Origin: Caecitellus pseudoparvulus
Taxonomy: Eukaryota > Protista > Bigyra: Bicosoecida
DNA: 64,000 bases
Assembly (NCBI GenBank): GCA_965644315.1
Contig: CBFFRQ010000013.1
Coordinates: 124,001 to 188,000, forward strand
Reading direction: 5' to 3'
The translations under genes and the position numbers were made by a program. The notes beneath the pieces were generated by a model that had not been told where the DNA came from, ran no database searches, and was given only the letters and a program-made list of their open reading frames with translations. This document shows positions 1 through 64,000 of this stretch, in pieces (the first letter of the stretch is position 1; every line of letters begins with the position of its first letter).

Positions 1-394
1 GCTGCTGCAGTGCCCCTGCCCAGCACCCGAGGCTTGCTGCCTTCGCCAGCCGGCACCGCCGGCAGCGCCTCGGCGGGCACGCCAGGCAGTGCCGCGTGGC
101 ATGGCCAGGCTGCTTGGAGCAGCCACGTGCCCCCTCATTGGGGCATGCCTGTGCCCCTGCCCCCCGCCCCCGCCATGGTGCTGCCTCCTGGTGCGCTTCC
201 CGGCGCTGTCACCATTCAGCAGCCAGGGCACGGCTCAGCTCACCAGCCCTATGCGGCCCACCAGGGCACACCCTTCCCCCCGCCATCCTGGCTTCAGGTC
301 CCCGGATTGATGCCCTCTCAGCCCAAGCGACCTCGTGTCGAGACGAGCGACGTGCTGGCGGCGGGCGCGCCTGGTCTGCCTGTGCCCCTCCCAG

Positions 395-411
395 GGCCCT
401 GTCCCATTGAG
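395..411 (+). repeat. Left terminal inverted repeat of Harbinger element
   Basis: GGCCCTGTCCCATTGAG, preceded by TSD CAG. A GGAGG at 418-422 is mirrored by CCTCC at 5377-5381. Confidence 0.88.
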
Positions 412-1015
412 TGGTTAGGAGGGGTTCGTTTTTGAGCTTGTCAGGAGGGCATGTTGGCGATAGTTGTATGTGATAATGTACTGAGTATAAAATAACGAAT
501 GCATACATTATTTTTGTCAGAGTGTGCTTGAAAGGTTGGGTCTGTGATGCAAACTGGATGCGGAATTTGCTTGCCCACGTTTGTAAAAGGAGGCTGCTGT
601 CTTATGTTCCAGTCTACTTGCGCGTATTCGTACACTTTCGTGATCCAATGCAAATTTTTATGAAGTGTGGGCCGAATTTCGAGGAATCGGGCCGTTTTGG
701 TGATCACCCTCTTTCGATTCGGGTGAGTTGTCTGTCGATTACGAACAGAGGGCCTGCGTCGTCATCGAGGTGCTCACAAACCCGCATTCGACACCGGCGC
801 AACCAGCACTCCAGCCCCCATGTGTCTTTCACAGTGTCGAACTACCGATCAAACGATCAGCGTCCCAGGGTTGCAATTCACAATTTTCACCTCGAAGGCT
901 TGCACTTCCCGCAAGGCGAGTTTCGCGGAAATCGAAATGAGTCTTGGTTGAGACAGGCCGAACAAGGCACTGTGAGAAAAGACTCCCCGTATTGTCTTGC
1001 ACAGATCATACAACC

Positions 1016-2749
1016 ATGTCTGGCATGCAATTCCTGGTTTCCTTTTTACTGTTGCGCCGGCGGCAGCATGTCCGTAGGTTGCAAGCGCTCCAAGCACTTA
1101 TTGCCACAGAAGCAGCACTGTTGCTGGCAGTGGTAGCAATGGCCGATGAAGATGGACACGAGCAGGCCGTGCCACTACCGTGCTTCGATGAAGACTGTGC
1201 TCTGGAGGAGGGCGTGAGGGCCAGCGCACGTGGCCGCACCAATCCTCTTGCAGGTTTGGCATCCGGTGTGAGGACGTGGGTGGCACGGCAACATGGAGTG
1301 CCTCTCGAAGAGCACGAGGTTTGCACAACCCCACATACGGTGTTGCAGTATACTATGAAGCAGTTGTGCTCTGTTGGTGTGAACACTATTTTAGCTCTAT
1401 CGGTGTGGTTCATGAAATCTTCTGCACCAAAACTCTGGTACAGGTGGGTCATGCATTCGATCCTACCCGTGGAAGTAGAGGCCCACGCTGTGGAGCTTGC
1501 AGGTGATGAACCTGCAGAGGAACCAGACTCACAAGAGCACAGGACCTGGCAGAGACAGCTTCGGCGCCACAGGGAAGACTGTCTGCACGAGCACTGCAGT
1601 CGCCTTGGGGCATGCGAGCGTCCCATGGTGCAGCAACAGCCATCAGTGGCAGACTGGTGGGGTGCTGTGGACTCATCATTCTGCGGCCAAGGATGCACTT
1701 TCAGTTGGCTGGAGGCTTGTTGCCTTGGAGTGCATTATATGTGCAAGGGTTTCAACATGAGAGCTGGACAAGAAGCGTTCACTGGGGCATCGAAGTCCAC
1801 ATGCAGTCGAATCCTAAAGGTTTTCTTGCGGTCTATCTCATCCAGCATGTTTGAACAGCAGGTGTACATGCCAGCACCAGATTCTGGGGAGTGGATGGAG
1901 AGTGTACGATTGAACTTTGCCCTGTCAGGCATGCAGCTGCCGTGCGTAGCAGGCAGCGTGGATGATACACATGTGCGTGCTTACATCAGTGAAGATAGTG
2001 GAAAGGGCGTATACATAAACAAGGATGGCGTGGCTTCGGTTAGTGCCCAGTGCATGGTAAGTGGCCACGGACTCTTCTGGCAAGCAGACATTGGGTATGC
2101 TGGTGCCGAAAGCGATCGGGGGAAGCTCATAAGGTCTCCCATGTTTGCGGCAATGGTCGGGAACCCAAGCTTACGTCCTTGTCCACTCCCATATACATTG
2201 GCAGCAGACTCGGGATTTCGTCCGGGGTACACATTCTTACTTCTTCCGTTCGACCAGCGGGACACTGATGTGGTGCAGCCGAATCATTTGGTGACAATTT
2301 TCCACGATGCACTTTTGCACATTCGAGTTAAGGTAGAATGTGCATTTGGAGAGCTCAAGAACAGGTTCCGCATCTTGAACAACACTGCGAATGGAAACCT
2401 TGGGCCAGCAGCAGTTGCACTGCGTCTACGTGTAGCTGTAGCACTGCATAACTTTGTACTGCGAGCTCTGCCATTGCGGGCATCTGTGTGGCATGCCCTT
2501 GATGTGACAGCGCCGGGGACTGTCTGGGGTGACCTGCTGGAAGAAGCAACGGCAAAGGTGGTAGAGGACTTGCTTGAGGCGCAGCCCCCTTCATGGAGTA
2601 TGCCGAGTGCCATGGGATGGAAGACGCAAGTGCTGGAGCTGGCGCTTGGCCAGCTTCCACCCACACCATCTTCAAGTATGCTGGGGTTCAGTATCGCTCC
2701 ATCATGGTGGGCACTGCCCAGTGGTGCCGCGAGAGAGTTGAAGAGCTAG
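1016..2749 (+). CDS. Harbinger/PIF transposase (DDE_Tnp_4, HARBI1-like); true C-terminus may lie in the shifted frame ending at 2844
   Basis: HTH-like FTGASKSTCSRIL; GSVDDTHV (cf. GAIDGTHI); YINKDG.ASVSAQ; GYAGAESD; LAADSGF; LLLPF; HIRVKVECAFGELKNRFRIL; LHNF. First ATG is at 1016. Confidence 0.92.
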   Translation: MSGMQFLVSFLLLRRRQHVRRLQALQALIATEAALLLAVVAMADEDGHEQAVPLPCFDEDCALEEGVRASARGRTNPLAGLASGVRTWVARQHGVPLEEHEVCTTPHTVLQYTMKQLCSVGVNTILALSVWFMKSSAPKLWYRWVMHSILPVEVEAHAVELAGDEPAEEPDSQEHRTWQRQLRRHREDCLHEHCSRLGACERPMVQQQPSVADWWGAVDSSFCGQGCTFSWLEACCLGVHYMCKGFNMRAGQEAFTGASKSTCSRILKVFLRSISSSMFEQQVYMPAPDSGEWMESVRLNFALSGMQLPCVAGSVDDTHVRAYISEDSGKGVYINKDGVASVSAQCMVSGHGLFWQADIGYAGAESDRGKLIRSPMFAAMVGNPSLRPCPLPYTLAADSGFRPGYTFLLLPFDQRDTDVVQPNHLVTIFHDALLHIRVKVECAFGELKNRFRILNNTANGNLGPAAVALRLRVAVALHNFVLRALPLRASVWHALDVTAPGTVWGDLLEEATAKVVEDLLEAQPPSWSMPSAMGWKTQVLELALGQLPPTPSSSMLGFSIAPSWWALPSGAARELKS

Positions 2750-2864
2750 CCCTTCTGCACCTGCAAGCACCTGAACAGCCTGGGGCTGCCGGCGAAGGTG
2801 ATGAAGGGAGTGACTGGGAAGGTGACTCTGTTGGCAGTCAATAATGCAGTGTGTTGTCTCATGT

Positions 2865-5085
2865 TCATGACTGCATGGGTTGCCCAGCAACACTACGCTT
2901 CTTCAGGGCTGTAACCATTTGAAGTCGGGCGCGTGCGACCTTCAGCTCCTTGTCTGCGTCTGACAGCGGGTGCGGTGGCATGCCACGCAAGGTTGGAGGC
3001 ACACTTCCGCTGTGCAGCTGCTCCAAAACAGTCTGAACCTGCTCTTGCATGCTAAGGTCACCGTCAATGATGCTTAGGTCCAACCACCCCTGCACTCTTG
3101 TAATTACACCTGATATCGCTGCATCTACCGCACGCTCACTATGTGCGGCAGCAGCACCTGGTGCAGGCACCGAAAGCGAAGGTGCGGGCTGCTGCACTTG
3201 CAAGGACTGCTGGAAAAACTGAAGAAGTGAGGCGTCCTGTTGTGCTTGTCGTTCCCGTGCTGCCTCTTCAGCAACCTGTCGTTTCTCCAGCGAATCTGCC
3301 AAACGGGCAACGATGTCACGCATGCCTGCGGCTGGTGGTGACGTGCCAGACCCCAGGCGACCTCCATCCAGGGCTCCAGTTGCTTTTGCAACAGCAGCAA
3401 CACGGCTTCCCGTGCTCGTTCCACTCCCCGCACCTGATAGGTACTCTCCGCCCTGTCGCGGACTTTCAGTGGGCAACGCAGCGGGCCTGCCACTCGCCAA
3501 CAGCGAGGCTACTGTGTGTGATCCTTCAGATCTAGCCTCTGCAAATATCCCGTTGGTGATGTTGCGAGGCACTGAAGACATCGTTGCCTTTGGCCTGGCT
3601 TTGCCTTGGCACACGCTTGCATAATTCATCAGCTCGCCCGGAAGCAGTCCACCGTTCAGGGGTGGATAGCGCAAGTCATCAGTTGGTCCCACAGGCAACC
3701 ACATTTCCTTGTTCGTTACGCTACACCGCAGGCGCTGGAAGCGCAAGCGCGCAGCGGCGCTTGCGTTTCGTGCCCTGCTCCACCCCACCTTCGTGATGTC
3801 CCAACGTGTGTACTTCTTTCCATTTAAATCAAGAGAGGGAGCACCAGGGTGGCTAGGGGCTGTGGGTTCGCTTGCCCCCCCGCTTCCCGTCCTTCTGCCC
3901 TCAGACCCGTTGATGATGTCAACCTGTTTCTTCAACGTTTCGAGGCTGGCCCAAGTACCTGAAGCTGGAACCAGAGCCTCACGAAGGAGGCTTGAAACCA
4001 GGACCAAGCCTGACCACGACAGGAAGGCTTCTTGGGAATCACTACCTGGTGTTGAAACCAACACCATGTACTTTGAGTCGTCTCGCTCCGGCCATGGCCT
4101 TCCTAGCATGTTCGTGTCATGCTCCTCGAAGGCAGTGAGCAGCAACGGCAAGAATTTGTGAGCTAGGCTCTTGCCCACAATGCCACTTCGCATCTTGTTG
4201 CTCCCTTGTGTGGCAAAAGTCCGGAACAGGCTTCTGTCAGAGCCTTCCGGGCATGGCTCACCCGACGAGACAACACGACCCCCAAGAGATGAGTAGTCAA
4301 TGGTACCCTCACGAACACCCAGACGAACGATAGCTCCAGACATTCTCCATGCACTTGCTTTGTTTCCAAAGGCAGCCCAGGTCGACGACGGCATCAAGGT
4401 GGCGAACTCCTTCTTGTCAGGGTGCGTCTGCACCCCATTCTTGGACGGTGTTTGCAACAGAGCTCGATCAGTAGAGGCCCACGGAATTGGGCTCGCTGAG
4501 TCGAGACGCATCAACGCACGGGCAGGGGAAGTGGCAGCTGGTGTCGCGCCGACGGCACCAGCAGCACTCCGTGGTGGGGAAGGGCTGCCAGCTGTCCAGG
4601 ACACACCACCACTCTCCAAGTCAGGACTTGAACTGTCACTCTTGCCCTCATCACCACTCATGTCAACGACCTCGTCTGCGGGCAGAGTCAGGAAGGCGTG
4701 TTTGCGAGAAGCGTTTCGGAGTTTCACACAGCGGAAATGAAAACGAACCGAAAGCTTCCAGTTGTTCCTTAGCGTTTGTCTTCATCCTCCTGGCAATGCT
4801 TGCTGTAAGGGCAGCAATCCGGACTGGTCTGGTAGGCGTTGCGATGGCGGGTGATTCTTGCGCAGCGAGTTCGCTTCCTGGAGGCGTTGCAGGCAGCTCA
4901 AACACCCGTCCTGCTGCCCCGAGCCTCGCGCCCGTCCGCAGTCGGGAAGTCGGTGCGTTACCTTGAAGGAACTGTCGGACCAGTGCATGTGTGTCCGCTT
5001 GCGAGCCTTCAACTGCGGTTCTTTTGCCACTCGTCGGCGCATCTGCCTGAACGCGTGCATTCCGGGGGCGCTTGCGGCCAGACAT
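2865..5085 (-). CDS. Harbinger ORF2, putative DNA-binding partner (Myb/SANT-like position), about 715 aa; exons 5085-4749 and 4675-2865
   Basis: A 73-nt intron GTTCGT...CTGAC...CGCAG (4748-4676) joins the two ORFs in frame (EAF-D-EVVDM). N-terminal basic NLS-like MSGRKRPR; C-terminal coiled coil; lies inside the TIRs, convergent with the transposase. Confidence 0.75.
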
Positions 5086-5387
5086 GGCAGCAAATCATTC
5101 CAAGAGTATGCTCACAACTTACTGTGAATAGTTTAAAAGTAGAGTTTGATATCCATATCTGCACTGCTCGCCATGGTACACAAACCACTGCCAGCAAGTG
5201 GCAAATTCCGCATGCTAATAGGCTCGATAAACAACGCTCTGTTGCACACGACAGAGCGGCCGTTCAAGTCTAACATCCTCTGTTAGTGTCAAGGTGACAA
5301 AACATGCTGCCTGCAGCACTTTTCCGTGAACTTCAAAAAATGCATTCTCGTTTCACAGATTTTCTCGATTCAGAGGCCTCCGCTGGC

Positions 5388-5404
5388 CTCAATGAGACAC
5401 GGCC
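5388..5404 (-). repeat. Right terminal inverted repeat of Harbinger element
   Basis: Reverse complement GGCCGTGTCTCATTGAG, followed by TSD CAG at 5405-5407. Confidence 0.88.
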
Positions 5405-6029
5405 CAGCACAGGCGCCTGTCATCCGAGGCCAAGTGGGTGCGCCCTGTGTGGCCATGCTGGGACACCTGCCCACATCCCTGGGCGCCAAGCCCGGCATGG
5501 CCCGTCTGCCAGAGGGCTGGCAGACCCCCCCCACGCGCATGGGGAGCGGTGCCCACGCTTTCCCCCTCTCCTGGGCCCAGCGACTCCCAGCCAAGTCTCC
5601 CGCCGCGGAGCACCTCGGGGGTAGCAAGCGGGCAAGACCCACTCCCTACCCCCAGTGATCATACCCCCTGGAGCTCTGTGCGAAAGCTGGGGCTGCGCGT
5701 GTCTCCCAGCCTTCAGGCCGGACCACGCGCAGACCAGCGCCAGAGCCTTGTCAACCCGTTTCGCTTCTGTTGTGATGTGATCCCGGTGGGGAGCGCCAGA
5801 GCAGGCACCCCCCACCACCGTGATGTGATACAGAGAGGGGTGCACCTTATTGTGCACCCCCATGCATGTGGGCCGATGTCTACGAACTTCAATGCAATCT
5901 CCCCGCTGCGTGCTTCGTCCGGGAAGCGCGAGAGCCCTGCCGCGCCGTGGCTGCCGCCCGTCAAATCCCAAAACAAGGACACGCCCCGATTCCAGTGCAC
6001 ACTAGTGTGCCTATCTGCCCCTTGCCGTC

Positions 6030-9000
6030 ATGGGGGCGACAGTATCCTCTTCCAAGCCAAGGCGTGGCCAGGAAGCAAGCTCCTCCGTCGCTGCGACGAG
6101 CGCTGCAGAGCACAGCACCCTCTCCTTCGCCAGCTTGCCCAAAGCCCTGGTGCGTGCGCCAACTCCGTGCACTTCACAGCACGCATACGATCCTTTTGCA
6201 CCCCGCCCCCGCGCCTGCATGCAGACCAAGCATGACTTGGACGGCTACGCGGCTGGCCTGCTACAGCTTCCTCCCGCAGCGGCAGCCGCTGAGCCAGAGG
6301 CAGCCCTGGCCGCCCACCTCGTCGGGTGGGGCTCGGGGCAGGTGAATCGCTTCATACTCAGGGTGCAGGGTGCTGTGGCGCACCTCTCTGCCAGCCCCGA
6401 CGCCGACCCCGCTGACTTTTCCACGACAAGTCTGGACAACCAGCACCCCCACCCAGCCCGCGGCCTGCCAGCGTTCAAACTCATCAAGCCCCACCTCGCA
6501 CAGCACATGACGACCACACCTCTACCAGTGCCGCTCTTTCAAGCCCTCATCACCACTCCCCACCGTGACCTGCTGTCCCCTGCAGCTCACGGCGCCCAAG
6601 CCTCCTTCCCGCTGCGCCGCCTGTCGGCAGCTTTTGCTGCCTCTACTCCCTTCTCCAGCGGCTGCGGCGGGCTCCTCCCGCAAGGCACACCCCAAACCAT
6701 TGAACAGGCAGATGCGCTGCATGCTGCGCCCCTCCTCGTCGCCCTCATCGCCACGAGCGCGGCGTCGCCCGGCGACCGCTGGCGCAAGCTGCTGCGCCTC
6801 CTGCCGTCCACCTCTCCGCCTGGCTCACCGCATGCCTGCTCCTGGGCGGCCTTCTCAAACCTAGTGCACCTACTCCTGCATGTCCTGCACGTGCTGCGCC
6901 TGCTGCCGCTGGCGCTGCTGGGCCCACGCCTGGCCCTGCTCAGCGCCCGCCTGCACACCGATGTCCGGAGCCTGCCAGGAGGGGACATGGCCCCCTCCTC
7001 CTCGCCCCGTGCCTCCACCAGCAGGCGCAGCAGTGGGCGCAGTCCACGGGCGACGGTGACGCCCTCTCGACCCATCTCCCCAGGTGGGGCGTGGGGCGCC
7101 CTGCCCAGTCCCGCTGCGCGTGGACACACGCCCAGTTGGGGACGGGACCGCAGCCCGGTTGCGTCCCGCGACCTGTCCGCCTCATCTGACACCGGCGGTG
7201 GAGGCAAGTGGGGACCAGAGCACATCCCCACCGCCACCCTGGGCTCCTGCCTTTCAGCGCACGCCGACGTGGCAGCCCTCCTCCGGGCTGTCGATGCCGT
7301 GCTGGGGCACATTCGCTCTGGCGTCACCACCCGCAGCATCAAGGGTGCCATGACGGCGTACTGCTCCCGCCTGGACACCCTGGGGGCCGAAATCAGCGCA
7401 CATAGACTGCACCAGCGCCTGGATGTGCGGGGGCCGGGGCGTGGCAGCTCCCCCCACGCCGCAGTGTTGGTGTGCCCGTTGACTGCCTCTGACCTGCAGC
7501 GGGAGCTGGGCGGCCGGGCTCCTGCGGAGGGGGGGGCGTCCACTTCGGGCACGCTGGGCGGCATGGGGCACTCTCCCCTGCTGCAGTTCCTGCAGGAGGC
7601 GGCTCAGCCAGGGTCCGCACCACGAGGGGCGGAGGACTTGTACCGGGTCCTGGATGTCACAGCCGAGGGCAGCTACCTGCCCCTGCTTGGGCAAGAGGCG
7701 CCTGTGCCGACCTCTCGGTCTGCCAAGGTCAGTGCCCGGCACCCGGCCTCGACAGGGTGGGTCTCAGGGCTCCGCAAGGCTCACACAGGTGGCTTCAGTG
7801 TCAAGCGTGCTTGGGCGCTAGCACGGGTGCCCTTGCGGGTGCTGCAGGCAGCCAACGCGCTGTTGCAGGGCGCAGTGGCGGGCAGCCTGCGCCGGGACAC
7901 CCTGGCCGCAGCCCTGCCAGGCCAGTTGGAGCAAGTGCATTGTTTGCGTCTGCTCACTCGGTCGGGTGCACCTGGAGCGCCGGTCCTGCCCTCCGGCACG
8001 CTGTCTCTGGCCGCCAGCAAGGCGCAGGCTGCCAAGCACCAGCGCGCGTCTCGAGCCATCGCCGACTCCCCCAACCTCCTGTCCGTCATCGCCAGCGTGG
8101 GGGGCGGCGGACACCGAAGCTCCGCAGTGTCCTTCGCCTCACTGCACTCCGCTGCCACAGCTGCAGAGGGGGTAGGCAGGGGCCCCGGCGGCGCTCACAC
8201 CCGGGACGGCCTGTCCAGCTTGGCCACCAGGGTGGTGGCGTCTTCCTCCTACGCGGGGCAGTCCTGGTTCTCCCCCCTCTCAGTGGTCGCGCACACGGCA
8301 GGCTGCATCCCACGCATATCTGTCAAGGCCGCCCAAGACACATACACGTCAGAGTGGGACCTGAACCAGCAGCTGGGCAAGCCGTGCCCGCCTCCTTCCT
8401 CCATGCACCCCATCAAGCGCATGTTTGCCGTGAGGGACGGTGCGGCGCTGGAACTGGCCAGTCGCAAGCTGCACCGAGCAGCCAGTCGGCGTGCAGCGTC
8501 AGGGGCACGCCTGACGCCCCTGGCTCACGGCAAGCAAGGTGGTCCCGCCCGCTCCCCCTCCCAACACCCCCTGCAAGTCAAGACGTCTGGTCTGTCGGCT
8601 GCCTCCACGACTAGCGACGGTGTGGAGGAGTGGGTCACAGGTCTCTCCAGCGCCGCCAGCACGCCCCTCAGGCGCATCGGCTCCACACTGCCCCGCCTAC
8701 TCAGCCGCACCGGCAGCATGTCCCCCTCCAGCGTGGCTTTTCGACCACCGCCCGTGGACACCAGTGTTGGGCAACGCACTCCTGCTGCCGGCACCGGCAG
8801 TGCCGTGCTGGGTCCTGGCTTTGTTGACGGCAATGTCTCGGGCGATGACTCCGAGTCCGACGACGGCAACGCAGCAGAGAGCACAGGTGGCGCGAGCGCC
8901 AACCCGGCCCCACGCAGCCTTGCTGGTTGGCGCACCGTCATGCGCAAGTTCCCTCGCCTCATCCACATCATGACACAGCTGTCAGCTGTGCAGCTGCTGG

Positions 9001-10931
9001 CCGAACGCTCCGCGGCGCAGGAGGCTCTAAAGGCCCGCAGCGCCCTGCGAGCAGAGGCACTGGAGGGGCGCCGACGAGCACAGGGGGCAAGCCTGCGCCC
9101 CAGCTCCCCTCTCCGCGCCAGCCAAGTGGCAGGCATGCATCGCCACGTGGAGGCAGGGGTGCGGCAGACCCTGGCCAAGGCGGCCGCGTCAGCTTCCCCC
9201 GGCAAGCTCCACCGGCGCCGGCATGTGCGCCCCGCCGTGTCCACGGGGGACTTGAACCCGGGAGTGCGTCGGGCACTGGCCAGTGTCGCACCCGCCACGC
9301 TGTCCACCTCCACGCTGCCAGCACCCTCTGCCCCTGACCGCGTGGCAGCTGCATCCCCGGCAAAGGCGTCCCCACACAAGGGCAGTGTGCGGCAGGGCGT
9401 GCAGGCGTTCTTGCCACATGTGGCTGGCATTGCGGCGCAGGGCTCGTCTGCTTCGCGCCGCCAGCGCCGTCGGAGCAGGAGCAAGCAAGCGCACAGCGTG
9501 TCTTCCCGCCTGCTGCAAGGCACCCTGGCGCCTGGACTGAGCAGTGGAGCAGTGTGCACGCGTGCCGGCACGCGCTTCGTGGTGCGGGAAGGCGAGGGGG
9601 GCGGCTCTGACGCGCGTCTGCAGCGGCCTGACGGCAGCCAGCTGTCAGTGGAGGAGTTGCTGGCCATCGCGTCGGATGACTCGGACGATGCGGCGGCGCA
9701 GGCGCTGGGTGTGGGCGAGGAGGACGACGGCAGCGGTGATGAGGCCGGGCAGGGACTGGTGTCCAGCGTCAACCTGCGCGCGCTGCTGGCGCGTGAGCTG
9801 GCCCAGGCTGCTCCAGCTGCGCCGCTGTCTCAGGACACTGTGGACGCCTTCCAGGCGTGGTATGCCAGTGGGCAGGCGGGTCCTATCGACGGGACTTCCC
9901 CGGCCCACGCCGCCACACAGGCGTACCCTGTGGACCCCGAGGCGTCACCGCAGGTGATGAAGTGTGCACTGGTCGGCTTCCTCCGCCACCAGCGCCGGCG
10001 AAAGCAGCTGCAGACGAAGCGGAGAGTGCTAACGAAACTGAGCTCTTTCTCGGCCCTACTGGCACCGTCAGCGGCCCGTGCGGCCCGGGCCTCCCCTGAC
10101 AAGATCCAGACTGCCGACGTTGACGCGGATGGGGGAGCTCCACCCTCCCCACATCTTCCCCAGACGACGGATGGCCCTCCTCCCAAGCGCGACAAACGAA
10201 GCCGCCGGCAGCCCATGCGTGCGGCGCAGCCGATGCCCCGAACCCGCCTGATGCAGCAGCTCAAGTCTGCCGCAGGCACGTACTGCCAGTCCGGCGAGAA
10301 GCTGTCCGTCTCCTTTGAGCAGAGCGGCGGCAGCGAGGACATATCTGGGGGCATGCTGCCTGTGGCGTCTGCCCAGGCCTTCGTGGCTGCCGCGGACGCC
10401 CGGCGAAGTGGCCAAGGCGCCGCTGCGGGAGGGCCGCCTCCGTCTCCCAAGACGCCCAAGACACCCAAGCCTGACCCTTCCTGGTCCACCCCTGGTCCGG
10501 CGTCACACTTCAAGTCCCCCTTCACAGGTCTGCGAGATGGCCCGTCAGGCAGAGGGCGGGAAGACACCTTCAGCGTGTCGTCCTCCTCTGCCTCAGACAC
10601 GACCTCCAGCGCCACGCCCAGCCAGGACACTGGGGGCATGTCCATCGCCGCTCAGCCCGCAGCCCGGGGCAGTGTCGCCTCCCCCACTCCCATCGCATCC
10701 ATGGCCGCCTTTCTGCAGCGGGTGCACGGCAGTGACAGCCCTGACATGGGCACCTTGCTCAGTGCATTCGACTTGGACGGGCCTGTGGAGGCTGCGGACA
10801 CGCCGCCCCCTGCCCGCCCTCTGCCGCCCGTGTCACCCACGCCGGCCTCTGGCACCCCCAGCCAAGTAGCGGCAGTGCGCCGCATGCTGCAAGCCTCCCG
10901 CGATCGACGGCACCTCGCCGCCACCTTGTGA
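6030..10931 (+). CDS. Large low-complexity hypothetical protein, possible N-myristoylation; likely in-frame intron 6150-6224
   Basis: 1633-codon ORF starting MGATVSS (MGxxxS); GTGCGT...GCAG 75-nt intron; Ala/Ser/Pro-rich; no domain recognised. Confidence 0.7.
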   Translation: MGATVSSSKPRRGQEASSSVAATSAAEHSTLSFASLPKALVRAPTPCTSQHAYDPFAPRPRACMQTKHDLDGYAAGLLQLPPAAAAAEPEAALAAHLVGWGSGQVNRFILRVQGAVAHLSASPDADPADFSTTSLDNQHPHPARGLPAFKLIKPHLAQHMTTTPLPVPLFQALITTPHRDLLSPAAHGAQASFPLRRLSAAFAASTPFSSGCGGLLPQGTPQTIEQADALHAAPLLVALIATSAASPGDRWRKLLRLLPSTSPPGSPHACSWAAFSNLVHLLLHVLHVLRLLPLALLGPRLALLSARLHTDVRSLPGGDMAPSSSPRASTSRRSSGRSPRATVTPSRPISPGGAWGALPSPAARGHTPSWGRDRSPVASRDLSASSDTGGGGKWGPEHIPTATLGSCLSAHADVAALLRAVDAVLGHIRSGVTTRSIKGAMTAYCSRLDTLGAEISAHRLHQRLDVRGPGRGSSPHAAVLVCPLTASDLQRELGGRAPAEGGASTSGTLGGMGHSPLLQFLQEAAQPGSAPRGAEDLYRVLDVTAEGSYLPLLGQEAPVPTSRSAKVSARHPASTGWVSGLRKAHTGGFSVKRAWALARVPLRVLQAANALLQGAVAGSLRRDTLAAALPGQLEQVHCLRLLTRSGAPGAPVLPSGTLSLAASKAQAAKHQRASRAIADSPNLLSVIASVGGGGHRSSAVSFASLHSAATAAEGVGRGPGGAHTRDGLSSLATRVVASSSYAGQSWFSPLSVVAHTAGCIPRISVKAAQDTYTSEWDLNQQLGKPCPPPSSMHPIKRMFAVRDGAALELASRKLHRAASRRAASGARLTPLAHGKQGGPARSPSQHPLQVKTSGLSAASTTSDGVEEWVTGLSSAASTPLRRIGSTLPRLLSRTGSMSPSSVAFRPPPVDTSVGQRTPAAGTGSAVLGPGFVDGNVSGDDSESDDGNAAESTGGASANPAPRSLAGWRTVMRKFPRLIHIMTQLSAVQLLAERSAAQEALKARSALRAEALEGRRRAQGASLRPSSPLRASQVAGMHRHVEAGVRQTLAKAAASASPGKLHRRRHVRPAVSTGDLNPGVRRALASVAPATLSTSTLPAPSAPDRVAAASPAKASPHKGSVRQGVQAFLPHVAGIAAQGSSASRRQRRRSRSKQAHSVSSRLLQGTLAPGLSSGAVCTRAGTRFVVREGEGGGSDARLQRPDGSQLSVEELLAIASDDSDDAAAQALGVGEEDDGSGDEAGQGLVSSVNLRALLARELAQAAPAAPLSQDTVDAFQAWYASGQAGPIDGTSPAHAATQAYPVDPEASPQVMKCALVGFLRHQRRRKQLQTKRRVLTKLSSFSALLAPSAARAARASPDKIQTADVDADGGAPPSPHLPQTTDGPPPKRDKRSRRQPMRAAQPMPRTRLMQQLKSAAGTYCQSGEKLSVSFEQSGGSEDISGGMLPVASAQAFVAAADARRSGQGAAAGGPPPSPKTPKTPKPDPSWSTPGPASHFKSPFTGLRDGPSGRGREDTFSVSSSSASDTTSSATPSQDTGGMSIAAQPAARGSVASPTPIASMAAFLQRVHGSDSPDMGTLLSAFDLDGPVEAADTPPPARPLPPVSPTPASGTPSQVAAVRRMLQASRDRRHLAATL

Positions 10932-10989
10932 GCTCCGGCACTGCGCAGACACAGACCCTGCCAAAGTAACCTCCAGGCGTGCGAGGCCT

Positions 10990-13731
10990 TCAGAAGTACG
11001 AGTCGTCCACATCAGAGGGCGGTCGGACGGCGTCCAGAGCCCGCTTGGCCGTCTTGAGGCGCAGCCGCATGACCTTTGCCATGTCGGCGTCACTTTCGTA
11101 CGTCAGCGCGATGTGCGCCTTCATGTACTTGGACAAGAACAGCGTCATGCCGTCCCGGATAAGCATGACGTCGCGCCCGGTGCCACAGCGCCCGAACAGC
11201 GCCGCCACCTGCTCCGCCGACTCGCACTCCGCCAGCAGCGCATCCACCGTGGCCCGCAGCCACAGCAGGCGCTTCGCGTCCAGTCGTGCGAAGTCGAAGA
11301 CCTTCAGGGCAGCCAGGGACAGGGCCTGGCCCTTGATGAGGGCTGCCTGCAGGCGGGCGAGGTTGTACACGCGGCGGGTGGTCATGGACCCCGCCCCCTT
11401 GATGTTGTCCCACAGCGCCAGCTGGAATGTAAACTTGAACGCGTGCTTCACACGGCACAGTTGCACGCCCACAGCCGCGTAGTACGGGTTGAACGCCTTC
11501 TCTTGCCCGGCACAGTCCACCAGCACCCGCACGATGTCCCTATCGGCAGCCCCCCGCAGGTCCAGAGCTAGCAGGCGGCTCACAGCGTCCTGGGGGTCCC
11601 CCGCCCCCATGAGCGCCACGAAGACACGCCGCTTCACGTCGGTGTTCATGTGCATCTTGCGCGCCACCTTCAGCAAGAGGGCCTCTTGGGGGTCTTGGAC
11701 AGCGGCCGCGGAGGCTTGGCGCGGCGCAGCATCAGGGCGCACAGCTCGGGAAGCACCCCCGTCACCATGCCCCGCCCACGAAGAGCCCACCAGCCACCAC
11801 CTGCCCTTTGACGGGATGTCCATGATGTCGTGCCAGCGCACCCGCAGCCGGCGCTCGGGGGATGCGCCGCTGCTGGAGGCAAGGCGAGACAGCCACTTGC
11901 GCAGGGGCACACCCCGCTCCTCCAGCTGCTGCGTCGTCTGCCGCTTGCGGTTGTTCCGGATGTCCGTCACCAGGTCTGCCATGACCCGCACACGCGTGGA
12001 GACGTCTGAGCCCGCCTCAGCCACGCTGTGTAGCTTGTCCAGCAGCGCCTTCAGCCCAGCGCCGTCGTCACTGCGCAGCTGGAAGCCGCAGTGCCGCAGG
12101 GAAGTCGCCAGCAGCGTCACGTCCAGCTCCCCCAGCCGCTCGGCCGCCAAGTGCAGGACGTCCAGCACCAACCCCGACGTCACCACGCCAAAGATGTACA
12201 TGTACGAAAGCAGCAGGGTCAAGTTCACGGCCTCTTTCTCCCGCCCTGGCGCCGGTGCCTCCGCAGGCTCATCTGCGCTGCTCGGCAGGCCAGCGGCAGC
12301 CTGTAGGCGCAGCACGACGGCCTCGCAGGCCTTGGCGCCGACACGCACGCCAAGCTGGATGTGTGCGCCTGCGAGCAGGGCAGCGTACACCATGATGATG
12401 CCCCGCATCACCTGCACATCGTCGGCGCACAGCTGCAGGATGACACGCACGAGGGCTTCGTTCAGTGCGCCCACACCCACTCCCCCGTCCGGGCCCCACG
12501 CTGGGAGACCGCACACTTCCTTCAGCACACCTTCTACATTCGACGCCGCCACTCGGTTCAGCAGACCTTGCACTTTGCGGTCGAGGAGGGCCGCCACATT
12601 GCCCGACTTGCCTGGCCCTGCGCCAGCTGCCGCCAGCGCGCGCCGCATGCTTGGAGGCACGTACTTGCTCCCAGCTCCGACGCTGTCAGCTGAAGAAGCA
12701 GTGCCCGCACTTGGTGCCGCTGTTGAGAATTCCGGGAGGGCGGCCCCACCACCGCTGGGGCCAGCTTGCACCCCCAACTCTTCGTGGCTGTCCCGTGGGC
12801 CGGCGTCGCCGAACAGGTCAGCAAAATTCGCCCGCCGACGCGACTTGGCGTCGGCAAATTCGCCCGCTTCGGCACTCCCATCGCTGTCGCTGGCTGCCTC
12901 GTCGCTCTCCTCGGCTCTGTCCCCACTGCCCTCCACCGAGTCGCCCTCGCTGTCCTCCCCCTCCTCCTCCTCGCCATCTTCATCACTTGACAGCGCCTGC
13001 ATCGCATAGTGGAGGTCCCCCACCCCCTCCTCCACGTCTGGCATGGCGGACAGCACAGACACCCCTTCGGTTGCTGCTTGTCCAGGCTCACCAGTGGCCT
13101 CCTGCTGCCGTCTGGCCTTGCTGGTCGCCGATGCCAGCTGATCGCAGGCAGTAAGGAAGTCGAAGAAGCCCTCTCCCAAGCCATCCATGCGGTACTCCTT
13201 GCGCAGCTGCCGCTCCTGCTTCTTGCTCGACTTGCTCTCGCCCCCTGCCAAGCCCAGCTGCCGCTCCAAGTACCGGATCTCGGCGTCCTCTGGGTCGCTG
13301 TCTCCCTCCTCGGGAGGCATGCCCCCAAAGCCATTGCCACCACCCTCAGCACCCAGAGTTGATGTAAAGCCTCGAGGGACAAGGCGCTCCGCCTCCATCA
13401 TGCTGAAGAAAGCAGCATTCTTGTCCTCTCTCGCTGCTGCAGGCGCCTCAGAAGACGGCCCAAACCGGACAGACTTGGTGGGTTTCGAAGTAGAAGCACC
13501 CCTGTGTCCAGATGTGGCTTCCTGAACTTCGCCGCCTTGCTTCGATTTCCCTCTCGCGTGTGCCTCGTGGGCCTTTGCTCGTCTTTGTTTCACTGCGGTC
13601 CTTTTCATTTTCCGCAACTCTTTCCTGCTGCGCTTGCCCGTGCGAAACGATGCAGCAGAGCTCTCAGCGCCCGTGGAACCACCTGGCGCAGCAGCTCGCC
13701 CACGCTTCCGTCCACCAATCCTTCCTGACAT
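10990..13731 (-). CDS. NOM1: Nucleolar MIF4G domain-containing protein 1 (NOM1/Sgd1; MIF4G + MA3)
   Basis: KYVPPSMRR, GLLNRV..SNVE, LRHCGFQLRSDD, KGRWWLVGSSW, MNTDVKRRVFVALM, QEKAFNPYY, FTFQLALWD. Basic N-terminus from ATG 13731. Confidence 0.9.
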   Translation of the reverse strand: MSGRIGGRKRGRAAAPGGSTGAESSAASFRTGKRSRKELRKMKRTAVKQRRAKAHEAHARGKSKQGGEVQEATSGHRGASTSKPTKSVRFGPSSEAPAAAREDKNAAFFSMMEAERLVPRGFTSTLGAEGGGNGFGGMPPEEGDSDPEDAEIRYLERQLGLAGGESKSSKKQERQLRKEYRMDGLGEGFFDFLTACDQLASATSKARRQQEATGEPGQAATEGVSVLSAMPDVEEGVGDLHYAMQALSSDEDGEEEEGEDSEGDSVEGSGDRAEESDEAASDSDGSAEAGEFADAKSRRRANFADLFGDAGPRDSHEELGVQAGPSGGGAALPEFSTAAPSAGTASSADSVGAGSKYVPPSMRRALAAAGAGPGKSGNVAALLDRKVQGLLNRVAASNVEGVLKEVCGLPAWGPDGGVGVGALNEALVRVILQLCADDVQVMRGIIMVYAALLAGAHIQLGVRVGAKACEAVVLRLQAAAGLPSSADEPAEAPAPGREKEAVNLTLLLSYMYIFGVVTSGLVLDVLHLAAERLGELDVTLLATSLRHCGFQLRSDDGAGLKALLDKLHSVAEAGSDVSTRVRVMADLVTDIRNNRKRQTTQQLEERGVPLRKWLSRLASSSGASPERRLRVRWHDIMDIPSKGRWWLVGSSWAGHGDGGASRAVRPDAAPRQASAAAVQDPQEALLLKVARKMHMNTDVKRRVFVALMGAGDPQDAVSRLLALDLRGAADRDIVRVLVDCAGQEKAFNPYYAAVGVQLCRVKHAFKFTFQLALWDNIKGAGSMTTRRVYNLARLQAALIKGQALSLAALKVFDFARLDAKRLLWLRATVDALLAECESAEQVAALFGRCGTGRDVMLIRDGMTLFLSKYMKAHIALTYESDADMAKVMRLRLKTAKRALDAVRPPSDVDDSYF

Positions 13732-14112
13732 GTCTGGCAAGCGTTGGAAGTGTGGCGGCGAGCTGGCGCCTGGACAGCTTCCAGGCGCTGTCGCTGTCTT
13801 CCACCTGCCTCTCAGCCTGCTCGTCCAAGACCCAAGCGGCTGGACGCTCGCAGGTGATGGGCGCAGCGTCAAGTTGGATTTTTCTGTTTTCTTGCCCTGC
13901 CGCTCTGCCTCTTGGTCATTCGGAGTCAGTCTCTCAAGCAGCCATTTCTTGGCAGCGGCGCAGGCTCGGCAGCAAGTCCAAGCCACCATGGCGGGAATGC
14001 GCATCTCTGAGCTCGCACCTGCCCTCTCAGGGCTACAAAGCAGTCGTCAGTGTGGTTCTGACGGCATGGAGCGCTGGCAGGGCTGGGAGAGGGGCCACCG
14101 TCGAGGTCTTCC

Positions 14113-14382
14113 TCACTTTGCCGGGGCGGTCTGGACCACGCCTTCGCCATCGCAACGTGCACAGTCTCGCTCGGATGCCACATGGTTGTAAACAGCCTTC
14201 ACAGTCCCGCAGCCTCCACAGCCTCTGCAGATGGTCATCGAGTCTAGCTTGGAGGGGCCGGTGGAGCTTGGCGTTTCGGTTGAAACGCCCGTCGCAGGCG
14301 GCAGCTGCGCATACTTCTCACGCAAGGCAGAGAGGTTGGGGGCGGAAGCAGCGGCCCCATCACGATCGCGGTGACTAGCCAT
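14113..14382 (-). CDS. Small protein with DnaJ-type zinc finger (two CxxCxGxG motifs)
   Basis: CRGCGGCG...CARCDGEG in an 89-aa ORF; no J domain. Confidence 0.65.
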   Translation of the reverse strand: MASHRDRDGAAASAPNLSALREKYAQLPPATGVSTETPSSTGPSKLDSMTICRGCGGCGTVKAVYNHVASERDCARCDGEGVVQTAPAK

Positions 14383-14681
14383 CACCTTCTCCAGCGCGTT
14401 GATGTGCTAGTGGGTCACGCAGCTGCGTCAGGGGCGGCTGGCGTGCGCAGCCAGACAAGCTCGGCTTGCGTGAGTGCTGCATGGAGCCCTGCAGGCTACG
14501 CATCATTACATTGTACATTTTACCACCCTGCTTCGCAAGCCAATAGACAACAAGGTGCACCTTGCAGATGGGTGCCCCCCCTTGTCTGCTGTGCTGGGGG
14601 GGTGCAAACCCCACGTGCAGTCAGGGTTGGCTGCTTCGCTTGCGTGGCCCGCCAGCCAGGACGGGTGCCCGACCATTCTGT

Positions 14682-16856
14682 CTACGGGACAGGGCCAGAG
14701 GCGTTGGCCACTGGTTGCACAAAGAGGTGGGGCGCGTGTCTGAGCAGCAACCCGAGCGAGGAGCCGTCTTGCCCAGCCCACGACGACATGCAGCTGACGA
14801 ACTGGGTGCCCTGCAAGCTGGTGCAGTTCTTGGCATGCCAGTTGTGCCGCAGGTCCTTGTCGCACAGGCGCAGCACAACCAGGCCATGGGCCCGGGCGCT
14901 GTTGTAGAAGGCGACGTCCTCCCCGCCCCACCCCTGGAAGGAGGTGTCGAAGCCCCCCACGAGGTCGAAGTCGGACTTGAACATGACCACCATGCCATAG
15001 CCGTACTCCCTCCAGCTGCCAGTGTGATGAAAGAGGTCGATGCTGGGTCGCCCGAACCAGTCCTCCACAGCCTGCACCGTCGCCGGGTTGTACTTGGACC
15101 ACACGACTGGGAAGTACGCCGTCGCACCCCGGCGCACGAGAGCCACTGCCCGCAGCAGGAAACCCACCTGCACGTGCATGTCCACGTCCAGCACCACCAG
15201 AAGGGCATCCTCTGGTGCAGACGCCGCTGCAGCATTACGGTTGGCTGAGCGGTCCATGGGCTGGTCCACCTGCACCATGACCACCTGCATGTGGCCACCG
15301 CTGAACTGTTCCTGGATGCGCTCCTGGTGGGCAGCATCCGTAGCCGGCTCGTGCGCATCGCATGCAGACCAGCCAATGTGCACGTAGCCTGTGAAGCCCC
15401 CTGCCGTGAAGGCTTCCTGCAGGTTCTGCAGCAGGCTGCGCAGCATGCTGTAGCGGCAGGAGAACGGCACGACGGCGTGCAGAGTGACGCCGCTCGTGTC
15501 GCGGCTGTGGACGGACAGCATGCTGGGGTCCCACACCACAGGGCTCTGCATCTCCAGCACTCGGCTCGCGGGTGGCGGCAGGGAGGCAATCACCGTGGCC
15601 GTGACACACTCCCGGCACCACACGATGGCGACGGAGCTGAGGGCCACTGGGGGCCGCACCGCCTTTATGGTCTCCCGAGCTCGCGCCAGCACGCTGCCGA
15701 CAGGGAAGCCCGCTGTGGAGATGGTGGAGGCACACTGCAAGAGGTTGTCGCCGTCCACACTGGCAAACCACATGTCCTTGGGGCGGGGGCGCTCCTTGTG
15801 GCCGGTCCCGGGCAGCCCGTGCAGCCACTCCAGCCGCACCCGGTGCTGCAGGTGAGCGCGCTGGCGCTGCATGGCCGCCTGCAAGTCCCACTCTGCCACC
15901 AAATAGCCCGCCATGTCAGGCGGCAGCCCCGGCACCACCGCCGCAGCGAGCAAGGCATTGCTGCCTTCCCACACCCCAGCGGCCAGCAGCGCTTGCTCCA
16001 GGGCTGGGGTGGGCACCTGCAGCGCACGTTGCAACTGGCGACGGAGTGACTCTGGGACCCCCGCCGGTGATGCGGGTGGGGGTACTGCACGTGACTCGGC
16101 CAGCTGCACCAAGTACCGCAGGGCACCCAGCCAGGGCTTGTTGCTGCCGCGGCTGGGAGGCATGGAGCTGGGCAGCTGCACCTGCGCCAGCAGGCGCATG
16201 GGAACGAAGAGGGGAGTGCGCGCATCAATCGCGCCTTCATCCGTCTGCCTGCCGACCATGCTCGGTACAGCGGCCTCTTGCAGCGCTACCATGAGGTTGC
16301 GCAGGCGGCCAGGGTGAGCCACCATGGAGTCATCGAGGAAGCCAACCCAGGTGGCGTTGCTGGCGGGACTAGTGCGGGCCGCCTGGGACGCCCACGCAAG
16401 CGCATGGAAGGCGAGGTGAAAAGGGGACATGTCACGGTCTGGAAGGGGGGCCCACGTGGCCATGCGCAGGGCCTGCTTCGCAGTCCTGGGCAGCGCCTCC
16501 ACCACCGCATGCGACGCCAGCAACACTGGGCGCAGGCCGACGCCAACAGCTTCTTTGCACCATGCGGCAATCTCTGCAGAGCGATTGGCACTGCGCAATG
16601 CCCAGATTACCACAGGCAAGGCATCGGGCTGCGAGTCGGGGGGGAAGGCTGGCGGAAATCGGGAGGAATGCACAGAGCGCTGCCAGGGAGGCGCTGCCTG
16701 GTCTGAGGCGGCCACACCAGCACCCGGTCCCCTGCTGCCGTTGCCTGCTGTGCTGTACAGCAGGTCCTGAAGCCGAAAGATGAAGAGGGCAACTGAAATG
16801 ACAAAGGTGCCGACAACTGCAAGCCAGCTGCAGCGTGGTGGTGGCCTGTGCCGCAT
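14682..16856 (-). CDS. Chondroitin synthase / N-acetylgalactosaminyltransferase-like type II membrane glycosyltransferase (CHGN family)
   Basis: N-terminal TM anchor; DVDM, YFPVVWSKYNP, GSWREYGYGM, SDF..VGGFD..FQGWGGEDV, H.WH.K.C; an upstream WVGFLDDS fringe/GT31-like segment. Confidence 0.85.
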   Translation of the reverse strand: MRHRPPPRCSWLAVVGTFVISVALFIFRLQDLLYSTAGNGSRGPGAGVAASDQAAPPWQRSVHSSRFPPAFPPDSQPDALPVVIWALRSANRSAEIAAWCKEAVGVGLRPVLLASHAVVEALPRTAKQALRMATWAPLPDRDMSPFHLAFHALAWASQAARTSPASNATWVGFLDDSMVAHPGRLRNLMVALQEAAVPSMVGRQTDEGAIDARTPLFVPMRLLAQVQLPSSMPPSRGSNKPWLGALRYLVQLAESRAVPPPASPAGVPESLRRQLQRALQVPTPALEQALLAAGVWEGSNALLAAAVVPGLPPDMAGYLVAEWDLQAAMQRQRAHLQHRVRLEWLHGLPGTGHKERPRPKDMWFASVDGDNLLQCASTISTAGFPVGSVLARARETIKAVRPPVALSSVAIVWCRECVTATVIASLPPPASRVLEMQSPVVWDPSMLSVHSRDTSGVTLHAVVPFSCRYSMLRSLLQNLQEAFTAGGFTGYVHIGWSACDAHEPATDAAHQERIQEQFSGGHMQVVMVQVDQPMDRSANRNAAAASAPEDALLVVLDVDMHVQVGFLLRAVALVRRGATAYFPVVWSKYNPATVQAVEDWFGRPSIDLFHHTGSWREYGYGMVVMFKSDFDLVGGFDTSFQGWGGEDVAFYNSARAHGLVVLRLCDKDLRHNWHAKNCTSLQGTQFVSCMSSWAGQDGSSLGLLLRHAPHLFVQPVANASGPVP

Positions 16857-17266
16857 GTCGCTTCAGCGGCGTTTCACCGTTTGGAGAGATCGGCACACAT
16901 GAAGGATGTCGCAGCCGGGGGAGGGACTGGGGCGCCCCAAGTGCAAAGGGCGCAGTGTACCCGCCGTGAAAGTCGCATCCACATGAAGTGGGTTGGGTTT
17001 GATTGTACTCCTATGCTGCTGCAGCACGTCGTGCCAACTGGCACACACCTCGGCCTGAGGTGGGGGGTGGCTTGGCCAACCAAGGGCCGGTTCATCCCAC
17101 CTGAGCGCCCCTCTCACCCCCCCAGTATCCGCGCCACAAAACATTCCATCCTTGTTACACCGCATTACGTTTCTCTCGTGGTACTCTTGGCTTAGGCGCA
17201 CGCTGCGCACCAAGTGACGGCATCTGAGGCAGCGGAAATTGGTTTGCCACAACAGCGTCTGGCGCT

Positions 17267-18800
17267 ATGGCCTTGGCTTGGCAAGCTGGGGTGCGCATGG
17301 CCCAGAGCCAGAGCAAGCTCATGGTACGTGGCCTATGCAGCATGAAGCGGGAGTGGTCAGACAGCAGCGCCTCGTTGCTGGCCATCGCTGTGGGGGAGCC
17401 ATCCAGCGGGGCGAGCGCTCCCCTGGAATCTGCGCCGGTAGACCTGAGCCACCTGGGTGCGTGTCTGGGCAGGGGCAACAATGCCGACGCGTGCCATGCA
17501 TGCATTTCACCCTTCCCAACACAGTGAAGGCGCCAAGCGACTCTCTCATGACGCTGCACTTGCCTTTCAAGAGCAGCAGCCGCTTGGTGCGTCCCGCGCA
17601 CGTTTTCCGCGCCGCGCGTGATACGCACAAGCCCCCCTTTCACGCGCACAGCGAAGCCAATACATGAATGGCATGGGGCAACTCCGCATTGGCAAGTTGT
17701 TGGAGGACCTGGATGCGTTTGCCGGCACTATCGCATACAAGCACTGCGATGACGGGGACGAAGGCACTGCCCCCCTGACGCTCGTGACCGCCAGCTGTGA
17801 CCGCATTGACGCTCTGGGGCCGCTGCCCCCCCAAGACATGGTCATGGTGGGCGCCTGCACCTTTGTGGGCAACTCCAGCATGAACATCGACCTGGAGCTG
17901 CGGCCAGAGGGCGGGCAGGGCCACGCTGACGCACCCCACATGGCTGCCGGGGTACACACGACGCCAGGGCAGGCCAGCCTGCTGGCCGCCTCCCTCACCT
18001 TCGTCGCGCGGCACCCCGTGTCCAACGCCGCCGTGCCAGTGCCGTGGCTGCACCCCAAGTCCCCCGTGGAGAAGGGCTGGTATGCCCGGGGGCGCAAGCG
18101 GCAGGCCGCCAACCGGGCCGCTCGGCAGGCGTCCCTGTACCACACCCTGCCCACAGGGAACGAGCTCGCCCTGGTGCACGACATGTTCGTGTCCACACAT
18201 GGCCGTGGAGGGGGCGGGCGGTCCTCCTTCGCTGCGGCGGGGGCGCTGCTGGGGGACGTGTCCACGGCAGTGGGTCAGCCCCGCCCCATCGCCAGCACCA
18301 GCATGACCAGTCACTACTTCACGCAGCCCACCGACGCAAACATCCACGGCAAGGTCTTCGGCGGGCTGCTCATGCGCAAGGCCTTCGAGCTGGCGTACTC
18401 CACTGCCTGGGTGTACACGGGCGCGCGCCCCGACTTCTACTCTCTGGATGACATCACGTTCCTGGCACCGGTGGAGCTTGGCACGCTGCTGCGCAGCACC
18501 GCCCGCGTGGAGTACACTGCGCATGGCATCTCCACCCCTGGCAACAGCAGTGCAGCGCCTGCGCACTTTGTCACGGTGGCCGTGTCCACCGAAAGCCTCA
18601 ACCCCAGCGCTGGGGACCAGGTTGTCACCAACGACTTCCACTTCACGTTCAAGCTGCGCACTGGCATTCCCCGGGTGCAGCCACAGTCGTATGCTGAAGC
18701 CATGACTTGGTTGGAGTCCCACCGCCGCTTCAATGCGGGCCAAGCTGCGGCGGTGGAGCGGGCCGAGGCGGGGGGGGCGACGTGCCAGTTCAATCCATAA
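17267..18800 (+). CDS. ACOT9: Acyl-CoA thioesterase 9-like (double hotdog), mitochondrial; introns 17457-17524 and 17587-17651
   Basis: Spliced DSLMTLHLPF...QYMNGMGQLRIGKLLEDLDAFAG; LVTASCDRI; NIHGKVFGGLLMRKAFELAY; TNDFHFTF; VQPQSYAEAM. Confidence 0.88.
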
Positions 18801-18936
18801 TGCCATCATTCGCGGAACTCATAAATCATCGACCAATTGCGAGAGCTGCCCCTGCCCCCCATACCGCCGCACTTTCAAGTTCTAAGGCATCCCCGCAGAT
18901 TGTTGTGATACTCGTTTCACACAAACAGTGTCAGCC

Positions 18937-19653
18937 ATGGTGAGTGTTGCGATTTTTGTGGCTGCAGCGGCAGCCTTTGGGTGTAGCGGCGTTTTCCATG
19001 CTTCGCGTGTGGGGCCTGAAGGGGATGCCAGACTGCATTGAGGTGAACAGCACTCCTTGCTGGATGTGTTTACATGTTGTTTAGCTGGTTTCCTGCGCAC
19101 GGCACGCACCCGCGTCGTGAACTGGGGCGGCTGCCAGGAGGGTGGTGCGGAACTTGATCGGGCACGCAGGACAGTCCACCTCGCCCAGCCCACCTGTCCG
19201 GCAGTGGCGTGTGCTCCTGCGAGCATGGATGCAGTGGCAGTTGTGCCTTGCTCTCCCTTCCCTTGGTGGCATCGGCACACGGCCGTGTCTTGCTGCTGCG
19301 TGTGCTGCTCGGTGCCTGGTGCAGCCATCTTTCGCCCCTGCAGCTGCTCACTGCGCCCCGGCCCCCTCTTGCAGGCTCGACGCACACAGAAGGTTGGGAT
19401 TTGCGGCAAGTACGGCACCCGCTATGGTGCCACGCTCCGTAAGCTGCTGCGCAAGGTTGAGGTCCAGCAGCACAGCAAGTACACCTGCGTCTTCTGCGGC
19501 AAGGACTCCGTGAAGCGTGTCGTGACCGGCATCTGGAAGTGCGGCTCCTGCAACAAGGTCCAGTCTGGCGGCGCCTTTGTGCTGGCCACCCCTGCAGCCA
19601 CCTCTGTGCGCACCAACATCTCTCGCCTTCGTAAGGCCCGCGCTGAGAACTAA
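18937..19653 (+). CDS. RPL37A: 60S ribosomal protein eL43 (L37a); ATG-only first coding exon, intron 18940-19374
   Basis: ATG|GTGAGT...GCAG|GCT; [24 protein letters not shown]2-C2 zinc finger, GIWKC. Confidence 0.96.
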
Positions 19654-19913
19654 GGCGGTTGTACTCACTGCACTGGCAGTACCGCCGGAACCAGGGGCCT
19701 AGCACAAGGCCCTCAGAGATGGGGGGTGCCAATGCATTCCAGCACTTTCCTAGCACCGTGCCACTACCCACACTGCCTTGTGAGCGCCCCACACCAACGC
19801 AGCAGTTGTTGCCACACCCACCAGTGCCTGCACCCGCCATCGCTTGGCGTGCGTTCGCGGCCGTGCCCACAGCATCGGATCTCTGCTGCTGACCGCCCAC
19901 AGCCTTTTGCACC

Positions 19914-20867
19914 ATGCCCAAGTCCAAGCGCTCGCGAGTCGGTGCGTCCAGTGCCTGCCAGCGCCTCCCAGCGCCGTGTTCTTGGGGAGGCCGCTGAGCA
20001 CTGCGTGTCAATTTCCGCATCACAGTCGCCTTGACGAAGAAGGTCTCCACGAACCCCCGGGAGCGGAAGGAGAAGCTGATGGATGACGTACAACAAGCAG
20101 TTGATGAGTACGAGAACCTGTTTGTGTTTGAGTTCAACAACATGCGCTCCAACTTCTTCAAAGAACTGCGGGCAGAGTGGTCAGATTCACGGTGAGTTCC
20201 ACTTTGGCATGCAAGGATGCACGGCCCTCCCCCCACGGCGTGCGGCACTGCTTGCCTACCCAGCTTCTTCCTGGGCAAGAACCGAGTCATGCAGTTGGCA
20301 CTAGGCCTGGACTCCGAGACAGAGTTCCGACCTGGGCTGTGCGAGGCTGCGCAGGATGTCACAGGGCACCGAGGCCTGCTCTTCACGAACCGTTCGCAAG
20401 ATGAAGTGGTGGCGTACTTTGCTGAGTATGGCAAGCTGGATTACGCCCGTGCAGGCGCGACTGCCACGGCCACTGTCAGCATGTCGGCCGGCCCCATCGA
20501 GGGTATGACGCACACGATGACGCCCACTCTCACGAAGCTCGGCATGCCCGTCAAGCTCATGCGCGGCGTCATCGTGAACACGGCAGACTTTGACATCTGC
20601 CGAAAGGGCGACACCCTCACCCCTGAGGCCGCACGCCTGCTTGTACGTTGCCTCCCGCTCGCTGATGCTTGGCTTCGCTGCACAACACCCTGCTCTTTCG
20701 CTTGCCCACAGAAGCTGTTTGAGAAGCCCCTGGTTACGTTCCGTCTGACTCTCATCTCTTGCTGGTCGGCAGCAGATAACCAGTACAGATCCTTGGCCAC
20801 TGCAGGCGTGGCAGCAGGTGCTGCTGCCTCAGGAGGACCCGTCGAGCTGGACCTCAAGTTTGACTGA
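19914..20867 (+). CDS. MRTO4: Ribosome assembly factor MRT4; introns 19942-20025, 20192-20263, 20643-20711
   Basis: MPKSKR..V.LTK; NMRSNFFKELR; FFLGKNRVMQLALG; GLLFTN; DYARAG; LTPEAARLLKLF. Confidence 0.93.
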
Positions 20868-21045
20868 CGTGTGTGGCAGGCGAAAGCCCAGTGGCCGCCC
20901 TTTCACCAACCAGGGTGACTCTGGCCCAGTGGGTGTCAGCACCTGGTGGCCTGGGCAGCTTTGGCTGCAGGCGCTGTTGAGTGCGCAGCATTGCAGCATT
21001 GGCACGCAGTCACGAACACATTTTTGGAGAGTGTGGCACAGCGAG

Positions 21046-22566
21046 TCAACGCAGACTGCTGACCTGCGAGCCGCTGAATGCACTTCCTCGACGCCCAGCA
21101 CCCCCAGCCCCTGTAGCAGCTGGAGATGAGACCATCTGCGGTGCAGGGCCATCGTCCGAATCCGAGTCGTCTGTGCTGGCGCTGTCGCTTCCCCAAGCCG
21201 AGCCTGAGTCGGATGCCGCCTCGTCCACTGCCTGCTGCACCCTCATTGCGGCACGCTCATCAATGGTCATGGCCTTGCTTGGCTTGGGCTTTGAAGCGAC
21301 GACACTATCGTGAATGGCCTCTAGCATGCCCAGTTGGCGGTCTGTGAGCTCTACCACGTAGTCGTAGTTCCACGTGTGGTCCAAGAGCATGTCCGGGTCT
21401 GTTTCCTGGATGCAGAACAGGATGTCCATGATGAAGCGCTTCTCCCTGGAGGATTGAAAGAGGAAATCGTCCAGCTGTGCCAAGACGTAGTCCTTTGCTT
21501 CTTGAAGGTCTAAATCAGCAAGCAAGGACAGGACTGCGTTCAGGTGCACGGCAGGGCTTCGCGCCTTGAGCAGATTGTCATCCAAGCACAGCCTGGCGGC
21601 ACGCTTGTACCGATTGGATGCGGTGAGATACCTGCACGGGAAGCGCCAGCGTGCTGTGCGAGCGCCTGCGCTTGGCGTGCATCATGGACAAGCCAGAGCG
21701 TACTCCTCAGCATCCACGAGCAGGTCTGCTGCACGTTCCAGGTACACGACAGTCTGCGTGAAGCAACCGGCCTTCTTGTAGTACTCTGAAGCAAACTGAT
21801 AGGCCATGGCAGCTTCGTTAAGCGCGGCGTCCCCCTCCAAAATGCTCGCACACTCCAGCTCCATCTGTGGCAGTTGGCGTCGTCAGCTTGTGGTGACCAG
21901 CGCATGGCAGTGCTGTGCAGCTGTGCCGCTCACCACTGCTGCCTGCACCATCCTCCCTACAGTAGAGTAGCGTTCCACAGCATGTCGGTAGCACTTCAAC
22001 GCTTCGCCAGGGTCGACCTTGGACATTGCTTTGCCAGCTCGCGAGTAAAACGTGGCAGAGATGAGAGTGTTGCCCAACAAGTTCTGCGGAGGGGTGGGAC
22101 AATCGCTGGGTGCTCCAGTGCCAGTGTCAGCCACTGCAAGGTACCCAGACGCACCTCGCACTCTCCACATCTAATGTACGCATCGCCAGCTTGGCGCCCT
22201 GTGCCTCAGCGGAGACCAGAGGTGCGAGGGGGTTGTGCTTGTCACCGTGCGCTCCACCTACATCGGCCACTGCAAATGAACAACTCGGCGGCACGCTCAA
22301 AGTACGCGCATGCATCTGTAAATTTCAAGTCTCCCAAGAAGCTCCTGGGCTCTGCTAGCGTGTCCACGGCCTGCGGGGGTGTGTAGTGCTTCTGCAGTGA
22401 CCCCGCCGTGCCAGCACGAAACGCCCATGCTACGCACCCGCTTCTGGAACTTGACAGCTGCTAGTGCAAGCTCTGTCTTCGCATCCCTCTTGGATTCGGG
22501 CTCCTTCCGGGCTTCCTCAGCCTTTCGCTTCTGCAGCTCGTCGAAAGGGTTGGGCGCAGCCGCCAT
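21046..22566 (-). CDS. Divergent soluble NSF attachment protein (alpha-SNAP-like), multi-exon (first intron 22437-22371)
   Basis: DACAYFERAAELF; SKVDPGEALKCY..AVE.Y...GR; YQFASEYY; DDNLLK; FQSSREKRF; YDYVVEL. Internal exon borders are approximate. Confidence 0.75.
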
Positions 22567-23119
22567 GTCTGTGAGCGAGCAGCCTGGCCTCTTTCCTGCC
22601 CTCGCAGCACAGCATCGCCAGTGCTGCAGGAGAGAGCAGAGTCTCGCGACAGTTGCAGTCTGGGAAAGTGGCGGGACGCGTGGTTGATGTGTTGTTTCGA
22701 GTTCAATTCCAAGAGTCGAACAGAAGCACCCCCCTTGTTCACTTCCCTCCCAAGCTCTCTGCATGCGTGCCCGGCCCCCTGCCCCAAAACCACAAACATC
22801 CCATAACCACATCGCGTGGGCCACACCCAGGAAGCAGTTCTTTGCCGTCCGGTACGCTGGTCAGGCTCTGGAGGTGCCATCAGCGCCAGCGAACTGCCCC
22901 ACAGTCGGCGTTGGCAGTGTTGGATGCAAAGGACAGCTCCCCATCGCCGGGTGAGCACCTCCTGTTCACTGGACACGAATAGCGGTACGGCGGTGCCCTG
23001 CTGAGGCAGTAATTGCCCAGTTTTTCTGGCTGGAGAGGGAGGCCTTGCAGCTGCGGCTTTTGGGTGCACCTCAAGCCGCCTGGGCCAAGCAGCGCAGCGC
23101 CCTGCATCCGGGAGCAGCC

Positions 23120-25656
23120 ATGGCCGATGACGATGCCAAGGAGCCTGTGCGCATTGGGGGGGATTGGTGCGTCGGCGACTCTGCGCTGGGTGTGCTACAG
23201 CCCCCTTCGTGAGCTGGCCCTTGACGACGTTGCGCAGGTTCGAGATGCACGACCCAAGCTCTGGCGCAGTTTACTACGCAAACACCGAGAGTACGTGGCA
23301 AGCAGCAGGCTGCACAAGCATGCCAAGGGCACGTACTTGAGCCTTTTTCCTTCGCAGCTGGAGAATCTCAGTGGACTTTCCCAGATGCATTGTGCGTCTG
23401 CGTTGCGGTGTCGCTGTGCGAGGTGCCGCAGTTCGGTGCATACACCAGCCTTCCCTGCCTTTTTGCCGCAGAATGAAAGGCGACTGGGTGCAAGTGTACG
23501 ATGCAAATCATGACCGAGACTACTGGAACAACTCTCGCACTGGGGAGAGCCGCTGGACTGAACCCGAGGACGTGGATGTGCCTGGCGCCTCCGAGCCCAC
23601 TGGCTCCAGCGCCGCGGGTAGCAGCGAGGGCAGCAAGGGCAAGTCCCCCGACAAAGCGGGAACAAAACAGGGAGCAAGTAAGGATGGTGGCGAGGATGAG
23701 CGGGGCCGCGCAGCGAGCACTATGATGCTGGATAACCCCATGACGAAGGCCCGGGCCGCTCGGGTTGCGCGCGAGGCAGCCGCCGACTCCACCGACAGCA
23801 AGGCTGGTGGGACCCGACCCCCCACCCAGCCACCAGCCGAGGAAGGTGGGCCCAAAAAGAAGACAGCGCCCTCGAAGACTAAGACCTCCAAGCCCCTCAC
23901 GGTGTCGGTGGCGTCTCCCCTCAAGTCCGGCTTGGGTGGCTCGGGCAGGAGCGGGGGCTCACCCTCGCGCTCTCCCAGCCCTGGCAGGCGGGCCAGCGCC
24001 ATGTCAGGTGCCTCTGGCGCCCTGCGCAAGGCAGACAGCTTCGGCAGTGGGAACGGGGGCGCTTCCAAGGGTGGCCTGTCCCGTGGCGCCACAGCAAGCA
24101 AGATGCCGTCAGCCACGCCAAAGTTGACGGGGGCTGCAGCCCGCAGGGCCAAGCGCAACGCCAAGCCCAGCTACACCAGGCGCCGAAGGAAGCGGGACAA
24201 GTGGAGGGCCCAGCGCTGTGCCAGCCTGCAGCAGTCTCTGTACACGCTCACGATCTTTGGTATGGCATTCACGTCGTACCAGGAGGCTGCCCGAATCGTG
24301 CTTTTGCTGGGCATTTTCCTGGGGGTGGGGGAGGCCATGATGGAGACCTACGACGACAGGCCCTCCGTTGTCCTCCTCACGCTGGCAGAGTCGGTGTACG
24401 TCTTCCTCTTCATGCTGGAGTATGCCGCCCGACTGTGGAGCTGCCACCCGCTCGCGTTCGAGGAGTTCGACGGCACGCCGGACCAGCAGAAAGCCCAGGC
24501 GTCTGCCACATTCAAGAAGCGCTCCTTCTACTGGCTCTTGTACCACATTGTGTGGCCATTCCACTTGACTGGCATGCTGTGCAATCCGGAGGCAGCGGGG
24601 GAGGCGCAGTACCGCTGGCAGGCCTGTTGCGGCCAGCGCCGGCGAGCCTTCATGGCTTGGCGGGAGAAAGGCCACTGCGATGAGTGGGACGAGCCGCTGC
24701 CCTTCGTGGCTGGCTGCATTCCGTGGCACGAGGAGGTGGCTGGCGCTGGCGCCTTCTGGCAGCGCGTGCACTTTGCCCTGCGCCCCAGCTCCCTCTTCGA
24801 CCTGATGCAGATCCTGCCTCTGCTGCTGCAAGGTATTGTCCCCGACGAGGTCAAGCTGTTCGCGACGACTCGTGAGACGACGTACATCGGCGCCATCTTC
24901 CGCATGCTGCGCGTGATGCGTGTGCTGAAGTTTATCCGGTACATCCCCACCATGGCCAAGCTCATCGCCGGCATCCGCACTGTGCGCAATGACCTCTTCA
25001 CATCCCTCACCGCGGCTGTCATCGTGGCCATCTTGCTGGCGGCGGGGGCGCACATCGCCGAGCAGCACGAGAACGCCGAGTTCTCCTCCCTGCCCAAGGC
25101 GCTGTGGGGCATGGTCATCACCCTGACCACAGTGGGCTATGGCGACCTCTTCCCCACCTCCAAGGAAGGCAAGATGATCTCGGGCCTCGCCTCCATCGCA
25201 GGCATCGGCCTGTTCACCATCCCCTCCGCCACCGTCGCGCGGGGCTTCCAGACGCATGCCGCAGAGCTCAAGGCACGGCGAGAGAAGGCTGTCGCCAAGC
25301 TCCTGCGGCTGTACCGAGGCAAGAAGATGCGCCTGAGCTGGAAGAAGTGGGTGAAGCAGGCGGAGCTGGCAGCCATGGCGGACCGCATGGCGGACCCCAA
25401 CTCCCGCAAGGCTCAGCTGTACTACCGGCGCAACCTGGCCCGGGAGCTGCTGCGCCTCTGCGCCTTGGAGCTGGGGACGTGTCTCGAGACAGTCAGCAAA
25501 GCAGTGTCAGAGCGGCAGCGCTTCGACGGCATGATGCGGCTGGGCATGGAGGTGGGCGGCGGCGTGGATGGGGTGGGCGGGGGCCCGCCCAGCCCTCGCA
25601 GAGGCACCATGTCCCCCAGGCGCATGAGCAGCATGGCTTCTTCAGGCAGATTGTGA
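23120..25656 (+). CDS. Voltage-gated K+ channel (6TM) with two N-terminal WW domains; introns 23167-23237, 23291-23357, 23392-23471
   Basis: Filter TLTTVGYGD; S4 FRMLRVMRVLKFIRY; S2 FMLEYAARLW; spliced GDWFEMHDPSSGAVYYANTETGESQWTFP and GDWVQVYDANHDRDYWNNSRTGESRWTEP. Confidence 0.9.
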
Positions 25657-25899
25657 CGCAGCCCCCTCCCCCTCCGTTCAAGGGGATGTGTGCGTTTGTA
25701 CTTTTGAATGTATGTCTATTTCCCGCCAGCACTCCTTCGTGCTGCGCTTGAGCCATTCCTCGCCTCGCAGTAATTTGCGCCACGCAACTATCCAAGTGTA
25801 ACGCGAACGGCTGCAGCTCAAGCGAGTATTCCCCAGTGCTCACCTCCGTGCGACATTGCACAGCCTGCTCGGCACTGCGAGAGGCCGTTTCTCACTGCC

Positions 25900-28255
25900 A
25901 TGGCTGCCGCAGCCGACGGGTTGGAGGCCGCCACCTGGGGCGGCGGTGAGGTGCCCCTGTCCAACTTCCACTCAGCCAAGGCGAAGATGGACGAGCTCTT
26001 CTTCAAGTGGCTGTCCATGGGGGAGACGCGCAGCCTCTTCGAGGGGCTCGTGCGGGACGTGCAGGCTGGCAAGCCCATTCACATCCCTACCTCCTCTCTC
26101 TCCAGCTCGGCCCGCCCAGGCGGCATCCTGCAGTCCCCTCGCCGAACACAAGCAACGCCACCCCTCTCCCCGTCTGCTAAGAAAGCGCCCACTCCAGACG
26201 GCTCCGCGTCGCCCAAGCACTTTACCTTCGGTGGGTACACGCCTGCCTGCTGGCGTTGGGCCGCGCACGGAATTTCCGCTGCAGGCCCAACGCTCGCGTT
26301 GGCCTGCCTCCACAGCACCCACACAACCCCTGACGCTGCCCCATGCGCGTAGATGACGGAGGTCCAGTTGCACAATCTCCGAAACAACAAGGCACAGCCG
26401 AGGCGCGGCCGACTCCGCTTGCAGAGGCAACAGGAGTCGTCCCTGCCGACGCTGGCGCAGGGGCCTCCGCGGCCGTCTCCCCTGTGCGCCAGCGCCGTCC
26501 GGCTGGCGGCGCGGCACCGAGTGAGCGCACCCCCCCGGCAGCCACCTCGGATCCGTACGGCGGCAAGGTGTCGGAGAGGTCTGGCTCGCCTGCGCAGCGC
26601 CCCAGCGCAGCGGGCGCGCTCCCCCCTGCCTCGCAAACGCCAGTGGGCTTCGCAGCGCGCAGCCTGGCTCCTTTCTACGTCCCAGGGGAGGGCGGTCGGG
26701 GGCGTGGCAAGCCGCTGCCTGAACAAGGGCTGCCTGGCAAGCTCGTGAGTGCCGTGGTGCCCGTGTCCGAGGCCGCCGCACACCCCACACGGCTCCCGCT
26801 CGCTGCCCCGTACAGGACGACATTCTCAAGGTGTGGCGCGCCGGGGCAGGGAAGGAGTTCCCACCCATTCCCCCAGGCGAGGCCCCCGTGACCATCGCAG
26901 GGGTGTCCATCTTGCCCACCGAGGCACGCGTGGGGTTGCCCGTGGAGCAGTTCGCCGCCGTGGCCAAGACGCTGTGTGGCTTCCCCTCCTTCTTCGCTGC
27001 GCCTCTGTTCCGCCGCATCCGGCACGCCTTTGGCAAGGCACGCTTCTTGGACTCAGACATGCCCCGGGCGGGCGCCCCCGCCGCACCAGCCTCATACCCC
27101 CTCAAGCCTGGCCGTGCGGAGCTGCCGACGAAGGCCACGGCAGACGAGACGGCGCCCGTGGAGGGGGAGGGTGCCGACCGGGATACAACGGGTACAGTGA
27201 GTTTGTACCAGTTCCTGCGGTACTGGCGCGCAGAGATGGAGCCGTACGACCACTTTGACAGGTTCCTGCGCCTGGTGTCCCAACGGGGCCCCGCGCAGCT
27301 GCCCACCGGGCGCAAGTTGAAGGTTCGCGCGCTGGTGCCTGGCGACTTCATGCCGCTTCTAGAGGAGCTGCTGGCCTTCCACCCTGGCCTGGCGTTCTTG
27401 GAGACGACGCCAGAGTTCCAGGAGAAGTACGCACGCACAGTCATCGCCCGCATGTTCTACAGCCTGGACCCGACTGCGCGGCAGTGCATCACGGGGCGGG
27501 CCCTGCGGCAGGGCAGCCTGCTGCGTGCCTTCCACGTCGTGGACATGGAGGAGGACATCAACTTGGTGAACGACTTTTTCTCGTACGAACACTTCTACGT
27601 CCTGTACTGCAAGTTCTGGGAGCTGGACGGAGACCACGACTTCCTGCTGAGCCGTGAGGACTTGGCAAAGCTGACTGACTTGACAGACATTGTGCTGGAC
27701 CGGGTGTTCGAGGAGGCAGGGCGCCCCTTCACCTCTGGCACGCCTGGGCGCATGGGGTACGAGGACTTCATCTGCTTCCTCATGTCGGAGGAGGACAAGA
27801 CCAGCCCTGAGGCGCTGCGGTACTGGTTCAACGTCGTGGACCTGAACCACGACGGCGTCCTGACGCCCGATGAAATGCGCGCATTCTACACCCAGCAGCA
27901 CGCCCGCATGGTGGAGCTGGGCATGGAGGCGGTGGGGTTCCAAGACCTCATGACGCAGATGTCCGACCTGCTGCACGCACGGAAGCCGGGGCACTTCACG
28001 CTGTCAGATTTCCTGCACCCGTCCAGGGTCAAGCTGACGGGGGTGCTCTTCTCCAGCCTCTTCAACATCAGCAAGTTCCAGGCGTTTGAAGCCCGCGACG
28101 CAGTGCTGGTGAAGCAGCAGTTGAACAGCGAGGGCATCTCCCAGTGGGACCGTTACGCGTCTGTGGAGTACATGCGCCTGGCAGAGGAGGAGGAGGGCGG
28201 CATCGACGACAACATGAACTTTGACGTGGAGGGCGGCGGCCAGCGGTGGGGGTAG
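25900..28255 (+). CDS. PPP2R3: PP2A regulatory subunit B'' (PR72/PPP2R3 family, EF-hand); introns 26231-26352 and 26745-26815
   Basis: KMDELFFKWLS; HPGLAFL..TPEFQEKY; FFSYEHFYVLYCKFWELD.DHD; SEEDKTS...YWF; DLNHDGVL; WDRYA..EY.RL. Confidence 0.93.
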
Positions 28256-28267
28256 GTGATTGACAAT

Positions 28268-31200
28268 TCATTCTTGCTCCACACGCGGCTGGCGCGCGTT
28301 CCCCGGTTCCAGGACGCCCTGCGGAGACAGCCAGAACGTCGCTGGGCTGGGGCCCTCACCAAACAGGGCAGCGGGTGCACCCTCTCGTTGCTGCAGGCCG
28401 TAGGTACGCTGGAAGTACAGCGACGCCGCCGCGGGGGACACCTGCACCCGCCCCGTCGCACCCGACGCCTCCATGTGCTCTGCCTCCAGCACTGTGCGGC
28501 CAAAGACATAGAAGCGAGGGCGCAGGGTGCCGATGATGCCAGTGGCCACTGGCCCGGCGTGGATGCCCACGCGCACCCCCAGGCCACAGCCGCCGCCTGC
28601 CTTCTCCACAATGTCCTGCATGGCCAGCGCCAGTGCAAACTGCTTCTCCACCAGGGCAGGCCCTTGCCCCGCTGCCTCGCCAAACCCCACGCAGACGTAT
28701 GCGTCCCCGATGGTGTCCAGCTTCCACAGGCCGCTGGCTTCCACCAGCGCGTCGCACTGGGCGAATATGGTGTGCAGCAGGCGCAGGACGGCCATGGAGT
28801 CCATGCTGGCGCTGAGGGCGGTGAAGCCGACGAGGTCCGCCCACAGGATCACCGCGTCGAAGGGCAGCATGCGGAAGGGAATGCTTTCGTTCCGGTTCAG
28901 GGCGTCGTTGACGCTGGCGGGCAGCAACTGGCCCATGACGGAGTCAGCCTGCCGCTTGGCGCGGTGGCTGGCCATGACCAGCAGCATCGCCCGGCGCGCA
29001 TTGAGTTCAGTGTAGAACGTGTTGTACAGGGCCAGGGCAGCCAAGCCCAGCAGCTGCAGCAGCACCAGCAGGATGCTCGCAGGGGCGGCGGCCCCCAAGA
29101 CGCCTGTGGCGGCGGTGATGATGAGGAACTCCAGCAGCACGCCCGCTGCGGCAGTCACCTGCACGCCTGTGCGCAGGCGAAAGATGTGACTCAGCACCAT
29201 CAACATGCACGGCAGCAGGCCCGCGTGGAACAACAAGGCATCTGGCGAGGCAGTGGGGTAGTGCACGCGGACGGCCAGGGCATCAGCAAGCAGGAGCACA
29301 GCACACGCCAAGAACAGCAGCACCAACGAGCGCGCCGAGAGGGATGAGTCCAGCCACAGCGCCTGCCGATGCAATGCCGCGCAGTTACGAGAGCAGCAGT
29401 GCGCACAGGACAGCCGCAGGCTCGTGCAGGCGGGGTGTGGAATGAGGATGTCCGTGTCCATGAGGCGCAAGTGTCTGCCGGCGGCCGTCACTTGCCCAGT
29501 GGACAGCAGCGCATCCTGCTCGCCGCCGCCCTGCCCCTCGGACGGCGACGCGGGAGGGGGCAGCAAGTCCCCCCCGCTGCCCCCTCTGGCCAGCGGGGCG
29601 GAGGCCCTCTCCTCCTCTTCCGCGGCTTGCAGCCATGATCCTGCAGACGACGGCGGGGCATTAAACACAGCGGATGAGCTTGCCCTGCGCAACATGGGCG
29701 ATGCGGGTGGCACAGCCACGGGTGTGCTGGATGGTGTCTGGGTGACTGTCTGCCCAGACCCCCCCTGCAGCATGTGGGGAGGTGGCCGGGCACCTGCACC
29801 CCCCTCGCGCGACGGCGACAGCACGCCGAAGCGGGCGATGGTGCTGAGCACAAATGCGACCATTCCAGCAGCTGCCAGGGCTAGCACCGCTACAGCCAGC
29901 ATGCCACCAGTTGTGAAGTCGGCACCTGAGGCCCTGCGCAGCGCGCTGTTCACGTCCGCGACAGCTGGCACCGCCAGCAGCAGCCACAGCATGGTGGTGA
30001 GGATGAGGGGGGCCAGGATGCCGGCCCAGGCCTTGATGCGCTCCTGGTGCTCGCCAGCTCGCAGGGACCGCTCCATGTGTGGCGAGTCGAACGCCATGTC
30101 GAACACACGCAGCACTGTGATGTGGGACAGGCCACAACACACACACGATCGCGCCTTAGAGTCCCACCCACAGCCACACGGCGCCAGAGACGCTGCTCGG
30201 CAGCCTCTGCGACAGCGTCGACTGCAAGTGGCACTTTGGGCCTGCCCGCGCTTCAAGCGGCGGCGACTGCGGCGGCGGCCGCTGCGTGAGGCTGCGCAGG
30301 ATGCACGTGACGCCGCACCTGCCCTGCTCATGCCACTTGCAGGCCGGGGCCGGGCCGGCGCATCTGGAGAGGGCAGGCCAAGAAGCGCGTCCATGTCCAG
30401 TTCGCCGCGAGGTGTGGACGGCGGCACGTGCTTTGAGTCCTCGCTCGCCGTGGTTTGGCGGGGGGAGTCGCCAGCCGCACCCTCCTGGCTCCCGCGGCGG
30501 GCGACGCTGCCCGGTTCTCCATCCCTGGCGCCTGCCTCGGCTGCCTGTTCTTCTTGCTTGCGCACAGCCAGAGCTGCCTGCAGCAGTGCCGGCGTCTTGG
30601 ACTTGCGCGGGGATGCTGGGCCAAAGGACTGGCTGCGCTGGCCAGTGCCTGAGGCTCGGCGTCGCAGGGCAGCCTCGCTGCCCCGCCGAGATTTAGTGGC
30701 AGAGGCAGCTCGGAAGAGGGGCTGCATGGAGTGCCGGCTGCGGCGCCGACCAGCTAGCCCGCGTCGGCTGGTGGCCAGGGCAGCCAGGGCAGGCTTGCGC
30801 AAGGAGGCGCGGCGCGTGTGCCGGTGCCGTGCACGCCCTGCCAGGACGGTGTCCACCAGAGCATCCATGGTGGGCGTGGCCTGGGCCGTCGCCTCCAGAG
30901 AGTCATCTGAGGATGATGAGGATGTGTCTGAGTCTTCGCCTGAGTCCTCACCAGAGTCCTCCTCCTCACTGCCGCTGCTTGCAAAGGGGCCTGGTGAGTC
31001 ACTGCCCTCGCTTTGGTGGGGAGACGTACGCTCCCCCCCCTCACTCTGCATCGGTGAGGGGGGCTCATCCTTCACCACCACGGGGCTCCCACCGTGCTGC
31101 CGCGGGACAACCTGCACCACCTCTTCCTCTTCCTCATCCTCGTCAGAGGGAGCAGCAGGCACCTCTACGAAGCGCACCTCGCCTTCTTCTTCACCACCGC

Positions 31201-34200
31201 GGTGCCCGCCACTGACTAGGAAGCGCTCCAAGTATAGCGCCTCCATCTGACGGATGAAGTGTACCTTGCACCGGGCCGTGATGGGGTCTGAAAGGTACCT
31301 ATACGCCACCAGGGCGTCCTCGTGGGACACCATGAGCAGGGTATTTGCGATGCTGCTCAGAATTTGCGCGAACACGAAACGCTCCATGGTCTCTGCGTCC
31401 TCCGCTTGCACGTCTAGGGCCAGAGGGTCCAGGCTGCCCGGCGCTTGGGTGCCATGCAGCCTATCTGCATCTCGCAGGCCGCTCGTGGTGCCTCCCTGCG
31501 TGCCCTGCCCAGCCACGCCGCCCTCATCCCCGAAAACCTCCTCTGCAATGACGGGGGCCACGGCCATGGGTGCGGCGGCGCCCATCTCTGCCGCATCAGC
31601 CGAGGCAGCATCAGCGTCCACTACAGGGGACACAGCAGATGCCGTTCCTGCCATGAACGCGGCGAAGGAGTCGGGCGCCTTGGATACATGCAGGGATGCG
31701 ACGCTGGACACCGAGTCTGTGCGGAGGGGGTGCACACTGTCCCCCCCTGGCATGGCGGCGTCAATGCGTGCCTTGGAGCTGGACATGGCCCGGGAGGGCA
31801 GGCGCCGGGAGGTGCGGGCTCGAGGCACGGCTGGCTTGGACGTCGCCAGGGCCTGGCGGGAGGGGACACGCCGGGAGCCTCCCGCGCGCATGGCTGCCTT
31901 GGCGGCATTCTGCACAGCCGCCTTGAGCGCTGACTGGTTCCGGGCCTCGGCAGCGGCGGCAGCTGTGAGCAGTGCCAGGGTCCGCCCCACATCCCGCCGA
32001 GGGGCGGCGGCGGCAGCAGTGCGTGAGGGCACGGCCCGGAATGGTGATGCGTACTGGTGGGCAGCACCGCCGCTGCCCGCTGTCGCCATCAAGCTGCTGA
32101 CGTCCGTGCCCATTGCGCCAGCGAGCTGCGTGCGGCTGATGGCGAGCTTCCAGCGAGACACAGCCACCTCTCGGTTGGCAAGCGGTGGAGCAGGCGGCTC
32201 AGACTCTGGGTCTGGGTCCCCAGCTGCCACCACCGCATGGAAATCTGCAAAGACGCCGCCTACAGAAGAACTGCCTTGTGGTGCTTGTGGTCGGGGCTTG
32301 GGGCGTGGAGCTGGTTTACGGGGCTCGCTGGCAGATGTCAGTGACGCAGGCGGGCTAGCCTCACTGAGAGCAGGCGCCCCGCCCTCCACGTGCCCAGAGT
32401 CAAAGGTAAAGACAGAGGAGGACATGGAAGCTTGGCGTTCCCCCTTGGGTGGTGGTGCTGCCGTGCGCAGAGTGTAGTCCCGCTCGTCACCTTCCTCGTG
32501 CAGCTCAGGGATGGCGTCGCCGGTGGCCTCCAACTCTGCCTGGGAGAGGCGACCCCGCACCATGAGGCGCCCAGACATGCGTCGATTGGGGCGCTTGCCG
32601 CCTGAAGGTGTGCGAGAGTGGTGTGGCCCCGACACGCCAGCTTCCCCGGTCTCACTGCCCCCTGCTCCGCCGACGCTGGTCTGTGATGCAGTGCGCACCA
32701 GGGCAGTCGCTGCTGCAGCGGCGGCTGCCAGGTCAGTGGACAGCGCCCCAGTTGGAGTGGGCGTTGTGGGACCTGCCGTCATCACTCCACCGGGCCCAGC
32801 ACTGCTGGCATCCAGCCGTAGCCCTTGGTACCCCCCTGTGGACCCGCTTCGAGTGTGCCTGCGGCTACCCTTGGAGGGTGGAGCACCCACGCTGCTGCGG
32901 CGGGAATCAGAGCTGTCAGCCATATCTACACCAGCGCCCTGGGCCTTGGAGGGTGACAAGGCAGTGGGGGCACTGCCCCGCCGGTTGGTGGGGCTGCTTC
33001 CGCCCCCTCCACCCCCACCAGGCAGGCGTGGCGACATCAGCCAGCTGCCGACACCTGTCTTGCCGCTGCCAGAGGCAGCTGCATCCAGCAACTCACTATT
33101 GAACGACTGCAACATGGCAAGGGCGTCCCCTGCAGCGCTGCTGCGCAGGGAGGCTTCACCAGGCAGGCTGGCGGCGGGGAGGGCCTTGGACCCCGACACG
33201 GACATTGTGGACCCCACAGACAGGACTGAGGAGGCGGAGGGGATGTGCCGCAGCCGCCGGCGGGCAAACTTCCCACCGCCTTCTGACGGAGGCCTCCTCC
33301 CGCCTGCCTCCTCCTCCTCCTCCTCCTCGTCATCTTCATCCTCATCCACCTCCCCAGCCACAGACAGCGCTCGAGCAGCCTCGGCCTCAGCCACGCCATC
33401 GCCCGCCCCCAGCCCAGCCTCCAGGCGAACATTGCGCACCAACACGCCCGCTAGTTCTGGCCCCAGCACCTCCTGCACAATCAGCACACGCGCGCGATGC
33501 CGCCAGGCCTGCTGGGCAGCCTGGCGTGCCCTGCGGGCGGTCCTTGCAGCGAGTTCGCTGGCCGCCAGAAGGTGGTCGGAAGTGGGGCGGTCCACGAGGT
33601 ATGTAAGCATAAGCCCCTTGCCCTTGGCACGGATGATGCCACGGCAGGTGACTCGGAAGTTGTGCCCAGCGCGAAAGTACCACGGCACGCTGGCGTTGCG
33701 CCGGTCAGCTGCACCTTGCCGGTCCATGTCCACAGGCGCGACAGCAGATACCACCAAGCCACCCTTGCCACTGCTTGGCTGTGAGCCGCCACCCTGGGCC
33801 ACGGCAGCCCGCGCAGCTGCGAGCTGGGAGGGTGGCAGAGCGTCGTTCACGCAGGGGGGCGCATCCAGCGCCATGTACGTCGCACGGGAAATGTGCACAC
33901 GGCCCACGGGGCCCGTGACACCCAGGCGAGAGCTAGTGTTCACCACATCGCCGAAGAGGCGGTAGTACGTGCGCGAGAGGCCAATCACGCCGCCCGTCAC
34001 GCTGCCGCTGGTGACGCCAGCCTTGAACTCCCACGACGCCGAGCCAGCCTCCGCCCCCGCGGTGATGGCCTCCGACAAGTCCCCCAACCAGGCCATGTCG
34101 CCGTCCCTGCTCATGCTCTCTAGAAGCCTCGCCCGCTCAGCAGCCCACCAGGCCTCGCCCACAGCAGCGCGTACACTGGCTGGGCTGGCTCCGGGCGGCG

Positions 34201-35461
34201 GCCCCCCCTCGCCACCCGACCCCTCTGTGTTCGAGTCGCCTTCGAAGGCAGCAGGGGACATGCCCTCTGCCCACTTGCCTTGCAGCTCCGCCCGGCAGGC
34301 AGCCTCCTCCGCCTCTCGCACTTCGCGCTCTAGCTGCATGTCCCGGCACAGTTCCAGCGCAGCCAGGCAGAACTCCACCACCGCTGCTGCGTGGTCCCTG
34401 TGGGGCGCAGGCACGCCAGACGCCACCAAGTACACGTTGGCCACCGACTCAATCTTGTGGATGTGAGGGCTGGACAGCACCAGGGCGTCCAGGCGGCACC
34501 AGAGCTGGTGCAAGTCCTCCAGCAGCGCCAGCAGCCCCTCCCCCTCCGCCTGCCGCACCATGTCGTCGAAGCCACGGATGTACAGGAATGCCACTGTGAC
34601 GCTGCGGTGGGTGCTGATGAGGCTCTGCCCCCGCATGAGGTTGTGCGCGACGCTGCGCGGCATGGCCAGCGCCAGCAGCTCCTCCGACCGCACCGCTTGC
34701 AGCTGCAGGCGCTTGCGCTGGACGAAGTTGCCCCACGTGTCCCGTTCGTACTGCCCTGCCGCCACCGCACAGAACACGATGGCAGCCCCGCCGCCCAGCA
34801 CGGGGCGCCAGATGCCTGCAGCCCCCGAGAAGACGGGCAGGGCGACGCCAGCGAGGCTGTGGGAGACAACAAGACCAGCGCTGTACAGGGCCAGCAGCAC
34901 GGCGGCGAAACCCAGCAGGGCACCCCGCCATGGGACTGCCGTGGCACACACGAACACTATGTAGATGAGCGCCAGGGCCATGCGGCCTTCCCCTGGGGCA
35001 GCCCACGTGGCGGCAAACGGCTCAGCAGGGAGCCCTTGTGACGTCGCAGCGACAGCAGTCAAAAAATGCGGCGCAGCGACGCCTAGCATGAAGGTAAACA
35101 TGATGAAACCAAGAAAAACAAGGTGCCCTTGCAACAGGCCATTCACGTTTCCACTTTCAGTCACAGGTGCTTCTCTGCCTCCACCTGAGCGGCAGCAGTT
35201 GGAGCGGCCCAGAAACGCCACGGCGCCCACGATGGCCGCAGCCACAGCTCGCAGCAAGACGGCAAGGCTGGCACATGACAAGCCAGCCGTCAGAAAGCAA
35301 GGCCCCGATTGCGCCATTGAGCTGTCCAGGGCAGAGGGCAATGCAAGCAGTCCATCCATGACCAGCCACGCCAGCAACAAGAGCAGCACATCCCGTCGCC
35401 GACCCTGCCCTGACGCCGCCTCCTGCTGCAGGAACTCCTGCCAAATGGTCAAGGCTGGCAT
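28268..35461 (-). CDS. Membrane class III nucleotidyl cyclase with two catalytic domains, probably guanylyl cyclase
   Basis: TM cluster, cyclase (KIESVANVY; YRLFGDVVNTSSRL), long linker, TM cluster, cyclase (ADLVGFT; KLDTIGDAY; RVGIHAGPV; GRVQVS). Start taken at the first ATG of the ORF. Confidence 0.9.
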   Translation of the reverse strand: MPALTIWQEFLQQEAASGQGRRRDVLLLLLAWLVMDGLLALPSALDSSMAQSGPCFLTAGLSCASLAVLLRAVAAAIVGAVAFLGRSNCCRSGGGREAPVTESGNVNGLLQGHLVFLGFIMFTFMLGVAAPHFLTAVAATSQGLPAEPFAATWAAPGEGRMALALIYIVFVCATAVPWRGALLGFAAVLLALYSAGLVVSHSLAGVALPVFSGAAGIWRPVLGGGAAIVFCAVAAGQYERDTWGNFVQRKRLQLQAVRSEELLALAMPRSVAHNLMRGQSLISTHRSVTVAFLYIRGFDDMVRQAEGEGLLALLEDLHQLWCRLDALVLSSPHIHKIESVANVYLVASGVPAPHRDHAAAVVEFCLAALELCRDMQLEREVREAEEAACRAELQGKWAEGMSPAAFEGDSNTEGSGGEGGPPPGASPASVRAAVGEAWWAAERARLLESMSRDGDMAWLGDLSEAITAGAEAGSASWEFKAGVTSGSVTGGVIGLSRTYYRLFGDVVNTSSRLGVTGPVGRVHISRATYMALDAPPCVNDALPPSQLAAARAAVAQGGGSQPSSGKGGLVVSAVAPVDMDRQGAADRRNASVPWYFRAGHNFRVTCRGIIRAKGKGLMLTYLVDRPTSDHLLAASELAARTARRARQAAQQAWRHRARVLIVQEVLGPELAGVLVRNVRLEAGLGAGDGVAEAEAARALSVAGEVDEDEDDEEEEEEEAGGRRPPSEGGGKFARRRLRHIPSASSVLSVGSTMSVSGSKALPAASLPGEASLRSSAAGDALAMLQSFNSELLDAAASGSGKTGVGSWLMSPRLPGGGGGGGSSPTNRRGSAPTALSPSKAQGAGVDMADSSDSRRSSVGAPPSKGSRRHTRSGSTGGYQGLRLDASSAGPGGVMTAGPTTPTPTGALSTDLAAAAAAATALVRTASQTSVGGAGGSETGEAGVSGPHHSRTPSGGKRPNRRMSGRLMVRGRLSQAELEATGDAIPELHEEGDERDYTLRTAAPPPKGERQASMSSSVFTFDSGHVEGGAPALSEASPPASLTSASEPRKPAPRPKPRPQAPQGSSSVGGVFADFHAVVAAGDPDPESEPPAPPLANREVAVSRWKLAISRTQLAGAMGTDVSSLMATAGSGGAAHQYASPFRAVPSRTAAAAAPRRDVGRTLALLTAAAAAEARNQSALKAAVQNAAKAAMRAGGSRRVPSRQALATSKPAVPRARTSRRLPSRAMSSSKARIDAAMPGGDSVHPLRTDSVSSVASLHVSKAPDSFAAFMAGTASAVSPVVDADAASADAAEMGAAAPMAVAPVIAEEVFGDEGGVAGQGTQGGTTSGLRDADRLHGTQAPGSLDPLALDVQAEDAETMERFVFAQILSSIANTLLMVSHEDALVAYRYLSDPITARCKVHFIRQMEALYLERFLVSGGHRGGEEEGEVRFVEVPAAPSDEDEEEEEVVQVVPRQHGGSPVVVKDEPPSPMQSEGGERTSPHQSEGSDSPGPFASSGSEEEDSGEDSGEDSDTSSSSSDDSLEATAQATPTMDALVDTVLAGRARHRHTRRASLRKPALAALATSRRGLAGRRRSRHSMQPLFRAASATKSRRGSEAALRRRASGTGQRSQSFGPASPRKSKTPALLQAALAVRKQEEQAAEAGARDGEPGSVARRGSQEGAAGDSPRQTTASEDSKHVPPSTPRGELDMDALLGLPSPDAPARPRPASGMSRAGAASRASCAASRSGRRRSRRRLKRGQAQSATCSRRCRRGCRAASLAPCGCGWDSKARSCVCCGLSHITVLRVFDMAFDSPHMERSLRAGEHQERIKAWAGILAPLILTTMLWLLLAVPAVADVNSALRRASGADFTTGGMLAVAVLALAAAGMVAFVLSTIARFGVLSPSREGGAGARPPPHMLQGGSGQTVTQTPSSTPVAVPPASPMLRRASSSAVFNAPPSSAGSWLQAAEEEERASAPLARGGSGGDLLPPPASPSEGQGGGEQDALLSTGQVTAAGRHLRLMDTDILIPHPACTSLRLSCAHCCSRNCAALHRQALWLDSSLSARSLVLLFLACAVLLLADALAVRVHYPTASPDALLFHAGLLPCMLMVLSHIFRLRTGVQVTAAAGVLLEFLIITAATGVLGAAAPASILLVLLQLLGLAALALYNTFYTELNARRAMLLVMASHRAKRQADSVMGQLLPASVNDALNRNESIPFRMLPFDAVILWADLVGFTALSASMDSMAVLRLLHTIFAQCDALVEASGLWKLDTIGDAYVCVGFGEAAGQGPALVEKQFALALAMQDIVEKAGGGCGLGVRVGIHAGPVATGIIGTLRPRFYVFGRTVLEAEHMEASGATGRVQVSPAAASLYFQRTYGLQQREGAPAALFGEGPSPATFWLSPQGVLEPGNARQPRVEQE

Positions 35462-36013
35462 GGCAGGCGCGCGAAGAAAGAGCTGCTCGTGTCCAAGGAG
35501 TGAATCACTCGCCTGCGGCGCAGTCGGGCTGGACTTGCGGCAAGGACACCGGGCACACTCGGGCCTTCCCACGCCACGAACGGCAGTTGTTGCTGCGGTG
35601 CCACCCACTGCAAACCACGCGGCAGAGGTGCCAACCGTGGAGCACACACGGCAGATGGGCCTGTCCACTGGTGGCCAGCAGAGCACCAGGGGGTATGAAT
35701 TGCGCTGGGCGACCGGACTGTCCCCTGCAGCGCCAGGGCTGGATGGGCTACGAAACAGTGCGGCGCGTCGATGCCCATGAGAGGCGGATCATTCCCGCGA
35801 CAGTTCACCCACGGCGGCGCCGGGGCGCAGTTTCCGCTGCTCGCCATAATCGACCCCCCGAACCACACTCGACCTCGGACTGGCCAGCATTCTCCAGCGC
35901 CCCCCTGACCTCAAACGCGCCCACAGCACATCCCAGCAGCGCTTGCCAAGCTTGCCTTCTCGCCACGTACACACAAGAGCACCCGCACCGACAGCGCCAC
36001 CAAGTCTTGCAAG

Positions 36014-36368
36014 ATGAGCGAAGACAAGAAGCACATCCAGATCAAGATCGTCAGCGGCAGTGTGCGTGGTGGGGGCTGCGGGGGGCAGCCCGACGCTTGC
36101 GTTTCCCACTTCAAAATCCGCGCACGCCACACGCACTTGCTGCGAGCCCGCACAGGACCGGGAGACCGTCACCTTCCGCGTGAAGCCCACGACAAAGTTT
36201 GCCAAGATCATGAAGGCGTGGTGTGAGAAGCAGCAGGTGGAGCAGTCCTCCGTGCGCTTCATGTTCGATGGGGAGCGCATCAGCGGGGACAACACCCCCC
36301 TGGACCTGGACATGGAGGACGGAGACCAGGTGGACGTGACCACCTTGGCAGTGGGGGGCATGCAGTGA
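36014..36368 (+). CDS. SUMO: SUMO-like ubiquitin-related modifier; intron 36062-36155
   Basis: HIQIKIV; FRVKPTTKFAKIMKAWC; VRFMFDGERI; TPLDLDMEDGDQVDV; C-terminal GG plus MQ tail. Confidence 0.92.
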
Positions 36369-36402
36369 CGCACACCCCGCTGCGTCAATGCATTCCTGTG
36401 TC

Positions 36403-37364
36403 TCACCTGGGCTCTGCAGGCAGCAGGCCGGCAGCACTCACTATAGACACCTGCAATTCTTGCATGCCTTGCCCCTGCAGCGCCGACACCAGGTGCACTG
36501 TGGGAAACGCCACAGTGCTGCCCCCCAGCTCGGCGGCAATCATGGCTGCGGTGGCTGCCCGCTGACTGGCTGGCGCGGCGTCTGCCTTGGTGAGCACCAC
36601 CTGGTACGGCACCACGAAGTGCTCCATCATTTCAACCACCTCCCTGTCCAGCTGGGTCAGGCCACGCCTGCGAGGGGGGGGGGAGAGGGGAGTGCGTGGG
36701 CACATGACTGGGCTCCCCCACGCTGCACGCGTGTGGCAGAGGAGCGGGCATGGCCGATAACGCACCGAACATCCACCAACAACAGCACGCGCCTGCACAC
36801 GCCCCCCCCATCGCGGCCCCGGTCATGCAAGTACCCAGCAATCAACTCCATCCAGGCGGCCTTTTGTGCCTTGGCACGGTGTGCAGCGTAGCCATACCCT
36901 GGCAGGTCCACCAGAAACAGCTCCTGGCGGGCAGGCACCCTGAAGAAGTGCAGGTCCTCCGTGTGCCCTGGACGCTTGCTGGTGGAGGACAGGCGCTGGC
37001 CCAGCAGGGCATTCAGAAGAGACGACTTGCCCGCATTACTGCGGCCGATGAGGGCCACCTCTGCCTGCCCAGGTCCAGGTGCAAAGTACTTGGGGTCCAG
37101 CTGGGTGCCCTCGTGAGTGCCGCCGGCCCGAAACAGCTTGGCAGCTGCAGCTCGTTGTGTGGCACTGAACTCAAGGCCTTGATGCAGAGGTCCATACCGA
37201 GAGAAGACCCACTGCTTGGGTGCCCCAGACCGAGCGGCGGCAGCGGCAGCAGCGTGCAGCTGCCTGCGGAAATCGATTCTCAAGCCACGCAGCTGCCGAG
37301 CGCAGCTTAGGGCGCCGACTGCGCGCTCGTTCGAGTGCGCACGCGCGGCAGCAGCACGCAGCAT
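36403..37364 (-). CDS. EngB/YihA (YsxC)-family organellar GTPase; intron 36765-36668
   Basis: EVALIGRSNAGKSSLLN; SKRPGHT; DLPGYGYA; VLTKAD; VSA..G.G; Arg/Ala-rich presequence. Confidence 0.9.
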
Positions 37365-37923
37365 GAAGCTCAATGGGCTTCAGTGCGCCCTGCTTTTCTG
37401 CCCCTGCGTGCGGCGTCTTCAAGGCAGCGGTGGTAGAGGTGCTGCGCGCCGCAGCAAAGCGGCGTTTCAGCGGTGGAAGTCTGCTCAAGTACAAAAAGAC
37501 AGGCTCGACAAAAACAACAGCGCCGCACCCACCGGCGCAGAAAAAGTGCAGACACCGCTCACCAGCTGCGTTGTCGGCGCTTCCCTGCAAGTGGATTGTG
37601 CGCGGCGTGGGCCCTGCACACATACTCCTGCCCCCCTCGCCGGCGGCGACAGGGCGACAGTTTCAGGCCAAGCAAGCTCTGCAGCGCGTGCGCACCGTGA
37701 AGGGACGAAGCCGCAGGCTGCCGGAGGACAATCGGAACGCTTGAGGCGCTTTCACCAGCTGCTCTGCTGCTCAGTGTGGCAGTGGACGTGGGCCCACCAG
37801 CTTCAAGCTCTGTCGGTGTTTTGCCTGCGGCGTTTCCTAGAGCCCGCTGAGAGAGGGTGTGCTACACGCGCTCCTCGAAGACCCAAGCAGCAACGTCCAT
37901 CGCAGGGGCAGCGTAGAGCCACC

Positions 37924-40900
37924 ATGAGTGACTTGAGCGCCCGCCGTGCAGCGGTAGTCGTCACGCCGCGCAACATCACTGCCACAGTGGCGGTGGTAGC
38001 TGGAGGATGTGCTGCCGCCGCTGCTGCATCCAGGGCGGTACACGAGCGGCCTAACACAGATATGGAGCAGTCCCAAACGATGGGATTCGTTGCCCTCTGC
38101 TTGTCCCTGCTGCTGACTGTGCTCGCGCTGTCTCCAGCGCTCATGAGCCCCGCCGAGTCACGAGCTGGCAGTGCCTCCCGTCATGCCGCACGAACCCTCT
38201 GCTTCTTCTGGTACTGGCAGCCCCGGCAGTGGGTGGACCTTGGGCCATGGTGGCACAGTGACCTGCTGAATGTGTCTGGCTTGGCCCTCTCGACTCCCCT
38301 GCGCACGGCATGGCTGGCTGCCAGTGCTTGGGTGTTTGTCTCTGCCGCCGTCATCTTGAGCACAGCGGTTTCCTGGCAGCCAACGCCACTGTCCAGTTGC
38401 TTGATCGGAACAGCGCCGCTGGACATACTGCTCCTTGCATCTGGAATAAGCCTATCTCTGGCCATGCCCCTGGGGGCAGCAAGCCTTCGCAGTCGCTCGG
38501 CAGCTGCGAAGGAGGTGGTTTTGGCGCAGGAACCGGCACCGGCCAGTTTGTTCGAAAAGAGGCGTCATGGCTGGCTGCTTGCGCTTGGCATGGTGATGCT
38601 GTGGGCTGGACTGCGTGCACTGGGCGTTGTCTTGCAGCATGCGTGGTTGGACCAGGGCAGCGCCGCGCTTCGCACAGGGGTCGTTGTACTTGCCGCTGCG
38701 GCAGAGGTGGGCTCCTTCGCCGCCCTGCACGGGGCGCTCCCATCGTCCGTGTCCGGCGCCCCGGCCCTGGTTCGGGGCACCATTCTTCTACTTGTGGTGC
38801 TGGACTGCGTGGCCCTGGCCATGTTTGGTGCTGATGCCTTGCCGCTCATTCGCACATTGCACAGCTTTGCCCTCGGCGCCGCTGTCCCTGGCATGCAGCT
38901 ACACAGCAGCATCGTGGCCTGGGACCAGCTGCACAGCCAAGAGACCCGCGCATCAGTGACTGTATTTGGCGAGCAGGTATGTCGCGGTGGCAAGCGCCGA
39001 TGTCAGAACCCACACGTTGCACAGCACCTCCCCCCTCCCCCTCCACCCGCAGTACCACAAGACTCTCCAGGGTGCAGCTGCAGCTGTCACCGCTGTGACC
39101 AACCGCTTGCTTCCCAGGTCACACGTGGACACCCTTGTGCTGAATGAAGGCATGGCGTTCGGCAGGCAGCAGCGAGGCAAGGCAAGCGGCGGCAGCAGCA
39201 GTAGCGGCAGCAGCATGCACGAGGGGGTGAACCTGACGCCGCCCTTCACAAGCGGGCCACGCTTCAGACCAGGCATGGCCTCTCGCCAGCAGGCGATGGA
39301 CAGCAAGGCAATGCCCTCCTCTCGGCGTGGTGCGCTCAATACGGGGGTGCCTGGAACTCAAGACACAGTTTCGCAAAGCGGCGTAGGCTTGGGCGTGGCG
39401 GCTGGGCTGAAGACGTACTCGGCGATCTCATCAGCGCAGCGCAGCCCAGGCAGCGCCGTGCGCCTGGCAACGACACCCACTGACTCTGGCCGTGATTCTG
39501 CCAATGACAGCGACAGCATGCCCCCTGTGCCGTTGCAGGCGGCCTCAGTGGACAGCTCCATGCAGGAGCCCCTCCCCGCCAGCGCCGGCAAGCTGAGCGG
39601 CCGCCATTCGCAGCCTCATCTGCGCAGCTTCTCGTATGAGAGGGACAGTGCAGCACCAAGCCCTGCCTTCGAAGGACTCGGAGCAGGCACGCACATTGTC
39701 GTGCGCATCGGCGAGGCCAGTGCGGGGTCGGGCAGCGTGCTGGGTGGGAGAGTGCAGCCGCCAAACGTAGAAGTGGGCCGCGCGGCGGAAGGAGATGGCA
39801 GTGTCACGGGCGCTTCAGACCTGTACAGCGACGCCACAGAGGCCCTCTTCATTCTACCTGGTGCACGGCCGCCCCCTTCCGGCCGCTCGGAGGCAGTGTC
39901 GGCAACCTTCTCCGAGGGATTCCTCATCCGGCAGGGCATGCCATCGCCCCGCCCTGACAGCACCCCCTCCGGAAAGGGGTCTACCAAGCACCCGATCAGG
40001 GGGCGAGGCAGCGCTTCCGCACTGGAAGCTCGGGAGCCCACACGCACCACCGCCACATCATTGGGGGGCACCTCCCGAGCCGCAGCTTCCTCCACGTCCT
40101 CCGGCATGTGGAGCCGCCCCATCACCCTGCATTTCATGGACGAGCCCAGCTCTGCAGACACGCCCCAGGAGTACGTCTGCTACCTGCGCTCCAACCTGGG
40201 TGCCATGCACAGCGACCTGGCGCGGGTGGGCAGCCACGTGGAGGCGGCCCGGCGCTGGATGCAGCTTCGCCAGTTCCTCCTACGCCTGCAGCGGGGGGAG
40301 TACAGCCCTCCCAGCCGGTTCTATGCCCGTCGCTTGATCGATTTCATGCGCCAGCACGCCTCAGACCTTGGCGCCAAGCGCCACCGCAGTGTGCGCTGGA
40401 CGCCCCTGCCCATCGTGCACCACTTCCTGCTCACCGGCGGCGCGCACGAGCAGGATCTGCAGCACGCAGCCCAGCTCATGTTGGACTTTGCGTGGGGTCG
40501 CACGTCCCCTGCGTTGGGGGACATCGCCGTCAGCATGTCCATCACGCCCGTGCAGCACCTGCGACACGGGGGCTTCTTGCCACAGTCTGCCATGGCATCC
40601 GCCAAGTCAGGGCGCTGTGCCACAGGCCGCATGGGTGTGTGCGGTGCCCGGACAACCGTCACTGACCGCGCAGGTGACGCCGCTGACGACGTGGACGCCG
40701 CTGACACCACCGCCACTGTGGGAGTGCACGGCTGGTTCCGCTTGCGACTCCTGGTGTCCTTCCCCGATCCCCGCAGTGCTGCTGAGGCGCAGGTTGGGCT
40801 GACTGAGGAGGAGTCGGTATCCTTGAGCATTCTGGAAGCGGTAGCGAGGGCCCATCGCGGTCGCAGCTCGTACAGGTCTGAGCTGCAGCGAACTGGGCCG

Positions 40901-41887
40901 TGCTGCACCATCGCCCTCACTCTGCACCTGCAGCGAGAAGACCACCAAGACATCGATTTTCTTGGTGATTCTGAGGAGGAAGAGGAGGCAGCGGCAAAGT
41001 CACGAGCTGGAAAAGGCCCAGTCAAGCTCAACGCTGCTGGCGCCTGCAAAGACCCACAGCCACTGCCGGGAGCCGAGAAAGGCGGTGCGCCCAGTGAAGT
41101 CCGATCTCACGGCGCAGACAAGTCCTCTGCCGTGCCTGGCATGGGTTTGGAGGAATCTGACGAGGAGGATGTGGGGCCAACGGGCCCGCCCGCCGCTTGT
41201 GCCGGTGCCGCGGCAGCGGCCGCTGGTGTGGGCACTCTGAAGGACATGCGGCCGGAACCTTGCGGCCTCGGGGAGGTAGATGACGAGCTCTTCAGCGTGT
41301 TTCCAGCTGTGGGCTCCAACGTATCCCTGCCCGTTAGTATGAGCGAACGCCTCCGCGCAGATGGGCTGGACGATGTGCCCCTGGATGACATGACACCAGC
41401 GGCGCGACTGCGGCACACAAACCCTTGCTACACCCTGACTGGCGTGGTGCCGCCGCCAGGTCGGCGGGGCTTTCGTGTGCTGCTTGTCTTCGACAGTTCA
41501 TACGATGAGATTGTGGAGAGGCTCATGGAGCCACTGCTGGCATGCGGCAGAGTCACTTCCTATGCCCGCGTGAAGAGCAGCAAGGCCTTGTACTCGTACG
41601 CCCCCGGCTTTCTGGGCCGCATGGATATGGGTCTGCCAGACGTGGTGTTCGTGGGGCACAAGCTGGGGAAGCACCTCGCTCCACGTGTGTGTGAGTTCCT
41701 GCGCCTGCAGGGCTTGCAGCACCACACTGTGGGAGTGGTGCACCAGGGTGCAGCGGAGGATGCCATGGAGAAGGTCACTCAGTTTGTCATGACGCCGCCC
41801 TTCCTAAAGCCAGCAGTGCTCTTCTCAGTGAAGGTGGCTGCCTGGGGGTACGTCCCGCAGAACCCAGAGGACATCGACAAGCTATAA
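37924..41887 (+). CDS. Multi-pass membrane protein with degenerate hybrid histidine-kinase (HATPase-like) and pseudo-receiver domains; intron 38977-39052
   Basis: Roughly 8-9 hydrophobic segments in exon 1; LQHAAQLMLDFA...GDIAVSM; LSILEAVARAHRGR...CTIALTLHL; C-terminal RVLLVFD...PDVVFVG...TPPF. Confidence 0.6.
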
Positions 41888-42018
41888 TCCATCCGCCGAC
41901 CGTTTGAACACTTTCGTTCCTCAGGACTCAATGTGGGATTGTGTTGAGTGGCCTGTCCCCCGACACCGCTGAGGCTGACGGCGACGACTGTGCAGCCAGT
42001 TTCGGCTGGCGTTTCAGC

Positions 42019-43056
42019 ATGGCAACGGCAGCGTCCACCACGCCGGACTTTGTGCGCACACCCAACAGTGTTGGCAGCACCCTGGACGTGCAGCCATACA
42101 TTGACTCCATTAAGTCGGGCTCTACGCTTCCTGATGTGACAGCTGACCCGTCCTTGGTCATCGCCCAACTGGCACGCAAGGTGGTTCACCTGGAGCAGCA
42201 CGTCTCTGCGCTTCAAGCCAAAGTGGCCTCCCTGACCAGCTCAGCTGCCGCATCCACACAGCTCCATGAGGAAGCGAGTCGTCTGCGCCACACGCTTGAT
42301 GCGCACCGCGCCGCCTTGACCCAGGAGCGCACAGCCCCGCCGCCAAGGCACATGGAAAGCACCTTCACCATGCAGGCCTTGCGAGAGTGGGAGCAAGACC
42401 ACCCCACGCCACACCCAACGCCAGGACAAGGATGTGCCCTGCCACCCTGGGTGCACGACCTTCAAGCTGCGGCTGCCACACAGCGCAGCCGCATCGCGGA
42501 ATTGGAGCTGCGCGTGGCTCTGGCAGAGGCGAGCAGCCCAACTGCCTTGGCAGTGGCCCCAGCCCCCGGCAGCGCCACATGGGACGTCATCCCATACGCC
42601 TGGCGTGTAGCAGCGGCTGCCAGTGCGGGAGTCAAGAACGCAGGGGACACGGCGCCCCCGGTACCCGCCGCATCCACCGCCCTGCTCTCCGGCCGGACTG
42701 GCTGGGGCAGTGCAGCTGTAACCCCGACTCCACGGCTGCAGCGAGCAGAGACAGCAGCGCAGCAGGCTCGTGACGTCGCGTACCGAGCTGCCATGAGCGC
42801 GAGCCACCATTCCCTGCCCTCCCAAGCACCCTACCAAGCGGTCTTGCGCCGCCAGTCGCACTGGGCACGGGGAGGTGACACCCACCACTTCATGCACCGC
42901 AGCAGCGCCTGGCAGTCAAAGGCGGATGAACTATGGGAGCCCCATGCTGGCTCTCCCAGTCGTACTCGCCATGCAGGCGGCGTGCCCCAGTTCGCGGGGA
43001 GGGGTGTGCTGACGCAGCCGGAGGCGGGGTCGGCCAGCTGCCCGCCCAGCACTTGA
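42019..43056 (+). CDS. Hypothetical protein with short coiled coils
   Basis: 345-codon ORF from ATG 42019; heptads LARKVVHLEQHVSALQAKV and QRSRIAELELRV. Confidence 0.55.
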   Translation: MATAASTTPDFVRTPNSVGSTLDVQPYIDSIKSGSTLPDVTADPSLVIAQLARKVVHLEQHVSALQAKVASLTSSAAASTQLHEEASRLRHTLDAHRAALTQERTAPPPRHMESTFTMQALREWEQDHPTPHPTPGQGCALPPWVHDLQAAAATQRSRIAELELRVALAEASSPTALAVAPAPGSATWDVIPYAWRVAAAASAGVKNAGDTAPPVPAASTALLSGRTGWGSAAVTPTPRLQRAETAAQQARDVAYRAAMSASHHSLPSQAPYQAVLRRQSHWARGGDTHHFMHRSSAWQSKADELWEPHAGSPSRTRHAGGVPQFAGRGVLTQPEAGSASCPPST

Positions 43057-43161
43057 TCGTGCTGAGCCATAATTCTTCAGCCTACCTTTCCACCTTGCGC
43101 GGCTGGCCCTGCTGATCCCAGCTGCGGCCCGGCGCAGGTCAATGTGGGCGGAAGGCTGGCA

Positions 43162-46137
43162 ATGGCGGCTGAGCAGGCGCGCCCTGGCGCTGAGTTCAGC
43201 TTCCCCTTCTCTGCGTACTCTGTGCAGGTAGAGTTTATGCAGCAGTTGACGCAGGTGTTGGATGAAGGCAAGGTGGGCATTTTTGAGAGCCCCACCGGCA
43301 CGGTGCGTATGCGCTGAGCTTCCTATAAGCGCGTGCCCAATGCATGCAAATGGCCTGCTGGACTCAGGGCAAGACGATGAGCTTGATATGTGGTCTCATG
43401 ACGTGGTTGCGACAGTTCAACGCCACATTCCATGAAGCCAGCGACGTCCCGTCCACTGCAGAGGGAGTTGAGGCGGCAACAGCAGAGGCTGCAGGTGCGC
43501 GTTTCGGGCGTAACGCCAAGTCCCTCCCTCCGCCATGTGACGCTGACCCCATGCGCAGACGAACCCTCATGGCTGTCGTCCTTTTCCGTTCACACGAGTG
43601 CATCTATGCTGGCCCAACGCAAGGCAGTTTGGGCCAAGTCCCGCCAACGCTTCCTCAAGCGCCTTGCCAGGCTGTCTGCGCGAGCCAACCTGGCAGCTCT
43701 CACGGCCAGCCGCAGTGAAGCTGCCGTGTCCAGTGTCTCAGGCATTGGGGGGGGCAAGCGGGGCCGCTCGGTTCCCAAGAGCCTCACGGCAAGCCCCGCT
43801 GGCCAGCCTGACTTCACACTGTGGGATGCTGAGCCCAAGGAGGCAGCTGGGCCAGCGGCCGACGCAGGATTGAAGGCACGATTGGTGGCAGATGCGCTGC
43901 GCGCTGAGAGGTCTGACTCTGACGGCTCAGCAGATGCAGCTCCCACCCCTGGCCCTGCGCTGCCTGGTGCCTACCGCCCTGTGCAGATCGTCTTTGCCTC
44001 CCGCACACACTCCCAACTGAGTCAGTTTGTCGCTGAGCTGCGGGCGACAAAGTGGGGTGCCGACGCCAGAGTGGTTATGCTGGGCGGCCGCCGGCATCTG
44101 TGCTGCTATGCCCCCGTGCGCAGTCTCGGCAGCGACGTGGAGATGACTGAGGCGTGTCTTCGCCTTCGGGACGCTGGGCGCCGCAGCACGGCACGGCAAG
44201 CGGTCATGGCCAAGCGCAAGCACATCCCCCTCACCAGCGCCCCCGGCGAGGCTGGTCTGTCAGCCGAGGAGACAGCCCTGCGCCTGGGTTCGGCTGTGGA
44301 TGCGGCTGGGAGGGAGGTCTCAGCCTCCTCCGCCCTCGCAGCAGCGGCCATGCGTGGCGCGGCCCTCACCGGCAGCCGGTGCCCCGCCAATGTACCGGAA
44401 GGCATTGAGCTCATGCGCAACCACCTGCTGAGCAGGCCCCTGGACATTGAAGAGGCTGCGGCAGGGGGCATGGAGGCAGGGGTGTGTGCGTACTACGCCG
44501 CACGCAAAGCCCTGCCACTGGCTGAGGTTGTGGCGCTGCCCTACAACCTCCTCCTCTCCGCACCCTCCCGACAAGCCCTGGGACTGGACCTCACAGACAG
44601 CGTCGTCGTCATCGACGAAGCTCACAACATCATTAACAGCGTCATTGACGTGCACAGTGTGACGCTGCCTCACAGCACCCTGCAGGCTGCAAGTGGGCAG
44701 CTGGAGGCGTACCTTGCCAAGTATCGTACTCGGCTGGCAGCGCGTAACCGCCAGCAGTGCACACTGCTCCTGAAACTCGCCAAGGGCTTGGACAAGGCCA
44801 TGCACAGCATGCAGCAGCAGGGTTCCCCCCTGCCTCCCGGCCTCTCTGCCCAGCGTGCTGGCCCCAACAAGTACCTGCAGGGAAGTGTCAGCGCCTTCGT
44901 GGCTTGGGCCGGCGTGGAGGAGGTCAACGCACATGCCTTGCTGCGGTGGACCCGTGAGTCTGGCGTCTGCAACAAGCTGCGGGGCTTCACGGAAGCAGCG
45001 GCTGCCGCAGCTGGCGACCGCCCCGCCTCCGCCACTGCCTCCCAGCGCCTGGTGTCCTTGCTTGAGGCGTGGGCTGCGTCAGACCAGAACGGCTCCATGT
45101 TCCTGGTGCAGCCAGGGCAGGGCGAGGCGTACCTGCGGTACACTCTGCTGAATGCTGCGGCGCCCATGGCGGGGATCTTACGGGAGGCCCGCTCTGTGGT
45201 GATGGCAGGCGGCACCATGAAGCCGGTGGAGGAGGTGGTGGCGGCGCTGCTGCCTTCCGTGCCCCGCGACCGCCTTGTGACGTTCTCTTGCGGCCACGTC
45301 ATCCCGCCTTCGGCCTTGACAGTGGCCACCCTTCCGCGGGGCCCCCGTGGCATCTCCCTCAACTTCACCCATGCCCGCCGCCGCAATGGAGACATGCTGG
45401 TCGACTTCGGCGCAGCGATCGTGAACGCTGCACGGGCGCTGCCCGGCGGCCTGGCGCTCTTCGTGCCTTCCTATGACTTTATTGACTTGCTCCTGGGCCC
45501 AGATGGTGCGTGGGGCAGCGCCGGTGCTGTGCAGGCTGACGCCGCCGGGGGCGAGGGTGTGCCTGGAGCGCTGGCGGCGGGGCCACCTGGCAGCATCTTG
45601 GCACGCCTGCAGGCCAGCAAGGCGGTGTTCCTGGAACGTCGTGGTGGAGCCACGCGTGAAGGAGGTGCCAGCCCCTCCCTGTGGGCATCGTATGCAGCCT
45701 GCATCGCCTCTGGTCGTGGCGCCGTGCTGGTGTGTGTCATGGGCGGCAAGCTGAGCGAAGGCATCAACTTCAAGGATGACTTGGCCCGGACAGTGGTGGT
45801 GGCGGGCCTGCCGTATGCGACGCCCCACGACCCGGAGTTGGTGGCGCGCATGGCCTTCTTCGATGCATTGCGCCCGGGGGGCGGGCGGGAGTACTATGAG
45901 AACCTGTGCATGAAGGCTGTGAACCAGAGCATCGGGCGTGTCATCCGACATGCCGGCGACCACGGCGTCGTCCTGCTGGCCGACGAGCGCTACAACAAGC
46001 CAGCGGTGCAGGCTCGGCTGCCAGAGTGGATCCAGCCCCGCTCCCACACCTGCCACAGCTTCGGGGAGGCATTCAAGACTGTCGTCAGCGCGTCACGGGG
46101 CGCCACCTCAACGAGCGGGGGGGGGCAGCAGGGGTAG
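43162..46137 (+). CDS. DDX11: ATP-dependent Fe-S DNA helicase DDX11/CHL1; introns 43303-43367 and 43495-43558
   Basis: FPFSAYSVQVEFM; FESPTGT|GKTMSLIC; DEPSW; ASRTHSQLSQFV; DEAHN; GGTMKP; CGHVIP; GGKLSEGINF.DDL; AVNQSIGR.IRH. Confidence 0.95.
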
Positions 46138-46674
46138 GGACTTGTGCGACGTGGCCAGCATCATGAGCCCGCCACACAGCAGGCCGAAGGCGCCACACCG
46201 GGATGCAGCCATGCGCAGGGAGGCTGGCGCTGCCACCTCCGGCAGGGTGCCCCGCCACAGGCCAGCCGTCCGGGCGCCGTGCAGCGCAGCCGCTGCCGAA
46301 GCGCCGCCTGCCGCCGCGCCCAGCCCGTTGCCGAGCAATGACTCTTTGGGGCCAAGTGCAACTTGTACAGCTGCGTTGGGGACTGTGAATGCCAGGACTC
46401 CGGACAGTGCCAGGCCTGTTGTGGAGGAGGCTGAAGACAGCACTGCCCAACCCAGCCTTGAGCCAGCCGCACCAAGTTTGCCCCGGACGGCGCCGTCCAA
46501 AGCGAGGAATCCATTGATACCCATGCCCATGAGGATGGTGTGCATGGCAGCATTCGCCACAGTGGCTGTGCACGCCCTCGCGTGGTCGGCGGTGGAGGTG
46601 GGCTGCCACATGGAGCCAGCCTGGTGTTTCGTGCGAAACTCCGCAAGCACTGTGTTCACCTCGCACAGCGAGTC
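46108..46674 (-). CDS. Small Gly/Ala-rich membrane protein, possibly Tim17/Tim22/Tim23 family; 5' exon(s) unresolved
   Basis: About four Gly-zipper hydrophobic segments (MGMGINGFLAL, GLALSGVLAF, GNGLGAAAGGA, GAFGLLCGG); possible intron 46722-46675. Confidence 0.4.
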   Translation of the reverse strand, partial: DSLCEVNTVLAEFRTKHQAGSMWQPTSTADHARACTATVANAAMHTILMGMGINGFLALDGAVRGKLGAAGSRLGWAVLSSASSTTGLALSGVLAFTVPNAAVQVALGPKESLLGNGLGAAAGGASAAAALHGARTAGLWRGTLPEVAAPASLRMAASRCGAFGLLCGGLMMLATSHKSLPLLPPPAR

Positions 46675-47076
46675 CTGATGCTAACGCACCCTCTTGCAGT
46701 TCTCAGGAAGTGTGCAACTTACTTCCCAACCTGCGGGGTGCCTCTGCCACCGCCGCTGGAGTTTCTCCTCCTGCTGCGAATGTGCGAGCTTCCACCGCCA
46801 CCCACAGGCTGATGTTGGGGGCAGCGAAGGCGCTTGCGAGGCCCCGCCCCACCCCCGGCCACGCAGCACTACCACCACGACACAAAAGTGAAACCGCTCA
46901 CATGGCTCGCACGTGCATGGATGAACGTTGAACGCCGCCCCTGCGCCGCGCAGCTCACGGCAGTTTTCGCACGCAGCTGCCGAATCCTTGTCGGGCGCAT
47001 TGCGGCTTTTGTGAGGAGCTGCCGCAGCAAGGGGTTCAGGACTGCTCCATCCCCCCCCAGGGTCAGACCCGGGAGC

Positions 47077-50024
47077 ATGGCAGCCCAGGAGGAGGAGGGG
47101 GATGCCACCCTCTTTGGACTGTGCGACCTGGACACCGGGGACACCTTCGACATTGGCAGCCTCAGCGAGTGCGTGGTGCTGTGCCGCACGCGGCATTCGC
47201 CAACGCAGGCTCGAGCCCTCGCAGCCCGTCGGCTCCTCGCGACACGTCACGCGCCACCACCTCTACACGCTGAACTTGTGCAGAACTGCGGGAGGGGTCC
47301 TTCAGCACATTCTTTACGACGAGGAGGACCGTGCCGCGCTGGAGCAGCTCCAATCACCATCGCCCGCAGCAGAAGCTGGCCTGCATCAGGCGAGCCTGGT
47401 GTCCCCAGAAACCAAGTTCGGCAAGCCACTGCTCCGAGCAGGCGAACCTCTGAAAGTGTTCATTCATGACAATGTCAACGTGCTGGACAAGGCTGGCACG
47501 CGGTACACCACGTTCGCCATCGTGGTGGCACGGGCCTTCCCCCCAGCCCGGCAGTGGGTTGTGTACAGGTAAGCACAGCAGCCGCCCACGCCTCCCTGCC
47601 AAACCACATGATTCGGAATGAGGGGGGGGTGCTGTCGGTGCGGGGCCGCGCTCCGCTGCCTCGTGCGCATGGTGCACCTTGAGCACGCTGGCGGCTCCCC
47701 GAAGTTTCAGAGGCGGCTCCCTTTCACGACGGCCAACCTGCGCCCTCTGCTCCTTTGCGCAGGCGCTACCGGCACTTCCGGAAGCTGCATGATACCCTTG
47801 TGGCGCTTGACTTTCATCTGCCTTCGTTCCCTCCTCGGTGCGTGACCACTGTGGCTGTTCGCTGGCTGGCGAGAGTCGCCCAGCGACCGTGCAGGCTTCA
47901 AAGCACGGCCCTCCAGGCCCAGGTCCCCCGTAGCCTGGTCAGGAGGTCTGTGTGGCAGTATATGCAGGAAGCATGCTTTTTGTGCAGTTGTGCACTGCCT
48001 GGGGACGTACTTCCGCTTGGCTGCTCGCCTGCACTGGACGTGTAGCGCGCAGGCGTGCACGGGACTGGGCACGCTTCCGCCCTCCTCCTCCACGATGTGC
48101 AGGCGAATGCTGGGCAACTTCGGAACACAGTTCCTTGCCAGCCGACAAGCCGCCCTGTCTACTTGGCTGCAAGCTGTCGTCTGTTCCCCTGGACAAGAAG
48201 CCTTCAACGTGCCGGAGTTTGTCGCATTCATCACGGACCACGCCAACACGCTGCCCGGCCCGGTGACTGGGAAAGCCCTGAACCTGCCCGCGTCTGCCCA
48301 GGATGGCGCAGCTTCAGAGAGCGAGGACTCTGGGCGTTCAAAGGATTCAGGATCGCCACAGGAAACCGATGCCGCGTCTTCTCCGCCCTCCGCACCAGCG
48401 TTGACGTCGCTGGGCTCCTCATCCACCATGGGCGGGCACCGTTCCAGCTCCTCCATCACCGGCAGCAAGGTCCGAGTGGAAGACTTTAAGCTGCTGAAAG
48501 TCATTGGCAAAGGTAGCTTTGGCAAGGTGCTGCTTGTCAGGCAGATTCAGACGGGGAAGGTCATGGCTATGAAGGTGCTGAGCAAGGCGAACATCGTCAA
48601 GCGGCGCCAAGTGGAGCATACACGCACAGAGCGCAAAGTGCTCAGCTACACTCGCCACCCCTTCATTGTGACGCTGCACTACGCCTTCCAGACAAAGGAC
48701 CAGCTGTACTTCGTCTTGGACTACTGTGGAGGGGGCGAGCTCTTCTTGTGCGTAAGCAGCGCCGCTGTCTATCACCCTTGCCGCTTGTGCACGCGCGCGC
48801 GCCCCCCCGCTTGCCTCCCTCTGCAGCCACTTGGGCAAGGCCGGCAGGTTCAAGGAGAGTGTAGCAAGGTTCTTCTGTGCCGAGCTAGTGCTGGCGCTGG
48901 GCCACTTGCACCGCAGGAAGGTCGTGTACCGTGACTTGAAGCCTGAGAACATCTTGCTGGACGCAGAGGGGCACCTGAAGCTAGCGGACTTTGGCCTCAG
49001 CAAAGAAGGCATCCAGTCTGCTGCGGAAGGCACCAAGAGCTTCTGCGGCACGCCAGAGTACTTGGCACCAGAAATCTTGGACAGGCGCGGACATGGCACG
49101 GCGGTGGACTGGTGGAGCCTGGGCATGCTGCTGTACGAGATGCTGACAGGCTTGCCACCTTGGTACACCCGTGACCGTAAGAAGTTGTACAGTCGCCTGC
49201 GCAGCGCTCCGCTGGAGTTCCCCCCCTACGTTTCTTCCTGCGCGCGAGACATTCTCAGCGGTTTGCTGACGCGCGACCCCACCACGCGACTGGGAGCGCA
49301 GGGCGACGCCAAGGAAATCATGCAACACCCGTTCTTTGCAGAGGTGGATTGGCCTCTGCTGCGTGCCCGAAGGGTGCAGCCTCCCTTTGTGCCCCGCCTA
49401 AAGGCAGGGGACACGGATACCCGGTACTTTGACAAGGAGTTCACGGCTCTCAGGCCTGACCTGGACATGTCGGACAAGGACAACGTCGCTGACAAGCGCC
49501 CCATCGACGAGCGCACATCGAGTTTCACAGCCATGTTCAGTGGATTCACGTTTGACTCCTCCACAGACGCTGCTGCCCTGATGAAGGCAGGCGGCGCCGC
49601 GAGTCTGTCCATGAGCTCCCCAATGGAAGCAGCCGCCATGCACGCAATTGGCGCGGCGCACGCCTCGACAGGTGACCGGGCCTCCCCAGTGCACAGAGGC
49701 CACCCTGCATCTCCTTCCTCCCTGCACGCTCCAGTCATTGCGACGGGTGGTATCGCTATGCGGCAGGCGGGTGACGCTGCGGCCCCTGAACGAGGGGCAG
49801 TGCGAACGCCGACGCGCCCCATGTCTCTGCGTGGCCAAGACAGCATGCACAAGGTGATGGGGGAGGCCACTGGCTTGGAGCATGCAGACGCGGCTGAGGC
49901 TCGCGATGCATCGTTCGGGGGGCCTGGGTTTCACCACCTGGGAGGTGGGGAAGACAGCTTTGACGAAGGGGGTGGCCTGGAATTTGTCGGTGGCAGCAGG
50001 CCGGCACAAGCAGGTGCCGTGTAG
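47077..50024 (+). CDS. PX-domain AGC Ser/Thr kinase (SGK3/Akt-like); introns 47169-47283, 47569-47762, 47838-48102, 48748-48826
   Basis: PX: WVVYR|RYRHFRKLH...PSFPP...RQAAL. Kinase: IGKGSFGKV, YRDLKPEN, DFG, SFCGTPEY. Hydrophobic motif FSGFTF. Confidence 0.93.
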
Positions 50025-50048
50025 AAAAGAGCTGTTTGGAATTCATGG

Positions 50049-52826
50049 TCACAGTCGCCTCTGCCTGCCCAGCACGCGGTGGCGTGCAGTGGTAGCGGCT
50101 CGGTGCACATGCACCGCAGAGCGGACGGCTGGTTGAGGATGCGGGATTGACGAGCCTGACGTGCAGCGAGGGGTGCCCGCCTCTGGTGCGAAAATCGACT
50201 CCAGCGACAACTCATCCTTTACCTGTTGGCGGGTGCCAGCCCCAGCCCCATGAGCAACTGAAATGCGGGGAGACGATGCCCGCTCGTGTGCACTTGGCTG
50301 GACCTGCGCAGCTGGCAGCCACTGAAGCTTGGCTTGACCACCCCGGGGGGCCGAAAAGTGGAGCCGCCGAGAACGCAGGTCTCGCTCAGATAGGCCCTCG
50401 GGATTGTTGCTGATGCTGCTCAAACTTTCAAAAGACTCGTCAAGGCCTCCTTGGAGTGTGTCCTGCGCTGAGGCCGGCGAAGCATCAGCCAGTTGAAGTT
50501 GACTTGGAGAGAGGTGGTGGCGTCCCACAGGCGTGAAGCCCTGGCTGAGACACTTGAACAAGCAGTCTACAGCCTCGCTGGGAATGATGCCTCTGGGCGC
50601 GCAAACTGCGGCTTGGACAGTCTCCCTGCAACACTTGAACAGCTCGTGCAGGGGCCAAAGCGACAAGAGTACTTGGGCGGACATAGCATTCACCCCTGGC
50701 AGAGCCGCAAGCAGTTCTTCGTGTGGTGTCGACTCTATGGAGACCCAGGATCTGCGCACAGGGGGGGTGGAGCAACATAGGCGAGCTGAGGGGAGAGGCT
50801 CCGTTTCAACGCCTTCTCACCTCTGACGCCAGTCACTCTCAGGCATCGCTCCATGGGTCACATCGGCAGCTGCTTGAGCCGCCCAAGCTGCGGCAAAATG
50901 GACTAATGAAGCTGCAGCGTGCTGCGATGGCGCAACTCTTACATGCACGCTTCGTGGCATGGCAGTGAGGGCAACGCCGAGCTTTGACGCAGCCGCAAGC
51001 TCCTCATCCCCTGGCTCAGACCCTTCAAACAAAAGCAAAACCCAAAGGCTTGCCAGACCAGAAGCGCCCAATGCACGCTCTGCACTTTGAATGATGCTGC
51101 GAGCATCCAACTGTGCGTCTTGGACGCGCACGAGCTGGACCCCGTTTGCCTCATCCAGGAGCACATCAACGTGACTTGGAAGCGTGCGCTCCACGAGCAA
51201 AAAGCCGTGTCGCTCCAAGCTGGTGCAGAAGGTGAGGTGGTTGAGAGTGTGCTCTGAGACGATGATGGGCGTCCCTGTTGGTACGGGAGGGGCAGGCGCA
51301 GGGCAAGAGGAATCTTGTGCGCGGCTTGAGACTGAAGCAGGCCCAGTTGCATCTGCGCGCGCAGTCTCCACAGTGTGCTCCCCGCCGAGCACGTGTGTGA
51401 CCTTCATTCCTTCCCGTGGTGGCGGTGTGCCGGCCCCCCTCTCGATTGTGCAGGCTGCGAACGTCCCGGGCAGCTCCGCTCGTGTGGGGCTTGCGATGCA
51501 GACAGTCTCCAAATGAGCACGACACATGTGGGACACCTGGCCCCGCAGCACACGCATTTGCCTTGATACGTCCAGAGTTGATGCAAGCACGTCCGCCCCA
51601 AGGGTGGCCGCGGGGTGTTGTTCTTTGCACATGGACACCTGCGTTTGTGGAAGGGGGGGGAGTGGTAGGCACTGCCGCTGCCTTGGGAGCAGCGATCTCC
51701 AAGCACGACCCATCACAATGTCATCAAATGCTGGGAGTCTGGCTTCCCCCAGGGCTGCTGCGGCGCTGTCCATGATGCACGCCCCCAACACAGCCTGGCA
51801 TCTAGCAGCGCTTTGCAGCGAAGGAACAGCCCGCGCCTCGCAATCAACGTGGCCATTAGCTTTCGTCAAGCTCACAGGCTTCAATCGAGGGATTCTCCAG
51901 TGTCTTTGGATGGTTTCCACACACACAGTCAGCAGTGGGAAGCAAGCGAGCCCGAGAGGCGCCCTGCCCGTAGGGACGTCAATGGGTGTGTGGCGGCGGG
52001 CTGCGGCAAGGCCAAACAGCGGCAAGAGTGTCACATGGGGCATGGGACGAGGAAGCAAAAAGGAACAGTCCAGCGGCTTTCCCCCCAACTGATCTAGAGT
52101 GGCCACACCGCTGGCTGGCATGTGCACGGTGGGAAACTTGTCCGGAGCATCAGCAAGGCTTCGGCAGCGGCCCGGCACGCCCAGGGACGAAAGCGAAAAT
52201 GGAGCTTCAGGGAACAGACCAACAAGCGGAGTATCTGGAAGGTTTGGGTGCACCAGCTCGCTTTCCTTCGGAGCGAAGGGCTCCCTGGCGTTCGTGCGCG
52301 GCAGGGAGAATGCAGCACCTGCGCCACCTTGCACCAGCTGCAAAACGTGCACCTTGACCCACGCTCCACCGACAGGGACCCTGCACATCCACGTTGGCCG
52401 CTCAAGATTAACGCTTGGAAGGTTTGGGAACGCTCTGAGAGCTGTGTTGCGCAGCGGGGGTGTCGGCGTGGTGGGCAACGCCAGTGGCAGCATGGAGAGC
52501 TGCAACGCAGCAAACGCCTCGCGCCATTGCCGGCGGAGAAGTGGGCATTCACCGGTCCAGCGGGTTTGGGGCGGAAGAACTGCATCAAGTGACAAGCCTG
52601 GGTGCTTGCCTAGTACCCTTCCTGCGGCAAGCGGCGCAAGGGGGCGCACGGACAGCTCCGGCAGGTGCTGCGGGGTGCCAGCCAGCTCAAACTGCGGCCA
52701 GACTGCCGAGGCCTCCTCAAGCGCGCTAGGGCGTGCGACAACCATGTGCAAGCTGTGAAAACTAGACAATGACATTCCAGGAAACGTGTGTGCCAGGGAG
52801 GCACATGAGTGCAGCGGAATGTCCAT
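50049..52826 (-). CDS. SHOC1: SHOC1/Zip2-like meiotic XPF(ERCC4)-HhH protein; intron 50820-50752
   Basis: IIVSEHTLN...LERHGFLLVERTL...DVLLDE...LWVLL (XPF-like, lacking ERKxxxD); EELLAALPGVNAMSAQVLL (HhH). Confidence 0.65.
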
Positions 52827-52832
52827 GTTGAG

Positions 52833-53840
52833 CTACCTAGAGCCAGTGTCAGGACAGTGAGCCTGCAAGAACGTCACGATCATAGGAAGCTGCTCAGTAG
52901 CCTGGCCCTTCACTGCGACATCCACAAAGGCAGGCTGGGAATCCTGCTTGACGTAGTATGTGCGCCACTTGAGAGCTCCGGTTGTGGCGTTTCGCATCAA
53001 CTGCACGCCAGCCACGGGCATGAAGCCGTCCTCAGCACTCACAGCTGCAGCTGCAGGAGCTGGTGAGTCCGAGCGACAGGCCCGCTTGGGGGCACTGGCG
53101 TCAGTGGCCAGCTCGGGCTTGTCCAGAGGCAGCATGGCCCGCTTGACCTCATTGCTAATGCGCAGGCGCTCGACACCCTGCGCTTGCAGCTGCCGCGCAA
53201 GCTGCACTGCCTGCACTGCCACGTCTGGGTCCCAGTAGTACCCGAGCGCAGTCTCCTTGCCACCCTGCATGCGAAGGCGCACACGCCACTTGCCCGTGAC
53301 TTCGTCAAACGTCACTCCACGAGCTGGGCCACGCCGGGTGCCCCCGCCGTCAGCAGAGCTGCCAGCCCGCCGAGGACGCTTGCCACGGGAGCTGTCAGGC
53401 CTGGCCTGGACGGCTGGCGCTGGCGTCTCAAGGGTGCCTTGCGTTGTGGGGCTGCTGGAGGAGGCAGAGCTAGCAGGAACAAAGCCCCCAGACTCCGCCC
53501 CCGGGGGAGGTAGAGTGGACCACCCATTTGCCATGGATACAACAGGTCCTGGAGCAGCTGTGTGGTGAGGGGACACACATCTATCTGACCAGGTGCCGGC
53601 GGTGGAGGTTTGAGGAGCGGGCCCGAGCCCAGTGCCGCCAGTCAGGCGATTCCAGAAATGCGGATCCTTGGCTGCAGCAGCCCACATGACGTCCACATTG
53701 TGTGCACTCTCCGTCTGCGAAGGATCCGTCGGTCTGTTGCGTGAGGGGAGGAGCTGTCAGCGCGAAAGGCGCCGCGTTCCACGCACCGAGCCGCCTGCGG
53801 AATTTGCGCCGTTCGCCACTCCGAAGTCCATGGTGTTCAT
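52833..53840 (-). CDS. AP2/ERF-domain DNA-binding protein; probable intron 53786-53715
   Basis: RGVTFDEVTGKWRVRLRMQGGKETALGYY...AVQA; NLS-like GKRPRR. Confidence 0.72.
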
Positions 53841-54322
53841 TGAAGGGCGCGCGAACGACAACTAGTCGGCATCTGGTCGACATGAATAAGGATGAAGTTT
53901 GTTTTTTGTCCTTTTTGCGCGTGCGATGGGCAGCACAAGGGAAGTGCCGGGATGTGTGCTCGCCAGAGCCGATGCAGCTTCGCATCGCACAGCAGGTATG
54001 AGCCTCACAATTGAGCTGACAGGGTGTGTCCCTTCATGCATTGACTGTGCGATGCATGTGCCGCCACCCCGCCTGAGTCACTCGTGCTGCTCCTGGCGGC
54101 CACCCAGCCAGCGAAACGCAACACAAAGCTTGGCAGCAAGCAAATCCCTCGCCCCATACATGCCGTGGGAGATGTCGTTGCCCTCGAGACAAACGTAGCT
54201 GTATCTGATTGGTGTCGCACTTCAGCTGCCTCATCCTTCCTGAGGCACGTGCGCAGTCGACTTGCTGTGTGGGGCCCCCTGGCGTTACAGGCGAAACGCT
54301 ATCTTCCTCCAAATAGGTGCAA

Positions 54323-57300
54323 ATGGCAGCAGCAGCTGGGGCACCTGCGCAGCCCGCTCAAGGGGCAGGTGAATTCAATGCAGAGGAAATGGTGTCTGGG
54401 CTGCGGTGGCATGAAATCGTGGCACTGATCAACACCACTGCAGAAGGGGTTTCGTCTGGTGCAAACGCTGCGGAGCCCGCCGACTGCACCCAGGCCCTTG
54501 CACTGCTGCAGCACATCCTGGACACTAACAGCCACATTAAAGTCCACATGGTAAGTGACATCAGCTGTTCTCGTTCAGCCGCTGCTGGAGCACCCGGGGT
54601 GCACCCTGCGGTAGACGGCGACATTTCCCGGGCGCAGCACCCACCACACTCTGCCCACCCACGCAGTCCGCCTGTGACTTGCTCTTGGCGCTTGCCACTG
54701 CTGCCTTCGAGCGCCAAGTAACCCAAGCGACAGTAAAAGCTTTGAGCAGTGTGGTGTCTTCTGAAGCCTTGCTTCTGCGCCTCCTCCGCAGCCGGCGAGT
54801 TGTCCAAGCTCGAGGCGACTCGCTCGTTCGCGGCATCGGCCTGGCCTGGGCTGCTTGTCACGCAGCTGACCTTGCGGGGCCCATCCAGGAGCAGGTTGTT
54901 CGATTTGCTGGGGAGGCTGGTGGCCTGCATCAACTGCTGGCTCTTGGGGCCATGTGCTGCGCTGCCATGCTGGCCGGGGAGCGCGACAGCGCCGCTGTCT
55001 CTGCCGCCACCAGCAACGTCCTGCCAGCACTGCTCACTGCTTCCCAGCGGCCAGGCAGCCGTGACACCCAGCTTACAGCGTTGGTGGACGAAGTGGCCCC
55101 GCTGCTGGCGGAGGGCTTCGCCTCACAGACTGGCGCAGTGGCAGGGCCGCTCTTGCGCAGCGTCTCTTCTGCAAGTGCTGCAGTGCGGGGCCCGGGCGGG
55201 AAGGTGCTGCGCCTCGTTGCAGCCGCAGCCTTCGACTGCGCCTTGACTGTGCTTGAAGACTCTGCTGACGCGGCAGCCGTTGCTGCGGTGGTGCAGGACT
55301 GCCTGCGAGAGCTGCCTCAACTGCGAGGCAGCTGGGTGGCAGCAGCAGCAACTGCGACCCAGGCCCTGCGCTCTCGCCGCCAACCACCGGCGGCTGCGCC
55401 AGCTGCAGCTGTGTCGACCGCAGTGGCGCCGCAGGCAGCTGCAGCTCCACCGGCCAGTGCAGACGCCGAGGTGGGCGGGGGCGACAGGGAAGAACACGCG
55501 CAGCTGGTGCGAACACATGGCGTGCCAGTGCCGCTGTCTGGCCTGCCAGAAACAGCGGCGCTCCTGGACATTTCTCAGAACCCAGAGATGGCGGTGCAAG
55601 CAGCTCGGCGCCAGCGGGACGCGGCAGTGGGCCACTTGAACTCGTTGGCTGGTCGCCTGCACGACATGACAGCGTTTGTGCTGCAGGAGTGCTTGACGGG
55701 TGGCACCACGGCCGACGAAGGGGATGAAGAGAAGTGGGGCGAGGTCTGGCGCCTGCGCCATGGCACGCCCCCACCACACCTCCCTGCAATCTTCACGGTG
55801 CAGGGCGGCAATGAGGTGCTCTTCATGCTGCGGCAAATGGTGCAGCTGCCGTTTGCGACCGGCATCCGCCCCAGCCTAGTGGCTTGTGTGTCCAGCCTGC
55901 TGGCGGCGCCTATACCTCTGCCCCGTGCGTGGGTAGTGGACGTGCTGCGCGACATCCTCAGCGCCGCATCGGACCCCGACGAGCACCTCACCCAGGAAGT
56001 CTACACAGCCCTGTCCACGGCAGCCATGTGGCGCGTGCCCCTCGCAGATGTCCTGTCCCTCTGCCTGGACACACTGCAAGGGGACACCACGCCCCTGACG
56101 GGCCCTGAACTACCCTCCATCATGCCTGTCGCCACGCCAGGCGGTGGCGCGCCCTCTGACGGCGCCGTTGTGGAGCACGTGCGTCTCCCTGGCGCCCGCG
56201 TCCTCGCAGCGCAGTCCCCTGTGCGGCTGCAGCGCGCTGTGCTGTGGATGGGCCAAGCTGCGGCGTTCCTTCGGCCAGCAGGCCCGAGCGCCAGGGACGA
56301 AGTGCAGCGCATGGAGTTGGCAGGCATTCGCGGCGAAGTGACGGCCCAAACCACTCTACAGCCAGCTTGCATGACTCGACACGCTTGGCTGTACCTGGGC
56401 CATGCCCTGGGTGCACTGCTGGATCACCGGAGTTTGCTGGTGCGTGACGCTGCGGGCGTGGCCTTGGGCAGTGTCCTGGACCTTGTCGGGCACTCCACGG
56501 CCCTGCAGACCCTCATGGCCCGCGTGGACCTGCTCAAAGCAGGCAAAATGGTGGCTGCCTGGCAAGCCGCTGCCCGGCGGGGCAGCGCCCGCCAACGGGC
56601 ATCAGCCGCCTCCGCGCGCACTGACGCATCCCGTGGCCGGCGCAAACGCACCGGTGCGAAGCGTTCGGTGCGCAGTGCGGAAGGGTTGGGCGGTAAAGCT
56701 ATCGCACCGCCGGCCAGCCCGCCCCGCGTCCCGGCATCCTTGACACCAGCAACCCTGGACTCTCTGCGCAGCCGGGGGGGTGTTCCCGCGCTACCTGACA
56801 GCCAAGACGGCTGCTTTGCGGGCCAAGACTCGCAGGCTCCAGATCTCAGCGTAGCACCTGCTCTGGTGTCTTGTGCCGGGGGCTGGCGGGCTGTAGGTGT
56901 GCCGCTGGGTGCAGCGGTGTTCACGCCCGCCCCCTGTGCGCCCCTCCGCGCTCTGGCAGAGCGAGCCATTGCCTTGCACTTGCTGGGCAAGGAGGAAGCC
57001 GCTGTCGCGTCTGGAAACGAAGAGGACGTGGCAGAGGTCGTCGCCGATGCGGGCAACGCTCTGAATGAGGCACAGCACATGCAGGCATACAAGCTGAGTT
57101 TGGTGTGCCTGCTGCTGCTGAAGCGCCATGCCCGTGTCATGGTGCGCATTCACATGTTTGAGGCGCTGCCGCCTGAGCTGCAGGGCCTTCTCAAGCGCTA
57201 CAACATTCCCAGCAAGGCTGCATCCTCCTTCTTTGCCTCCCACGTGCGGGCCCTCCGGCGCTCCACACTGGAAGAACTCACGCCACAAGCCTTCCTGTCC

Positions 57301-57822
57301 ACACTTCCGGCTGCGTGGGGCATGCAAAGCGTGCGGGGGAACCTGGTCGCGTTCTTTAGGGAGCACTACATGTCAATTCTTGAGGCTGCGGGGGATCCGC
57401 TGCCCCCCATGTCGCCAGGTGGCCCCACACCTGCCCCACCGCCCGCGCCGCAAGCTGAGACTACTGGCAGCGCAGCGCCAGCCTCGCCATTTGTCCTGGG
57501 ACTGAAGAGCAGTGGTCACTTCCTCCCCAGCAACGTACCAGCGTCCTTCTTGCAAGAGGCACTGAGTCGAGACGGCTCTGAGCCGGTCCCGCCCTTGGAC
57601 GCCCTTCGCTTGATCTTGCACTGGGCCAGGGCGCAAGCAGACACCTCCCAGCCCCCCCTCGGAACGACAGAAGGTGAGCTGCGTCAGCTCCTCGCAAACT
57701 GCATTGATGTTGGCGCCATCGCGCCGCCAGACCTCCTCGCCTCCTGCGAGCTCAATCCGTCAGTGTTCGGCTTGCTGGATGCTGGCCAGGTGCTGCGACA
57801 TGTCCTCGAAGCTCAGGCCTGA
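54323..57822 (+). CDS. Helical-repeat hypothetical protein with C-terminal BACK-like segment; intron 54551-54666
   Basis: Long Ala/Leu-rich helical ORF; FLQEALSRD...ALRLILHW...LRQLL..ID...I resembles a BACK domain. Confidence 0.6.
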
Positions 57823-57829
57823 CGCCGCG

Positions 57830-60800
57830 TCACGTGCCGAAGCCTGACAGGTCGCCCTTGCTCTCTGTGCTCCCCGACCGCCGCTTGCTGAAGGCAGTCA
57901 ACAAGCCGCCGCCCAGGCTGGCTCGCGACCCCGCCACGCTGGCCTCCAATTCACTCAACTGGCTGTGCAGGGCCGCCCTGTCGTGCGCTGGCACATGAAG
58001 CGGGGGAGGCACCGGCTGGGTGTGCTGCGGCTGGTGGGGTGCTGGCGCCCACGCCATGGACGTGCTGCGGCTGGGCAGAGCTGAGACGGCAGGCCCCTGC
58101 AGCAAGCTGGTGTTCGCCGAGTCGGGCAGGAGCAAGGTGGAGTTGACAGCCGGCTGGGGCGGGGCAGGGGGCTTGGCGGCCAGCATGCTGCCTTCCAGCC
58201 GCTTCAGCATGAGCGCTGCGCGCGTGTTGGCGCTTTGCTGGGAGCGCAGCTCACTGCGCTCCGCAGCCAGGTCGGCCCGGGCTGCCGCAAGGGCCTTGTT
58301 CCCGGCCTGAGCCTCATCCGCAGCTGCTTTAGCCTGCTGCAGCGATGAGGCCGCCCGTGCCTCCGCCGCCTCTGCCGCTGCGAGCTTCCGGCTGGCCGCC
58401 GCAACTGCCGCCTCGGCCTCCGCCTTGCCCCGCTGCACATCTGCAGCTTGCTTCTTCAGGGCTGCAGCCGCCGCCTGCAGGCGGGAGACATCCTGCGCCA
58501 ACCTGGAGCGCTCTGCCTCCACGCGGCCCTCCGCCGCCTCCACCTGCGCCTGGCGCTCAGCAAGGAACGCCTTCTCCCGCGCAAAGTCCTCCCGTAGGCT
58601 GGCCAGCCGCAGAGCCTCGCGCTGGCTGCCCTTCGTCTCGGCCTTGGCCTCAGCGATGGCGTCCTCCTTCGCCGTCAAGGCTTCCTCCCGCGCCGCAGCG
58701 GCAGCGGCTCGGTCGGCCTCCGCGGCCGCGCGCAGCTGGCCCAGCTCCTTGGCCCACCGACGCTTGTCCGAGGCGAGGCCGGCGCGCTCCATTGCCAGGG
58801 CGGAGCGCTCCTCCGCGGCGTCGTTCCTGGCAGCCTCTGCGTCGCGCTCCAGCGCCTGCCGCCGCTCGTCCAGTGCCTGCAGCTCGCGGGCCAGGCGGTG
58901 CTTGTCCGCTTCCAGCGCACTGCGCACGCCTGCGGAGCTGCTCTCCACTGACTCCAGCAGGCCCTGGAGCCGGGAGGCTTCCTCCTCTGCGCGTGCCGCT
59001 GCCTCCCGGGCATTGCGCTCCATGTCCCGCACCAGTGCCTCCCGTGCTGCCAGTTGCGCCTCCCGAGCGGAGGAGGCAGAGGAGCTGTCACGGGCCACAC
59101 TCGCCTGCAGCACCTCCAAGCTGCGCGTGGCTGCCGACAGCTGCGCCGTCAGGCCGGCAATCACTCCTCCGTCGTCTTCACGCCGACGCAGTGCCACCAG
59201 CTCCTCTGCGTGCATGCGCTTGAGGGTGGTCACCTCCTCCCCGTGGCGCTGAGCGGCGCGCTTCGCCTCTGCCGCCGCCGCCGCCTTCACCTGCGCCACC
59301 TCAGCCAGCCGAGCAGCCTCCGCCGCCGCACGTTCCTCCTTCCGGGCCTGAGTGGCCGCCTCCATCGCTGCAGACTCCACGCTGGACCGGGCCGTGGCCA
59401 GGTCGGCCTCAGCGCGAGCCGCGCGGTTCTCAGCCGCCTTCACCGCCGCCGAGCTTTCTGCGGTGTGCCGAGCCAGCTCGTCCCGGTGGCTTCGCTCAAG
59501 GCGCAGACGCAGGGCAGTGGCTTCCTCCTCGCCTTGGCGCCGCAGGGCCGCCATGGACGCTGCGTGGCGCTCAGCCATCGCCGCTGCCTCCGCCTCGTGT
59601 GTCCGCCGCACTGTCTCCAGCGTCTCCTTCGCAGACTCCGCCGCGCTCTGCGCCTCAGCCAGCGCGCGCTGCAGAGAGACCACCTTCCCTCCTTGCACCT
59701 CCTCCACACCGGCAGCCCGCCCCTCCGCTCGAGCTGCCTCCGCTGCTTCCCTTGCCTCCGCACGCAGGCGTGCGGTTTCCTCAGCGTGTGCCGCTGCCAT
59801 GCGGGCCAGCTCCCCTTGCAGCCGCCGCACTTCTGCATCATTAACTTGGCCCCCAGGCGGCACCGGGGGCGTGCCAGCCGCAGGTGGCTGGGCTGCAGCT
59901 GGCACAGGCGCAGAGCTGCGAGCTGGCTGAGACTGCCTCTGTTCTCCAGTCTGGGGGGGGGGCGTGGAGGAGGAGCGGTGGCCAGGCGCTGGCGAGGCCG
60001 CCGATCCGTGAAAGTCCTCGTCCATGGAGTATGCCAACTCGTCCCCTGACCCGCCGCCGCCCAGCACGGCTCGTGTCCGGGGGGCTGAACTGCTGCCCAG
60101 GATGTCCCCAAGCATGCTCCGCGGCGCGCCAGCCCGTCCCCCCCTGCCCACGCCCCCTCCCGAGGAGGGGGAGGTGGCCCGCCTCGCACTGGCAGCACCA
60201 GTGTCTGCCGGCGCCTGCATGGGGGCAATGCCCACCGCTGCACCCACCCGGTAGGCTGCCTCCTCGTCAGACGACATGGCATCCTCCCCCTCCTCCTCCC
60301 CAGACTCGAAACCCAGGTCGTGTGCGGCCACAGCGGACCGCCCTGTGCGCTCACCACCACCACCCGCGCTGGAGCCTTTCGAGGGTGCGGGCTTTTCATC
60401 GTCGTCCCCCAGGGGTAGGTCTGCGTCCCCCCAGTCGTCCGACGCCCCGCCTGCCGAGGTGGCTGGCGAAAGCGGGCCGTCCGACGCAGCTCTGGGAGGC
60501 TCAGTTGCTGTCTGCGCAGCAAAAGAGGGCGTGTAGTCCCCTCCTGAGCCCCATGACTGCCGCGCAGGAGCTGGCGCGGGTGCTGGCGCGGGTGCTGGCG
60601 CCATGAAGCTGGGTGTGTAGCCACCGCTGCCGGCCGCGTCAGGCTCGTCCCAAGAGTTTGAAGAGCCCGGGCTGCGGGATGTAGATCTCCTGACACCTGC
60701 CTCCTGTTGTGTGGTGGATGCTGGCGCGGGGGCTGGCGCAGCGGCAGGGGCGGCGAAGGAGGGAGTGTACCCTCCCAGCCCGAAGTCGTCACCGTCGTCG

Positions 60801-61423
60801 TCGCTTTCACCGCCCAGGACATCTCCACCTATTGTGGCCGCCAAGGCGGCCTCTAGCTCCGCGTCAGTGGCTTCTTCAGAAGGAGATGACTGTGCAAAAC
60901 TGGGTGTGTAGCCACCCCCGCCACCTGTGCCGCCTGTCGCCCGGGAGGGGGCGCCTCCTCCACCGAGCAAGTCGTCCAGCACGTCGCCACTGCTGGCCCT
61001 GGCTTGCCTGCCACCCCCACTCCCGTGACCTGAGAAGGTCACATTCCGGCCAGATTGCTTTGTATGCTGGGATTTCTGCGGGAACAGCGGGAACCAGGCC
61101 GTGCTGCGCCCGCCACACGCTTGGGACGCGACAACACCATCGCGCGCGACGGAGCAATTTCCGCACCACGCACCTTTTTGTGCTTCTTGATCTTGCTGCT
61201 GCGCGGCTTCTTCGCTGCAAAGGGGGCGAACGCCGAGATGGGTGTATGTTTCGTCAGGTCTGCCTCTGCCACCTTCGCATGCCTCACGTTTCTCAGTGAC
61301 GCCGCCGCCCAACATGGCATCCATATCTGCGTCGAAACTGTCGCCTGCGGCGAAGGTGCCAGGGCCACCGCCCCCTCCTCCACCCCCCAGAGAGGGGGCC
61401 CCGCTCAATCCAGTGAGCGACAT
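57830..61423 (-). CDS. FBF1-like basal-body/transition-fibre coiled-coil protein; introns 61287-61215 and 61173-61076
   Basis: Acidic disordered N-half (DVLDDLLG, GGYTPSF repeats) followed by about 550 aa of coiled coil. The two introns total 171 nt, so the genomic ORF reads through. Confidence 0.55.
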   Translation of the reverse strand: MSLTGLSGAPSLGGGGGGGGPGTFAAGDSFDADMDAMLGGGVTEKREACEGGRGRPDETYTHLGVRPLCSEEAAQQQDQEAQKGAWCGNCSVARDGVVASQACGGRSTAWFPLFPQKSQHTKQSGRNVTFSGHGSGGGRQARASSGDVLDDLLGGGGAPSRATGGTGGGGGYTPSFAQSSPSEEATDAELEAALAATIGGDVLGGESDDDGDDFGLGGYTPSFAAPAAAPAPAPASTTQQEAGVRRSTSRSPGSSNSWDEPDAAGSGGYTPSFMAPAPAPAPAPAPARQSWGSGGDYTPSFAAQTATEPPRAASDGPLSPATSAGGASDDWGDADLPLGDDDEKPAPSKGSSAGGGGERTGRSAVAAHDLGFESGEEEGEDAMSSDEEAAYRVGAAVGIAPMQAPADTGAASARRATSPSSGGGVGRGGRAGAPRSMLGDILGSSSAPRTRAVLGGGGSGDELAYSMDEDFHGSAASPAPGHRSSSTPPPQTGEQRQSQPARSSAPVPAAAQPPAAGTPPVPPGGQVNDAEVRRLQGELARMAAAHAEETARLRAEAREAAEAARAEGRAAGVEEVQGGKVVSLQRALAEAQSAAESAKETLETVRRTHEAEAAAMAERHAASMAALRRQGEEEATALRLRLERSHRDELARHTAESSAAVKAAENRAARAEADLATARSSVESAAMEAATQARKEERAAAEAARLAEVAQVKAAAAAEAKRAAQRHGEEVTTLKRMHAEELVALRRREDDGGVIAGLTAQLSAATRSLEVLQASVARDSSSASSAREAQLAAREALVRDMERNAREAAARAEEEASRLQGLLESVESSSAGVRSALEADKHRLARELQALDERRQALERDAEAARNDAAEERSALAMERAGLASDKRRWAKELGQLRAAAEADRAAAAAAREEALTAKEDAIAEAKAETKGSQREALRLASLREDFAREKAFLAERQAQVEAAEGRVEAERSRLAQDVSRLQAAAAALKKQAADVQRGKAEAEAAVAAASRKLAAAEAAEARAASSLQQAKAAADEAQAGNKALAAARADLAAERSELRSQQSANTRAALMLKRLEGSMLAAKPPAPPQPAVNSTLLLPDSANTSLLQGPAVSALPSRSTSMAWAPAPHQPQHTQPVPPPLHVPAHDRAALHSQLSELEASVAGSRASLGGGLLTAFSKRRSGSTESKGDLSGFGT

Positions 61424-61834
61424 GCTGCCGTTTCAAGGCCCCCAATAGTCCCCACAGTCGTGTCACTGCAGCGGTGAGGTCCACAAACGGCCGTGCCGCT
61501 GTGCCAGCTGGGTGAGCGTTGAGCCAAGGAAGGCTCAGAAGATCAAATGGCCACCACGGCCGGCTTGGAGCTCACAGCAAGAGAGGCGTGTGTGGATAAG
61601 AAGTTGTAGGGAACATGGAAATGCTCGGACTGATGAAGCAGGTGGGCCTTGGCTTGCCCCAGTGCAGGCAACGTAGTACTGTGCCTTGGGCACAGCACCA
61701 CCACGCCTGACTGAGTGTGCACAGAGGTGGCCACTTCCAAAACAGAACACCCAGCGAACCCGCGAACGTACAAGCCTCTGCGTACAAACCAAACAAGCTT
61801 GTTCTCTGCCCCCTTCCCCTGTGGACCCTTCAAG

Positions 61835-63600
61835 ATGGCCCTGTTGAGCAGCGCCGCGCGGCACGCAAGCCGTGCCTGGCGCGCAGGTGCAGTGCACGTC
61901 CACCTGCCAGCCCGAGGCATGGCATCCTTTTCCCTGTCGGACTTCGCCACGCTGGACCCCAAGGACATGAGCGCCGCCAAGCCACACACAGTGCGCAACT
62001 TGGGTGCGTGTTGCAACGGCGTGGCATTGGCGGGAAACACGTGCCCGTGACTCGCTGAACGTGGCCACGCCTGGCCACCTGCACAGTGCAAGGCGAGTGG
62101 ACGACACCAGCAACCATGGAGTCGCTCCCAGACCCAATGAACGGCGATGCTTTCATGAACGTGCCGCTGACGTCGGTGGATGAGCTGTCGCCCTTCGTGA
62201 AGAGCCTGGCAAAGGTCCCAAAAACCGGCCTGCACAACCCCTTCAAAAACCCTGAACGCTACCTGGAGCTGGCCCACGTCAGCAACAAGGCAGGGCAATG
62301 CTTGCGGGACCCTGACATTGCTGACTTCTTCACCCGCCTGATCCAGCGTGTGTGCCCGAAGTCATACGCGCAGGCTCGAGGCGAGGTGGACGTGACGGCG
62401 CAGTTTCTGGAGAACTTCAGCGGGGACCAGGTGCGGTTCATGGCTCAGTCCTTCGGCGTAAGTGGGGATCACATGGGTCAGGAAAGCCGTGGGTACCGCT
62501 GGCCTTATGGCCCTGTCGCCATCATCACCCCCTTCAACTTTGGCCTGGAAATCCCGGTGCTGCAGTTGATGGGCGCGCTCTTCATGGGCAACAAGCCCGT
62601 GCTGAAGAGCGACAACAAGGTATCTGTTATCATGGAGCAGTTCTTGCTCATGCTGATTAATTCCTGCGGCTTGAACCCTGCGGATGTGGACTTCTTGAAC
62701 AGCGACGGGCCGACCATGCAGCGCCTGCTGCGTGCTGCCAAGCCTCGCAACACCCTCTTCACGGGCTCCTCCCGCGTGGGCGAGATCCTGACCCGGGAAA
62801 CCAAGGGCAAGATCAAGCTGGAGGATGCAGGCTTCGACTGGAAGGTGCTGGGCCCTGACGTGCCCCGGGACAGCAACCTGGTGGACTACGTGGCGTGGCA
62901 GGCTGACCAGGACGCATACGGCTTCAGCGGGCAGAAGTGCTCGGCCCAGAGCATCATGTTCATGAACCGTGCTTGGAAAAAGGTGGACTTCCTGGAGAAG
63001 GTTGGGGACCTGGCCCGCCGCCGCAACCTGGAGGACCTGACCATCGGCCCCGTCCTGAGCTGGACAACGGAGGCAATGCTGGCGCACGTTCAGGAGCTTT
63101 TGAAGCTGAAGGGCGCGGAGCTGCTGTGGGGCGGCAAGGAGCTGCAGGGACACAGCATCCCCTCCTGCTACGGTGCCATCGAGCCGACAGCTGTGTATGT
63201 GCCGCTGTCCACCATGCGCAACCAGAAAGCATTCAAGCTGGCCACGAAGGAAGTCTTCGGACCCGTGCAGGTCATCACGGACTACAACAAGCAAGGCATC
63301 AACCGCGTCAAGTCGTACCTGGAGCGCATGGATCATCACCTGACGGCAGCCATTGTCAGCAACGACATTGGCTTCCAGCAGGACATGCTGGGCTCCACGG
63401 TCAACGGCACGACGTACGTTGGCATGCGGGCCCGCACGACAGGCGCGCCACAGAACCACTGGTTCGGGCCTGCTGGCGACCCACGTGGTGCAGGCATTGG
63501 TAGCCCAGAGGCCATCAAGCTGGTGTGGTCTTGCCACCGTGAGATCATCCACGACGTTGGGCCCATCGCAGAGGGGTGGACCACTCCCAAAGCCACTTGA
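61835..63600 (+). CDS. ALDH12A1: Delta-1-pyrroline-5-carboxylate dehydrogenase, ALDH12 type, mitochondrial; intron 62004-62086
   Basis: GLHNPFKNPERY; FLENFSGDQVRF; RWPYGPVAIITPFNF; LFTGSSRV; KLEDAGFDWK; SGQKCSAQS; RTTGAPQNHWFGP. Confidence 0.95.
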
Positions 63601-64000
63601 GGTAACACGTACGCCCCCTGCCCAATGCATGCAGAGCGCGGGGTGTGTTCAGCAGCCACACATGCATGCCAAAACCTAAACTGCGTGCACACACCCTCTC
63701 CTGATGCAGACGCACTCCCTGTCGCATCACCCACCCACTCTGCCTGACTCGATAGGTGGCGTTACGCTGCACGCAAGTGCCCTGTGCTCCGCGCGGCCTC
63801 TTTGTTCGCCCTGCCCCCCCGCTCTTGACCATGGCTGCTGCTGAAGGCTCAAAGTGCGTCATAAGAAGCTGTCCGAGCGGGCTCCTCGAGCTCGCAGGTG
63901 CCCAGGTGGTCGTGCAGCCTCACCGGCGTGTTGTGACTGCGCTGCGGCGTGTTGAGGCAGACCCACCTGCGCAGCTGGCCTCCACACGCCTTCCGCCCGC

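Follow-up and report, generated by a model that had tools for sequence, protein, structure and literature searches.

Within the PHIS (PIF/Harbinger-IS5) superfamily of DNA transposons, the NuwaI group is defined by CWG target site duplications (TSDs) and includes the zebrafish element HARBINGER3_DR (Han et al. 2015, PMC4482050). According to the same study, NuwaI is known from 16 animal genomes only, though 121 protists were screened, and several of the listed NuwaI families have no annotated partner domain. The PIF/Harbinger group sensu stricto combines TWA TSDs with a Myb/SANT partner (PMC4482050). Partner domains of the Myb/SANT type are known for their strong divergence (PMC9179366).

Here, a window of 64,000 nucleotides, the whole stretch of Caecitellus pseudoparvulus DNA that was analysed, was found to carry an element of the PHIS superfamily. 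With a probability of roughly 0.88, positions 395-5404 are one copy of an autonomous cut-and-paste PHIS family whose amplification in this marine protist is very recent. Its outer features are as follows.

395-5404, forward strand: whole element, 5010 bp, delimited by full-length copies and an empty site in a metagenome
392-394, no strand: left TSD copy, CAG; the empty site in the metagenome contig has a single CAG
5405-5407, no strand: right TSD copy, CAG, pairing with 392-394
395-411, forward strand: left terminal inverted repeat, 17 nt
5388-5404, reverse strand: right terminal inverted repeat, 17 nt
412-1015, forward strand: left non-coding end, GC 0.49, presumed to hold the promoter and the transposase 5' UTR
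5086-5387, reverse strand: right non-coding end, GC 0.46, presumed to hold the promoter and the 5' UTR of the second gene
558-570, forward strand: 13-nt subterminal motif, a candidate protein-binding site
5201-5213, reverse strand: inverted partner of the 13-nt motif

Element ends and target site

The inverted ends and the exact CAG duplication that a first-pass annotation had described were both reproduced, with 15/17 complementary bases between the two arms, or 89% over 18 nt when the adjoining duplicated base is included. By itself this inverted repeat is not beyond chance, because the region has 133 inverted pairs of similar quality. The ends are proven by the full-length copies in the genome, which converge on an identical right end (16/16) and in 11 cases on an identical first base, the other five being 6-10 bases short at a contig start; the boundary check proposed in the first-pass annotation was thereby passed. 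All six copies with both flanks have a 3-bp TSD, which is CTG in four and CAG in two. Right flanks of the full-length copies read CWG in 13/16; the CGG or CCG found in the remaining three belongs to contig-end copies, in which only the right flank is readable. A 5-bp duplication (CCCAG) at the window site was ruled out, as the other copies share just 3 bases. The 13-nt motif occurs twice in the whole element, once in each non-coding end, the two being inverted relative to each other, and a shared word of at least this length was seen in 4 of 1000 shuffles.

Copies in the genome and in wild populations

In the 30.6-Mb genome, 16 full-length copies were found. They show zero substitutions among them, a figure that may overstate their identity since long-read polishing can homogenise repeats. 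An independent view of the window insertion comes from a marine-metagenome contig of 2294 nt, which matches window positions 1-389 and 5403-6000 without a single difference; what it leaves out is exactly 5013 bases, the 5010-bp element plus 3 bases. As the flanks of this empty site match perfectly, the insertion is recent and polymorphic in nature. It sits inside a host open reading frame that is uninterrupted in the wild population; the host flanks gave no Pfam family match. Together, the substitution-free copies and the empty site strongly support the earlier suggestion of a young, possibly active family.

Wild copies are 1-5% diverged from the element, and copies 96-99% identical to it are present in another organism (X7) and in marine metagenomes. 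Within the transposase, 13/16 differences to wild copies are at third codon positions (p = 1e-4). For the second gene, this applies to 15/23 of the listed differences (p = 0.002), indicating purifying selection in the second-gene frame. The same genome also contains relics that are 84-99% identical to the element, among them a truncated copy at 98.7%, which shares the element's end and is flanked by CAG, and the decayed relic L019 (84%). A genome scan for sites with the element's ends found no MITE derivatives; beyond the copies, it returned one truncated copy and one single-mismatch site without other similarity.

Transposase

The interior is occupied by two long convergent ORFs, at 944/1016-2749 on the forward and 2865-4727 on the reverse strand. 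Both are present as annotated in the first pass, but the transposase frame of the window copy, as assembled, is broken at 2585-2589.

1016-2749, forward strand: transposase frame as assembled in the window copy, 577 aa, with the conserved frame lost past the C run
1712-1840, forward strand: conserved stretch before the DDE core, including EAFTGASKST, with many columns invariant against two relatives
1961-1963, forward strand: catalytic D316 (in DDTH), inside the DDE_Tnp_4 match
2207-2209, forward strand: catalytic D398 (in DSGF), invariant against two relatives
2336-2338, forward strand: catalytic E441 (in VECAFGELK), invariant against two relatives
2585-2589, forward strand: five-C run, site of the frame break; six C in copies L011 and L016
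2590-2844, forward strand: conserved transposase tail, 84 codons plus stop, out of frame in the window copy

The N-terminal frame (944-1624) is open in a fraction of only 0.00025 of Markov shuffles. Pfam identifies the product as a DDE_Tnp_4 transposase with E = 8.1e-13 and a score of 48.7 bits, the cut-off being 24.8, over profile positions 2-158 of 158, so that the proposed check on this domain was passed over the full profile; Plant_tran is a further Pfam match. The DDE residues noted earlier are D316, D398 and E441, all invariant in an alignment with the transposases of L171 and P0001, two metagenomic relatives. The conserved stretch at 1712-1840 lies at the place where Harbinger transposases have their helix-turn-helix and may correspond to it, though Pfam gave no such match at these positions. 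An AlphaFold model based on a three-sequence alignment reached a pLDDT of 35, too poor for a fold search, and a comparison with solved structures by sequence returned no match.

Past the C run, the tail encoded by the six-C copies can be aligned with L171 and P0001, and all four listed differences to wild copies in 2590-2844 are at third positions of the tail frame. The two six-C copies encode a protein of 609 aa, whose alignment with both relatives extends to the C-terminus. Five C are present in the window copy and 13 others, six C in 2/16 copies, and otherwise the copies do not differ. A short intron near 2557-2583 was rejected as the cause of the frame change, the natural six-C copies giving a better fit. 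The five-C break may be a true frameshift or else an assembly error at a homopolymer.

Second gene

The second gene is convergent to the transposase and is predicted to be spliced, yielding a protein of ~715 aa.

4749-5085, reverse strand: exon 1 (112 codons and one further base), opening with the basic, NLS-like stretch RKRPR (role suggested by the sequence)
4676-4748, reverse strand: predicted GT..AG intron of 73 nt, as read from the sequence
2865-4675, reverse strand: exon 2, 602 codons plus stop
2907-3188, reverse strand: C-terminal helical region, the sole part with a detectable relative, with helices at pLDDT 55-84

In relic L019, the predicted intron carries 20 substitutions in ~76 nt, against 12.6% in exon 2. 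The first-pass annotation had named a Myb/SANT partner as known for PIF/Harbinger elements. The second protein gives this no support: neither the whole protein nor pieces of it matched Myb, SANT, MADF or any other Pfam domain at E values up to 10. An exhaustive HMMER search of 1.84 billion representative proteins retrieved one relative, P0002 (E = 3.3e-4 library-wide), whose gene is convergent to a related transposase. A word-based protein search gave no match, the protein atlas no usable match for the whole protein or for residues 60-390, and a sequence comparison with solved structures no match either. In the genome, paralogues were found in element copies and relics and nowhere else. Much of the protein is predicted to be disordered, and its AlphaFold model (pLDDT 41) was too poor for a fold search. 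The second protein therefore appears to be an orphan, resembling no known protein and having one weak relative.

Related proteins and loci

The nearest transposases are those of L171 (61% identical) and P0001 (50%), with the C-terminal tail included in both. L171 and L172 are ENA metagenome contigs and P0001 is a Tara Oceans protein. Based on the protein searches, the suggestion that the family is possibly undescribed holds, both nearest transposases being metagenomic and the second protein having no described counterpart. The word-based search returned one match for the transposase; the L171 transposase used as a query retrieved nothing, not even itself. Searches for related loci by protein pattern found none in metagenome and viral collections. 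In the metagenome collection, 102 stretches matching a DNA pattern of the end sequence were attributed to chance, those fetched sharing nothing else with the element.

Like the element, L171 has a convergent second gene with a homologous tail (35% identical). Its transposase frame, of ~440 aa, has no counterpart of the ~200-aa N-terminal extension, and the L171 element is GC-richer (0.62-0.70). Ends like the element's inverted repeats were not found in L171.

Alternative explanations

As 10/16 copies lie at contig ends, with the left end always at the terminus, and contig starts are occupied by other transposon families too, the identity and copy number might have been created in assembly, by polishing towards a consensus and by duplicating repeats at contig ends; the family would in that case be older and less active than it appears. 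We consider such an artefact highly improbable: the right flanks differ in all 16 copies, six copies are flanked on both sides and carry proper duplications, the empty site in the wild sample marks a real recent insertion, and in X3 the summed contig depth of the element is ~30-100x that of its flanks (a summed depth not being a copy number). A recent burst is also compatible with a recent horizontal arrival, in which the low GC would be a donor signature. The GC content of the element, 0.548, is indeed lower than that of the host, as annotated: the remainder of the window ranges from 0.59 to 0.73, and the mean of the whole window, with the element, is 0.644. At third codon positions, GC is 0.55 in the element and 0.75 in a long open frame of the flank; the 96-99% identical copies in X7 and in marine metagenomes point the same way. 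Transposons, however, are often AT-richer than host genes, and the low GC, which the first-pass annotation had read as a possible sign of horizontal origin, is no evidence for it. In addition, the 98.7% and 84% relics show that the element lineage has been resident for some time, which argues against a very recent arrival, and vertical inheritance may account for the copies in X7. A recent arrival is therefore rather unlikely.

Two further alternatives concern the genes. The window copy and 13 others may be truly frameshifted and non-autonomous, without the 84-residue tail, and be mobilised in trans by the six-C copies or regain the frame by slippage in the C run. This is a serious contender, somewhat short of even odds. 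It draws on the 14 five-C against two six-C copies with no other difference, on a tail that is kept in relatives 50-61% identical, and on wild copies in X5 and X7 that are one base longer somewhere within 2523-3218, consistent with six C. Against it, another run of the same organism has one-base losses at the homopolymers at 429, 3875, 4215, 4279 and 5335, which makes the five-versus-six-C call a typical error of such data. As for the second ORF, its lack of a Myb/SANT or other domain, the absence of relatives in the word search and the protein atlas, and its largely disordered prediction would suit a passenger (a gene captured from the host or a frame that is open by chance) rather than a transposition helper. 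This is improbable given the third-position bias of its differences, the restriction of its paralogues to element copies and relics, and the conservation of its tail in a gene that is likewise convergent to a transposase, itself just 61% identical; moreover, two genes are the rule in the superfamily (PMC4482050). A helper function is hence the preferred reading of the second gene.

Proposed mechanism and significance

In the proposed mechanism, which the data show in part, the DDE_Tnp_4 transposase would make its cuts at the 17-nt inverted ends and insert the element at C-W-G, where a staggered cut would duplicate those 3 bases. The convergent second gene, with its one predicted intron, would supply the helper needed by Harbinger-type elements. 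Its product may take the transposase into the nucleus via the basic N-terminus and may bind the element ends, for which the 13-nt subterminal inverted motif is a candidate site. Unless it is an assembly error, the one-base-short C run would remove the transposase tail and make the five-C copies dependent on the two six-C copies.

Few DNA transposons that are active in nature come with intact genes, exact ends and a documented empty site, and one from a marine protist that can be cultured (a flagellate) might be developed for mutagenesis or gene delivery. The element also documents that the genomes of a cultured strain and of wild populations are still changing relative to each other, and it extends CWG-targeting Harbinger-type elements to hosts other than animals. 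Its partner, which has no recognisable DNA-binding domain, offers a way to examine what the second Harbinger gene has to supply.

Comparison with described groups

A DDE_Tnp_4 match above threshold, the conserved D/D/E residues, terminal inverted repeats and a fixed 3-bp TSD place the element in PHIS. The ISL2EU group, with its 2-bp TSD and YqaJ-type partner, is unlike the element, which has a 3-bp TSD and no YqaJ match. Other DDE_Tnp_4-related transposons in the same genome score 26-32 bits, against 52 for the element, and are unmatched by either element protein at E <= 0.01. Canonical PIF/Harbinger elements (plant PIF, Pong/mPing) share the DDE_Tnp_4 and Plant_tran matches, two genes and a 3-bp TSD, whereas TWA is found in 0/16 element flanks and the partner has no Myb/SANT match. 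The ends of PIF and mPing begin with GGCC, like those of the element.

The element fits the NuwaI group by the CWG duplication criterion, as compared by group description. Both have a 3-bp CWG TSD, a DDE_Tnp_4 transposase and two ORFs, the ends of both begin with GG (12-61 bp in NuwaI, 17 bp here), and their sizes are similar (~4.5 kb in NuwaI, 5.0 kb here). The element differs in its transposase length (609 aa in the six-C copies versus 292-564 aa), and in the CGG or CCG of 3/16 right flanks. Its partner, predicted to be spliced, of ~715 aa and without a Myb match, contrasts with the 171-276-aa Myb_DNA-bind_5 or Myb_DNA-bind_4 proteins of NuwaI. Tentatively, and with more doubt than confidence, the element could be the first non-animal member of a CWG-targeting NuwaI-like lineage, or a protist lineage that converged on CWG, whose obligatory helper would be an unrelated ~715-aa protein in which an unknown middle part separates a basic N-terminus, for nuclear import, from a conserved, helical tail.

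Element boundaries and copies

The Harbinger-type transposon family found here is real, exactly bounded and very young. The hallmarks on which the first-pass annotation had based its call, i.e. 15/17-nt terminal inverted repeats (TIRs), an exact CAG target-site duplication, two long convergent ORFs, DDE residues and a GC content below that of the host, were all retrieved:

395-411, left TIR, 17 nt, 15/17 bases complementary to the right arm
5388-5404, right TIR, 17 nt, 15/17 bases complementary to the left arm
392-394 and 5405-5407, target-site duplication CAG, flanking both element ends
944-2749, + strand, transposase ORF
2865-4727, - strand, convergent second ORF

With 133 inverted pairs of comparable quality in the region, the TIR pairing alone is no proof of the ends; that proof comes from an empty site and from other genomic copies of the element. 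When the 30.6-Mb assembly containing the window was searched at the DNA level, 16 full-length copies were recovered. Re-alignment showed no substitutions among them, the sole difference being one additional base in two copies. The proposal would have been contradicted by copies with other boundaries; instead, all 16 share the last base and 11 the first, the remaining five ending 6-10 bases early at a contig start. Perfect 3-bp duplications flank all six copies for which both flanks are available (CTG four times, CAG twice). The right flank is CWG in 13 of the 16 copies and CGG or CCG in three, which lie at contig ends with a right flank only, so that the duplication cannot be read there. Elsewhere in the genome, the end sequence occurs only in one truncated copy and at one single-mismatch site that is otherwise dissimilar. 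The genome thus lacks a MITE swarm bearing these ends, and the suggested MITE derivatives were not found.

Ten copies (L001, L006-L008 and L011-L016, on contigs 76, 43, 38, 18, 45, 178, 90, 88, 79 and 3) lie at contig ends, all with the left end at the terminus and a unique right flank and none in reverse orientation (two-sided p about 0.002 if random). Other transposon families likewise lie about 1 kb from contig starts. This one-sided placement is probably an assembler rule.

Empty site, age and host context

Public sequencing runs were compared over window positions 1-6000. A 2294-nt contig from a marine metagenome (X5) spans 1-389 and 5403-6000 with zero differences, lacking 5013 bases, i.e. 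the 5010-bp element together with one duplication copy. The element ends are thereby fixed to a single base, and a wild population of identical host haplotype is shown to be without this insertion. Element copies differing by 1-5% are present in X5 and in a second organism (X7), one of them at another site with a CTG flank, indicating that the exact variant multiplied very recently in the sequenced strain. For X3, a further sample of the sequenced organism, contig depth summed over the element is about 30-100x that of the flanks, which is not a copy number. Further sequences of the lineage are present in the same genome: a copy of 98.7% identity that is truncated but has the same end next to a CAG flank, a fragment of 99.4% identity, and the relic L019, which has decayed to 84% identity and carries a stop as well as indels. 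These show that the lineage has already resided there for some time. The view of a young element holds, given 16 copies without substitution and an empty site with identical flanks in a wild marine sample, and the family is probably still active.

Two further observations were made in these runs. In X5, a wild copy about 5% diverged breaks off at window position 933, where CCCTAA telomere-type repeats directly take over, suggesting a chromosome end healed within an element copy, or a chimeric contig. In X12 (organism C, labelled differently but from the same study as the source), two 200-nt contigs with a depth of about 4 match the element at 2319-2519 and 4576-4785 with 100% identity; they may stem from cross-contamination or from a shared element.

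GC within the element is 0.50-0.59; the host DNA next to it (5.3-12 kb) lies at 0.62-0.73, with a range of 0.59-0.73 across the remaining window. Third-position GC is 0.55 in the element versus 0.75 in a flanking long open frame, so the compositional contrast is real. The first-pass annotation had considered that this contrast could reflect horizontal transfer; the element may have entered in that way, but the relics speak against a very recent entry. Without the element, a frame from base 10 carries on in frame beyond 5408 to a stop at 5658, with the host codon-position GC pattern (0.72, 0.62, 0.75). Since additional frames are open across the site and no Pfam family was found in the flanks, insertion within a host exon is no more than plausible. 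Adjoining the element, a 1633-codon open frame rich in Ala, Ser and Pro (6030-10931) matches no Pfam family.

Transposase

The + strand frame matches Pfam DDE_Tnp_4 over the entire profile (8.1e-13, 48.7 bits, cut-off 24.8), as the first-pass annotation had anticipated, and Plant_tran barely over the cut-off (23.2 bits, cut-off 22). Only two relatives were found: a Tara Oceans protein (P0001, 50% identical) and the transposase of an ENA metagenome contig (L171, 61% identical). The catalytic residues are invariant against both:

D316 (DDTH), + strand, catalytic
D398 (DSGF), + strand, catalytic
E441 (VECAFGELK), + strand, catalytic

For the 203 codons preceding the conserved core, no relatives were found. 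Only 0.00025 of Markov shuffles keep the frame 944-1624 open, and its codon-position GC pattern is that of the core, making a predicted 609-aa protein from start 1016 likely; a start at 1625, giving 406 aa, is the less favoured alternative. Beside the transposase relative, L171:2400-3872 has a GC of 0.72-0.76 and long open frames, which suggests that this relative also resides in a GC-rich eukaryote.

As assembled, the transposase frame of the window copy is broken: downstream of five consecutive C (2585-2589) it enters unconserved sequence and stops at 2749. A frame open to 2844 is present in two otherwise identical copies with six C, L011 (contig 45) and L016 (contig 3), and the 84 residues gained can be aligned with both relatives up to the C-terminus (11 invariant columns). 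Past the run, all listed wild-copy differences fall on third positions of the six-C frame, lending it independent support, and the three among them that lie inside the assembled frame occupy second positions of the latter. The wild contigs of X5 and X7 carry one additional base, placed only to within 2523-3218, which fits six C. Five C may be real, giving 14 trans-dependent copies and two autonomous ones, or an assembly error, as another run of the same organism shows one-base losses at several homopolymers; the two are about equally likely.

Second gene and proposed mechanism

The second gene was annotated as follows:

5085, - strand, ATG of exon 1, 112 codons
4748 down to 4676, - strand, predicted intron, GT..AG, 73 nt
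ending at 2865, - strand, long frame joined in frame to exon 1, 715 codons in total

Each exon was searched separately. The intron is supported by an excess of substitutions over that stretch in relic L019 (20 in about 76 nt), where exon 1 differs by 14% and exon 2 by 12.6%. Fifteen of the 23 listed differences to wild copies fall on third positions (p = 0.002), indicating purifying selection. A Myb/SANT partner had been expected; the second protein, whole or in pieces, matches no Pfam family at E up to 10. Word search, atlas neighbours and solved structures gave no relatives, nor does the genome hold a paralogue beyond element copies and relics. The structure model is poor (pLDDT 41), the C-terminal helices alone being moderately to fairly confident. 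An exhaustive HMMER search over 1.84 billion representatives gave one match, P0002 (E = 3.3e-4, residues 496-589), which forms the last part of an open frame of the metagenome contigs L171 and L172, convergent with the 61%-identical transposase. This shows a conserved two-gene unit, with the helical tail as the conserved part. Exon 1 starts with a basic RKRPR stretch, which resembles a nuclear localisation signal.

What the data show for the element is a DDE_Tnp_4 enzyme, ends defined to the base, a CWG duplication of 3 bp and recent movement. The partner protein of Harbinger elements binds both the transposase and the element ends and imports the transposase into the nucleus (PMC9179366). By analogy with these established roles, the second protein is probably a helper that would bind the transposase, deliver it to the nucleus and bind the ends. 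A 13-nt word at 558-570 with an inverted copy at 5201-5213 has only these two occurrences, one per non-coding end; a shared word of that length arose in 4/1000 shuffles. It would be a candidate binding site. Modelling the transposase core and the tail of the second protein as a complex yielded no verdict and supports neither side.

Classification

At least four further DDE_Tnp_4 lineages are present in the genome (41 loci altogether), and neither element protein matches its other Harbinger-like families. Two single DDE_Tnp_4 loci, C78:427616-428041 (84 bits) and C13:571551-571919 (76 bits; on the window's own contig, about 447 kb downstream), score above any multi-copy family and could represent either further Harbinger families or domesticated genes of the HARBI1 type.

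Han et al. (2015) divided the PIF/Harbinger-IS5 (PHIS) superfamily by duplication type, with TWA for PIF/Harbinger proper and CWG for NuwaI (PMC4482050). NuwaI includes HARBINGER3_DR, has ends starting with GG(G), a length of about 4.5 kb and two ORFs, and was present in 16 animal genomes and none of 121 protists (PMC4482050). By that criterion, and going by the published description, the element is NuwaI-like rather than strict-sense PIF/Harbinger. Both share the CWG target duplication. However, the host here is a protist instead of an animal, the transposase is long, and the partner is a 715-aa protein without Myb, whereas NuwaI encodes Myb_DNA-bind_5 or Myb_DNA-bind_4 proteins of 171-276 aa. 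The element appears to be a new family in a known superfamily, with an orphan gene as its probable helper.
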